Origin: Podarcis bocagei
Lineage: Eukaryota
NCBI GenBank assembly: GCA_964188305.1
Contig: OZ076886.1
Direction: 5' to 3' (one strand)
Length of the DNA stretch: 64,000 nt
Of the stretch, positions 1 through 64,000 are shown piece by piece (positions within the stretch are counted from its first letter, which is position 1; each line of letters opens with the position of its first letter). The notes beneath the pieces were generated by a model that saw only the letters and a program-made list of their open reading frames with translations, ran no database searches and was not told the origin of the DNA. The translations under genes and the position numbers were made by a program.

Positions 1-2674
1 GAGTCGCTTGTGAGTGATTTCTTGGGGGATCCATATTGGTGGCGTGGCCACCTGGTGGCAGGTGGGACCAAAGCCAAAAGTGGGCAGAGGCACCCATCTC
101 TCCCTCCCCACCTCTTTTTCTCTCTTTTGTTCTCTGTGCCCTCCTCTTGCTTTGGTTCTGTGGTGGGTGGAAAGAAAAGAAGCTTCTCCTTCTTCCTGAC
201 CAGCATGAAAACCAACAGGTTGGGAAGTCATCACTGGGCAAGGGGATGGCACGGAAGAGGATGGAGCAGGGCTAAAGAAGAGAGGTCATGGCAGAAAGGC
301 ACTGGGACCTGCATCCAGTCCAGGGGTCGGCAGTTCCCCACTCCTGTTTTAGTAGGGGTGACAAATAGACATTTATTTATTTAGGCATTTTCAGAACTGC
401 ACCTTCATCTAAAACATGGACCTCAGAGACCTGTTGTACATAAAAGTCAGTCCAAATCTCTACTATATATTTGTTTAAAGAACCAAAACAATAACATCTG
501 AGAAATAATAAACCAACAACTATTCAACGAGCAAAAGATAGAACTAATAGTTTGGAGAGGGTGAACCATGAGCCCAGATTCACATGTAATGCTATGCAAA
601 CCTATGGAAAAGTGTTGGGTCTCACGAGAACAGCACTAATGCGGCTGCAGTTTTTACTGGTGCTCATACAGGCTAAGCCATGATTTGGCTTAGTGCCAAC
701 ATCTGAACCATGTCACAATCTTGTGTGTGTGTGTAATTTATAGCGCATAAAGAAAAATGTTTACCACAGCTGTTTGGGATATGAACATATTGGTCAGCAT
801 TGCAGAAACCAGACCTTCCTCTTTCAAATAAATAATAACACATGCAAAAAGTTGGCCAAATGACCTCAGAATTACATTGCTGCTCATGTGTTAGATTGCC
901 ATTTCAATGTTTGGTTTTATTTTATGTTGGATTTAACTGTAGATCCCTGCCAGGCATTTGTTTACTGTCCAGTTAAGGATGTTTTATTTTTGAATTCATA
1001 ATCATGAAATGGTGTGGCTCATAGCCATTAAGTTAGCTTAACCCTGCTTATTTTGGGTCCATGGGTTTGACAATAAGAACATAAGAATTAGAAAGATCTG
1101 TTTTTGTTTTTTCAAAAAACATAGGGATTGCAAATAATCTCAAAACAACATATGTTCCAGACAGTAGGATGACCTCTGGAGGTGGGGAGTACACAGGTAG
1201 GGCTCCTTGACTGCACCATGCGCTTTCCCTCCTCTTAAATTCCTGATGTAAGAGCTGTTGTGCTGGATGGCCCATAGCCTCTAGCCATAGGAAAAATTAG
1301 AATCTGTGACTTGCCTTGTTTCAGGACTTAGCCCAATTTGTCACATGCCGGCCACATTTGTACATACTGGTAGGTCCTTCACATCTTGCCCGTACTCGTT
1401 AACCACAGCATGACACATTTAGCGTTTACTGACATTTGTGTGGTAGGCTGACAAAAAATGGAAACCAGCAAGTTACAGTAACTGAAAATTTCCATTTTGA
1501 ATATTTTTATCCTGACTTTTAAAAAATAAAAATACCACATGATTACTTGTGTTTTGACTTCTCTAGAATAAGATTCATACTCAGGGCCAGGCTGGGTCAT
1601 TTTGCTGCTTGAGGCAAAACCACCGCCCTCACTGTGCCCTGCCCCCGCCTTGCCACTGGGCGCCTGCCACTTGCTGTGGCTTGGCACTCACTGCCCAGCA
1701 CTTGCCACTGTTGAGTGCTCAACATGTCCTGCTCCTCCACCATGGTGGCTGCGCCCCAATCCCCCAGTGGGACATAACAGTTCTATTAAGCTGCACCTGA
1801 TTTTCTTGGAATATACCCTGTAAAGTGGAAATGGCAGGACTTTTAGAGCGATGGGATCTCAGTTTATCTTTGGGCCCTGGTAAATACCCACCCTCCGGAG
1901 TTAGCCTTGACCACAATAAAATTAAGTTTGCATGAGTAGGGCAAAACTCAGATTGTTGGGTTTTGTTTGCTCGGTGTAAATAACCCCAAAATTTCCTGTT
2001 TCTTTTGTAGTCTAAAGAATGGCATCATAAGTTGGGAAACAATAAGGGGAAATGGAGTGAGAGACACACAATTCGGGGAATATAAACAATATCCATTGAG
2101 CTTATAGTGCCCTTAGTGTCGCCGTACATATGCCAAGGTGCAAGTCATAACTCAGTAGCTTTGAATCTATCCTCTTTTAATCAGATGTCCAAAGATGGGA
2201 GGAGATGAAAGATTTTCAAGTAAAATGAAGTTCAAGTGAACAGGCATAGGGGTACAGTGTTCTATGTATGGGTAAGTTAGGTAATTGTAGTTCTGTGAGG
2301 ATGAGGGTGGGGAAGAGGGATCTCTAAACAAAATTTTCAGCCTTACCAAACAACAATATCCAATATTTTTTGGGTGGATGCTGATAACAATATCCAAAGT
2401 CAAAGATAACTGACATACCGATAACCAAGGGCAGCTGACAACAGCTGAGTGCTTGCATATGACATTTGTCCTAATGGGCAATGAATTGTCAGGGGAGCTA
2501 TAAAATCATTGCTCTTTCATGAACTGGCATATGCAAATCACCATTCATCCAAATCACAACTACCGGCATGTCCAAGTTACCAGATTCTCCTGTCAGAGGG
2601 AATGACGATTTTGTTTCAGTCTGATATATTGCTCAAATATACTTTCATATACTTGGTCTCAGCCCAGACTTAAG

Positions 2675-2821
2675 NNNNNNNNNNNNNNNNNNNNNNNNNN
2701 NNNNNNNNNNNNNNNNNNNNNNNNNNNNNNNNNNNNNNNNNNNNNNNNNNNNNNNNNNNNNNNNNNNNNNNNNNNNNNNNNNNNNNNNNNNNNNNNNNNN
2801 NNNNNNNNNNNNNNNNNNNNN
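2675..2821. other. assembly gap (147 N)
   Basis: Run of N. Confidence 1.
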
Positions 2822-4086
2822 TCACAAAATTTATAAATAGAATGGGAAAAGTGGGTAAATGGGATTTTGTCTCCTCTCATAATATTAGAATGCTAGGTCC
2901 CCTGATGAAACAAAAAAAGTACTACTCCATTCAAATTCTAAAATTCCATGTGACTTCCATGTTTTTAGTTATAGTTTCATGTGTGCAATTGAACTGCCAA
3001 CTTGGAAGAGCTTACACTGGTCAAACCCTTTGCATATCTGTGAGGTGCTTCCAGGAGTCACTACTTTAATTATTATTATTATTTAACCTCATCTGGGTTT
3101 ACCACACCTGAAGCAAGTTTGGCACAGCCTCTCCTAAGGCCATTCCTTGATCTGAGCATATTGCTTATGTCAGTTTTCTGGAAGCTAACACAGTTTGGGT
3201 GGGGAAAATAATTGTTTCTTGCTTTCCAGACCATGACAACATAGGAGATAATAGAGAGCTTACTTTGCAGTATTTTTTGTTTAGGGTTTTTGTTTTATTG
3301 TGGTTATCTGTAGTCTGCAGTTGCAAGGCTTAGTGTTCTGTATCAGCAAAGAAGGCCAGGGAAGCCAAATTAATTTTGCTGGAGTACAGTAACGATAAAA
3401 GGTTGCCATATTAGCATTAGTTGGCTTTATTTATCTCTAGAGCACATTCAGTATACAGAGGTACTTTTAATATCGTAACCTTCTGTGAAAGACATGCAGC
3501 TAAGAGCTAACAGCTTACCCTAGGCCAGACAGTGAGCAGTACAACTTTTGAAGTTAACTTAAATGATGCAGGGGTTTAAATGATGATCCTTCTGAAGGGA
3601 GCGAAGAAAAGAGATGCATTTTCCTTTATCTCTCCTGATGACTCACAGATCATGGTGAAGTGCCAGGGGCCATTTGTCGGTGAATACCAGACTTCCTGCA
3701 AAGCCTCAAAAAGCCTATCTTTCCCCTAGTTGCATTTGTGTATTTTACTCAGCTTGATGGTACACATTGCAGGTTATTTTAGCAACACAGTGGTGTCCAG
3801 CGGAACAGGACAGCACTGCCCACTTGGCTTCCCAACATGGAACTCACTGCCAATAACCAAGAAGGAAAAGGGCAAGTCAGTGGGGAGGTCAGCGCACTGC
3901 AAATGCGCTAGATTGGCTCTGCTGCTGTGCTTGCACAGCATCAACCTCTGCCCCGCCTCACCTCTCCCTCTCGGTTACCAGCAGCAACCTCCACACTGGG
4001 AAGCAAGGTGAACAATGCCACCTCCACTCCACTCTGCCACGCCAGCTGCATCTCCAACAATATATTGTACAGACCCAAAAGAAGAT

Positions 4087-4406
4087 TTGTTGTTGTTTAG
4101 TCGTTTAGTCGTGTCCGACTCTTCGTGACCCCATGGACCAGAGCACACCAGGCACTCCTGTCTTCCACTGCCTCCCGCAGTTTGGTCAGACTCATGTTTG
4201 TAGCTTCAAGAACACTGTCCAACCATCTCGTCCTCTGTCATCTCCTTCTCCTTGTGCCCTCCATCTTTCCCAACATCAGTGTCTTTTCCAGGGAGTCTTC
4301 TCTTCTTATGAGGTGGCCAAAGTATTGGAGTTTCAGCTTCACAATCTATCCTTCCAGTGAGCACTCAGGGCTGATTTCCTTAAGAATGGATAGGTCTGAT
4401 CTTCTT
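4087..4406 (-). mobile_element. BovB (RTE clade) LINE 3' fragment
   Basis: ttgttgttgtttagtcgtttagtcgtgtccgactcttcgtgaccccatggac end ((CAA)n tail on -); TSD AAAAGAAGAT at 4077-4086 and 4408-4417. Confidence 0.85.
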
Positions 4407-4647
4407 AAAAAGAAGATACTGTACTTTTATTTATTTTAAAGATTTCTATTTTCTACATACAACTTTGGCAGGCCCAAATGCCACATGACAATGTTGTTGT
4501 TGTTTTAAAAAAAGCTTTTGTAAGATATTGGTGTAAGCCTTTAATGATGTATGATAGGAAGATTTCACAGAGGTGGACAGTCTAGGTAATGACATGCAAA
4601 ATATAATTCTTTCCTGCTCTCTTTTGTCTCTCCTTTGTTGCTGGCAG

Positions 4648-4726
4648 GCACCTCTTTGCACCAGGCTATACGGAAACGCATTATACTAAGAGCGGAACTC
4701 CCCACATTGTGACTTTGAACAACACA
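4648..4726 (+). CDS. ADAM19: ADAM19 exon 4 (by homology), prodomain HLFAPGYTETHYTKSGTPHIVTLNNT
   Basis: Acceptor ctggcag, donor gtaagt; 79 nt; resembles human QLFAPSYTETHYTSSGNP; phase fits next exon. Confidence 0.9.
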
Positions 4727-5659
4727 GTAAGTATTGCGTGCCCAGCCGCAGAGTCCCCACCCCAGGGAGCCTAACTGACTAGAGGGAATAGTGAATGGAG
4801 ACGACAACTGTAGGTTGTAGTTGGTTTCTCCTGTGCAGTAGGCAGAAGACCCAAGGCAGCCCAGATCAGTGCATTTACGGTAAGCAATTAACTATGGTTT
4901 GCTATGATGTGTGAACTGGGCCATACGATACAAACTGGATTGGCTCTTGTTGGCTCTTGTTCCACCCTGGCAGGTCACACTTCTTCTCAAGAAGTCCTCT
5001 TGAATCTAAAACTGGATATCCATGAGCTGGCCACTCTGCTCTTGTCCTCTGCTAAGAGGGATCTGAACGTTGGTTATATTCTCAGATCACTGCAAAGCTA
5101 GCCCTTGCCAGCTGGCTCATATACAGCAGGACCTTCTTCATGAATTAACTGAGTAGAAATGCTTTGACTGGCTGGCACTTCACCAAAACAGTGCAAAAAT
5201 TCATATTGCTAATTAGATGATTAAAAAATGAAAAAGCTCATGTCTATGAGCTCATCCTTCTTGATGCTGCTTCCTCTTCCCTTCCTCTAGGCTTAAAGTT
5301 TCATAAGAAAGATTACTGTGGTGAAATTTTATTGACAATTGGGTTGTAAAGCACATTTTTCTTGCCATTTGTAATGACAGGAACCTGCTACAATAGGGCT
5401 TTATCACTTCATGCCATGTGGGTGTTTTAAAGATCTGAAAAGTAACAATGCTCCAGGAACCATTTGGAGTGAGCGGTAAAGTTCATATTGATTTCAGTGT
5501 GCTTTGGATCTGGCCTTTAGGCAGGCTTTCAAAGGAATTACGTTCAATAATACTGCAGGACTCAATAGTATTATGCCAAAATGAGAGGTTATGAGTAACT
5601 GATCTGTACTTTATTCACACCTGAATATTTCTTCATGAGATTATAGAATAGGAACATTT

Positions 5660-5857
5660 CATTTATCTGTTGCATTTATATTCCACCTTTCTTCCAAGAG
5701 GCTAAAGGCAACATACAAGGTACTTGCCTCCATTCTTTCCTCACAGCAAACCATAGAGATAGTGACAAGCCCAAGGTCACTCAGTGAGTTTCCAGAGATT
5801 TGAAATTGGGCCTTCTGAGTCCTAGTCCCAGCATTTTAACTGTTACACCAGACGAGC
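5660..5857 (-). mobile_element. old MIR/Ther1-related (Squam3-like) SINE
   Basis: Core-like cccaaggtcactcagtgag, degenerate tRNA head, AT-rich tail. Confidence 0.5.
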
Positions 5858-6211
5858 TGCTTACAGTGGTGGAATATACCTAACGAAAAGGAGACTTGAA
5901 TGTATAATTGTTTTCCCCAAAATAGTACATGTACATTGCCAGATGGAAATGACAAGGTGTTTATACTCAAGCCATGTGCTTTAGCCACATCTACCCTTCT
6001 TTGGGTTTCAAAGCACCTTAGGTTTCTTTGACAATAAAGGAAAAAAGCATATGAACTATGGACTTCTCATATGCAGGGTATTTTGGGGAGCAGGTGGAGA
6101 GGAATCTATACATTTTGCTATCCTTTTCTTGCATCAACCATCAAGGGGAGTTGAGGAGGAAGAATAAATTTACAGAATAATACCTTGACAGTCTTTGTTC
6201 TGTCCTTCCAG

Positions 6212-6288
6212 GATCATTGCTTTTACCATGGTACTGTGAGAGAGGTAGAAGACTCAAGTGTGACACTCAGCATATGCAATGGTCTACG
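6212..6288 (+). CDS. ADAM19: ADAM19 exon 5, DHCFYHGTVREVEDSSVTLSICNGLR
   Basis: Acceptor ccttccag, donor gtaagg; 77 nt; ADAM prodomain motif CFYHGTV. Confidence 0.95.
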
Positions 6289-6308
6289 GTAAGGTCAAGC
6301 TCTTCCTT

Positions 6309-6655
6309 AAAGGTAAAGGTAAAGGGGCCCCTGACCATTAGGTCCAGTCGTGACCGACTCTGGGGTTGTGGCGCTCATCTCGCTTTATTGGCCGAGGGAG
6401 CCGGTGTACAGCTTCCGAGTCATGTGGCCAGCATGACTAAGCCGCTTCTGACGAACCAGAGCAGCACACGGAAACGCCGTTTACCTTCCCGCTTGCACTT
6501 ATCTACTTGCACTTTGACATGCTTTCAAACTACTAGGTTGGCAGGAGCAGGGACCAAGCAACGGGGAGCTTACCCCGTCACGGGTATTCGAACCGCCGAC
6601 CTTCTGATCGGCAAGTTCTAGGCTCTGTGGTTTAACCCACAGCGCCACCCGCGTC
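6309..6655 (-). mobile_element. Sauria SINE, full length
   Basis: (ACCTTT)n tail and tRNA-like head on -; TSD caagctcttc(c/t)tt. Confidence 0.92.
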
Positions 6656-6859
6656 CAAGCTCTTCTTTACAGAATCTCAAATTAGATTAGTTCTCTGGGA
6701 TCACAGGGACATTCTGATAGTCTTGTAATTCCCTATCAGACAATATGGCAATGACATGTTTTTTTAAGCCATTCATTAGTTATTTTTTAGCCATACATGG
6801 AGGAATGGTGACAGATGTTAATGGGCATTAACTATGGCAGCTGTTACACATCCATGAAC

Positions 6860-7260
6860 ACAGTCTTAACAGTGAGTTTGTAAGTGACTGTGGAGGCCAA
6901 TTCTGGGTCTACACATCCTTCCCCTGTGGGGGCATAGGTTTTCAGGCAGGAGTTGATCATGGTGAGGATTTTCCAAGCATGCCTTCCTCTTAACACATTT
7001 CATCCCTTTCATCCTGAGTTTGTGTTTCTTCAAAGCCCATGACACCTTTGGTAAAGGCTGTTCTCCAACTGGAGTGTTCGCAGGCCAGTGTTTCCCAGTT
7101 GTTAGTGTTTATACTTCATTTTTTAAAGATTTGCCTTGAGAGAGTCTTTCAACCTCTTTTGTTGACCACCAGCATTACGCTTTCCAATTTTAAGTTCAGA
7201 ATAGAGTAGTTGCTCTGGAAGATGATAATCAGGCATCTGAACAACATGACCAATGAAACG
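6860..7260 (-). mobile_element. RTE-clade LINE 3' fragment, degenerate
   Basis: - strand reads GHVV.MPDY.LP.QLLYSELK.GKRNAGGQQK...NWETLAC, typical RTE ORF C-terminus. Confidence 0.75.
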
Positions 7261-7319
7261 ACTTGAACTGGACTTGGACTACTGAGCTACACACTGTTGG
7301 TAACAGAATGGTAGATTTG

Positions 7320-7448
7320 ATTTGTTTATTTATTGCACTTATATCCTCCTCTTTTCCTACAATGGAACCCTGTGCAGCAGACATGTGGTTCCCAAGTGGT
7401 CTCCCATCCAAACACTGACCACACCTAGACCTGTGTAGCTTCAGCAAG
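7320..7448 (-). mobile_element. 5S rRNA-derived SINE-like relic
   Basis: ggtctcccatccaaacactgaccacacctagacctgtgtagcttc resembles the reverse complement of the 5S rRNA internal control region; (TAAA)n-type tail. Confidence 0.5.
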
Positions 7449-7504
7449 ACCATGCCCTGATCTAAGCCACTAGAACAGTTCCTATGTTGCCCCAGCTCAA
7501 ACTT

Positions 7505-7660
7505 AGAATCAGAATCACATAATTGTAGGGTTGGAAAGGACCACAAGAGTCATCTAGTCATCTACAGTGTCATCTACAGCGCAGGAATCTTCTGCTCAAC
7601 ATGGGGCTCAAACCTACGACCCTGAGATTTAAGAGTCTCATGCTGTACCAACTGAACTAT
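7505..7660 (-). mobile_element. tRNA-Lys-derived SINE with CR1-like tail (Squam2-like)
   Basis: - strand head agttcagttggtacagcatgagactcttaaatctcagggtcgtaggtttgagcccc; gattct-type tail. Confidence 0.7.
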
Positions 7661-8910
7661 ACCGAAACGACAAATGACATCAGTGAGGGATCCCCAGTAA
7701 TGTACATTCAAAAGGAGGTTATCTGCATTAAGATTTTCACCTCCAAGCACCATTTGAAGAAATGTTCATTAGGTACTCAAGATTCTATTCCTCTGAATTC
7801 TATCTTACATCAAATCTCATCATCAATAGACTCATTTCAGTATTTTCAGTTTCCACCACATGCTTGCTTTCCTGCCTTCTTAGAATCTTATCTCTTTATC
7901 TCAGCAGATTATTCTGAATTTCTCCCTTTCAGTGCCAGCATTTTATAGCAGTCACGACATACATGCTTCTTCTGAAAAGCTGTTCTCTTCCATTTACCCC
8001 TCGCAAGAACAGAATTCTATAACATCCCATGTTAGCCACAAGTCTGTTGTACAGATACGCACATATTTATTCCACGTGAGATGATTTGACCTCCTGAAAT
8101 GACAAGTTAAAGAGATTATTTTTATAAACAGGACATGGTTTCCTTTTGGTCACCTTTATTCAAAGCCATTTGAAAGCTGGGCTGTCATCCAGCCAGGAAA
8201 CAGTTTTGGCCAATTTTTATTTCCCCCCAAAATCCCTCAATGACCTCAAGTCACTTTAATGTAAACAAACTGTCCAGTAGTGTAAACAAAGCAAATCCTG
8301 GCCATTTATGGCTGACATAATACACAGAGCCCACACAAAATAGGAAGCATCGCAGGTGCATGCTGGCCTACTTTCACCCCCCCCCCCATTTTCCAGTACT
8401 ATATTCCTGGCTGCAAAATGACCATCTGAAACCTCATTTTTCATTTACAGTAGAGTTAGTCCATGTGCTGGCCAGTATCCTTGATGTTGTTCTAAGACCT
8501 TTCAGAATTTCTGGAGGAATACAGAAGCTAAACACTTGCATATGTTTGTACTTCTCAAGGGGGGAAGTGAGCAGGTGGGGAAGGGTGTAACGATCTCTAA
8601 GGCCAAACACTTCTTCCTTGGTACAATGCACTCAAAACAATCTCATTTGAGAAATTGTTCCCAGTCATTCTTCATAAATAATAACTGGGAGAGCAAAAAC
8701 ACCCAATTTTATATAGGCAATTCTCATGAAACAATACTAGTTTCCTTTGTTGAAAACAGGCCTTTCTGTAATTTCTAGTTGAAGTGATCGCAACTAAAGC
8801 CCCTTTACTGAAAATAAGTGCCCAGAGTAATAATAATAAGGTATCCTAGTGCTGACTTCTGCTAGCACAGAATATGACCCCATGTGTTATCTTACCCTTC
8901 CGTGATCTTA

Positions 8911-9261
8911 GGTAAAGGTAAAGGGACCCCTGACCATTAGGTCCAGTTGTGGCCGACTCTGGGGTTGTGGCGCTCATCTTGCTTTGGCCGAGGGAGCCGG
9001 CGTACAGCTTCCGGGTCATGTGGCCAGCATGACTAAGCTGCTTCTGATGAACCAGAGCAGCGCACGGAAATGCCGTTTACCTTCCTGCCGGAGTGGTACC
9101 TATTTATCTACTTGCACTTTGACATGCTTTTGAACTGCTAGGTTGGCAGGAGCAGGGACCGAGCAACGGGAGCTCACCCCGTCATGGAGATTTGAACCGC
9201 AGACCTTCTGATCGGCAAGTCCTAGGCTCTGTGGTTTAACCCACAGCGCCACCCACGTCCC
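8911..9261 (-). mobile_element. Sauria SINE, full length
   Basis: Same consensus as 6309-6655; TSD cttccgtgatcttagg on both sides. Confidence 0.92.
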
Positions 9262-9372
9262 TTCCGTGATCTTAGGCCTTAGCAAAATGTGCTGAAACTT
9301 TCTTTTATACAAATTCAGTAAAAAAATTATTCTCCACAACATACACCAAGCTAGGTGATTATTGGTTTGTAT

Positions 9373-9513
9373 TCATAGAATCACTGAGTTGGAAGAGACC
9401 ATGAAGGATATCTAGTGCAACTTCCTGCAAATCCATGAATCTTTTGCCCAACATGAGGCTCGAACCCATGACCCTGAGATTAAGATTAAGATGCTCAAGC
9501 GACTGAGCAATCC
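9373..9513 (-). mobile_element. Squam2-like SINE
   Basis: Similar to 7505-7660; catagaatc CR1-type tail. Confidence 0.65.
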
Positions 9514-9579
9514 CAGAGGCATAATGAAGTGTAAATACTTGCCTTCCATAACTTCTGCTTTATTGATTTTGTCTTCCAG

Positions 9580-9772
9580 TGGCCTTATAGTCCTGAGCAA
9601 CAACCTCAGTTATATCTTGGAACCACTGCCTCATAGCCATGAGCAACACTTGATCTACAGGTCTGAACATCTCAAGGTTGCCAGGGGTACCTGTGGAAAC
9701 CAGCATTCAGGATCAAAGGCTATGGATTGGCTTGGAGAGTTGACAAGCCCAGCAGCGTCCAGTTATCGCAGG
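9580..9772 (+). CDS. ADAM19: ADAM19 exon 6, GLIVLSNNLSYILEPLP...RGTCG...SYRR (cysteine-switch region)
   Basis: Acceptor cttccag, donor gttagt; 193 nt; inside ORF 9491-9862. Confidence 0.95.
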
Positions 9773-10058
9773 GTTAGTACTTCGGAATTATTCCGTTGCA
9801 TCCCAGAAGACATCTGTTTTGAAAGCTTTAAGGAAAGCAATGATTCTTGCTTAAATGTTTAAAGTACTCCACTTGTATTATCTCAATAATCATGGGAACA
9901 GCAGTATAAAAAAGGCTGCATCATTATTCCAAGATTACATATGAAGGACTGAGGCTAAAAAACAGTGATTTGCCTTAGGTCCCCCCCAGGAAAATGAAGT
10001 CTGAGCTAAGAATCCATAACAGAACTTCTCCTTCCTCTTCTTTGCCCACATGCCACCT

Positions 10059-10312
10059 AGCCAGTGTGGTGTGGTGGTTAAGAGCGGTAGACTCGTAATC
10101 TGGTGAACCGGGTTCGCGTCTCCGCTCCTCCACATGCAGCTGCTGGGTGACCTTGGGCTAGTCACACTTCTTTGAAGTCTCTCAGCCCCACTCACCTCAC
10201 AGAGTGTTTGTTGTGGGGGAGGAAGGGAAAGGAGAATGTTAGCCGCTTTGAGACTCCTTCAGGGAGTGAAAGGTGGGATATCAAATCCAAACTCTTCTTC
10301 CTCTTCTTCTTC
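10059..10312 (+). mobile_element. Squam3-type tRNA-derived SINE
   Basis: A box tggtgtggtggttaagagc, B-box-like gggttcgcgtctcc, (CTT)n tail; near-identical to 22141-22399. Confidence 0.85.
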
Positions 10313-10494
10313 AAATCTGAGCTGAAGAGGTGGGGTTTTCTCTTGAAATTATGAGGACTACAAACAGTTTCTAATTATTTCAGCATATGTGACATTTTTG
10401 AACCTCACAAAATGAGTACATTTTAATAAAAGTGGTTTTTGAATTTTAAAGAGCTTCATGAAACAGTTTGGGATGTGTACTTTTGCCACCATAG

Positions 10495-10560
10495 GTGAAG
10501 AGGGATGACCAACAGTCTATGAAATACGTGGAGCTCCTTCTAGTGGCTGATTATGCAGAG
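10495..10560 (+). CDS. ADAM19: ADAM19 exon 7, VKRDDQQSMKYVELLLVADYAE (furin site R-VKR, start of metalloprotease domain)
   Basis: Acceptor ccatag, donor gtaaga; 66 nt; KYVEL..VAD motif. Confidence 0.95.
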
Positions 10561-11790
10561 GTAAGAGGGACGTGGATTTATACCAGATCCAGAATCAAAC
10601 CCAGGATAGACAGTTCAGGGCCAAACTACTTATTACACGTGAGATCAATGATCAGACCTTCTGGTGATTTGTCTTTTTACTTAAAAGGAGCTGTAGGGGG
10701 ATCCTGCATCCATATCCCCATCCCTTTTGGTGTTAATAGTAACTTTGGAGGCTGCTTTAAAGTAAAAATACAGAAAATTATGACACAAAATCAAAATATC
10801 CTGCGTGATATGTTAATTGGACCTGGTGAGCTACCAAAAATAGCAAAACAGGAATGTTTTGTCTTGGATTGTTTTATTTGATGTTTTAATGTGTTTTAAA
10901 ATGCTTTGATATTTTTTCTCAGAAATACAAAGCGGTATAGAAATAAAATGAGTATGATTTATGTGCTTTTTCCAAACCTGATTTAACAATGCTCCTTATC
11001 CCAGATCTGTGTAATTCTCTTCTCCTGTTCTCTTAGCTACAGACCCTTCTGCTGAAACATGTAGCAAAGGATCAAACTGTATTGAGAGCACTCATATATT
11101 TCATATTGTGTATGTTAGCAACTGACAGAAATGTAAAAACATCCTGTCTGCATGTGCCTGGAATCTGTTTCTAATCATTGACCTGGAGCTAGTTGGGTCT
11201 TTGTCTTGTTAACCAACCCCAAGAGCATTAGGTCATTCTCGCATCTTTTATTTTAATGGCTTTTTTTCCTGGCACACTCTTCTCCTAAGATTTCATCGCT
11301 GCTCATATAATTTATGTCGGGGTAACCTGATCCTCTCTGTATAACTGGATCTCTTCATAACTGTTGTTTTCCCACTTGCAATTTTACAATTGATGTAAAG
11401 GGCACATTTCCCCTGTTGTGACATATCTGTGTGTCTGCACACATGCACATACACACAAGGCTTCCATTATGCTAGAGTTTGTGTCTCTGAATTCTCTATG
11501 CATAAATATCATGCATAACTATTGTGTTTAGTTAATCACAACTAGTGCCATTTGGATTTTACAATCAAAACTGCAATCCCACTTGGGCCAAATTGTTCCA
11601 AGCAGAGTAGACAAACCACTGCATTTTTCTCAGCCTCAGACAGTGGTGGGGTACCTCTGGCCCACTGATCTAACTTGTAGACCTGGCAGGTCTGTTCACT
11701 TGCTCAAGTCATGGCCCCCTGCCCTACAAATATGGTGCCAAGTGTGAGGCAGGAAAGGATGTGACTACCTGTCAAAATCAGGGTTTGGAG

Positions 11791-11926
11791 CAGTGTTTCT
11801 CAAGCTTGAGTCCTCAGCTGTGGTTGGACTACAAATCCCATCATCCCTAGCTAGCAGGACCAGTGGTCAAGGTTGATGGGAGTTGTAGTCCATCCACAGC
11901 TAGTGACCTGAGTTCAAGAAACACTG
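11791..11926. mobile_element. palindromic hAT-type MITE
   Basis: TIR cagtgtttct...agaaacactg; internal actacaa.tcccatca / tgatggga.ttgtagt inverted repeat. Confidence 0.75.
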
Positions 11927-13286
11927 CTCTAGAGGCACTATTAATCAGCTTGTCATTGACACCTGCAAAACTCCCTGCCTATGCTATTGTGGTTGAATTT
12001 CAAATTGTGCAGGCAAAGGAGAACATTTCACCTGGTGATATTGTAATGTCAGGTGATTGACAGGTAGGCACTGAGAAGCTGAGCAGGTGGTGTGAGAAAA
12101 ATAACATTCTGGGTTTTCTAGTTGTTTTCGCACCCTCCTTTTACTAGACAAAGTGAATACAGAAATACATAAGGAGACATCAGAAAGAAAAATAGGCAAC
12201 CTTTTCCCCAATCACGCCCTAAAAGGGGGGGAAATCCATTTCACAAAACAGACCCACAAATGGTCGTTGCTTGGATCAAGCAACCTATGTTCAGTTAACA
12301 GACAATATTTTAAGGGACATGCACATCACACCCATTTTTGGGTGGCGTTTTTTTGCAGACACCACAAAGCAGAAGCTACATCTGCTCTGCGGTGTCTGCA
12401 AAAACCAGCACGGCAATTTATGGAGGTTGCTATGCAAACATCTGGATGGGATAAGTTGCCCCGAGGCTAGTGTGGGTGATGCAACCAGCAGAGCTTGAGG
12501 GACAGGGATTAGAACACTAATTACTAGATAGCATGCTGTGCATATGAGGAGAATACAACTAATCCTGCCAAAAACTTATAGGTGGCATTTCAGGATAATG
12601 TAACAACTGTGTTCGGTCATGTAGGACAGAGAGATTGTCCTCTTTTTAAAATTACAAATAGCCTGATACAGAGGAATACTCAACACTGGTTAGTGGGCAG
12701 TCAGCTGCAGCAAGAAACCATTAGCATCTATGCCATCTGGACTGTACTTTCATGAGCCCCACTAATCTGTCAGGGGTGAGAGGTGACACTAATTCTGCTA
12801 GGACAGGCAGGGTGACCAGAAGAGTTTCTAGGCTCTGCTGTGCTAAGAGCTGGTTTTGATTTCGGTGCCATTCTGATGTTGCTATGTAAGCCACATCATA
12901 AGGGCTGTGTACCTCCATAAGGGCTGTTCACCCTTTCCATTTCTAAAATTAGAGATTATTACAGCAGTGCCTGAAATGCACAAAGGTGCCTGAAATGTGC
13001 TCCAAAAATTTGACCATATAAAGACTATGCTGAACTTTTTATCTAAAGAATTCAAAAAATTATTTAAGTGTTTTCTGGAAGCGCAGAGTCCAAGGAAATT
13101 ATTAAAGCTTGTAAATGTTCGTGGGATAAATTGAAATGCGAGTTTCAAATCCCTGGTAGTTGGGCAGTAAAAACAGGCAGCTCCCCTAGTGAGTCAGGGT
13201 CAGAATCTCAAAGGAATAAATTTCACAGAGTTAGGAATGGCAGTGATATTTTATGGAATAATTCTGAAATGCTTTTCCCTCCCCAG

Positions 13287-13358
13287 TTTCAGAAGCATAA
13301 TTATGATCTTCAAGCAACCAAAAATAAGTTACTGGAGGCTGCCAATTATGTAGATAAG
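13287..13358 (+). CDS. ADAM19: ADAM19 exon 8, FQKHNYDLQATKNKLLEAANYVDK
   Basis: Acceptor ccccag, donor gtgaga; 72 nt. Confidence 0.95.
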
Positions 13359-13854
13359 GTGAGACCAAATAGCTACGTTTTATGAGAAAACTGCTTTTAT
13401 TTTTTCAAAGAAAGATGCCAAATGCTAAGGACTTAACTACATGCTTATAAGTGAATATTCGCTTTTTAAAAAATGAGAAAAGAGTTTGGGGAGTTTCATT
13501 TGTTGTTAAAAAAAAATGGTGTGTGTGGGGGGGAAGGGTTAACTTTCACCCCTCCCATCATTCCAACTTTCATCCCAAGGTCGCTGTTCTCCTGTGAAGT
13601 TCCAAATGTGTATTTGAATAATTTTAGTAGTAGCTTTAAGAAAGATATGAAACTTAAGATAAACCAATAATTAGTTAATTTAAGATAAAAGTGTGTATTG
13701 GCCACAAATAATATATAAATGAAATAAGGAATGGACGGGAGGTTGGGTCTATAGTCTAAGGAGCACTTTTTGCTTTATTGATTTGTAATTAATATTGTCT
13801 TTGTTACTGTTTTGTTTGTGTTCTTGTTTTGTTTTTCCCTTTTTTGGTGTATCA

Positions 13855-13899
<45 letters not shown>
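13855..13899. repeat. (AAT)15 microsatellite
   Basis: Direct reading. Confidence 0.98.
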
Positions 13900-13901
<2 letters not shown>

Positions 13902-14304
13902 AAATGTGTATTTCAGAGGACAAATTTGTTGTATGGGGGAAAGCCACTGCAGGAGACATTTGAAGGAGAAAAATGATTGGCATGTGAAAAGATTAAGAAC
14001 CTAACCCTATGCTGTTTTTTTCTTTACATCCCCTCTCCTCCCAACTGCTTTTCCAAATATTTAAGCAATCAGTGGCAAATTCTGAGCATTTGCATGCAAT
14101 GTCTAGTACAGCTTTAAGAATCACAAAGAATTCAGTTCCAACTTTTGCTGCATGTTTTATGTACATTTATTTCCCAAGGAGAGCTAGGTAAGGAAGAATG
14201 CGGTGTACTGTCTTTTAGGAAGATGTAACTCACATTGGAGCTATAATATGGTAGAAACAGAGGCATGTGATTAACTCCAGCTCTTCTTTTCTCCAACCTC
14301 TTAG

Positions 14305-14471
14305 TTTTACAAATCTCTGAACATACGAGTTGCTCTGGTTGGGCTTGAGGTTTGGAATGACCACAATAAGTGTGACATCTCTGAGAACCCACATTCGACC
14401 CTGTGGTCTTTTCTTGCTTGGAGGCGTAAGCTGCTTATGTACAAAAAGCACGACAATGCCCAGCTAATCAC
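14305..14471 (+). CDS. ADAM19: ADAM19 exon 9, FYKSLNIRVALVGLEVW...HDNAQLIT
   Basis: Acceptor ctcttag, donor gtaagt; 167 nt; translated by hand; reprolysin motifs LVGLEVW and HDNAQLIT. Confidence 0.95.
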
Positions 14472-14941
14472 GTAAGTTGTTTTTATAGGAATAATATGAC
14501 CGCTGCTCCAAGTTCTCTAGTTACTAAATGTGAACTGGTACTGTTCTATGGAACTGTGTTGATACTAGTCACACTTTGGCTGTGTGCCCCCCTCCCTGGT
14601 ATAAAGGACCAAATGCAGATCCTGTTTCAAAAATACCTGCAACAACTTTCATGTCTTGCCAACCCCTTCTGTAGAAGATTTGCATTGGTTCGTATTGACT
14701 TACCTTGCAAGCTGCAAGGTAAAGGTAAAGGGACCCCTGACCATTAGGTCCAGTCATGACCGACTCTGGGGTTGCGGTGCTCATCTTGCTTTACTGTCCG
14801 AGGGAGCCGGCATTTGTCCACAGACAGCTTCTGGGTCATGTGGCCAGCATGACGAAGCCACTTCTGGCAAACCAGAGCAGCTCACGGAAACACCGTTTAC
14901 CTTCCCGCCAGAGTAGTACCTATTTATCTACTTGCACTTTG

Positions 14942-16798
14942 TTTTGTTTTTTTAATAAATTTTTATTAGGTTTTCACATTTTACATTGACATCACAAACA
15001 CACAAAGACAAAGACAAACATGCATAGTTTCAAATCCTTGCTTTCTTAACCACATTCTCTGACTTCCCCGCGCCACCCCTTCATACATCCTAATTCCAAT
15101 AGTTGGCTCAGCAAGTTCTTACTTTCATCTTCAAAATATTATTATAGTCCTTTTTTTAACTTAGTTCTTCTTAATTAACCAATTTTAACTTATACATCAA
15201 TTATAATCTTAACATCTTTTCCTAAGGTCGACCTAAGTTCCCTTCCACAAATTTCCCAATTTTAAGTATTAGTTACTAAACACACTAAAGTTAAATATCA
15301 TAAAATTCTCCTCCTTTTGGATTCAGAAGCTCTCACCCTCCCTCTTTCCCAGTTTCGATCCCCAAAAGATGTCCACAATATCAGTTCTTAGCCTGGATTT
15401 CTCACGTCCGAGGCCTTCAAGTCCCCATCAGTCCCTCTCCGCCGATTTTGTTGGTAGTCCTTTATGTTGGTCATCGGGTCTCGAAGGAGCTCTTTCCCAA
15501 TAGGATGCAAGTTTCTTCCAACCAGTCCTCCATATTCCAAAAGGGAGCCCCAATCGTATTTCTTGCTTCTTTTAAGTCCCAGTGTTCCAAATGTCCCAAA
15601 GGCTTCCCCTTTCATCTTGAACAAATTTGCCATCCGTAATTCTTCCAATCCCCCCATAAAGGGATCACTCCCTACTTCATACTCAATTTCAGTCCAAATT
15701 CTCATAATCCAAATCTTATTTTCTTTGTAATCCACAATTTCCTTGTTTTCTTTGTATTCCACAATTGTAGGCTTCTGGTTGGCCCTTTCCACCAGCAATA
15801 TTTCCGCTCCTCCTTCTCTCTCCTCTAGTCCTGAAAATATCTCTTCTGATTCAGCTGCAGAGTTGTTTTTTTGTCAAGTCCTTAACACAGTCAGCAGGAT
15901 TATTTACTTTAGCATTCAAGGTCACAAGTTTTGTAGCCATAGCTGTGTTCTGGTCTTGTAGCATTCCCACGAGAAAGAACATTTTTTCTAACTCTGCTTG
16001 TCATTTTCCATCTGCAGCCATTGTAATGTCTCAGAATCCCCCCTAGAGGGATTCTGGTTACTTAGTATTCCTTCTCCAACAGTCAGTAACTTTATTTATT
16101 TATTTCTTCTTTGTTTCCAACAACTTAAGATCAAATGTAACTCATTCAGTCTCAAAGATAGTAAATAACCGATTTTTCTAGCTTTAAAAGCTCGTTTGAC
16201 AGCTCCTTTGACAGCTGTCAAACTCCTTGCGTCTCCTCAAGAGCCTCACTCACGGATCGCTCCCGGATCCGGGGGGGGGGGTTTCACATCAACTTCTAAA
16301 ATTCCGTTCTCATCCTCCAGCACAAAGCTTCTAATGCCAATCGTGAAATTAATAACTTTTGACTCACGAAGAGATATGTAGTCCACCTTAGTTGTCCAAT
16401 TCTTGCTTTAAGTATCTGCAGAAAGGGGGAGCGGACTTCCTTTTAGCACTCCCCCGATCGTTCCAAATTCACGAAAAAAGAGATTTTTAAATCCAAATTC
16501 CTTACTACTCACGGGTAGTAGTCCGGCCATGGCTCGTGGCTTCACTCCACTGTGAGCAGTCTACTCACAGCACCGCGCCGCTCTCCGCACCCTCTCCAAA
16601 GCCTTTAAAAAGGCTTCTTTGTGGGTTGGGGGGGCTCAAATGGTGCCCGCCGAGTCACCAAGTCCACAGGCTTGCGCGCCTGTGGTTTCTGAGGGTCCCC
16701 GCGTCGCCGCCGCGGCAGGACCCGTCCTCAGTAGAGCCGATTCCCTCCGGAGCTCAGAGGGAATCCGCCATTGACCGATCGCGCTAACCCGGAAGTCC
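14942..16798 (-). mobile_element. 1857-bp non-autonomous L1-type (HAL1-like) retroelement
   Basis: 17-bp TSD tatctacttgcactttg (14925-14941, 16799-16815); 5' end GGACTTCCGG...ATGGCGG with CpG-rich UTR; AATAAA plus A-tail; one decayed ORF, no RT. Confidence 0.8.
15388..16021 (-). pseudogene. decayed ORF (~210 codons), possibly L1 ORF1-derived
   Basis: MAADGK*QAELEKMFFLVGMLQDQNTAMATKLVTLNAKVN..., then a frameshift in an A-run (~15866-15872) into track ORF 15388-15798 ending DVRNPG*. Confidence 0.5.
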
Positions 16799-17337
16799 TA
16801 TCTACTTGCACTTTGATGTTCTTTTGAACTGCTAGGTTGGCAGGAGCAGGGACCGAGCAACGGGAGCTCACCCTGGCACGGGGATTCGAACCGCCGACCT
16901 TCCGATCGGCAAGCCCTAGGTTCTGTGGTTTAACCCACAGTGCCACCCGCGTCTGTAATGCAAGCTGCAAGCTTAGGCTTAATTTCCAGATTTGCCTCTA
17001 AAATGTAACTGCATTCCCAAAACCAATTTAAAAGGCTGTGGTTTGTGTGAATCCTTTAATGTTTGCAGTGTTTAATGAACCACTGGAATCATTGCTGCTT
17101 TTTGGAACGGTGCTGGGGTATAGCAGGGTGGTAGTGAGATCAGGGCAGAGTGGGAACACCTACTGTATGTGGTGACCCTACCAGAGCACTGCACAGCCCC
17201 AACCTCGCTGCCACCCAGCCCTGTCTAGGTTTGCTTGCAGTGATGGCAGTGGAGAAAGGGCAGCACAGACTCCTATGGAATGCTGGGCACTTTGACAAGC
17301 AGCTCTTCTCTGCAACGTCTCTCCAAATCTGTTTCAG

Positions 17338-17422
17338 TGGGATGTCCTTCCACGGTACTACAATTGGCTTAGCCCCCTTGATGGCCATGTGTTCTGTCTA
17401 CCAGTCTGGAGGAGTGAATATG
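17338..17422 (+). CDS. ADAM19: ADAM19 exon 10, GMSFHGTTIGLAPLMAMCSVYQSGGVNM
   Basis: Acceptor gtttcag, donor gtaagc; 85 nt; matches recalled human ADAM19 segment. Confidence 0.97.
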
Positions 17423-18507
17423 GTAAGCTTCATAAACTTGAGAAAGAACACAACCCTCCAGGAAGTTGCTGTGCACAAGATCTGGTGAAATGAGTAGCAG
17501 CACAGCATCCCACACTTCCACTGGATACTTCCCGTATTGTTTTGTGCCTGATGAAACCACCATCCAGAGAATGCTAGGTCACAAGTTAACATTGCTTGGT
17601 GGTAATTCAGGAGACTACCCCTTGCCCCAAGAGCACTCCTTGAGATGACATGTGACCCTATCACAGATTCCTGTGATCATCGTCCCAGTAAACTAGATTT
17701 GCAGTTTTATGTACACTTACCTGGGAGTACCACTGAGCACGGTGAAATTTATTTCTGAGTAGATATGCATGGGATCTTAGCTTAAACCATATATGGGGCA
17801 CATGTTATCTTCCAGCTGCTGTTGGACTCCAGTTCTCAGGGCATCCCTAAGAGGGCTTGTGGCAAATGACATTGTCTGCACCCACCCCTCACCCACAATT
17901 CCTTCATCTTCTCCCTGCTTATGCCGCCCATCCTCTTAATTGTGATGGCAGTGGCACCCCTTTCCCCACCTCACTTCTTGTTTTGTCTTCTGCTGCTGCA
18001 GCAGCAGCTGCCCCTCTGTCCCCCTGGTTTACATTCCCCTGCTTTTTCTGCCACTTTAGTGCCACCAAGGCCCTCTGCTCCCAACCTGCCTTGCTATAGG
18101 AACGAAGGAGGTGAAGAGTCTCACTGGGTGGATGGAAGGCAGCAGGGTTGTTGGTACCTAGTACCTATCAGAGTGTGGAGCCTGGGATGGTTCCTCCAGT
18201 TTGCCCCCTTCCCAAGGATGTTGCCCTGCCAACTCCGGTCATCCCTGTCCAGGATATGCTGAAATGGTGGGAGTTGGGAGTCCCAACAGCAACTGGAGGG
18301 GCACAGGTTCCTGATATCTGGCTTGAGTCTGAGGGTAGTTCTTCCCAGGAATGTTGCACAGCTGAGGAAGAGGAGAGCATCTTCCACCCATGCTACACTG
18401 GGCGTTTTGATGGACAGGCCCGTCTCCTGAGCCAGATAATACATATTACTGTTCATAATGTGCTGCATGGTATACTGACTCTCACCTTTGATTCCTTGCC
18501 TGGGCAG

Positions 18508-18647
18508 GATCACTCTGAAAATGCCATTGGAGTTGCTGCCACCATGGCCCATGAGATGGGCCATAACTTTGGCATGAGCCACGATGCGGCTGGCTGCTGT
18601 ATGGCCAGCGCTAGAGATGGAGGTTGCATCATGGCTGCTGCGACAGG
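18508..18647 (+). CDS. ADAM19: ADAM19 exon 11, zinc-binding [12 protein letters not shown] (18550-18585) and Met-turn CIM
   Basis: Acceptor gggcag, donor gtgagg; 140 nt; intact metzincin HExxHxxGxxHD. Confidence 0.97.
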
Positions 18648-19296
18648 GTGAGGTGGCTCTTCTCATTGTTTGGTAAAAACATGCTACGAACTGGGTTGCA
18701 TAAGAGTGCTTTCCTTTATTTGCAACTGGTTTGAGGAAGGAGCTTTAATCTGAATTATAACTTGATCAAGGACTCATCCACACTTCTGAGAGGTTTTCTG
18801 CTTGCTCTGTGCTTTCTAGCCATGAGCCAAAGTGGTTTTCTGTTTGCCCCACCACTTTCCTGCTGAATCAGAACAAACATCAATCCACGGAAAACCTGAT
18901 TGGTGTTTGCTCCGATTCAGCATTAAAGAGCCAGTTTTTCTGGGGGAAAGCAACAAGACAGATGGAACAGTGAACAAGCCCAAATATAAATCTACCCACC
19001 ATGTTTTTCACTCTCTCAGAGGTCAGGAAAGTTCTAACACTCTAGCACTTAAAGTTCAGTGATAAAATGAAACAGCACTCCCCGCCCCCCGAATATTTGG
19101 TACAGGACGGATTCCTGCTTAAACGCAAAAAGGGCAATTCTGTTGTGCCTGCCTTTCACTTGACACAGTAATAATATACTGATAGGGAAAGGAAGCATTG
19201 TTCTCTGGTGGTTTCTAGTAACAAAATATTTTCTTGTGTCACTGTAATGCATTCCTTCACAATCCATTCAAAACAATGTGCCCTCCTTGCTTGCAG

Positions 19297-19474
19297 GGAC
19301 CCATTCCCCAGGGTATTCAACAGATGCAATATGAAGGAGCTGGACAGGTACTTGCAGTCTGGTGGAGGGATGTGTCTTTACAATATGCCAGATACCAAGA
19401 CCTTATACGGAGGACAGAGATGCGGAAATGGCTACCTGGAGGAAGGGGAGGAGTGTGATTGTGGAGAAGAAGAG
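19297..19474 (+). CDS. ADAM19: ADAM19 exon 12, DPFPRVFNRCN...CGNGYLEEGEECDCGEEE
   Basis: Acceptor ttgcag, donor gtaact; 178 nt; start of disintegrin domain (EECDCG). Confidence 0.97.
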
Positions 19475-19977
19475 GTAACTCTCGTTGGACTTATTTCATG
19501 ATCAAAGGGGTCACTGGCACGACTTTCTCTTATCCATGTTACAACAACTTTTAAAAACTAAAACATCGGCTTCAACATAAGCAGAGAAAATGGAATTATG
19601 TTACAGTGACATATCAGCAACACAAACATTCTCTGTAAACCTGGAATAGTTCTGCCTCTGTCCCACTCCCACCCCCATAGAATGATTACTGCGCTGTTTG
19701 TAATTCCAAATCCCCTTTGCAACTAAAGAACCAAGAGTCTTGTGGCATCTGGAAGACAATTTTTCTTGTGAGAAAAGCACAAAACTAGACTAGATGCACA
19801 ATCTCATGGGAAGCGATTCAGCAATGAAATAAATGAATGGCAATGATAATAAGGATAACATTCTGATCCAAATTTATGTGAGAATTGCTGCAGTTTGATA
19901 ATTCTGGCAGCTCCCAAGCACATCATGGAGGTAGTGATACAGTTAGAAATGTGCTTGGAGCTCACTCCAGATTAATT

Positions 19978-20170
19978 AAAATAAAAAAATTCCTTCCAGT
20001 AGCACCTTAAAGACCAACTAAGTTAGTTCTTGGTATGAGCTTTCGTGTGCATGCACACTTCTTCTGAAGAAAGCTCATACCAAGAACTAACTTAGTTGGT
20101 CTTTAAGGTGCTACTGGAAGGAATTTTTTTTATTTTGACTATGGCAGACCAACACGGCTACCTATCTGTG
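19978..20170. mobile_element. Penelope-like element terminal fragment forming a palindrome
   Basis: 62-bp perfect inverted arms (19983-20044, 20069-20130); end gactatggcagaccaacacggctacc; TSD tccagattaatt (19966-19977, 20171-20182). Confidence 0.8.
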
Positions 20171-20325
20171 TCCAGATTAATTGTTGTGTGTGTGGTTTAA
20201 AGACCAATTGCACATGTAGTTACAACCTTACAACCTGCCCTGGAAAGCAGCCCAATCCTCCCTGGTGTTTTTTTGTCTGCCCTGTAAACACAGCACGTGT
20301 CTTGTTTCTTCCTCCTCTCCCTTAG

Positions 20326-20415
20326 GAATGTAATAATCCTTGTTGCAATGCCTCTAATTGCTCTCTGAAGCCTGGTGCTGAGTGTGCCCATGGAACTTGC
20401 TGTCACCTCTGCAAG
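20326..20415 (+). CDS. ADAM19: ADAM19 exon 13, [30 protein letters not shown]
   Basis: Acceptor cccttag, donor gtgggg; 90 nt; disintegrin cysteine pattern. Confidence 0.95.
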
Positions 20416-21547
20416 GTGGGGTTACTTGGTTCCTCTCTGTACAGCACAACAAATAAAGGTTTGCTTTTCTGTTTATAGGACAATAACTGAGAAGGAGAGG
20501 GAGGGAGACTGTGACCTTGTTCTGTCTGGGGCTGGTTTGCATGTTAGATACACACTTCTTTTAGGAAACCCAGGTAAAAAAGTACTCCACTTTAAATGGA
20601 AGAACACATGCATAGCACTTTCAATGGTAAACTGGGCACAGGGGTTAAAATATGTGGCTTTCCTTATAGTAAACACAGAAACAGCAAACCAAGTGATCAA
20701 GCCCCACTTTTGCAGTCACTGCAGGGGAGACCTGGTCATTTAAATATGCACAAACTGCTCACTTTTGACAATGCCACAAGTGTATTTTGCTAGCATCAGG
20801 CTGGATTTTTATTGAAATGCCTTCTGTTACTGCTGGACAGAAATCTACAAGTGTCTGTGTGCCTAGGCCAGACTGTGAAAAAGCCACCTATTTTCTTGGC
20901 TTGTGGGAAACCTACTCCTCAGCCCCAGCCCCCAGCCCCCACCCCGCCAGCTGTTTTGGCTTATACTGGTGCCGCCTTGTGATTATGGGAAATAGCAACT
21001 GCAAGTGGATGGCTTGTCTTTCAAAGCAGGCAACTGGCTGGTGTGGGGCCTCCCTGCTCGATTCTATTACCAGTTATTGATATTTCTTTTTCTGCGCTGC
21101 GGGCGCCTCAATGCTAGGGAGACAAAACATGTACTTGGGCACACAGAGGCTGTTTTCCAGGGGGATTAAACTGCCTTGTATCTCACTTAATAGCTTTCTG
21201 TTCTGCTTTACACTACCCAAATTCCTTTGCCAGCCAACTGACTGATAAAACTGTAGCGGTAGGCTCGGGTGGGGTGCAGATGCCTGTGTCTCATTTTACG
21301 TCTCAGTTTTCCTAGGCAAGTGTAGTTAAAACAGTCTTGGTATGTTAACTGCTTCCATGCTCCTCTCCAAATGCCAACTTCCATTAGAATCAGGTGCCTG
21401 GTGCAACCCAGTCAGATGGGCGGCACATCATCATCATCATCACCATTGCACATGTTGGCTCTGTTTGTGGCCAATTTATCAGGTCCAGTCGTTCTCCAAG
21501 CAAGTTCCATCTTTTTGCAGACAACTGCAACATTTTAATCCTCTCCA

Positions 21548-21679
21548 TCAGTTTCAGGGAATTCTTTGTCTTCCAGATGTTGCTGAACTACAACTCCCAT
21601 CAGCCACAGCCAGCATGGCCAGGGATGATGGGAGTTGGAATCCATCAGCATCTGGAATGCCAAAGGTTCCCTACACCTG
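21548..21679. mobile_element. degenerate hAT-type palindromic MITE
   Basis: ccagatgttgctgaactacaactcccatca ... tgatgggagttg ... catctgg. Confidence 0.6.
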
Positions 21680-22140
21680 CTCTACATGGTGTCAGCTGCC
21701 TACAAGGCTGACAATCACTGCACTTTAAAGCAGTCACCGTAGCCCTGATGATGGTGAGAAGCAGCTGTTAGTCCTTCAGAGTTCTGCACACAAGATTCAT
21801 TGTGTTTTGTGTGAGCACGGATACTTCTCTTCCGCCCTGTCATTGCGCTGAAACTTTATGTTGTGCCAGCAGTATATTCCAGGCACCGTGCAGAACACAG
21901 ACATAGGCTGCTCCCTGCCCTTCCCATCTAACCTGGTGCTGTCTACTCTGGCTAGTAACAGAAGCTCCTCAGTGGCCTTTACCAGCACTGCTGTCTGAGT
22001 GAGATCTTTTAAAAAATGGAGATGTTGGGGATCGAACCTATGACATTAAGGACAAACAAGGGTGTAGCATCTGAGCAGGGTGGGGCAATGTCCAGAAGCC
22101 ACCCTCATGTCACTGCTGCTGCTGACCAATACAGTGTGGT

Positions 22141-22399
22141 GAGAGCCAGTGTGGTGTAGTGGTTAAGAGCGGTAGTCACGTAATCTGGGTAACCGGGTTC
22201 GCGTCTCCGCTCCTCCACATGCAGCTGCTGGGTGACCTTGGGCCAGTCACACTTCTTTGAAGTCTCTCAGCCCCACTCACCTCACAGAGTGTTTGTTGTG
22301 GGGGAGGAAGGGAAAGGAGATTGTTAGCCGCTTTGAGACTCCTGAAGGGGAGTGAAAGGCGGGATATCAAATCCAAACTCTTCTTCTTCTTCTTCTTCT
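22141..22399 (+). mobile_element. Squam3-type SINE
   Basis: Head gagagccagtgtggtgtagtggttaagagc; (CTT)n tail. Confidence 0.85.
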
Positions 22400-22608
22400 G
22401 TGCCCACAAGGTTGAGGGACTGCCGGATTGATGGAATAGGTACACCAATGCATACCTATTCAAACTGGTATTCTATAAAATCATGAACATTTTAGAAGAT
22501 GTGGGAAACCTACAGGCAGAAAGATGAACCTGTTCACTTAAGTCACCAGGTGTGCTTACCTGAGTTTTACCCTGGAGCAACTCTTTTAATTGTTTCCTCT
22601 TTCTTTAG

Positions 22609-22804
22609 TTGATTTCACCGGGGACTCTTTGCCGGGAACAAGCCAGACCTTGTGACCTGCCAGAATACTGTACAGGCAAATCCCCGTTCTGCCCTGCAAA
22701 CTTCTACCAACTGGATGGCACTCCTTGCGCGAATGGCAGGGCGTATTGCTACAGCGGAATGTGCCTCACGTACGAACAGCAGTGCTTGCAGCTCTGGGGA
22801 TATG
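22609..22804 (+). CDS. ADAM19: ADAM19 exon 14, disintegrin loop [14 protein letters not shown] into Cys-rich domain
   Basis: Acceptor ttctttag, donor gtaagg; 196 nt. Confidence 0.97.
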
Positions 22805-23567
22805 GTAAGGAAGGACATGTGACTAAATGGGGTGGGGGGCTTTTCAAACAGCATGGGGTCTAGGGAAGGGAAGGAGCAAATTGTTCCCCTGCTGATATCC
22901 TGAGCTTGAGGGATGGAGCTGTACTAGGACAGAGGAGCAGGGAAAATGATAGATTGGGGAATGGACTTTACATCCATTGAGTCTGCTACCAGATACTGTG
23001 ACCAGATGCAACCATGACTTGTGGTGCTCTTAATAGTTAAGTAGAATGAATTTTAGCAGGAGCAGCTTCTCCTATCACAGTGCAGTAGGTTCAAGGGAAA
23101 TTGCATATGCTAAAATCCCTTCTGCTACACAGCCCTTGTCCCCTGTTGAATATGATCAACCTATTGGGTCCATACCTTTATTGTGGCTGGTAGCAGTCCA
23201 ACCAAATGGAACGAGGAAAACTATTCCTTTTACTCTACCAGTAATTTTCTATCCAGGTTGTCAAATATTGAATCTCCTGGTCTCTAAAAATTATGGAAGA
23301 CATTGCCTTTTAAATAAATATGGTTTTAGCAAACAATTTAATCTCGGCCCCCACTTTCCTATTTCTTGCCTATGATATTTTGAATGGTGGGGAATAGCTT
23401 TTTTAACTTTCTTCACAACCATGCAGAACAAAAAACCCTTCTTTAGAAGGAGTATGGAATTCTCATGATTCCACATACCAAGAAAAGTTGCTTCGTAAGC
23501 TACGTGTTGAGCACATTACACATATCTTACATTTCCACTGTTTGTAGCAATCCGCTGTCATGCTAAC

Positions 23568-23703
23568 CAGTTTTTCTCAAACTTGGGTCCTCAGCTGTTG
23601 TTGGACTACAACTCCCATCATGCCTAGCTAGCAGGATCGGTGGTCAGGGATGAAGGGAGTAGTAGTTCCACAACAGCTGGAGACCCAAGTTTGAGAAATG
23701 CTA
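23568..23703. mobile_element. palindromic hAT-type MITE
   Basis: tttctcaaacttgggtc ... gacccaagtttgagaaa; same family as 11791-11926. Confidence 0.75.
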
Positions 23704-23913
23704 TGCTAGTCTGAGCCACAGGGGGAGTGATATTGATGACTTATCTTGTATGCCTCGGTCTCTTAGTGTTGCTATTGGTTTTTTTGTTCTTTTCACCTGA
23801 AAACGACAGTAGAGAGTTCACATCTACTGCCATGGTAGAAAGTCGGTGGTTGGCAGATTTGGGTAAGCTACTATCTTCCACAGAAAGCAGTTACATGAAT
23901 CTCTTCCATGCAG

Positions 23914-24022
23914 GAGCAAGGCCAGCACCTGACATCTGCTTTGAGAGGGTTAATGCTGCTGGCGATTCCTATGGGAACTGTGGGAAGGATATCAATGGCC
24001 GATACAGGAAGTGCAACTTAAG
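23914..24022 (+). CDS. ADAM19: ADAM19 exon 15, ARPAPDICFERVNAAGDSYGNCGKDINGRYRKCNLR
   Basis: Acceptor catgcag, donor gtagaa; 109 nt. Confidence 0.95.
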
Positions 24023-24725
24023 GTAGAAAGCAGATCCAACTATTCTGGGTGGGATTGGTGTCCTTACAGGTTAAAGGCTTAAAAATAACCAGTTTTCTAT
24101 TGTAACTGGCTGAAGATGACTTCTGGTTTCTTAGGAATTTTGTTAGCAATATTCAGTTGCTTATATTTTAGTGAATGTTCATGCCATGTGAACGTAAACC
24201 ATTCTTTTGGGTCATACTTTTTCAAAATATCCTTCCGCTGGCTTTTCTGAGTGTGTGGTTTGCATCTGAAAAGAAAAGCAGCATGACTTGTGAGTAAGCC
24301 CCCAACCTACTGTGTGAAATGAACTGTGTGAGGTGCTCATTTGTGAACAAATCTGCTACTTAGAAAAGAGGCCCAGCTCGCCACCTCAGGTACTACTTAT
24401 TGATGGGTTGCCACCAATCTTTTAAGGAGGAGGCTTAGGTGATCCCTCATGAGAAACTCTAATGAGAAACTTTGTTTCTCAAAACCAAGCCTGACTCTAA
24501 GCATTGACTCCTTTGAGGGCGATCCCAAGAAAAAATCCAGGGAAAAGTTGATGCAAACACACCATTAGTTATGCCTAAGGAACATTAGCTCCTGGACCCA
24601 TAGAAAGTTCTCTGTCTCAAATTTGCTCATTTTGTAGGATGGAAATGATAGTTTCTTGAATGTGAAGAAAAGCTGACACTTTAGCCAGAATGCTCAGGTT
24701 CTCATGCACTATTTTCACTTTCCAG

Positions 24726-24927
24726 AGATGCTAAGTGTGGCAAGATACAGTGCCAAAGTTCTGCTTCCAAGCCTTTGGAGTCCAATGCTGTTGCAATTGA
24801 CACGACTATCACATTAGACGGAAGGAACATATTCTGTCGTGGAACTCATGTATACCGAAATGAAGACGAAGGTGACATGTTAGACCCGGGCCTTGTGATG
24901 GCAGGAACGAAGTGTGGTGACAGTCAT
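24726..24927 (+). CDS. ADAM19: ADAM19 exon 16, DAKCGKIQCQ...DPGLVMAGTKCGDSH
   Basis: Acceptor tttccag, donor gtaagt; 202 nt. Confidence 0.95.
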
Positions 24928-25093
24928 GTAAGTGCAGGTTGCCTACAATGCTCTGGCCCCTTTTCCAACCGTGCGCTATGAAGAGAGCTCAGTTTGTTTT
25001 GTTTTCAAAGCACCTGAGTGGCACCACTTTTTCAGAGGTTTGATACAGCTTTGAAAAAGAAAAACAACCAGTAGAACTCTCTTCAGAAATGAA

Positions 25094-25683
25094 TGTCAGG
25101 AACCAGAGCCAGGAGTAGGTCAGAAGAAAAAAAACCAGGGCCAGTGAAGTTAGCTCTTTATTCAAAGAAACCAAAATAGCACAGGCCTAGTGATCACAGC
25201 AACTCTTCCCAGTAGGTCTTGCCCCAGTGAGGCAGTTGCAAGGACTGAAGGTCGCCACTTTCCCACCACTCTGTAAGGTTCCTCTTCAACTTCTTTCCCT
25301 CAGCAGCCTAAGGCTCTGTTGTCTTGTCTCTCATTGCTCTGTCCTCCTAATTTCTCTGCATGTTCTGGGAGACCAGGAAGGACACGGAGCTGGTCATAGT
25401 AGGAGTGGGGGACTCCCTGGCTTCTTCAGCAGCCTACTTCATCTCTGTCCCATGCCCCCCTCCCTCTTCTGCCTCTGATTCTGGACTGCGCTCTGCCCCA
25501 TGCTCTCCCTGCTCACTAAATCCTGTTGCCACTTCAGCTTCTGACACTTCCTCCTCCCAATCTACTCCCTCTTCTCCCTCGGACGACCCATTGTCGTCCC
25601 ACCACCACTCCTCCTGGCTCTGAGTCTTCTTCCCTTGGGGGTTCCCCAGCTTGTGTCTCCTGCCATCCAACCAGTCCATGACA
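25094..25683 (-). mobile_element. solo LTR (Gypsy-like), 590 bp
   Basis: TGTCA...TGACA termini; 5-bp TSD atgaa/atgag; AATAAA on - near its 3' end. Confidence 0.7.
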
Positions 25684-26132
25684 ATGAGTGTGCTCATTGT
25701 CATGTGCTTCTTGGAAAGCAGCTCCATGTGGGAGGGAATGTTCCCAACCCCCAAATTTGATCCCTTCTGAGAACTGTGCTCAATACAAGGGAATACTGTG
25801 AGGCTTGAGGCTGGTTGCGTTTCACCAGCTCCACCACATCAAATGTTGGGTGGAACACTACAGATCTGTGAAAGCAAAATAATTCTTGTTCAACCTCATG
25901 TCAGCAGATCAGCAAGCTGTGGAGGGGAACCACAGAACAATAATAATTGGCTTTTGCCATTCTTCCACCACCTTTTGACTTCTGTTTGTTCCACCACTCC
26001 AGCAGCTACCAAGAGCAGCAGTATTCTCTGTGGGGTGAAGGAATGGATGCAGTTTTGATTATCTCCCAGCCTAGGAATACATTTCATAGTGCTGCTTCAG
26101 TTTTATCCTGAATGCCTGTCTTCCTCCTACAG

Positions 26133-26210
26133 ATTTGCTTTGAGGGGCGCTGTAGAAACACCTCCTTCTTTGACACTGGAGACTGTGGGAAGAAGTGCAA
26201 TGGCCATGGA
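26133..26210 (+). CDS. ADAM19: ADAM19 exon 17, ICFEGRCRNTSFFDTGDCGKKCNGHG
   Basis: Acceptor cctacag, donor gtaggt; 78 nt. Confidence 0.95.
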
Positions 26211-27112
26211 GTAGGTATCTTGGTTTCTGCCTTCTTAATACAAAACTCTGTGCTACTTTCCCATTCAACTAGTGATTTCTATTTCTATCTGTAGGAGGAA
26301 ATATATTGATTTCACTGATACATGCAGTGCCTCAGGACATAACCCCTGCATAAATAAACTGATGTGAGCAAAGCTCAACTGGTTCAGACCCTGGCCCACC
26401 TCAAAAAAAGTAAAATTGGTTTATAAATCCTCTGAAAACTGATTCCTCCTCCATAGCTAGTGTTATTCCAGAACATCTGGAGGGCACCATGCTAGCTGCT
26501 CTGCCCTGTGGCCTGCTAGAATGGCTTCCTGTGCAACTGCATGCATTTATGGATGGGCTTTCAAACATAGATGTCTAATTGAGGTCTTCATGGATTTGTT
26601 TGGCATAGGAGGACTGTTGAGTGTTATGTAGACTTTGAATAGCATGTGTTCGATGTGCTAGCTGTTCTTAAGCCATGTTGCAGTTTTTGAGAAGAAGCTA
26701 TCCACACCCATCAGGGCCAGACAATGTTACGGGAAACATTTGCTGGGAGGTTAAAAATAGTGGAAAGTCAGTTTGGTCCCATTTCGGGAATGTGCATATA
26801 TCCCAGTATACTTTTGAAGGGTGAAAACATATCCATTGGAACTTGGTTGGTAGAAATGATAGGAATTTCCATTGCAATTCTTAGGAAGGCTGGGTGGTAT
26901 TAGACATGACTTTTGAGGGGTGGGGATGGGGGAGATGAGACATTCTTCATATAGATGTAGTGTTGTTGAGCCCTAACAGTTGTCAACAGAAGGCACAAGT
27001 GCTCCTTACAAATCCACCTTGCTGTGCTTTTGGATTGGAATGATCATAGTGTGTGATGTTTCTGCTAACAAGGAAAGGGTAATGTCAAATTTCCTCATTG
27101 TTCTCTCTACAG

Positions 27113-27221
27113 ATTTGCAACAACAACCAGAACTGCCATTGTTTCAGTGGATGGGCACCTCCATTTTGCAATAAACCTGGGAATGGAGGAAGCCTGGACA
27201 GTGGGCCCATGCCTCAAAAAA
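27113..27221 (+). CDS. ADAM19: ADAM19 exon 18, EGF-like [36 protein letters not shown]
   Basis: Acceptor ctctacag, donor gtgggt; 109 nt; phase 1 fits the next exon. Confidence 0.93.
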
Positions 27222-27399
27222 GTGGGTGCGACTTATGTTATTTGGGGAAATTAAGGAAATCTGAAGGGAGTGGGAGGGAATTAAGGTAACTAGATACAAT
27301 AGAGGGCAAGGGAACCTGTACCTATATAGCTGAATGGGCGATGGAATTTGGCAGGCAGATTTTTGTCATAACTCCAGATTCTAGCAGCTATAGAAAACT

Positions 27400-27713
27400 G
27401 CCTTATAATGAGTCAGAACATTGGTCCCTCTAGCACAGTATTGTCTACACCAGCCTTTCTCAACCTTGGGTCTCCATATGTTCTTGGACTACAACTACCA
27501 TCATCCTTGCTAGCTATGGATGATGGGAATTGTAGTCCAACAGCATCTGGGGCCTCACATCCTGGATAGTTGCTGCTGGTCCGCTACACAGACCAGCAGC
27601 AGCTATCCAGGATGTGAGGAAGAAGTCTATCCCAGATCTACCTGGAGATGCCAGGGATTGAACCTGGAACCTTCTGTTTGCAAGGCACGTGCTGTACCAC
27701 TGAGCTATGGCCC
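27400..27713 (-). mobile_element. old tRNA-derived SINE interrupted by a hAT MITE (~27451-27577)
   Basis: - strand head gggccatagctcagtggtacagcac...ggttcaatccc; MITE core actacaactaccatca / tgatgggaattgtagt. Confidence 0.6.
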
Positions 27714-28303
27714 AGAGACTCCAACTAAGGAACTAGACCAGCTGCTGGAGATTGGGACACTGTTGAGTCTAAGGCTGACAGACAGGAGCCAATAGAACAA
27801 GCTCCCAAGTCACCAGGGCTTGTAGGGCCAGTGCTGAGACCCTCACAGGACCTTTCCCTGAATCTGTAGGAACCAAATGCATCCTACAGTATCTTACCCA
27901 TCCAGCAGTGCACGGAGCACACACCTGGCATGAGGCTATGGAATGGGGAGGAGTGCCCACCTTCAGGCCAAAGGGTTGGCCTTTTAATAATCCACAGGGG
28001 GTAGAGCCTGGAAGGGGTGGTATGGGAGTAGAGGTTTAAAGCCTGGGTCTGCGCTCAACCTGGTTGGGGCAAGTTGCTCTCTTGGAGCTGTCTGTGGTCC
28101 TGTAACTCCTAACCTACCTTGACTTGTGGCATCTGGCATCTGGGCATAGCAAGTTCCTGGGCAACATTATGACATAAGTAGAACTTACTGAAATTCCCTC
28201 TTCCTCTCACTGGTCACCAAGGTATGGGGTGGGGGTGGGGGTGGAAATAATGTGAAAGGAGGACTTATAACAATATTGATATGTCTATTTCCCCCCCTGT
28301 TAG

Positions 28304-28445
28304 GTCCTTTCCCAATCATAATAGGAGTCCTTTCCATCTTGCTTTTGATTGCAATTGGAGTTGCTTTTTGCTGCTATAAATGGAGAGCCAGGCTTGTGCC
28401 ACTAAAGCAGGCTTTCATTCCTCCAAAGAAAATGCAGCAGTTCAG
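28304..28445 (+). CDS. ADAM19: ADAM19 exon 19, transmembrane helix IIIGVLSILLLIAIGVAFCCY plus juxtamembrane region
   Basis: Acceptor ctgttag, donor gtgaat; 142 nt; hydrophobic helix followed by basic residues and QQF. Confidence 0.92.
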
Positions 28446-29119
28446 GTGAATATTTATAGTATGACAGCAACAGATGTGTTTCCATTTCTCATGCCGGGAT
28501 AAAGAAGTCTGGGATTGCATGTGCAAGTTGCCTTGCGCACCATGCACCTTGGAGAAAGACCAGGATACGGATAGACTGATAAACAAATGTATTTCTTGCA
28601 TATGCAACAACAAAGATATATATACTGAAAAGGGAAGATGTTTAAACTAGTTCCTTTCTTCTTTTATGAAATTCCAATTACTTCCCACCTCAGACATTTA
28701 GCCCATTTAGTGTTCATCATGCAGAGACTTCCTGCTGCAAAATTTAGTTTATCAACAGTACTCGCTGCCAGTAAATGAGCCTGGATTATTACAGTTGAGT
28801 TGGCCAGATTATTATAATTGTTATTTATAATTATATTCACTTCTTAGTCTCCTTTTTTAACTTACAAAAAATAAACTCAAATCAACTTACAATATATATT
28901 GGCCTCTTGCAAAAACGTTGTTCCAATAATCTAAATTAGGATAGAATGGGAACCAGACACCTCAGTCTGGCTCCCATTCTATCCTAAATTAGATTATTTG
29001 GGTTTGTTGTTTTTGATACATGATTCTGACTCAGCTACATGAAATGGTTAAATACCATGGTTATACCATGAGAGGCAGCTTCCTTGTAATATTTGTTTCC
29101 TGTTGTTTTCCCCAAGCAG

Positions 29120-29201
29120 TACCGCTCCTCCCATTCAGAGTGGTGTGACTGGGCATGCCAACCCAGCCTTCAAGCTGAAAACCCCCCAGGAACAGAGAAA
29201 G
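29120..29201 (+). CDS. ADAM19: ADAM19 exon 20, TAPPIQSGVTGHANPAFKLKTPQEQRK
   Basis: Tandem acceptor aagcag (start 29117 or 29120), donor gtacct; resembles human GTGHANPTFKLQTPQGKRK. Confidence 0.9.
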
Positions 29202-29262
29202 GTACCTGAAAGCTGAAACTACTTACAGCTGCCATGTTGAATAACACCTGATCTTCTCTATA

Positions 29263-29504
29263 CAGTAGAACCTTGGTTCTCGAACAGCTTAGTTGACAAA
29301 CAAATTGGCTCCCGAACGCCGCAAACCTGGAAGTAAGGGTACCAGTTTGCAAATGTTTTTCGGAAGCCAAACATCCGACATGGCTTCTGCTTCAGTGCAG
29401 GAAGTTCCTACAGCCAATTGGAAGCCGCACCTTGGTTTTCGAACAGTTCTGGGAGTCAAACAGATTCCTGGAATGGATAAAGTTTGAGAACCAAGGTACC
29501 ACTG
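29263..29504. mobile_element. Tc1/mariner (Tigger/pogo-like) MITE
   Basis: TA|cagtagaaccttggttctcgaac ... gtttgagaaccaaggtaccactg|TA. Confidence 0.85.
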
Positions 29505-29567
29505 TATTGCTAACCCAGTATTGATCCAAGCTGATAATTCCCATGCGTTATAAAACACATGATCCAG

Positions 29568-29607
<40 letters not shown>
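29568..29607. repeat. (TCAA)10 microsatellite
   Basis: Direct reading. Confidence 0.97.
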
Positions 29608-29609
<2 letters not shown>

Positions 29610-29929
29610 TGCTGGAACTGCAAAGCTGCTTCTCTTGCTACATCCTAGAGACACAAGATGAAAGTGATTGTTTAGGGAACCTCTTTGGGCTCTCGTGAGC
29701 ACCTTTTCTCACGGTAAATGATTGCCTGCAAGCATTTGATCCAGCATGAATGTATTAATGTCAATGTTTTAAATAATTCATTTGTATTGTTTATATTAGA
29801 TGTAACTCACCCTAAGGGCTTTAATGGAGCCAAGTAGTGGGAGAGAAATTGCAAAAATTCATAAATAAACACAAGGAGTGCTCAGGGAACAAAATGTATA
29901 TGGGACCAGGACTTTGTGTACTTTTAAAG

Positions 29930-29930
<1 letters not shown>

Positions 29931-29978
<48 letters not shown>
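29931..29978. repeat. (AC)24 microsatellite
   Basis: Direct reading. Confidence 0.98.
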
Positions 29979-29980
<2 letters not shown>

Positions 29981-30232
29981 GATTCCTGGGCACTGCAGTT
30001 TACCCACCACAGGGCTACAATTCCCAGCACCCTTAACGTACTATAGTTTCCAGGATTCTTGGGGGATGCTTTAAATGCATGGTGTTTGTAAGCAGCACTG
30101 AGATTCTGTGGTTGGTTAATAAATCTATTCATATTGGGTCATCTGAAGTGTCTCAGCAGGAGTAAACCTAGACAATGTAAATGCAGGAGTGATTTTAGAA
30201 AGATCACCTGCTTTTTGTGTGATTGCATGCAG

Positions 30233-30466
30233 GCTATTGGCATACAGAATATCCCTGCAAAGCCTGAAGTGCTCTACTGTGAACCACCTCCAGAGCTCAA
30301 AATTCATGCGCAACCACCACCACCACCACCACCACCACCACCTGCACTCCCAGCTAACACAAAGAAACCTCCCTTTCTCGGGTATCAGAGTGAGGCAAAT
30401 AATTTCCCCAAGCGAACTCCTCCAAGCAGGCCAGCGCCACCAGCACCAAAAGTCATTATTTCTCAG
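30233..30466 (+). CDS. ADAM19: ADAM19 exon 21, Pro-rich cytoplasmic tail with P10 tract and PPSRPAPPAP
   Basis: Acceptor gcatgcag, donor gtgagt; 234 nt; 3' part resembles human PPPSRPIPPAPNCIVSQ; acceptor less certain than donor. Confidence 0.85.
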
Positions 30467-31057
30467 GTGAGTATTTTTATACAGATTGATATCTTTAGAC
30501 CCGTGGAAATAACTTGTTCCCAAGGCTTGCTAAAATAGAGTGAATATGTGAGTTAATGGTGCCTAAGAGCTGATTTTGGCCTTACTATTGGTACATATTA
30601 GTAAATGAGGGCTAATAAAACTTTAGAATAGTTAATTATGCTTCAGCATGGAAAAATGCATTTGGTAGAAGCAGGACAGGTATTGCCCCTCCCCACCAAC
30701 TGTGTATATCAACACTGAAAAAACACAGGTATAACTATATTGGCATACATCCTGTTGCCAGTTGGCTGTGCTTCATATGAGCTCAGGCCCAAACTTTTGC
30801 ATGTGTTTTCACATGCAAATGAATTAAGGCCATATTTTTCTTTTCTGAAAAGGAAATCTGGACTTTTGCCTTATTACATGCATTTCTGAAGAATAAAAAT
30901 GCACTGCTCTATTTTCCTGGTGCCTAACATTTCTGTAGATCATAAAGCAGGGAATAGAGATAACACAGAGTTTTGCCCATCCTGGCAACTGGATAGTTGG
31001 AAGGTTGTTGGTTTTTTTTTAAGAAGATCCCTGCTAGATCTTACTTTCTTGTCCCAG

Positions 31058-31198
31058 GATTCTTCCAGACCACGACCACCTCAGAAAGCTCTTCCTGCTA
31101 ATCCAGTTCCTGCCAGCAACAGAGCTGGGTTTCCCAGGATCAATCCAGCAGTACCACCCTCCTACACTGCTGCAAGGAATACGAGAGTACGTCAGGAG
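31058..31198 (+). CDS. ADAM19: ADAM19 exon 22, DSSRPRPPQKALPANPVP...RVRQE
   Basis: Acceptor gtcccag, donor gtgagg; 141 nt; conserved RPRPPQKALPANPVP. Confidence 0.9.
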
Positions 31199-31531
31199 GT
31201 GAGGCATATAAAGGACAACAGATGCTATTATTGCCCAAGGGCTATGTAGCAATATACTTCAGGCCAGAACTCCACCGCGTTCAGTGTCAGGTCTTCAATC
31301 TGTGGCCTTGTCAGCTGACTATGAGATGTTGGGGATTGTCAATCTGGGCCAGTACCATTTTTCTTTGAGGGGCAGAGAGCAGCTACATTTGACTGCTTCT
31401 GTCATATACAAAGGCATTTACAAAAAGGTTTTTTGGGTGGGTGCTTTAGAAAGAAGAATCCAATGTGAGTAGGCTTCCTCCATCCTCTCCTTCTACAGCC
31501 CCCAGCTTGTAACACAGAACTCATAAAACTA

Positions 31532-31739
31532 CAGTGGCACCTTGGTTTAAGAACAGCCCTGTTTATGAACTCAGTATATGAACTCCACAAAACCAGAAGT
31601 AGTGTTCCGGTTAGTGAACTTTACCTCGGTCTATGAACGGAATCCAAACGGTGGAAGGGCACCGGCAGTGGGAGGCCTCATTAAGGAAAACTTGCCTCAG
31701 TTTAAGAATGGCTTAAGTTCGTAAACCGAGGTACCACTG
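31532..31739. mobile_element. Tc1/mariner (Tigger-like) MITE
   Basis: TA|cagtggcaccttggttta ... taaaccgaggtaccactg|TA. Confidence 0.85.
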
Positions 31740-31787
31740 TATATATAATTAAAGCTGAGATACTATAGTTAGCAGCAAGTCCTATTA

Positions 31788-31923
31788 CAGGCATCCCCAA
31801 ACTTGGCCTGCCAGCTGTTTTGGGACTACAGTTCCCATCATCCCTGACCACTGGTCCTGTTAGCTAGGAATGATGGAAGTTATTGTCCCAAAACAGCTGG
31901 AGGGCCAAGTTTGGGGATGACTG
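31788..31923. mobile_element. hAT MITE with perfect 8-bp TSD
   Basis: TSD tcctatta on both sides; TIR caggcatccccaaacttggcc / ggccaagtttggggatgactg. Confidence 0.9.
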
Positions 31924-32102
31924 TCCTATTACATTCAGTGGGCCTTATTTCTGAATAAACACACATCGAATTGGTCTATAACTGTGAAGTGAGAACAGTT
32001 ACAAGAGACTGAAGTATTTCCATTTTAGAGGTGCTGTTTTTCTCTTGCTTCTCTTACCTAAATTAGCATCCATTGAACTCACAGTCATTTTCCCTTTCCT
32101 AG

Positions 32103-32156
32103 AATTCAGTCATGAAGAATGCTGAAGCTGTGAATACCCTGAAATTTAGACATTGA
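32103..32156 (+). CDS. ADAM19: ADAM19 terminal coding exon 23, NSVMKNAEAVNTLKFRH-stop
   Basis: Strong acceptor ttttccctttcctag; phase 0; 17 codons + TGA, same length as the recalled human terminal peptide though sequence is divergent. Confidence 0.7.
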   Translation, partial: NSVMKNAEAVNTLKFRH

Positions 32157-33319
32157 AGGTCATCTTGCAACTCTGAACTCCACACCGGTTCCTCCTTCCT
32201 TGACCTGGGATTTCCCACGGGCTTTGTTTCCAGGAAGAAGACATGCTGGGCATGTGCAAATCTCAACTTCCTCCCCACCCCCCAGCCTTGTATGACTAGC
32301 CGAGACCAATTTCAGGTCCGGTTCTAGCAACCTTGGCACAGGTCGATGACACACCCTTGGACGTCTGTGGGGATTCTATCCATGCATGCCAAGGTTAACG
32401 TGACCTGCTTTGCCTTTTGGATATTTGTTCATTACAGGAGTTACTTGTTTAAAATAGCACTGGTGTGTTATAGTGCAATATGCAATGTGCTGGAACGGAA
32501 GTGGGAGAAGCCTCTATTTCTCCCAGCAATTCATTATCGCCTCAACAGAAGACAAATGTATTTTAGTCAACACTGAGCCACCGCATCCTTCTCAGCTTTT
32601 CCAGCTTTGTTACAACCACAGACAATCCTATGGGGAAGAGAGTGTTGTGGTGCCCCTGTAATGACTTCATCTCCTCCAAAGTACTGTATGGAGACGTAGT
32701 CTGAGCTTGTGGAATTTTGCTACGTACTGACTATATTTATTCCCTCTTTTAAGGAATCTCCCAGGGTTCAGTGCTTTACCTTTGCCCTCTCACCTTCTTA
32801 GCCCAAAGCTTTTCTGGTCATTACGTTCAAGGTTTGAAAGTGTTGGTGGCATAACTATGGTGAGTCCTTCCTCTGCTCTCAACCGCCATCAACCTGTTTG
32901 CATGCGGCATCTTAATTATAGGTTCTGCCCAGCTGCACAGAATGCAAGGCGGGTTTTGTGTGGTGGCACACTGTTCCCATGACACCCCAAAAGAAATGTA
33001 CTCTACCAATCAACCAAATATTAGCAAGGCATTTTAAGAGTTTCCTAGTATTAATTGCAGTTAGTTATCTGTTTTCGCGTGCTACATCTTGTTCATATAA
33101 TCAAGTAACTCAGCTTAGTTTTTGTCTATTTATGGATTGGGCTAGCTCACTCAGGAAATTGGCGCCACTAATTTACCTGAGGATAGTTATCCTCTCCTGA
33201 TGTGATAATCTTGGTTGAGAGTTTACACTCAACACTATCAAGCTAAGGCTTTGAAGCCTATAGCTGATGGGCAGGGTTGAATGCAATTAATTTATTGAAT
33301 GCAATAAATTAATACAAGC

Positions 33320-33438
33320 CAGCCTTCCCCAACCTGGTGCCCCCTGATGTTTTGGACTCCAACGATAGGAGTTCTAACTAGGGTTGTTTGGGAGTTAAGG
33401 TCCAAAACATCCTGGGTGCACCAGGCTTGAGAAGGCTG
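33320..33438. mobile_element. hAT-type MITE in the ADAM19 3' UTR
   Basis: cagccttccccaacctggtgc ... gcaccaggcttgagaaggctg. Confidence 0.65.
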
Positions 33439-35480
33439 ATCGAAACCAACATTGAGTAATTTGGAAATAACCCTTGGTTAAATCTCGGTGTAATTGGAAT
33501 TCCCTTTGCATCTTTCCAATTTGGGGCTGGTGTAAAATGGATTACCAATGGCAAATTTACAATGTGATCAAGCCTTGGACAAGGTACTACAGGTGCTATA
33601 ATCCTAATACTCTTTTCCTATTATTACAGTGGTTTGCTGCATCTCACTTGATTCAACAAAAAATCATAGGCTGTGTGCCTTCTTTCTAGCCTCTGTATTC
33701 CAATTCACCTGTAGGCACCTAATTGGGTGTCTTAACACAGTTCAGCTGGCTAAACAGAAAAATTAACTAATGGTGCTTTTACCATTGGGTAGCTGATTAA
33801 ACCCCAGCTATTTTAATACTGTAACTGGATACCATAGTGCATAAATAACCTCAACTTCCAAATATGCAGCTGCAACATTGTTACCTGTCTGAAGCTTTAT
33901 GAATGTTTTCTCAGGTTTTAGGTGTTTTTGGTGCTTTTGTTGCCCGGTGATATTTTTTCAGTTGGCTTTGCAAATATGCTGGTGCTAAAAATGAGGAACT
34001 GTTTTGTCTAATACCATGAATTGTTAGGAAACTTGAATCAAAACTGCCATAGCCAGTCTTAGAAATGGATCTAGGTGCTGTTTATGCAGAGACTTTCTGT
34101 TTTTTTGGCAGCAGTACAAACTGGTGTTTTCGGTTTTGTTTCTTTAAAAAAAAAAGGCCCTTTGGGCTTAGTTGTCATTTTTCTAGATGAGCCTAAACAA
34201 TTGTAGGCCCAAAACACTATTTCAACAGTCCAAAACTCAGCTTGAGTACGCAAAACAAGGTTTCCTAGAAATTTTCCCAAGTTGTGCACAGTGCAATAAT
34301 TAAGTGGTATCTTAACTATGCATGTACCTACATTGCTCTCATGTTACAGAATAAGTGGTTTATGCTGTCTGCTGCATTATCAATAACAATGCACAAGTGG
34401 TTTTGAGCACTGCATTTCCCCCCCAAATCCTCAGGTTGTGCTCATTAAATTCTTCCAGTTCTAGCACAGAACTGGTGCCACAAAGAACGGTCACTGGAAA
34501 TACAATTAACGCTCCAAAACATTTTTAGTCTAGTTTCAAATATCCCAAATGAATGGTTGTACACATACTAGTGTGCTTTAAACACATGCCAGCAGCCATT
34601 TCAAGACAGAAGGTGTGCGTCTCAGAAAACATAACAGCATCCTGGTCTCTGTCTTTTCAGGTTAAGTCTCAGGCACTCAGTAATCTTCCGTTCAGAACTG
34701 TCACAGGTGAAGACAAAACAGATTTGTTCTGCTAACTTAGTACCTCCCTGAAGCCAATGGCTTTGCTAGGTCTTGGCTTATGCCATCTCAGAATACTTCG
34801 AAGATCAACTCGCTACAATTTCAAGGGGGGGGGGGATTATTCAGAGCTGGAAGGTTATCTTCCTCAAGCATTGCCAAATGTCAATCCAGGCTTACTTTTA
34901 AAATCTCCACAGCAAAGAGACCAGCACTCTGCTTTCCCCTCCCTAATGCTGCCGAAATGTGGCTGTAGGCCCTCTGTCCTCACCTGCTGTAGTGTAAAGG
35001 TAAAGTTTCCTTGGGTGCTACAAGAGATGGCAGGGTAGAGAGATGGTGGCATGCAGATGCTGCCCCATGGAGACAGCCCAGTTTTGCTGAACTTCTTCCT
35101 TACAATGTGTTTTTAAATAGACAGGTTTGGGAACTGGCACCCCTGCTTCAAACAAGGTTGATGAGTGCATCGGAAATCGTTTTGTACTTTCGTGTGTATG
35201 TTGAAAGGATAGATTGGGAGAAGAACATTGTGGTTGCAGTCCTATGCTCACTTACCAAGGAGTAAGGCCTTGTGAATTCAGTGGGACCTACTTCCAAGTA
35301 AACACACACAGGGCTGCACTCAGTGTTTATTAATTATTATTCTTAATTATTATTATTATGGTAGAGCCTCTGCATCATGCGTCACCATTTTATGTCTCGC
35401 AGGTTTACAATATGATCTCTGTGCATCTATGCAAATACTTGAATAATGCAGTTTGTTGTGCCTTTTGCCTAGTTATATTT

Positions 35481-35486
35481 AATAAA
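35481..35486 (+). terminator. candidate ADAM19 polyadenylation signal AATAAA
   Basis: tatttAATAAAttttgtggtc at the end of a T-rich block. Confidence 0.6.
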
Positions 35487-36249
35487 TTTTGTGGTCGATA
35501 TGTACAGTTACTAAATCATTGAACGGAGGGCTGGTCTTGAGAAATGGGGGAGGGCAGGGCTTGCACCACTTCCAGATGTCACCTGTGCTACTGGGTTAGC
35601 CAGATGGTCCTTGTGTGTGGAGAACAGTACATTGGCCGCGCTGCAAATTTATTTCCCAGAACGTCTGAGGTAGAATAAATCAAAAATTATTTATTATCAC
35701 CAGCAGAGGGTGCTGCAATCCCAGTATCTAATTAGCAGCACTTGCCTTCCTGGTTGGTCACAGAGCAAATCTTACAGGAAGCAATACAAGGAAGCAAACA
35801 AAACTTAAAACAATTGAAATTTCCACCTTTTAAGAGTTTGTACAAAAAGATCTTTATTCTTCCCCTCTCCAAGTACAAATGAGTACCATTGAAATGCCAT
35901 ATGTTCAAATTTGGGAGTGGAGGGAGGGGTAAATCCAAGTTGTCCATCATAACTATTCACAACGTTACATTGATCTTATTTAACTGTAAAATACATTCAT
36001 TAGGAATGAAGATCCCCGGAGTTTTAAAAGACCTTTGTAGACAATGAAGAGAACAGACTTTTAGCCCACAGTTGTGGTCTGCCATAGAGTTTTGAAATAT
36101 GACCTCTCAACTGAGTTGGTGACTTTTCATTGATCTCTGATCTGTAGCTTGTACTCATTCAAGATCCATCTCCTCCCTTTTCCAGATGAATGTTATTTGT
36201 CAGCATCAGTGCCAAAGCCAAAATTTCTGGTTGATATTGGAACTCTGTA

Positions 36250-36491
36250 CAGTGGTACCTCGGGTTAAGAACTTAATTCGTTCTGGAGGTCCATTCTTAA
36301 CCTGAAACTGTTCTTAACCTGAGGTACCACCTTAGCTAATGGGGCCTCCTGCTGCCGCCGTGCCACCAGAGCACGATTTCTGTTCACATCCTGAAGCAAA
36401 GTTCTTAGCCCGAGGTACTATTTCTGGGTTAGCGGAGTCTGTAACCTGAAGTGTCTGTAACCTGAAGTGTCTGTAACCCAAGGTACCACTG
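36250..36491. mobile_element. Tc1/mariner (Tigger-like) MITE
   Basis: TA|cagtggtacctcgggtta ... taacccaaggtaccactg|TA. Confidence 0.88.
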
Positions 36492-39221
36492 TACTATGGT
36501 GGTGAGATGAACTTGGGTGCACTTCAGTCTCTATGGAGCTCCACTCTCCAACCTTCCCATCAAATCTTATTGTAAGATTTCATTATGCCATTAGAGCTCA
36601 ACATCCTGGAGGCTTCAAACACCACATTTTTTTCATTCCAGAAGTGAAGAAAGGACCTCAAATTTAGAAGAAACTAGAAGCTCGTCAACTTTTCATACCT
36701 AGCATCAAACATACATGCCACCATAAGTTTAGATGCCAATAATCTCCAGTTTGCCATTTTGTACTGGGAAAAGAAGCACAGCAGAATGAAAGTGAACCTT
36801 AGAAGGGTAACACTCTTACTGGAGTTCTTCCTTCTGGAATGAAGAACCACTGATTTAAATGTCAAAAAAGGAGACTATGTAAAGACAGGCAGAGCTTCTG
36901 TTTGTACTTCAACAGCTGAAGTATTACCAGCATGCAAAAATCAACTCTTTTTGCATCCTAAAATTTCCTTTAAAGTTTTTGCCAGCTCTCGGTTAATGCC
37001 TGTGCTGTCCGTATAAATCTTAGGATGCTGCTCTTTTTAAATGCACAGCTCTTGCTGCTGTTGCTGTGGAGACTGAGAAGTTGTCCCTCCCCATAGCAAG
37101 CAAATACCGTACATTTCTCCATGAAGTGGGAGCCTGCACTAGGCACTATGATTTGCTGTTTCACAGGAGCAGAACACAGGATCAGGGTGTGGATTTTATG
37201 GCACCCAATGCTCGTCATTTCCCCCTGAGCCCCTTCATTCAGAGCACCCTTCTCCAACCTTGCACTCTCTAAATGTTTTTGCCTGCTATACACATAGCCA
37301 GTCATGGACTCAGGGTTGGTGGGAGCTGTTGCAAAAAGCTTCGATTCATCATTCTCAGGATTTTGATGTCTGTCCCCTAACCCTGCCTAATTTCTCTCTT
37401 ATTGGTTTTCCACAAAAAGGGCATGTGCCTGTTACAGTACATTTGACAATTTTTTGGTCATCAAGGCTAAGCAAAAAGACTTTCATTGACCAAAGGAAAT
37501 CTTACAAGCATTTGGGGAAATAGTGACAGTCATGGGACCCAAACCACCGTCAACTTTCATGACATCATAAATCCTGCAGACTTGACCCCAGTTTACACTG
37601 CCGTGATCACAACTGGGGATTTGAGCTGTACAGAAAGGTGGGGGTTTTTTGGGGGGGTCTACTACATACGTATAGAACTTAACATTGAAAATAAACACTA
37701 ATGGTTATAGCCACTTACAAATCTTATTAAGAACATAACTAGCATGTTGCACCCCCATTAATGATGGTGTAACACAGTACCCCAAACAGAACTCATGAGA
37801 TACCACCATCATTCTGGTACTTAAGGCACTTTTGAACATGGAGGGCTATTGGCCAACAATATTTACATCACAACACCAGTCTCTCATATCTATCATGTTA
37901 AAAGCCCTAGCTTTTTAACATGGGTTCCTTGGGTGTGGGCCAGGGCTTTTCATGTTTCCCTGGCAGCTGTCAAGTCGTCAGAGTAACATGGGTACTGAGC
38001 CCAAGTGCACACAATGTGTAACCAAGCATGTTGCATGAGAAGTATGCTGCTTGTGGTGAGGAGAACTGCATTATCTTCCTGCAACCAAAAACTGGGTGCA
38101 TGGGCAAGATTCTTACCACCACAGGAATGAATACTGCAGTCGACTGATTCTCCTTATGTACACTGTAAGGTAAAAGGTTCTCAAACACCCTTGGTTAGAT
38201 GGCTGACCCTTTGGTATAATGGCAGAAGCTAACAGAAATACAAATAGCATTTTGTCTCACCAGAAGTTTACAAGGGATGAAGCATATTTCACAATTTTGC
38301 ATTGGCTGTTATGCCTTTTCATAATACATTATTACATAGGCACTATAGTACAAGAAATGGGACCACTATCAGAATTGTCCTCTTGATACACACTGGCACT
38401 GTAAGACAGTTGCCGCACTATCAGGGCAATAGGTTAATGGGTTAACTTCATCCACTTTTAAGCAGAACAACTTAATAACAGCGGAAGACCAAAAAGGCAC
38501 TAAAGGGTAGTATGCATAGGCAGAAAGACGCATGCAATATTGTCCCAGTGAAATTGTTCCCTCTTTAGCATACAGATGAGGCAATTGCATGATGGTGCAA
38601 CCACCCTTCATCAGGAATTGTCAGGCAACAACAGAAAGCTAGTTGTCTGGGAAAAGAGTCCTAGCATAGCTTGATATCTGATCTAATTGGCTCATCAGAA
38701 GAATGCCTTAAGTTATTTTCTGTTAACGCTTTCAGTAGAGGACTGAGTACTCAGGGTTGAAAAAGGCCACAAGAACTTTCCCAGAAGTTTCACAGGTCAT
38801 GGACTTCAAATCTGAATGCTCTTCGTAGCCTCACAGCACCTCAGTATAGCCTCTCAGGGGAACATCACATTGGAGGAAACAACGTCATGCAAAGGGGCCA
38901 AGAAGCAACTTCAACCACAGATGGAACCAATCCCCCCTCCACTCCCAAATGATTAATGAAAACCTGCTTGTCTGAGGCAGGCACAGTCAAAGCAGTCAAG
39001 GCAATTCCAGAGTGTGGGGTGTGCAGTGACATTCCAAAGGATGGGAGGAAAGGGTTACTGAGACAAAACATGAGACAGCTAGTTCACGGTATTCAACTTG
39101 GTTGCTATTTCTCAGAAGATGCGTATGCGTACCCGTTAATGCAAAATATAGCACATGCCTGTATTACCTACACACAGTTCAATCCAAGTTCCTGCAGCTG
39201 CAGGATTGTTGCTATTAGGTT

Positions 39222-39826
39222 TCAGCTGTAGATCATGAATACTTTGGGTTTGTTGTCAGCCTTGATTTCTGGATTATCCAGCTCTATCAGGATGTTCTTG
39301 TCGTCCTTGACGGCTGGGGCCTCGTCAGCATTTTGAAGGGTTTGTGGCAGGTTCCTCAAACTGATGTCCATATCTTTGAAGGCATGGAGTAAAAAGACCC
39401 CTAAAATAATGGTGAGGAACCCGCAGACTGTCCCAATGATGTCCACCACAGACATGGTGACCCACTCCTTAAAGAGGATGACTGAAGTGGTGATGACAAT
39501 GGTGGTAAACAGCACGTAGTAGATGGGGAAAACCATAGAGGTGTTGAAAATGTCCAGAGCTTTGTTGAGGTAGTTGATTTGGGTGGTGATAGAGGCCACT
39601 AATGTGAGGACAAGAATCCAGGTGAGTGGGTCCTTAAGAACAGGCCAGTGAGCGAAAAAGCCCTTAATGGCAATGCCTAGTCCTTTGACTGAAGATACTG
39701 AGAATGCTCCAATCACAGAACAGATGGTGAGGTAGATGAGAATGTTGGTCTGGCCGTAACGTGGGGCGAGGAAGAAAATCAGAACCAGGCAGACCGCCAA
39801 CAGAATGCTGGCATAAGCAAGGAAAC
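39222..39826 (-). CDS. NIPAL4: NIPAL4 exon 6 (last), [32 protein letters not shown]...KVFMIYS-stop
   Basis: Acceptor tttcattattccag; 605 nt to TGA; NIPA-family multi-TM Mg2+ transporter motifs ([20 protein letters not shown]). Confidence 0.96.
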
Positions 39827-40674
39827 CTGGAATAATGAAAAGAAGGGGGGTGAGGAATTCATCACCAGGTTGCGGCAGTTTTATGAGGAGCAGAGTATAA
39901 GTTGTGGCAAGGCGGTAACACACCACTAACAGGTATAAGGAGTTCAACTGATCAACCAATAGAATCCTAGCTGTAAGAAATGAGAACTATTCCACCTAAA
40001 CAAATGGAACTAGGCGAGGTGAGTCTGCCAAAAGGACTGACACAAAATGCAGAAAATAAGCACACATAAAGGCGGGATCCAGGGAAAGACATGTGCACGA
40101 GCTCTAATTCATGCACCTGCATATGTACTCAGAAGACCTATTTGGACATCTGCCTGAACAAGGTCTTAGAATGGAGGTGGTTCCCTCTCAACGCGGCCCT
40201 CCAGATGTGGCTCCCATCATCCCTGACCCCTGCCACTGCTGGTTGAGTACAACAACACCTAGAGGGCCACAGGTTAACAATTCATAACTTAAAATCATGG
40301 GAGGGCATCATGCGCCCAACATCACTAGGCACACAGGTTCCTCTTTAGACCACTGTGTGTTTTAGTGCAAAGAGTCTGAAGAGGGTTTCAAAGTGAGCTC
40401 TCCACATTTCACTTGCCCTTGCGTGTCCAATTTGGCAATGGGGCATGAGAGATCTGTGAAGGGGGCAATGTTTCCAGGAAACAGCAGCAGCAGTGCAAAG
40501 ACATTTCAGGGGATGGCACTGAACCACAATGCTCACAAATAGGATGACAGCCATACTGGGGATTCAAAACTGAAGTGCCATGCCACTGCCATCCCACTTG
40601 AACAAGGGATTCAGATAATAAGCTACATTTATAGCTGGTTGGTGATACCTTTAACCTTCTGCTTTTCTGGTTAC

Positions 40675-40835
40675 CTGGCTCTTTCAGTTTAGAGGCCATT
40701 TCGTCCAGAGTGGTGACCTCCTCTTCTTCTGGAGCATGAATCACAAGAACTGTACTACCCACAATGCTCAGCATGCAACCAAGTTTGCCCAGGAGATTCA
40801 GCCGCTCTCCAAGCAGGTACGAGGACAAAATGGCA
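40675..40835 (-). CDS. NIPAL4: NIPAL4 exon 5, [40 protein letters not shown]...KEP
   Basis: Acceptor tacccag, donor gtaacc; 161 nt. Confidence 0.96.
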
Positions 40836-41728
40836 CTGGGTAATAGGGGAGAAAAATCAATAAAATTGCTTTGGGGTAATCAACACACAGAAAACTAACA
40901 AGAAGTCAGAATACATGGTTGTCTCATTAATAACAGCCTTCTACAGAACTTTGGAAACTTCTTTCAGTGACAAACAGAGAGGCATGTGCGATATTTGGAC
41001 ACTTTAAATCAGAACCAATCATCTAACTGACAATGGGCATGTTCAGATGCTCATATCTTAGCTTAATAAGCTGATATACTGATGAGCTTTGGGGACTCTC
41101 ATGCAACCGGTTTGCTCCTCCAATCATATTCTAGCTGCCATGTGTATCAGTTGATGAGGAGCACAGAGACGAAAGAGGGGAGCAACTCCACCCACACATC
41201 CCTTCCTAGCAGCCCTAACGCCCTTGAGGTTCATAGGGCACTGGGAAGAGGAAAACACTCGCTGTAACTTATTGACTGATTTCCAGCCCTGAGATTAATA
41301 TTTAAGGGGTGCTGCTGCAATGCGTCAGGCTGCCACCACCACTTTGCACCCAAAGGGAGTTCATCCTTTGGGACCACTACTTTGGTGTTTCCACAACTCC
41401 CATCAGCTCCAGTTAGAATGCCCAATGGTCGAGAATGACTGGAATTTCAGTCCAAAACATCTGGAGGGCACCAGGTTGCTCGTTGCTGTTTTAAATGCAC
41501 TCATTTAAAGTCATTAAAGTCACCCGTGTGTCAAAAAGTACCATGCAAGATCTGCTTTTGGGGGGGGGGGGTTAGACAGCCAGGCTGAAGCAAATGTTTG
41601 GCTTCTGTGTACTGGTAGAAAGTTATCAGGCTATTTTTCTGTTTGCATGGCCAGTCATGTTACTACCACTGACATTTACAGACCTAGAATAAATATGGGA
41701 GGACAGAATAGAAACGAGAGGAAATCAC

Positions 41729-41819
41729 CTTATGAGCACGCTCAGGGCTCCGAGCGGAGTAACAATTGTTGCAGGAGCAAAGGCATAGGCGGCAAAGTTG
41801 GCAGCTTCTCCTCCACCCA
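41729..41819 (-). CDS. NIPAL4: NIPAL4 exon 4, (M)[29 protein letters not shown]
   Basis: Acceptor tgctcag, donor gtgatt; 91 nt; NIPA signature [11 protein letters not shown]. Confidence 0.96.
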
Positions 41820-42254
41820 CTGAGCAAACAGCCAAAGGATAAACAGAACAGGTAAATTACAATGAGTGTTATTCCTGCTCAAGTGTTCTTGCTAATTTTG
41901 TTTGCATTCAGTGCATAGTTTGGCCCAGTGAAAAAGAGCACTGGAGTTAAAAACCAGGAGAAAGATGGTTTTACACCAATCACTGTGGTGTTTTCATTTT
42001 TTTTAACAAGAAAAGGCATCTTAAGAGTCATGTTGTAGATTCAAGGAACTCCGTGCAAAAAGTATTGACCAAATATCTCCTGAGTAATGGATCAGAATCC
42101 AATATGGTGGCAGATGTGCCTAGCCAATTTTAGAAAATGGACCCAATCCTAGCAAACCAGACAATGCTAAAATGACTGATCACCGCCTTGGGTCAGTAGC
42201 TTCCAAAACCTTGGAGTACCTTTAAGAGTGTCATAAGCTTTCATGGACTAGATA

Positions 42255-42492
42255 CAGGGGTCAACAAACTTTTTCAGCAGGGGGCTGGTCCACTGTCCCT
42301 CAGACCTTGTGGGGGGCTGGACTATATTTTTTGGGGAAAATATGAACTATGTCCCACAAATAACCCAGAGGTTATTTAAAAGGACACTTTCTACTCATGT
42401 AAAAACACGCTGATTCCCGGACCATCCGCGGGCCAGATTTAGAAGGCAATTGGGGTGGATACGGCCCCCGGGCCTTAGTTTGCCTGCCCATG
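42255..42492. mobile_element. hAT (Charlie-like) non-autonomous element
   Basis: caggggtcaacaaact ... agtttgcctgcccatg; flanked by gactaga on both sides. Confidence 0.7.
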
Positions 42493-42761
42493 GACTAGAA
42501 TCTGCTTCCAAGTCCTTCTGAAGTGGACTCTAGCCCATGAAAGCTGATGCCAGGGGCAGCAACAACGTAGCCTCCTACATCTCCCACCACCCATCTCCCT
42601 CTGACCAGTGGCCAAACTGGGGTGGATGTGAGTTGCAGTTGCAGTTCAGAACATATGAAAGGCACCAGGCTGCTTACTGCTGGCTTATTCCATAAGGTGC
42701 CTTGAGGCTATTTTTTGTTTTTGGCCAGCAAACATCTCTACTGAGGAGTGAATCATTTATA

Positions 42762-43868
42762 CAGTGGTACCCCGCAAGACGAACGCCTCGCGAGACGAAA
42801 AACTCGCAAAACGAAAGGTTTTTTCGTTTTCGAGTTGCCTCGCAAGACGAATTTCCCTATGGGCTTGCTTCGCAAAACGAAGCTTGCCCCGCAAGCTCTG
42901 GGGACAGCAGGTCTTCCCGCTGTCCCTGGACCTCTTTTGAAGCAAGGGGCGGCGGGGAGAAGCGATCTTCTCCCCACAGCCCCAGGTCCGGGGACAGCGG
43001 GAAGCTTCTTCCCCGCTGTCCCCGGACTTCTTTTGAAGCAAGGGGCTGCGGGGAGATCGCTTCTCCACGCCGCCCCTTGCTTCAAAAGAGGTCCGGGGAC
43101 AGCGGGGACGAAGCGATCTTCTCCCTGCAGCCCCAGGTCCGGGGACAGCGGGAAGCGCTTCCCGCTGTCCCCGGACCTCTTTTGAAGCAAGGGGCGGCGG
43201 GGAGAAGCCTGCCCCCGCCGCCCGGCTTCGGAACGATGCTCCGAAGCCGGGCGGCGGGGCGGGAACACCTTCTGAAGGCGGGCGGGGGGGCGAAAGTCTT
43301 TGCTCCCCCCTGCCTGCCTGTCCCGGAGGGCTTTTGAAGGCAGGCGGGGGGGGGGGAGCAAAGACTTTCGCCCCCCGCCCGCCTTCAGAAGAGGTCCAGG
43401 ACCTCTTCTGAAGGATGGCGGGGGGCGAAAGTCTTTGCTCCCCCCTGCCTGCCTGTCCCGGAGGGCTTTTGAAGGCTGGCGGGGGGCAAAAGTCTTTGTC
43501 CCCCCTGCCTGCCTTCCCAGGGGCTTTTAAATCGCCCCAGACAGCGGAGAAGTCCTCCGCTGTCCCGGGGCGATTTTAAAATGCCGCCCGCCAGCATTTT
43601 AAGATCGCCCGGACAGCGGAGAAGTCCTCCGCTGTCCCGGGGTTTTTTTAAAATGCTGGGGGTGGGAAGAAAAGCCCTTGCCCCCCCAGCCTTCAGAAGA
43701 GGTCCGGGGACAGACTGTCCCCGGACCTGGTCTGAAGGCGGTTTCCCTAGGAACGCATTAATTGATTTTCAATGCATTCCTATGGGAAACCGTGCATCGC
43801 AAGACGAAAAACTCGCAAGACGAAGAGACTTGCGGAACGAATTAATTTCGTCTTGCAAGGCACCACTG
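42762..43868. mobile_element. 1.1 kb Tc1/mariner non-autonomous element with GC-rich repetitive interior
   Basis: TA|cagtggtaccccgcaagacgaa ... ttcgtcttgcaaggcaccactg|TA; internal direct and inverted repeats. Confidence 0.88.
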
Positions 43869-44645
43869 TACTGTGATGAGCAGGGCTGGCCCACCCATGA
43901 GGCAAGGTGAGGCGACCACTCAGGTGGCAGAATCCACAGGGGCAGCAGATCTGGCTTCCAAGGAATGTATCGCCTACTGCTACTGCTGATGTGGCAACAA
44001 CAGCTGTGTCACACTCCTTGGAGGCTGGATCTGCCACTCCTCAGCAGGTCCCCCACCCCATGCCACCTCTACAGCAGCCTCTTGGTGAATAGGGTGCACT
44101 GCTGGTTTCTCACCCGTAGGGAGGAAATGGTGGGGGCTGCCCTATTGGGTCTCTTGGACACAATTCAGAGCGGGACCCTTTACTCCCAATGACAGTCTTT
44201 GATTCCCACTTCAGCTATCATATAAGGTTGATTTGATTCCCCAATTCGTTCCTGATGTAGATCTTAACTCAGCCCTTCTTTCAGGGGGAGGGCACCATTT
44301 TGTGGTTTGCTTCATGTACCAATATGTTTTAGGTTGGCCCTGGTGATGATCATTCCCTCCACCCCAACCTTGGTGATGAGCTCTATACATTCCAGTCCCC
44401 ACAGGGAAGCTGAAGAAAGCTGAATGCATGCTTCATGCAGTGGTGGTAAAGACTGAAAGGCCATCTCCATATAGTTTAGTTTGATCACCTAGACATTTCC
44501 ATGTCATTGTGGGGAAAGGCTCTCAAAGAGCACTGCTAGCATGTGGAAATAGCCTCCACATGGTAGCGGTAGCGAATGAAAAAGAGGGAAAGTGATAAAG
44601 ATTTGATAGGAACAAATCTAGGCTAGTGTGAATAACCATACTTAC

Positions 44646-44702
44646 TGGTCAGCAAGCCAGCCCACCACAGCCAGTCCCTAAGGTAGCCATGGCCACCATC
44701 CC
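44646..44702 (-). CDS. NIPAL4: NIPAL4 exon 3, (G)DGGHGYLRDWLWWAGLLT
   Basis: Acceptor tttcccag, donor gtaagt; 57 nt; NIPA motif GGxGYLxxWxWWAG. Confidence 0.95.
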
Positions 44703-46579
44703 CTGGGAAAGCAAAAGGCAGACATGCTTAGAGACTTCAAAAGGAAATAAGAACCACATACTAGGTAAAATTAAATAGAAACAAAAAGAGATAAAACACA
44801 TGCAAACCAGTGGGCTCTGGGTGCATTTTTAACTTCCTTCCCAGAATGACAATTTATATTTTTAAATATGTGATTGTGATGCTACCCTAATCAAGTATTC
44901 CCCCTCATATGTTTTCCATTGCGTGAGACTGGGAGAGGGGGATGATATCAAGGATGCACTTAAAAGATCCCAGTGCCTCCATTAGGATCCTGCCCCCTGA
45001 CCCTACATGCTTTGCAGTTAAGTGCCTGCAGTTGAGAACCAGCTCTACTTGTGGAAGCTCCCTGCAAATTTGAGGCCCTGATCTAAAAGCTATTTGTCAA
45101 TGCATATCAGTATAGTGACTCCTACCATAGCTAACTGAACATTATTACTATTCATAATAATGATATACTAGTTTTAGAACAAGACACGACACTGAAAAAC
45201 AAGGTAAAAAAAAAGTTGTTGGAAAAACACAGAGCGAGATTATCAGCTGCTACACACAAGAATCCTGATTCCAGTATTTTATTGGAAACCAAAGCAGCTT
45301 AAGACTGAAAATAGGTACTAGCAAAACAGGAAGCACCGCCTATCAATAGATGTCAGACTTTCAGGAATGTTAAAATGCAAGAGAAAGAGGGAGGTACCTA
45401 GATACCATGACAACAAATATGGCCTGAATGCCTAGATGGGCATGAGATTAGATGGGACAGATATAGGGGAAGAGAGTAGAACAGCCAAGTCTAGAAACTC
45501 CATGGTCCTGTAAGAGCTATAGAACCTGTGTGTGCTCTTCGAGTTTATTTCCTTTTAGCAGGGACTGCTGATATTTTTCTAAGAGAAAGAGCTAGTCTGT
45601 TGCCTTCAAGCTTTGCAAAACAGGGGCGTTAAGATATTCACTTGAGAGCCTCCTTGCAAGTGCCTCGCAGTACCACCACCATCCAAGGTAAGACAAGTTA
45701 CTTCCAGAAAAAGAGGCTTCTCGGTGGTGGCAGCCCAGGGTTGGAAGAGGTTTGGCTGGTGATTACTTTATTGTCCTTTCAGTGTCAGAAACTGTTCCCA
45801 AATTTATTAGGTGCCATTTTAACCTTGCTGACTTTTTTGCTGCTTTTATAATTTTGTGGATTTCACATTATTCTATTTTCTCCATTTTTAAAATTCTTTT
45901 GGTAAACCATCCTAGGAAGATTATTGAGTTGAGGTATAAAATAGATTGTGAATGAATGAATGAATGAATGAACCAACCAAAAAATAGATTTAGTTAAATG
46001 CACTTGGGGACCTGCTTCTTCATTTTTATCATATCTGCATGGTGTTGGTGTTGCTGTTGAGACTCACCTTAGGTCAAGCTGTAACAAAGTAGCGCAGAGA
46101 TAAGTTGCCAATGTGGTGCTCTCTCGATGTTGGACTGTAACTCCCATCAGCGCCCACCCAGCATGACCAAAGGTCAGGGTTGAGGCAAGTTGTTGACCAG
46201 CTACCCCTGCCTACCCCTGGTGAACTTCATCTACCAGTTGAAGTTCAGTGGGTTAGATGGAGAAACAGGCACACTCCCTAATGAACTGTGATTGGCTGTA
46301 GTTGCCTCTTCAGGCAAGGATTTGCCTCTATGTAATGTGTAGGCAAAGGCCATCAGAATCCAAAACACTTTGAGGCTCAGAGTCAGATCTCTCAGCAATA
46401 GCCAACATGATACCCTCAAGATGTGGATGACGATTCCTGCCAGCCAGTGGTCAGGACTGATAGGACTTGTGGTCCAAAACATCTGAAGGGTGCCATATTG
46501 GCCAGCCCTGTCTCAGATACAACCACAGCTCATTCAGAAAATAATTCCTCACCCACCTCCTGAGCCATTGAAACCATAC

Positions 46580-46828
46580 CTGCCCTGGTGCCTCCTGTCT
46601 CCACAAGCCGACGCAGTCCTTTTTTCTTAAGGATGACGCTGCTGCCAATCAAGAAGCTGGAGAAGATGGCCAAGGCCAAGCCAATGTAGAAGCCATATTT
46701 GTCTTCTATCTGTACCATCCAGTTTGTGTTTAAGGTGATATTATTGTGGGGTAAGACTGTTGAGCTGACATTCCCAACAACCTGACAGAACGTCTGCCCA
46801 GAAAGGCATGTCAGAGCTAATAATGAAC
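46580..46828 (-). CDS. NIPAL4: NIPAL4 exon 2, [17 protein letters not shown]...[39 protein letters not shown]
   Basis: Acceptor ttcccag, donor gtatgg; 249 nt, open by hand translation. Confidence 0.95.
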
Positions 46829-47718
46829 CTGGGAAGACAAGAAAATGGGAAGAGGGCAGAAATTAAGACTTTAAGCAAATAATACATTTGCTGCCTTTAT
46901 TTTGCGTGCCGTGCTCAAAACATGCCATTATTTAGGTCCTTTGCTTCCTTGAAAGAAGAAAAGAAATGTCCCGCTAGATCACTAGAACATGATTGTTCCT
47001 AGAACATGCACAAGAACACGATTAGCTTTTGCGCTTATTAGATTTCTAACAGTTCCATGAACTAATAGATGTAGTTACTGTATGGATGATGGAAGTAAGG
47101 GAATGATACCTGTTCATCAGAATTCCCTCCTATGAAGAGCCATAGATGTTGCCAAATGAACAAACTGTACAGCTGACATAATGCTGTATGTCTTACAGTC
47201 TGTCTTACAATGTATTGCATCATATAAAGAGAGCATTTCTCAAAATCTCTTTCATACAGTTGTACTGAATCAGTAACATTTCATCACTAACAAATCATTT
47301 ATCAAAAAATATAAAACTGGAAAAACTTGACTGAGCTGCAACTGAGGATAATAACTAACCCCTCTTTTTGCAAATGCAAATAAATCATGATTTCCAGATT
47401 TATATGGGACTATATAACTGGTTGATTCAGACAATCAAATCTCATCTTAATAAACTGAGATATGAACACACCTCTTATCCACCCTGGCAGCCCCTTCTCT
47501 ACCCCCTTCGTGGAGTTTATAATGAACCACAGTTTCCTGTTTCATCTGAACCACGTTACTAGCTTTGGAACAGGATTGGGCAGGAGAACGTCTTGCTAAA
47601 ATCTTAGCTTACTAAGCCAAGACGTGATTGTTCAAATTGTGCCAACAAATGTGCTATCCTTGTTAAAGCAACAACACTGAGAAAGGCTCAAAACTTGTGA
47701 GTTTACCTTTGAAAATGA

Positions 47719-47754
<36 letters not shown>
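47719..47754. repeat. (AATC)9 microsatellite
   Basis: Direct reading. Confidence 0.97.
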
Positions 47755-48439
47755 CTACCTCGGCAAGAACTGAAATAAGTTAACTAAATAAAAGTCAAAG
47801 TCAAACTAAACACTAGTGATACCTGGGTGCCATAGCTCTGAAGTTTGTATGTCACATACATAGTTAACCACAGCCTGCTGAGTCCGCATAAACACAGTCA
47901 CAACAGCAAGATGTTCCCACAGTTGCAAGTATAAGGCCAGTCACACCTGGAATGGCCTGAGCACGATATGAAGAAGGATAAGTGAGTAATTGTTCTGTAG
48001 CCAAGTAGAATACCTGACTTAGGCATGCTTTGTTCACACAAGCTAATAGTGATGCAAGACATCATGTGCTTGTTTGCTTGCCACAGTGGCATAAATGCTT
48101 TGTATTTTGCGTGCTTGATTTTGGAGATATCCTGCCGAGTCTGTGTGCAGCAACTGAGAATAAACTTTTACCTTACCACCCACTGTCTCTTTATTGGCCT
48201 GGGAGGGACAGCGTTTTGGACTTGGTACCGGTAACACTATCATCTTCACATAGGAGAGAATAAAATATTCCCAGTGCAGTCAACATTTTAGATCAGTGGT
48301 GAAGAACTTCAGGCCTGGGGCTGAACGTAGACCTTCAGGCCTCTCTGCCTGGCTTTGGGATCCTTCCCAGCCTGCATCCCTTTATTCCCAGCCTACTGCC
48401 TGGCTGGATGACAGACAGAAGTGGGTGGGTACATATGTA

Positions 48440-48762
48440 TATGTACAAATATATAAAAGGATGTCACATAGAGGAGGGAGAAAGGTTGTTTTCTGCTGCT
48501 CCAGAGAAGCGGACATGGAGCAATGGATCCAAACTACAAGAAAGAAGATTCCACCTAAACATTAGGAAGAACTTCCTGACAGTAAGAGCTGTTCGACAGT
48601 GGAATTTGCTGCCAAGGAGTGTGGTGGAGTCTCCTACTTTGGAGGTCTTTAAGCAGAGGCTTGACAACCATATGTCAGGAGTGCTCTGATGGTGTTTCCT
48701 GCTTGGCAGGGGGTTGGACTCGATGGCCCTTGTGGTCTCTTCCAACTCTATGATTCTATGAT
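48440..48762 (+). mobile_element. CR1 LINE 3' end, 5'-truncated
   Basis: ORF2 C-terminus RFHLNIRKNFLTVRAVRQWNLLPRSVVESPTLEVFKQRLD; tail ctctatgattctatga. Confidence 0.92.
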
Positions 48763-49792
48763 ATGTAGAAACCTTTAACTTTTATTTTAGGAAGGTAAGA
48801 CCTGTTTCCCTACCCATTGTTGCCTCTGGTCCCACCCAGTACCACACACATGAGGCTCATGGAGAATTTGAGCCTTGGGCTGAAGAAGGTTCCCCTCAGG
48901 TTGGATATAAAACCAGAGGGGAAAGAGAAAAGGGGAAAGGAGAATTTTTGGAGCATTGAATTGAAACACGCACTCTCTCTCAACACATACATACGCATAG
49001 ACTGCTCTGCAAATAAAGCATGCAACATAGTTTTAACTGGAACGAACACAGATACAAATCAAGTTTCATCAGTTAATTTTTTTTATCAGCACCCAGATCT
49101 AAGGTGTGTCAGCTAGTGTGGGTGGGGATGGATGAGCCTCTGTGATTCCCAGACTCAAGACACACCCAAGGCACCAATTCATTTATACCATAATACAAGA
49201 CAGGTGGAAACGATTACACCTCTTCCATCTCTACAAAGCCACTCATTACTATAAATATCCTTCTTTTCCGTGACTAAACGGATTATGGATGGTTGAGGTG
49301 CAGAGTACAAACCTTACAACTCAAATAAGGATAGGTTGGGCGAAGATTTCTAAAGGTAAACTGTGGCCAAAGGGCTTGACAGCACCCGATCTCCATGTGT
49401 AGGTTCTACTTTGCCCTCTGGAACAGAAGAGAAAGGAGAAGAAGCAGGTGCTGTCAAAACTTGTCCAGACCTTTTGTTTGAGCTATGCAAAGTGAGTGGC
49501 AGCTAAGGACTCCAATGCTTTGTGGAGGACCTGGGTTAGGGCAGTCTGATACTTGAACTATCAGAAGCAAAGAGGGAGGTGAAACATTCTATAATGTTAC
49601 CAACTGATTAAAAAACGTTGTTTGGCCTGGGCTTATGCCTTTAAAAACAGTATGATAGCAGATATCAGCAGATGACCCTTTTAATGGTCCAGAGATAAAC
49701 ACTATAACCTGCTAATGGCTGCCCCCATCTGAAAAAGTGGGTGGCTAAAAGACAGGAAAAGCCTCATGGTTGTTGCACCTCTGCTATGAAAC

Positions 49793-50449
49793 CATACCCT
49801 CCAAGTGTCCCTATTTTCCAGGTACATCCCTGATTTAGAGAAGCCATCCTGGTTTCTGATTTCATCCTGGAATGTCCTGCAATTCCTTTGTTGTTGTTGT
49901 TTAGTCGTTTAGTCATGTCTGACTCTTTGTGACCCCATGGACCAGAGCACGCCAGACACTCCTGTCTTCCACAGCCTCCCACAGTTTGGTCAAACTCATG
50001 TTAGTAGCTTCGAGAACACTGTCCAACCATCTTGTCCTCTGTTGTCCCCTTCTCCTTGTGCCCTCCATCTTTCCCAGGGCCTTTTCCAGGGACACTTCTC
50101 ATGAGGTGGCAATTCCTTAGGGTGTCCTTATTTTCATTGGAGAAATGTTGGAGGGTAAGAAGTTATCTGGCCCCTGAGGCGTCTGAAGGCAATCCTCTAC
50201 AGTATAGGGAAGGTTTTTAAAAAATGTTTTTAAATGTTTTGATACAGGGTAAGTCTTTTTAAAAGATGCCCCGTGGAACATGTGTACTCTATATCCATGG
50301 GGCCTCTTTTAAAGGACTCACCCTCTATATGTTGGAAGCTGTCCAGAGTGGCTGGGGCAACCCAGTAAGATGTGTGGGGTATAAATAGTAAAAGTATCAG
50401 TGCAGAATGGGATGTCCCTATTTTCATAGGAGAAATGCTGGAGGGTATG
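49793..50449. mobile_element. non-autonomous DNA transposon, TIR CATACCCTCCA, 6-bp TSD, with a nested BovB
   Basis: tgaaac|cataccctcca ... tggagggtatg|tgaaac. Confidence 0.7.
49889..50108 (-). mobile_element. BovB LINE 3' fragment
   Basis: Homologous to 4087-4406; TSD gcaattcctt (49879-49888, 50109-50118). Confidence 0.85.
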
Positions 50450-51469
50450 TGAAACTAGTGGACGTGGGAGGTCTATTCTGTACCCTGCCCATTGGTTTTC
50501 AGGATATAGGTGATAAAAATATTTTTGAACTAAATTGGTTATTTAATCATTTTTTTAAGAACCCTGATATGCTTTGTGTTTTGTTCCTTGCTATTACTAT
50601 TTGTTTTGTACATGGTCGTTTATTGTAAATCCACTTTGCTGCAGAGCAGTATATGTGTTAAATAAATATATACAACATTTTTTTAAAAGCACAGGCACTC
50701 TGATGAAAAAAATTGTTGGCAGCCCAGACCCTTAAAGGAAAGGTTAAAGGAAATGGTGTGTACCCATTTGCAAGAGCTCTTTAAATGAGAGGGAGAGAAC
50801 ATATATACCTATGGTCTGATAAAACAGGGCAGGATTGTAGCTATGCTACAAATACAGTAATGCAAATGTGGCGTGGTGTTTCGACACTGGCAATTTGCCT
50901 GATACAGACCAGTCTTTGTGAGCCTGAAAACAAACAGTGAATTCTTATCTCCAACATACTCACAATGCCCTAATGTCATGTAGCCTTTTCCTTCCTCGGG
51001 GATTGACAAGAATACCAACATCCTCAAAAGCCCAAGTAAAAAAGAAAGGAGAAGGGGGAGGATTGAGGCCAGTTACAACCACACCAATTTATTTGCTCAG
51101 ATTCTGCTGCATTCTGTGAGGGGAAATTCAAAGAGCACCACCAAATTTCACCCCTTTACAAGAGAAATGAAATGGGATCTGGGACATGTCTTCTGTCTAG
51201 CCAAGGTGATAATGCTAAGGTGGAAGACTCCTGAGGGAACAGAATGGACTGTACAATTTCAGACTGTGGGGAGGGGGAAATCAACTTTTTTTGGGGGGAG
51301 GGGGAGACTCAGCACCGTCAGAAAACCAGCACAGAAGAAAATGGGCTGAGATACTATTTTTTTCCATGCTGCAGTACAGTAGTTTTTTAAAACAATTTGT
51401 TGATTGAGTACATGTGAGAGTGATAAAAAACAGGCAACCCTCTCCCCCAACTACAGCATGAAGCAGTAA

Positions 51470-51720
51470 AAAGGTAAAAGGTAAAGGACCCCCGGATGGT
51501 AAAGTCCAGTCAAAGGTGTCTCGCTTTCAGGCCAAAGGAGTCAGTGTTTGTCCACAGACAGCTTTCTGGGTCATGTGGCCAGCATGACTAAACCACTTCT
51601 GGCGCAACAGAACACCGTGATGGAAACCAGAGTGCACAGAAATGCTGTTTACCTTCCCGCCATAATGGTACCTGTTTATCTACTTGCACTGGCATGCTTT
51701 CGAACTGCTACGTTGGCAGG
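51470..51720 (-). mobile_element. Sauria SINE, 5'-truncated, divergent subfamily
   Basis: Tail ggtaaaaggtaaagg and core gggtcatgtggccagcatgac; TSD-like agcatgaa. Confidence 0.85.
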
Positions 51721-52671
51721 AAGCATGAACTAGTATAGCCCACTTGTGCATCATAAGATTCTTTCGCCTCAGTCTACGGTGTGTGTAGATCAGCCCTTCA
51801 AACTTCCATAAAAATCACAAAGGACAGAAGTAAACATTCAAATGTGCTGTTTAACTAGAAATTTCCAGCACAACCAACAACATATTTACTCACAAGTAGG
51901 TCTCACTTTCAATAGGACTTGCTCCCTTTTAGGTTTGCAGGCGTTGGCTGTTTTTTATCAGAAGCATTTCGCCCTGTTCTTCAGCCAAAAGAAAAAAGGC
52001 ACCCAGAGAAGCTTACAACTATAATGACGAGACCCACAGGCAGCTGACCCACAACCCACCACCTTCTCAGGATACAGAGTGCAATACTGTATGTTGTCCA
52101 GTGAGCAATGCAGACTCAAATCGCTTGTCTCTTTACACCTTGGCCATGTTTAGGGAGGCATCTCTATACTTCAATGGCAGTGTCACACACAGCAGCAGAC
52201 ATCTGGAACAATTCCCAGTCAAGAACGTTTTTAGTGAATTCCGGTCTTGAAAACATAGTTTCTAATTTTCAAGGAGAAAGTGATTTATATACTAAAGACT
52301 GATAGAATCTCAACGAAGGTCAAATCCTTTAATTATGATACCCACTCCATAGCCTGCCATCCCCACCAAGCCAGATATTCATAAAATCACAAGCAGGTAA
52401 ACCAACTGCCATGAAAGTATTCAGGATTATCTGATAAAGGAGAGAATGAAAGAGTTGTAAACTCATCAAAATCTGCCATACATCTTTCTTCCTTTGCTCT
52501 GTTCCCCCCCCCCCCAAAATACAAATAAAATAAAAGCTTAGAAAAAGTATGCCATCCATTCCGTCCTAATCTGCAGTGTAAACTTCTTTGAAATTGATAG
52601 ATTTAAAAAATCTGTTTATTCATCTTTGGATTCCCTTGCTGTAGTGCCTGACACCAAGAGTCACAAGCCAA

Positions 52672-53536
52672 GGTGATACTCAAACACTGGACTGAATCCC
52701 TGGAGGCTAAAAAGCCAGCTATTACTTTTTAGAAATGTTTATTGTGTATTAATTAATTTGATGCACAAACTTTGAGAAGCAAATGGAATACATTATTAAC
52801 AAGCTCCATCTTAGTTAAAGAATGGGATAATATTTTAGCCTCTGTTTCCAATGTATCGTTAGATTACAAACGATGTCTCATACAACAAGAGATTTTATTT
52901 CGAGTTTATTGGATTCCATCATGATTGCATAAACATGGACTCTCAGTGACAACATGCTGTTGGAGATGCAGAATGAATAAATATTGTGGAGACAGAGTTA
53001 AACATTTCAGAAGATAACATCATTTTAAACTATATACTTAATATATGATGCTTGACTATCAGACAATGTAAATGGATTCTCCATGCACTCACATCTGCAA
53101 AAGGATTGATACTGATACATTGGAAGGACAAAAATATGGATGAAGTATCCTTTAATTAATGGATAGCTGACATGACAACTCCTGCAACCCATGAACGGAT
53201 CGCTTTCAGATGAAGATTAGGCATGGACAAATTTAATGATACTTTGGAACATATTTATCGAAACCATAGTGATACATGAATCATCATATACTGAGGGAAA
53301 CAATAAGTTTATCCATCTACATATATACAGTATAGTTTTGTATTTTATTGTTATTTTGTTATTGCTGTTTTCCTCTTCTTTTTAAAATGTTTTTAATATT
53401 TGGAAACTCAGCCAGATGGGTGGGGTATAAATAAGAAAATTATGATGATGATGATTTCTTTTTCCATTTTATATTCTTTCGTCCGCTATTTACTTTAAGT
53501 CACTATTATAACCTCAATAAAATATAAATATTTAAA
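52672..53536 (+). mobile_element. degenerate L1/Tx1-type LINE 3' fragment
   Basis: Decayed ORF2-like C-terminus (CWRC..., WIADMTT..HERIAF); T-rich UTR; AATAAA plus A-run; TSD aagag(t/c)cacaagccaa (52656-52671, 53537-53552). Confidence 0.7.
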
Positions 53537-53964
53537 AAGAGCCACAAGCCAATAAAGCCACATTAATCCAGGGAGCAGCCATGCTCATCAGTAGAAGCTA
53601 ACAGAAGGTAATCTTGAAGACTTATGGGTCATATGCTTCTATTATCTTTTACAGCCTATTTCACAAGAAGCCTATGACAAAACAGACTTGTGAAAGCAGA
53701 TGTGGCTTTTGATCCTGTTTCAAAACATACTTAGCAAATTAAGCAGCAGCAGAAGGGCAGCAAAAGAAGCCATCTCTATTACTTTTGCTTGTGAATGGAG
53801 GGGAAAATCATTATACTCTTTTGGAAGGTGAACAGGGAACCCTAATCTGAGCAGCACCACATTGTTCTGTAGGATTCACAAGTCACCACTGCTTTTCACC
53901 ATTCGCACCACCCACCTAGCACCCTAACCCTTCCACTGCTCCCATAACCCTATCCTGGAATAAA

Positions 53965-54302
53965 AAGGTAAAGGTAAAAGGACCCCTGACCATTAGGTCC
54001 AGTCATGGCCAACTCTGGGGTTGCGGCACTCATCTCGCTTTATTGGCCAAGGGAGCCGGCGTACAGTTTCCGGGTCATGTGGCCAGCATGACAAAGCCGC
54101 TTCTGGCGAACCAGAGCAGTGCACGGAAATGCCGTTTACCTTCCCGCTGGAGTGTTACCTACTTGCACTTTGACATGCTTTCGAACTGCTAGGTTGGCAG
54201 GAGAAGGGACCAAGCAATGGGCGCTCACCCCGTTGCGGGAATTCGAACCGCTGACCTTCTGATTGGCAAGTCCTAGGCTCTGTGGTTTAACCCACAGCGC
54301 CA
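53965..54302 (-). mobile_element. Sauria SINE, near full length
   Basis: Same consensus as other copies. Confidence 0.9.
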
Positions 54303-54659
54303 TACTCAGCCATAATTCCCAATCAAGCCAGCACAATTTAAGACAAGGCAGCTATTATAGCTGAGCATGAGGGAAGTCTTCAGGGCTTTTTCCACTTTCT
54401 TATGAACTTTCTGTTTGTAGACATGATAATACTGGAGTAACTGCCCTGAGGGCCATAATGTTCCCAGCCTCCCATGCTTTAATCTTTCGTTTGCCCTTTT
54501 ACCTGTGGGATGAAGGAACCTTTGACCCTCCCAGAGGTTGTCAGACTACATCTCCCATTGGCTACACTGGTTGGGGCTGACAGGAGTTAGAAGTCCAAGC
54601 TCATTGATACATCAGGGCACCGCGGCCCACCTGCCACCAGAATTCTTGTTTTTTCTCTA

Positions 54660-54833
54660 GGGGTGAACAGCTCAGTGCTAGAGAGTCTGCTTTGCATGCA
54701 GGTCCCAAATTCAATCCCTGGCATCTTCAAGCTGAGCTGGGAAACTCTGGGGAGCCACTGGGAGTCAGTGTAAACAATACTGGACTAGACTGGCCAAGGG
54801 TCTGACCTGATACAATGCAGCTTCCCATATTCC
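54660..54833 (+). mobile_element. old tRNA-derived SINE
   Basis: Head agctcagtgctagag...ttcaatccctggc; related to 27400-27713. Confidence 0.55.
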
Positions 54834-55499
54834 CACAAGCGCTCACAAGAACTGACTGTTCCAAAAAAGATAGAAGGAGGAAATACACAATTACTTCTAA
54901 TTCGATCTCACGACCACCTCGCTAGTTTAAGTAAAACACCCCCGGGAAAACCCTGCTCTTTAAGTTTGAGTTTCACCTGCAAAGGAGGAGACTGGCCGGG
55001 CTGATCGTGAGAACGAGCCCCCTTGCCAAACAAGCTTCTACTTTTTATTTTTAATCTCTGCACCTGTCTCTTCAGGCGTACTTTGCACAATCGCTTGGCT
55101 TGCTTGCTTGGCGACCTACAGGCACCCGGAGGGGAGGAAACAGAGGAAGCTGCTGCAATCGCCTGGAGAACCGAAGGAGAAGAAAACGCCACCTTCCCAA
55201 ACCTCACAGTTACGCAAAGCAGGCCACTCTTCGGAGCAACACAGACCTCAAGGGCGACATGGGGCAAGAGGTTCCGAAGACCTTATAAATCTTCTGATCT
55301 CCCTCTTAGAATTATATGTATTCCAGCAAAAGGGGGCAAAGCGATTATTTTAATGGGTTTGCCTGCCAGCGTGGGAAGGACCGATCAGTTTTTTGAACCA
55401 GGAACTCGCCTGATGGAGATGGAAAGGTCTTCCTAACCTTGGGAAGTGGAAGCAGGAAAAGAAGAAAAGGAGAGCAGCCCAGCAGTCTCTTCTCCATCT

Positions 55500-56200
55500 C
55501 CCTCCTCGAAACCCGCGTGTGGCGGCCAAGCGAGCGCTCTTACTCACCGTTGGCGCAGCTACTGTTCACCCAGAGCGGCTCCGGTCGCTCCATGTGCTCC
55601 TTCCTGCCGAGGCTCAGCAGAGATCAGCGCATCCCCGGGAGAAGCGACGCGAAGAGGACGCGGCTGCCGGAGACAGGACCCAAGGAGGCTGTGGGTGCGA
55701 TCGCTTCTTCCGCGCCGCCGCCGATCTTCGCTCGCTCGCTGTTCCCAGAGGGGCAGCGCAGCCCTACCAGCCTGTTGCAGCGAAAACTCCAAGGAGTCTC
55801 GTTTGGCAAGAGCACCTTCAAGACTAACAAATTCTTGGGACAGCCTCTGCGCGCTCTTGGCTCTTCTCCCTTCGTCAGACACTCGAAGTCAACCGGCTGG
55901 CCTCGCCCCAACCTGTGGCGAGCGGAGAAGTTGCCCGGGGCGAGAAAAGAGAAGCGGCTGCTGAGATCACACCTGCCCCAGCCGGATCCACCACTCCTCC
56001 CGGTCCGGGTTTTCTCAATCTGACTCCGTCTCCCCCTCTCCAGAGGAGGGGCTTGTGCCCACGCGCTCTTCGGCGCCTACGCGCGTTGCGAGCCTTCCTT
56101 GCCCTGGCGCGAGGTGGGGGGGGGGGCAGCACAAATCCGGCAGGTGCTCGTGACTCCCGGGGTCAGATGCCACACATGTCGGGTTACCTTGTTTCATGGA
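55500..56200 (-). promoter_or_regulatory. NIPAL4: CpG island with NIPAL4 promoter and 5' UTR
   Basis: High GC and CpG density around the first coding exon; no repeat structure. Confidence 0.8.
55548..55593 (-). CDS. NIPAL4: NIPAL4 exon 1 coding part, MERPEPLWVNSSCAN(G)
   Basis: ATG at 55593 inside a CpG island; donor G|gtgagt; resembles human MELRVSNTSCENG; phase 1 joins exon 2; total CDS 1209 nt. Confidence 0.9.
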
Positions 56201-56441
56201 GAACCGCTAAGGTGAAAATGGGGGGGGGGGGCGCTTCTCATACCTGAATTCAGCTCTGCCTGGAAAACAGACCCTTCCACTTTGTGTGTGCGTGTGCGCG
56301 CTGGAGGAAGTTTCTTTAACTTGCACTCTAAAAGTGGGAAATCCACGAAGCCTCTCTAGCAAAAGCAGCAAAATAAAATGGGCCTTGGATGCCCATGACT
56401 AGTTCACACATGTTTTGCCAACACATATATAAGTCAGGGGT

Positions 56442-56792
56442 AAGGTAAAGGTAAAGGGATCCCTGACCATTAGGTCCAGTCGTGGCTGACTCTGGGGTTG
56501 CGGCGCTCATCTCGCTTTACTGGCCAAGGGAGCCGGCGTACAGCTTCCTGGTCATGTGGCCAGCATGACGAAGCCGCTTCTGGCAAACCAGAGCAGCGCA
56601 CGGAAACGCCGTTTACCTTCCCGCTGGAGCGGTACCTATTTATCTACTTGCACTTTGACGTGCTTTCAAACTGCTAGGTTGGCAGGAGCAGGGACCGAGC
56701 AACGGGAGCTCACCCCGTCGCAGGGATTCGAACCACCGACCTTCTGATCAGCAAGTCCTAGGCTCTGTGATTTAACCCACAGCGCCACCCGT
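56442..56792 (-). mobile_element. Sauria SINE, full length
   Basis: Consensus match; TSD gtcaggggt (56433-56441, 56793-56801). Confidence 0.92.
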
Positions 56793-57229
56793 GTCAGGGG
56801 TGGCTGGTGCTTATTGGCACCGACAATAGAACCAACAATAGGTGGAGCCCAGAGCCAATGACAGGCAGAGACAAGTCACCGGTGGAAGTTTGTCCCCAGC
56901 TGCCTCCCTGTTGAGTTCTGCAAGGGAAATCCAGAGACCAAGGAGGAGGAGGAAGCTGACAGGCAGGGTCATCCCCTGGAGTGGTTGTAAGAAGTAAGAA
57001 GGCTGAGGAAAGAGTGAGGTTGGTGGGGTGGTGCTCGGCTAGCCCTAATGAACCAGCCCCCACTGATATAAGCTCAAGTTTACACATCTATGTTTGTTAC
57101 TTGCCAGCTGCAAACTAAAGTCTTGGATGTGTGGATGGGCTGGTGTGACAAATATTACCAGCACAACTTTCCTTCCACCCAAAGTCAACTCAACAAATTC
57201 AGATGATATAGTTCACACATGTGGCTAAG

Positions 57230-57360
57230 CAAGGCTTTTTCCCCCAGCCAGAACTCGTCAGAACTCAGTTCCAGTACCTCTTGGGTGGGCACAATTGCCA
57301 TTATAAGAGAACAAGGGAGGCGTTCAGCTGAGTTCCGGCACCTCTAAAAAAATAGCAGTG
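57230..57360. mobile_element. short DNA-transposon relic (MITE)
   Basis: caaggctttttc ... aaaaaatagcagtg termini; repeated agttcc..(c/t)acctct. Confidence 0.45.
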
Positions 57361-60300
57361 TATTATGTATGATTCATGACTCATCAAATGTAGGTATGAA
57401 TGTGTGAACCAGATTTCAGTGTGGAGAAAAGGGGTGTACAGAAATGACGCTCACATGGATGACATTGACCTCACACGTGGGAATAGGAAGGAAGGACTTT
57501 CAGGAGAGGAGATTGAATATAGGGACTATGCTCTTGGGTTGCATACAGAAGAAGCTAACTGTACTTAGGTCCCATTGAAACTGGTATGGTTAGTAATAGC
57601 TAACCCAAGCCCCCTTGATTATGTTTCATTTAGCCTGGGTCTGACCCCCTGTAAGTTTGTTTAAGAAGTGTTCGGCAAGCCCCAAATACTGTTTGACTAC
57701 ACTGAAATGAAAGGCTCGGACAACAGTGTTGAACTTTATTCTCACAAAATGCCTGGAGCAGAAATCAAAAGCAAATAAGATCCTTATTTCTTAGATAACA
57801 AAACATGTGCTAACTATGCACGTACGCCATTGAAACATCCAATTCCCACAGAGAAGGTGAGCAAGTTTATAGACAGGGACTGTATGCTTTGTATGCAAAA
57901 TGTCCCAGGGTCCAATTTCAGCATCTCCAATAGACTTGTTCTTGCTGGGCTGACATTTTATCATCAGGTCTAGGCCCTGCTGGGACTTTCCATCACACCC
58001 CCCCCCCCGGCATACCTTCTTCTGGTGCCAGGAAAGGAAGAATAAAAACTACAGCTGTGGTGGTGGGCTGTGCTGCCAGTAAAGCTGATCCCAAAGGATG
58101 CTCCCCTTTTGAGTTGCTTTGGCCCATCCCCTTTAAATTAGTTTCATAGGCTATGGTTGAAATTGCCCCCCCCCCTTCTAGGCTGTTTCTTTGTGATTTT
58201 CTTTGGACCATTTCCAGCATATGGAACTACAGCTGTCCTGGACTGGTGTGAAAGAGAGGTACAGTAGTTTCAGGCCCTTGGAATGAGAGTCCAGCTCCGC
58301 ATGGAACTATGCCCTTCCTGGGGGAATGATTTTTATCCCAGGTGACCCCTGGCCCATGGGTCATGCCTGATATCTTTAACATTAAGAGACACTGAAAGCA
58401 CCATATCCTGTGACATAAGACTTGCTTGTGTTGCTGAGAGGCTGTGTGTGAAGTGCTTCTGTTTATGCAGTATGCACCTGGAAAACCTTGGGCTTGGTGG
58501 AAATTGGGGTATCCTTTCAATCTGAGTGGCCAGTCTGCTACAGGGGCACCTTCTGAATGATTTGTTATTATAATGATGATAAAACTGGAGTGCCCAATAG
58601 ATTGAAGTTCTTTAACTGAAGCTATTCAACCTCATTTCCTACCCTACACATTGAGAATGACTTGTACCAGGTCATGCAATTGACCAAGCTGGCTAGAGTT
58701 TATTGTACTATTGGCACAGTTCCTTCCTCTACTAAATTCTTCTTTCTACAGGTGGAAACTGATAATATTCAGTGTTTACATGCCCACCAGGGGGTGGGGG
58801 AAAAAATCATGGATATTCTTCTCTTTCCATATTAGATTGTTCTCCTATTTGTGGTCCAGCCTATTTGAATTTCAAGCAATTCAAACAGTATCATAACAAG
58901 AAGTATGATTTCCCCCTACCTGATGCAGTTTGGAATGGAAAAGGGATCTGAATACAGTACATGCATTTGACAAATGAGTCCCTTTTTACAAGTTCCCCCC
59001 TCCAGCCCTCCTAATGAAACTTCCCTGCAGAACACTGGTCTCTTAGCAATGTAGCCACACCTGAAATACTGGTTTGGAAATGGTGTGCTGTGAGGCTGAG
59101 GCAACTGTAAGTATCTGGAGTGTAGGTTAACACAGGTTTTTCTCCCTTCTGGTATGTTCTTTGGCTGTATGGGGAGAAATGGAACAACTCAGGGTACCAG
59201 CAATCGGTCCCTCGCTATTGCGGTCTCTATACTGCACTTTTTGCCATTGATCTGGACATTCAAGGATAATTCCTCCTGCAGGAGGCTTGGCTCAACATTC
59301 GGGACACAGGTGTATGAGAGGGTATCACACAGCAAAATCAGGTGCTTTGAGGCATTGTAAAAAGGAGCATTGTGATGGGGTGTGGTTTCAGCTTCTCACA
59401 TTTGTAACTAAATGGGAGGTCCCATCCCCCACCCACCCAGCTCACTTGACAATGTAGAGGGGTTATATTAGCACTGGCTGATAATCCAAGAGGAATCACA
59501 GTTGCAAAAGTGGTTAGTGATCTGTAAAGTGATACAGGCATCTCTCTCTAACATGCTCTGCGTGAATATTGTCATCGGTTGTTTTTATTGTAAGTTTTTG
59601 AAAACAATACTCCTTTTTTTAAAAAAGGTTCATTGCTAAATTTTTCATTGTGTGGCTGTAACAGAAATTATTGCTTCCCTGGTGAATCTTATCCAATTGC
59701 TTTGGAGAAATGAAATGGCCATGTTTGCTTTCCAGAGGGAAAACATTTTACACACTAGTACTGTAAAGGAGAGTGGACTTAACTAAGCTTACGAAGACTG
59801 ACATACACACAAAGCCATTATTTTTGTGTGTGTATATATGTGAGAATAGTGGTCTGAGGTAAACTACATTTAGCCTCAGTTCCCTTCTCCGTCTGCAATA
59901 GAAAGATAGCTCTTGACTATGTTGAAAAGGTTACTGATATACTGTATCTGAAATTCTCTGAACAAATAATCTCAGTAATCTTTACAACAGCCCTCAACGG
60001 TAGGTCATTATTACTAGTATATCCATAAACAGGGTGAGGGTTGAGAGTGCAGTGTACCTAGTGCTCATGTAACACGGGTGAAATTTGCTAGGGAGATTTA
60101 CCTCAGCCCACACTTTCTGTGAGCTCCAGTGGCTATTGTATTCTTGCATTCAGAGAGGCATGAAAAGGGTGGAAGAGAGGTTGGCTTCACACAGGTGCAA
60201 TCTCCAATTGCTTGAAAAAGCCCTGGAGAGAGGGAACTTAAATGGCTCTAGGGAGGCAAGGACTTTCAGTCTTTGCAACAGATCCATGGGGCAAGACTTA

Positions 60301-60594
60301 CTGTGGATGAGCTACTGTGCTTGTTATGCCTGACATTCCACTATGGGGTGGTTTATTGCTGTCTTGCTCCTGACACTGTGCTTGCTGAATTATAAGCGTA
60401 ATAAGAACATGGCAGTGACAAGTATTGTGGCAACTGGTAGGCAAGGGAACTACAGCTGGGAAGATTTGAATCCCCAGATCTAAATGTAGCACCGAGACCT
60501 GTATAAGCCCCAATTTGAGTTGATTCGCCTCATACCCCAAACCACCTGTTTTTGTAATAATGCTACAGCAACTTTGTCACCCTTTCATTCAAAC

Positions 60595-63500
60595 CATTTA
60601 TGACTCAACTTTTATTTTTCCCTTGTTAACAGGATTCATCCTAGCTTTGCTGTACATATTGTTGGAAGTTGCAATACAGGTCATCATGTCACCACACACA
60701 GGGTGTCTTATCGATACAGAAGCATTTTGAATGGAAATGAAGAACTTCTGTTGACCAATGATGAAGGAACAAAAATACAAAACAAGATATATCATTTCCC
60801 GCTGCATAGCAAATATGATTCAAGAATTCAAACACCATAGTTGATCACTACTCTGAATATACCGCACCATAAATAAATGTAAATTCATTGTACAAAAAAG
60901 TCCTGGACAAGTCTTCATACAAATATGATACATTTGAAAGAATTATGCAAAGTCCTTTTTTAAAAACATCTGTTCTTAAAAACAGCACCTTGCTCATGTT
61001 CTCAAATAGACAAATATCAATTAAAACCAGAATAATACAGAAGAGAATAGGAATTAATATGACCACTGACACTTCTGACAAATTCTGTTGGTAAAGGGAA
61101 CATGGTTGAAGTGCAGAGAGTTTGTTCTTTAACGTCAAGTCACAAAAAAATCAACCTGATAGACTGTTTAAAGCCTGAAAGGGCCACAGCTGTTCATCAT
61201 CATTGCTGAAGTAGTCTGGAGTCTACATCCTCAAGGCTTGGTTTATCCTTTCGTCAGGCCCTACCTTGTGGTACGTACCTTTGTGGTTTCCTGGTTCCCA
61301 CCAGAAACACCTAAAAAGCCAAATGACATGTCGCACACCATTGCATGTTTCTTTCCCGGCCCCTAAACATGGTGCCTGTTTTTATTTTTACTGAAAAACA
61401 GCCTTGGAAGCGGCAATCAAGACTTGAGACAGTGGTGAGGATGGGGTTAGGGCAGCCTAACTAAGGGACAGGGAACACATGGTCTGTGTGCCAAATTTGG
61501 TCTTCTAGAGGTTCTAATTTTACTCACAAGGCCATCCCCTCCCCAGACGTGTCCACCCAGACATCCTCAAGGTTGTGTAGGGCATGTCTGCAAAGGAATG
61601 ACCGGAAGACTCCCAGCTATTTTACGACAAGGAAAGCTTGAATAACCTGATGTCATATGATGCCAGGGGAATGACAGGTGGGCATGGGGGAGGGGGAGCC
61701 CAGATCATTCCCCGTCCTTTGCCTAGCCCTTTCTCTTTCAGCCACTGGTCTATTCAAAAATATAATGGGCTGGATCCAGAGAAGTACACGCAGAATTCTG
61801 CTCATGCAATGGGGCTTTCCTGGCCTGGCTCCTTTCCATTGTGTCCCCGCCACCATACTCACACCCCAAAAGGTTGGGCATGGCATGGCCCACCCAAGGC
61901 TGAAAAATCAGCAGAACTCCAGGAGGTTTTCTTGCATTACATTGGAACAGGATGAGTTTGGGTCCAAGCCACCAGGCCTCTCCAGTATGCTTTTCCACCT
62001 ACAGGGGAAAAGGTAAGGATCACTGATCGAGGGTTTGTAATTCTGATAGGTGAGAAACACCTTTTTCTTTTTAAATAAAATAGGAGGTGCATTTCATGCT
62101 TACTCCCCCATAAGCTATGTGTCTGGAGTAAGACCTGTCTGTCCTCAGAGGAGTTCCACTCCGTTCTTCCATATGACTCATTGTTCTGGGCATTCTTGGA
62201 AGGCAAGTAATGGCACTTTATGTAAGAATTATCCTCTTACAGTAGATGTTGATGGGAAGGCTAGGACAGAACAGTGGATCACAGAAGAGATGCATCCACA
62301 GCATCTTCCGGGGAACATTCTTGCAGGTATTCTTAATTATTATATTTATTTGTTTCTTGTAGCATAAAGTGTTCCTGTGGGACAGTGTATCTTCGCACAC
62401 AGTTGGGGACAGACTTAGATGTTACATTTCTTTTTTAGCACGGAGGAAAATCTGGTTCACTCAGTTCACTCTTTGATAACAACTTTGTTATTTAGTCTGC
62501 AAGTAGGAGGACCAGAACTATCTCATAAAGAGCATCCTATGAAGGCCACTGGGATTCTTTGCTGGGAATTCAAAAGATGGAAATCTCAGGGCAAAAACAT
62601 CCTGGGAGAAAGGAAACCATGTTGGACAGATACTTTAAAAAGTCTAGGAAATACTGTAAACTTGCCCTGAGTTTTCCCCACACTCAAAGACTCAGAAGTC
62701 AACCCTGTTTTCCTTCTCACTTGTGTACTTAAAGCATTTAGGATTTCCCTATAAATAGCATTGATCTCAACAGAGAATAACCCACAACCCATGTGTGAGT
62801 AACAGTGTTAAAATGCAATGTGTGAGCATAGCTAAAAATTCCATTTCATAGAACTGGAAACGATTACTGGAATTATGATCATCTAGTTGACTCTTCTATT
62901 GGATATGAGCTGTTAAATATAACATATTGCAGCTGATACTACAGAGTAGGCCTCGGAATGGCATTTGTTCTGGATTGTAATGACTTTCTCAAGTGGCCTG
63001 AGTGTTTACACCTGTGGTATCATGCTCTGTTAAGTAACCACCACAAAAAGATTGAATTTTATTTTGAAAAGGCTGTGGGAATAAAAATAAAAATGAACAG
63101 CATCCTATTTGTCTATTTCATTAGATGTGTTCAGATTCTAACTCTGGGGTGTTTACATAGTGTTTGGTTCAGTTTTGCAAATCTGAAGTTGAGGGTTACT
63201 AAGGTGCATGAAGAGAATGAAATTCAGTTAAACTGACAATATGTGCTCTCAAAAAAACCCTGAAGCACTTTAATTGTTGCATTAGATATTTAAGATGGGA
63301 TTTGCTGGAAGTTAATTTCCCCCCTTTGGACTTCCAAGCCCCTTTGTTTGTTTCTGCCTGAGTTAAGAGTCTTCAGGTTACTTTTCTGAGCATTGCCTTA
63401 ATTCCACATTGCAAGATGTATCTTGCAGTTTGAAATGCTGCAAACATGCCCCCCAGATTCTGTGGAGGGATATTTATTAGTTACTTTGGAAAAAGATGAG

Positions 63501-64000
63501 AGCCTTTAAGGAAATAAAGGTATCTGCCAAAGGAAACATACTTCATGGTAATAATTCCATGTCGTTGCTGTCCCTTGAAACAGAATGTTCTTCCTGTGCC
63601 TGACACAGACAATTAAGAGGTTTCTACTTCATGCGCCCTCAAGGAGAAAAAAAATGCCGAGTCTCTGGCTTCGTAAGATCCGTCATCATGCTGTGACAAT
63701 GAACCAAACACCAGCAATTAAGTACTGTATCAGCTTTATGGTGAGACAAAGGAGGAAAAACACAGACCTAAAACACCTGGTTGTTTTTCCAAAAAAAACC
63801 AACACTTTTTTTTAAAGTGGCGATTTCTCTTGGCGAAAGTTAGACTAAAGAACTAAATGTCTGGAGTCTGGGATAAATGCTGGATGTTCTGACATCTGCC
63901 CTGACAGTGATGGAGCCTGACAGGGTAAAAATTAGGGCAACACACCAACATATACACCCCTTCAACAATCTACCAGGATGTTTTCCTGAGGAAGCCCCAG
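60595..64000 (-). other. probable 3' UTR of the neighbouring - strand gene (CYFIP2 by synteny)
   Basis: TTTATT at 60611-60616 (AATAAA on -), with U-rich, UGUA and AUUUA elements 5' of it on -; TE-poor; mammalian order CYFIP2-NIPAL4-ADAM19; no coding exon seen. Confidence 0.45.

Follow-up and report, generated by a model that had tools for sequence, protein, structure and literature searches.

The window, i.e. the whole 64-kb stretch of DNA analysed, contains a 1857-bp insert on the minus strand, which interrupts a Sauria SINE lying in the same orientation (Table 1). The insert is flanked by exact 17-bp direct repeats. Other SINE copies in which the two halves abut have this 17-mer only once (41 of 41), and the repeat is therefore a true target-site duplication (TSD), as the earlier note on this DNA had proposed. 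The host SINE has a flanking repeat of its own of 13 bp (14706-14718 and 16959-16971). It was identified as a Sauria SINE from its tail of ACCTTT repeats, which is described for this group (PMC13295347), and from its abundance, with 43,615 exact genome copies of an internal 18-mer, rather than from alignment to a published consensus. The window copy differs by 3.6% from the majority sequence of its own subfamily, while the host SINE is ~86% identical to other SINE copies. Together with the nesting, this makes the element younger than its host SINE, which had also been suggested. In four related organisms searched for the empty site, the contigs span the flanks and contain parts of the family, but they break within the SINE. 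Elsewhere in the window, an open frame on the minus strand (39225-39986) matches the C-terminal region of a magnesium transporter of the NIPA type (PF05653, E 1e-57).

Table 1. Features of the insert and of the interrupted SINE, in window coordinates
Feature	Position	Strand	Basis
Non-autonomous L1 derivative of full length, copy of subfamily A	14942..16798	-	Family alignment, TSD
5′ UTR with inferred internal promoter, starting GGACTTCCGG	16022..16798	-	Homology to autonomous L1 5′ UTRs
Single ORF of 210 codons, eroded ORF1 derivative	15388..16021	-	Family ORF; stepwise homology
Codons 1-45, heptad helix predicted to be amphipathic; strongest constraint within the ORF	15887..16021	-	Model and omega
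Ancestral deletion junction, ORF1 end fused to out-of-frame ORF2 tip (RGTxxDLxASDVRxPG-stop)	15388..15437	-	Sister-family profile, shared motif
3′ UTR	14968..15387	-	Profile against L1 3′ UTRs
AATAAA (14967-14962) and short A-rich tail	14942..14967	-	Sequence
TSD, copy at element 5′ end	16799..16815	.	Exact repeat and SINE comparison
TSD, copy at element 3′ end	14925..14941	.	Exact repeat and SINE comparison
Host Sauria SINE, 5′ part	16799..16953	-	Comparison with other SINE copies
Host Sauria SINE, 3′ part, terminal ACCTTT repeats	14716..14941	-	SINE copies; PMC13295347

The first ~440-490 nt of the 5′ UTR are homologous to the 5′ UTRs of autonomous L1 elements. The window copy has AATGGCGG in this UTR at 16772-16765 and a private 40-nt deletion near 16516-16521. 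The CpG-rich 5′ end described previously is evident from an observed/expected CpG ratio of 0.91 in the first 400 nt of the element, compared with 0.17-0.36 at nt 601-1200. Four GTGAGT motifs resembling splice donors are located in the 5′ UTR (window positions 16568, 16512, 16367 and 16253, minus strand), and those at 16568 and 16512 are also present in L1 5′ UTRs. At the opposite end, the last ~150-200 nt of the 3′ UTR match L1 3′ UTRs, and the remainder presumably consists of an eroded ORF2 tip and L1 3′ UTR. AATAAA is followed by AATTTATT and 12 A-rich nt, in agreement with the tail reported before.

The ORF of ~210 codons had been described as decayed. This is correct for the window copy, which has a stop at codon 7 (16003-16001) and a frameshift caused by one extra A in the run 15866-15872, but not for the family, in which the ORF is kept open. 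The claimed absence of endonuclease and reverse transcriptase (RT) agrees with a tblastn search using two L1 ORF2 proteins of the same genome, which gave no match in the 64-kb window. The insert is a dead copy.

Relatives of the element were searched for in the 1.6-Gb genome. Among the best 40 of 5534 candidates, which were scored, at least 16 near-full-length loci were found at 88-100% identity. Two of them (L009 and L011) have common flanks, so that at least 15 full-length copies, 88-95% identical, are independent. A TSD of 12-21 nt is found at 14 of the 16 close loci, and an open ORF (196-210 aa) in ten. The exact motifs of the 3′ and 5′ ends occur 390 and 120 times in the genome, respectively. 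The 40 sites retrieved for inspection from these 120 belong to sister subfamilies of 1.8-1.9 kb, 65-95% identical and in some cases split by later insertions; none of the 40 elements contains ORF2, and 26 have an exact TSD of at least 12 nt. The family belongs to a radiation of 1.7-2.3-kb elements with a common 5′ UTR and 3′ end. One-off internally deleted L1s do exist in this genome (5 of the 100 elements of the census below), but there is next to no chance that such a deletion, or a processed host mRNA, explains the insert, since its structure is common to many copies with different TSDs of their own and both ends match L1. Many copies of similar length with different TSDs had been suggested as a check on a non-autonomous L1-type family. 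They are present, lack ORF2 and have ends that are homologous to those of intact L1s in this genome.

Two other genomic settings of subfamily A may be described here. On one contig (G000:C19), a 3′-cut copy whose ORF is open forms part of a unit that recurs at least ten times with ~99% identity (L020-L029), and the unit adjoins sequence which, judged by eye, looks like an LTR retrotransposon. At another locus (L003/L121, G000:C12:21127468-21135700), an L1 with both ORFs open is found directly after a subfamily A copy, and was probably inserted into the A-tail of that copy.

Intact L1s with the same start are present in the genome. For example, L122 is 5976 bp long and has an ORF2 matching RVT_1 (E 6e-38) and Exo_endo_phos (E 5e-13). 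The start of these L1s conforms to the consensus published for lizard clade-1 L1, GACTTCCGGTGN8ATGGCG (PMC5381506). A DNA profile built from 44 family copies matches the first 440-490 nt (E to 1e-85) and the last 150-250 nt (E to 3e-17) of L1. It is important to compare the family with an intermediate one (L129 type, at least 150 copies), which aligns to the family DNA profile along its length (E 2.5e-112). The L129-type profile corresponds to ORF1 C-terminal DNA until position 1546 and to the ORF2 tip and 3′ UTR from position 1555 (E 1.6e-27). ORF1 extends as far as the EDLQKG motif; nine bases on, ORF2 sets in with its last ~55 codons, and the 3′ UTR comes after it. The C-terminal ASDxRxPG, which is the ORF2 tip read out of frame, also terminates subfamilies A-M. 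From these comparisons, endonuclease and RT appear to have been lost in one ancestral deletion, the junction of which is seen in the sister family. The L131 type has a different junction.

In a tree of the 5′ UTRs (69 rows, 14 L1s kept), a group comprising subfamilies A-J and a non-coding type (97/93) is placed next to the L197/L122-like L1s (93/99), with the non-coding type nested inside the group. A single clade for all short elements is neither rejected nor demonstrated by this tree (p-AU 0.355). The comparisons do not indicate an origin from mammalian L1: the nearest L1s are of the lizard clade-1 type of the same genome, and the named protein relatives are hypothetical proteins of Podarcis lilfordi.

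A wider L1-type start pattern occurs 5699 times in the genome. The first 100 of these starts listed, all within the first 39 Mb of one contig, were classified in a census, which covers intact starts of this L1 clade and leaves out truncated L1s and L1s with other starts. L1s with ORF1 and ORF2 account for 38 of the 100, both ORFs being open in 22, and two more are damaged L1s. Single-ORF relatives of the window element make up 32, with the ORF open in 24; ORF2 coverage is zero in all 32 and, like the window copy, they lack the ORF2 with endonuclease and RT that an autonomous L1 has. Seven elements are of the intermediate L129-like type, three of the separate L131-like deletion type, nine of the non-coding 1.7-kb type, five are one-off ORF1-less deletions and four are unclassified. 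Short non-autonomous elements constitute 51 of the 100 sampled intact L1-type 5′ ends, and extrapolation from this sample gives ~2,900 of them genome-wide. TSDs have a median length of 17 in L1 (n=35) and likewise in the short elements (n=43), and the target in both is a pyrimidine followed by a run of purines.

The nine copies of the non-coding branch (L169, L194, L198, L227, L245, L246, L250, L253 and L263 in G000:C1) are 86-98% identical to one another, have both L1-type ends and TSDs, and contain no ATG ORF longer than 49 codons after nt 700. Other short forms were also seen. In L131, L171, L200 and L249 (2.3-2.7 kb, with TSDs), the ORF1 coil continues in frame into an eroded ORF2 segment derived from downstream of the RT. 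L128, L130 and L132, which are related to the intermediate family, are short derivatives with flanking TSDs and lengths of 2.1, 1.5 and 1.4 kb. The one-off L1s L167, L174, L210, L214 and L216 retain the 5′ end and skip ORF1, the 5′ end in L167 and L210 apparently coming from another family. Splicing was rejected as their origin, the junctions in L174, L210 and L216 having no GT-AG ends. Such ORF1-less L1s could be raw material for new non-autonomous families.

The location of the insert deserves separate consideration. Seven independent L1-type 5′ junctions are found at this nick in Sauria SINEs and four at a nick ~10 nt away, and the number at the nick is ~90-fold above uniform expectation, as might be seen for a site-specific element that targets these SINEs. 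However, the junctions at the nick represent only ~0.12% of the 5699 5′ ends although the site is present in 43,615 copies, and only two of the 100 census elements lie within this SINE. Intact L1s (L122 and L124) are found at the same site, and the other TSDs are unrelated sequences. L122 (G000:C2:54062783, minus strand) is inserted at the same nucleotide of another Sauria SINE with an identical 17-bp TSD and has both ORFs intact. Two of the seven junctions at the nick belong to L1s with ORF2, and for one of the seven no TSD was found. Site specificity is therefore highly improbable, and SINE targeting as a rule is refuted by the census. The junctions are explained by the ordinary preference of the endonuclease within an abundant repeat.

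The family protein has no match in the PDB and none in Pfam apart from a weak one to SAM_KSR1 (E 0.056). Direct alignment to L1 ORF1p is not significant (hhalign E 0.055 and 0.29), and with a profile of 48 family sequences 36 ORF1 proteins score no better than 216 decoys. However, the homology can be followed stepwise. The family profile matches L129 with E 1.2e-9, and L129 matches L1 ORF1 with E 8e-11 and 1e-9. In the L129 type, the N-terminal ~50 residues of ORF1p and 37 residues of the RRM region are already missing. The earlier description of the ORF as ORF1-like thus holds by way of the intermediate family and not by direct similarity, and sequence comparison supports descent of the ORF from ORF1 through this intermediate. 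Of 1.84 billion representatives searched with the profile, 11 gave a match, all of them family-like. A genome search with PF02994 gave no match anywhere, and it is uninformative because the controls were also unmatched; the intact L1 ORF1s, too, are not matched by Pfam. An L1 ORF1 profile of five sequences matches human ORF1p (2yko) at E 0.003, and one of nine sequences has no match at E 0.01.

A complete ORF1p consists of coil, RRM and CTD. In the family protein only the N-terminal helix is predicted, and similarity to RRM or CTD was not found. The AlphaFold model has a mean pLDDT of 48.8, with a helix at residues 2-40 (pLDDT 75-92) and disorder past residue 43. Heptad positions are 83% hydrophobic, compared with 21% elsewhere. 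In subfamilies E and F, prolines interrupt the helix after about three heptads. A predicted complex of two L1 coils with residues 1-60 scored 0.22, the mark being 0.34.

The ORF is open to the shared stop in nine of ten subfamily majority or single sequences. The fraction of in-frame indels is 15 of 29 in the ORF and 36 of 202 in the UTRs (p=1.6e-4). In a neutral simulation, 6.3 stops arise per lineage, and all ten sequences remained open in none of 1000 runs. The stop simulation and the omega estimates are based on 65 copies, with ORFs picked as intact; the value of omega for the whole ORF in these copies is 0.65, compared with 0.84 for simulated neutral sequences. For codons 1-45 it is 0.43 versus 0.90 ± 0.11 (lowest of 25 neutral runs, 0.69), for the middle 104 codons 0.81 versus 0.83 ± 0.06, and for the last 30 codons 0.49 versus 0.74 (lowest of 25 runs, 0.59), a modest constraint. 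It is important to note that a strand-biased C/T rate alone brings neutral omega down to 0.84, since the sense-strand exchange rates in the UTRs are 9.5 for C/T and 1.9 for A/G, a difference of about fivefold. Our first estimates (0.51 without kappa, and an LRT against omega=1) overstated selection for this reason and are superseded by the simulation. The C/T bias is more marked among changes that are shared than among those of single copies, and it is found in L1s as well, RT error and RNA deamination being candidate causes. Codons 1-45 are constrained, and the middle is neutral yet in frame. In the family the open ORF is under selection and is not a product of decay.

The detailed agreement with L1 allows us to propose how the element spread. 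The insert is a dead copy of a non-autonomous L1 derivative with several subfamilies, to which intact L1s probably lend their ORF2 protein. The TSD length and target preference, which match those of L1, and the common ends suggest that L1 ORF2p mobilises the family. The RNA would be transcribed from the internal promoter of the 5′ UTR and would undergo target-primed reverse transcription by ORF2p borrowed from intact L1s of the same genome.

The role of the ORF protein is less certain. By analogy with human ORF1p, and in line with the multimerisation with a helper protein proposed for other non-autonomous LINEs (PMC5786205), the N-terminal helix might pair with the coiled coils of helper ORF1p before the RNA has left the ribosome. 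The RNA of the element would thereby enter L1 particles, and the remaining part of the protein would serve as a neutral in-frame spacer. Truncated human ORF1p does form coil-dependent heterocomplexes with full ORF1p (PMC5605252). However, truncated ORF1p suppresses retrotransposition in human cells and the coil alone does not (PMC5605252); this result, suppression and not help, counts against pairing with a helper. We give such recruitment a little less than an even chance. The ORF would help the element to spread but would not be required, since the nested ORF-less branch (9 of 100 census elements) also spreads and the protein is thus dispensable.

Alternatively, the ORF may be kept for translation itself, with passage of the ribosome and a late stop stabilising the RNA or setting it near new ORF2p. 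This would be consistent with the neutral but in-frame middle 104 codons, with an ORF length held at 175-210 codons as identity falls to 32-35%, with a model disordered beyond residue 43 and with survival of the ORF-less branch. On the other hand, the amino acid constraint and heptad pattern of codons 1-45 would be unexpected, and synonymous divergence (pS) in these codons, 0.47, is close to the 0.51 of the middle, which argues that the constraint is not mainly on RNA. This explanation is possible but seems the less probable of the two. It is more doubtful still that the short protein poisons the trimers of helper ORF1p and dampens L1, the family persisting partly by competing with or restraining it. 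The N-terminus and coil of human ORF1p suppress L1 in trans (PMC5605252), the outline of the protein is alike here, and intact 5′ ends belong to short elements as often as to L1. However, the ORF lacks the ~50 N-terminal ORF1p residues needed for the human effect (PMC5605252), selection is observed on mobile lineages and not on fixed host loci, and L1 is abundant and intact in this genome. Recruitment through the helix is thus retained as the preferred, though tentative, reading.

These elements provide a natural deletion series, from full ORF1p through partial loss of the RRM, then a coil with a neutral spacer, to no ORF. The series points to the N-terminal coil, or translation itself, as what the parasite needs from ORF1, and makes this need testable. 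The reason why HAL1-type elements retain ORF1 is treated as a presumption in the sources cited here (PMC3627910, PMC5786205). For annotation, it is important that about half of the sampled intact L1-type promoters belong to non-autonomous elements of 1.7-2.4 kb and that some family ORFs are listed as 'hypothetical proteins' in wall-lizard annotation. A search of the literature, which covered papers and not repeat libraries, found no description of such a lizard family. Lacertid genomes might harbour a long-lived L1 parasite not yet described, which would match L1 in number among intact 5′ ends and would show the whole path from ORF1-coding to ORF-less forms within one genome. Its protein would be a selected N-terminal coil hooking the RNA to helper ORF1p, and one branch would be an ORF-absent L1-derived LINE, a type not listed for the L1 clade in a 2018 survey (PMC5786205). 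Taken as a whole, this picture is speculative and only possibly correct.

It is useful to compare the family with known systems. The closest L1s, the lizard clade-1 type (here L197/L122-like), have the same GACTTCCGG...ATGGCG start (PMC5381506), a homologous 5′ UTR and 3′ end, and the same TSD length and target preference, but they are ~6 kb long with full ORF1 and ORF2, while the window element has 1.9 kb and no ORF2. HeT-A and Ag-Sponge also encode one protein, proposed to multimerise with the protein of a helper, but belong to the insect Jockey and CR1 clades and not to L1 (PMC5786205). The 1.7-kb branch resembles ORF-absent bipartite LINEs such as Bov-A and RIME in having both LINE ends and no long ORF (PMC5786205). 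The sources of such elements named in the 2018 survey are only RTE, Ingi, Vingi and R2, with no L1 clade (PMC5786205); the lizard branch differs in its derivation from L1 via an ORF-coding stage and is much longer.

The most similar system is mammalian HAL1, an L1 derivative encoding only ORF1p which has several origins in mammals (PMC5753468). Both are derived from L1, without endonuclease and RT, and have one ORF1-derived ORF with lasting coding capacity; in both the promoter end is retained in most copies and origin has been repeated independently (PMC5753468, PMC3627910, PMC5786205, PMC8535693). In the lizard the ORF descends from ORF1 via the intermediate, and the family carries the marks of target-primed reverse transcription. 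However, the lizard family has a squamate host and a separate origin from lizard clade-1 L1, its ORF has no recognisable RRM or CTD and ends in the out-of-frame ORF2 tip, and forms grading from a partial ORF1p down to the absence of any ORF coexist in one genome. Sequence comparison thus indicates a family that works like HAL1 but is not mammalian HAL1 by descent. It stands out by its abundance, by the series of eroded forms and by the branch without an ORF.
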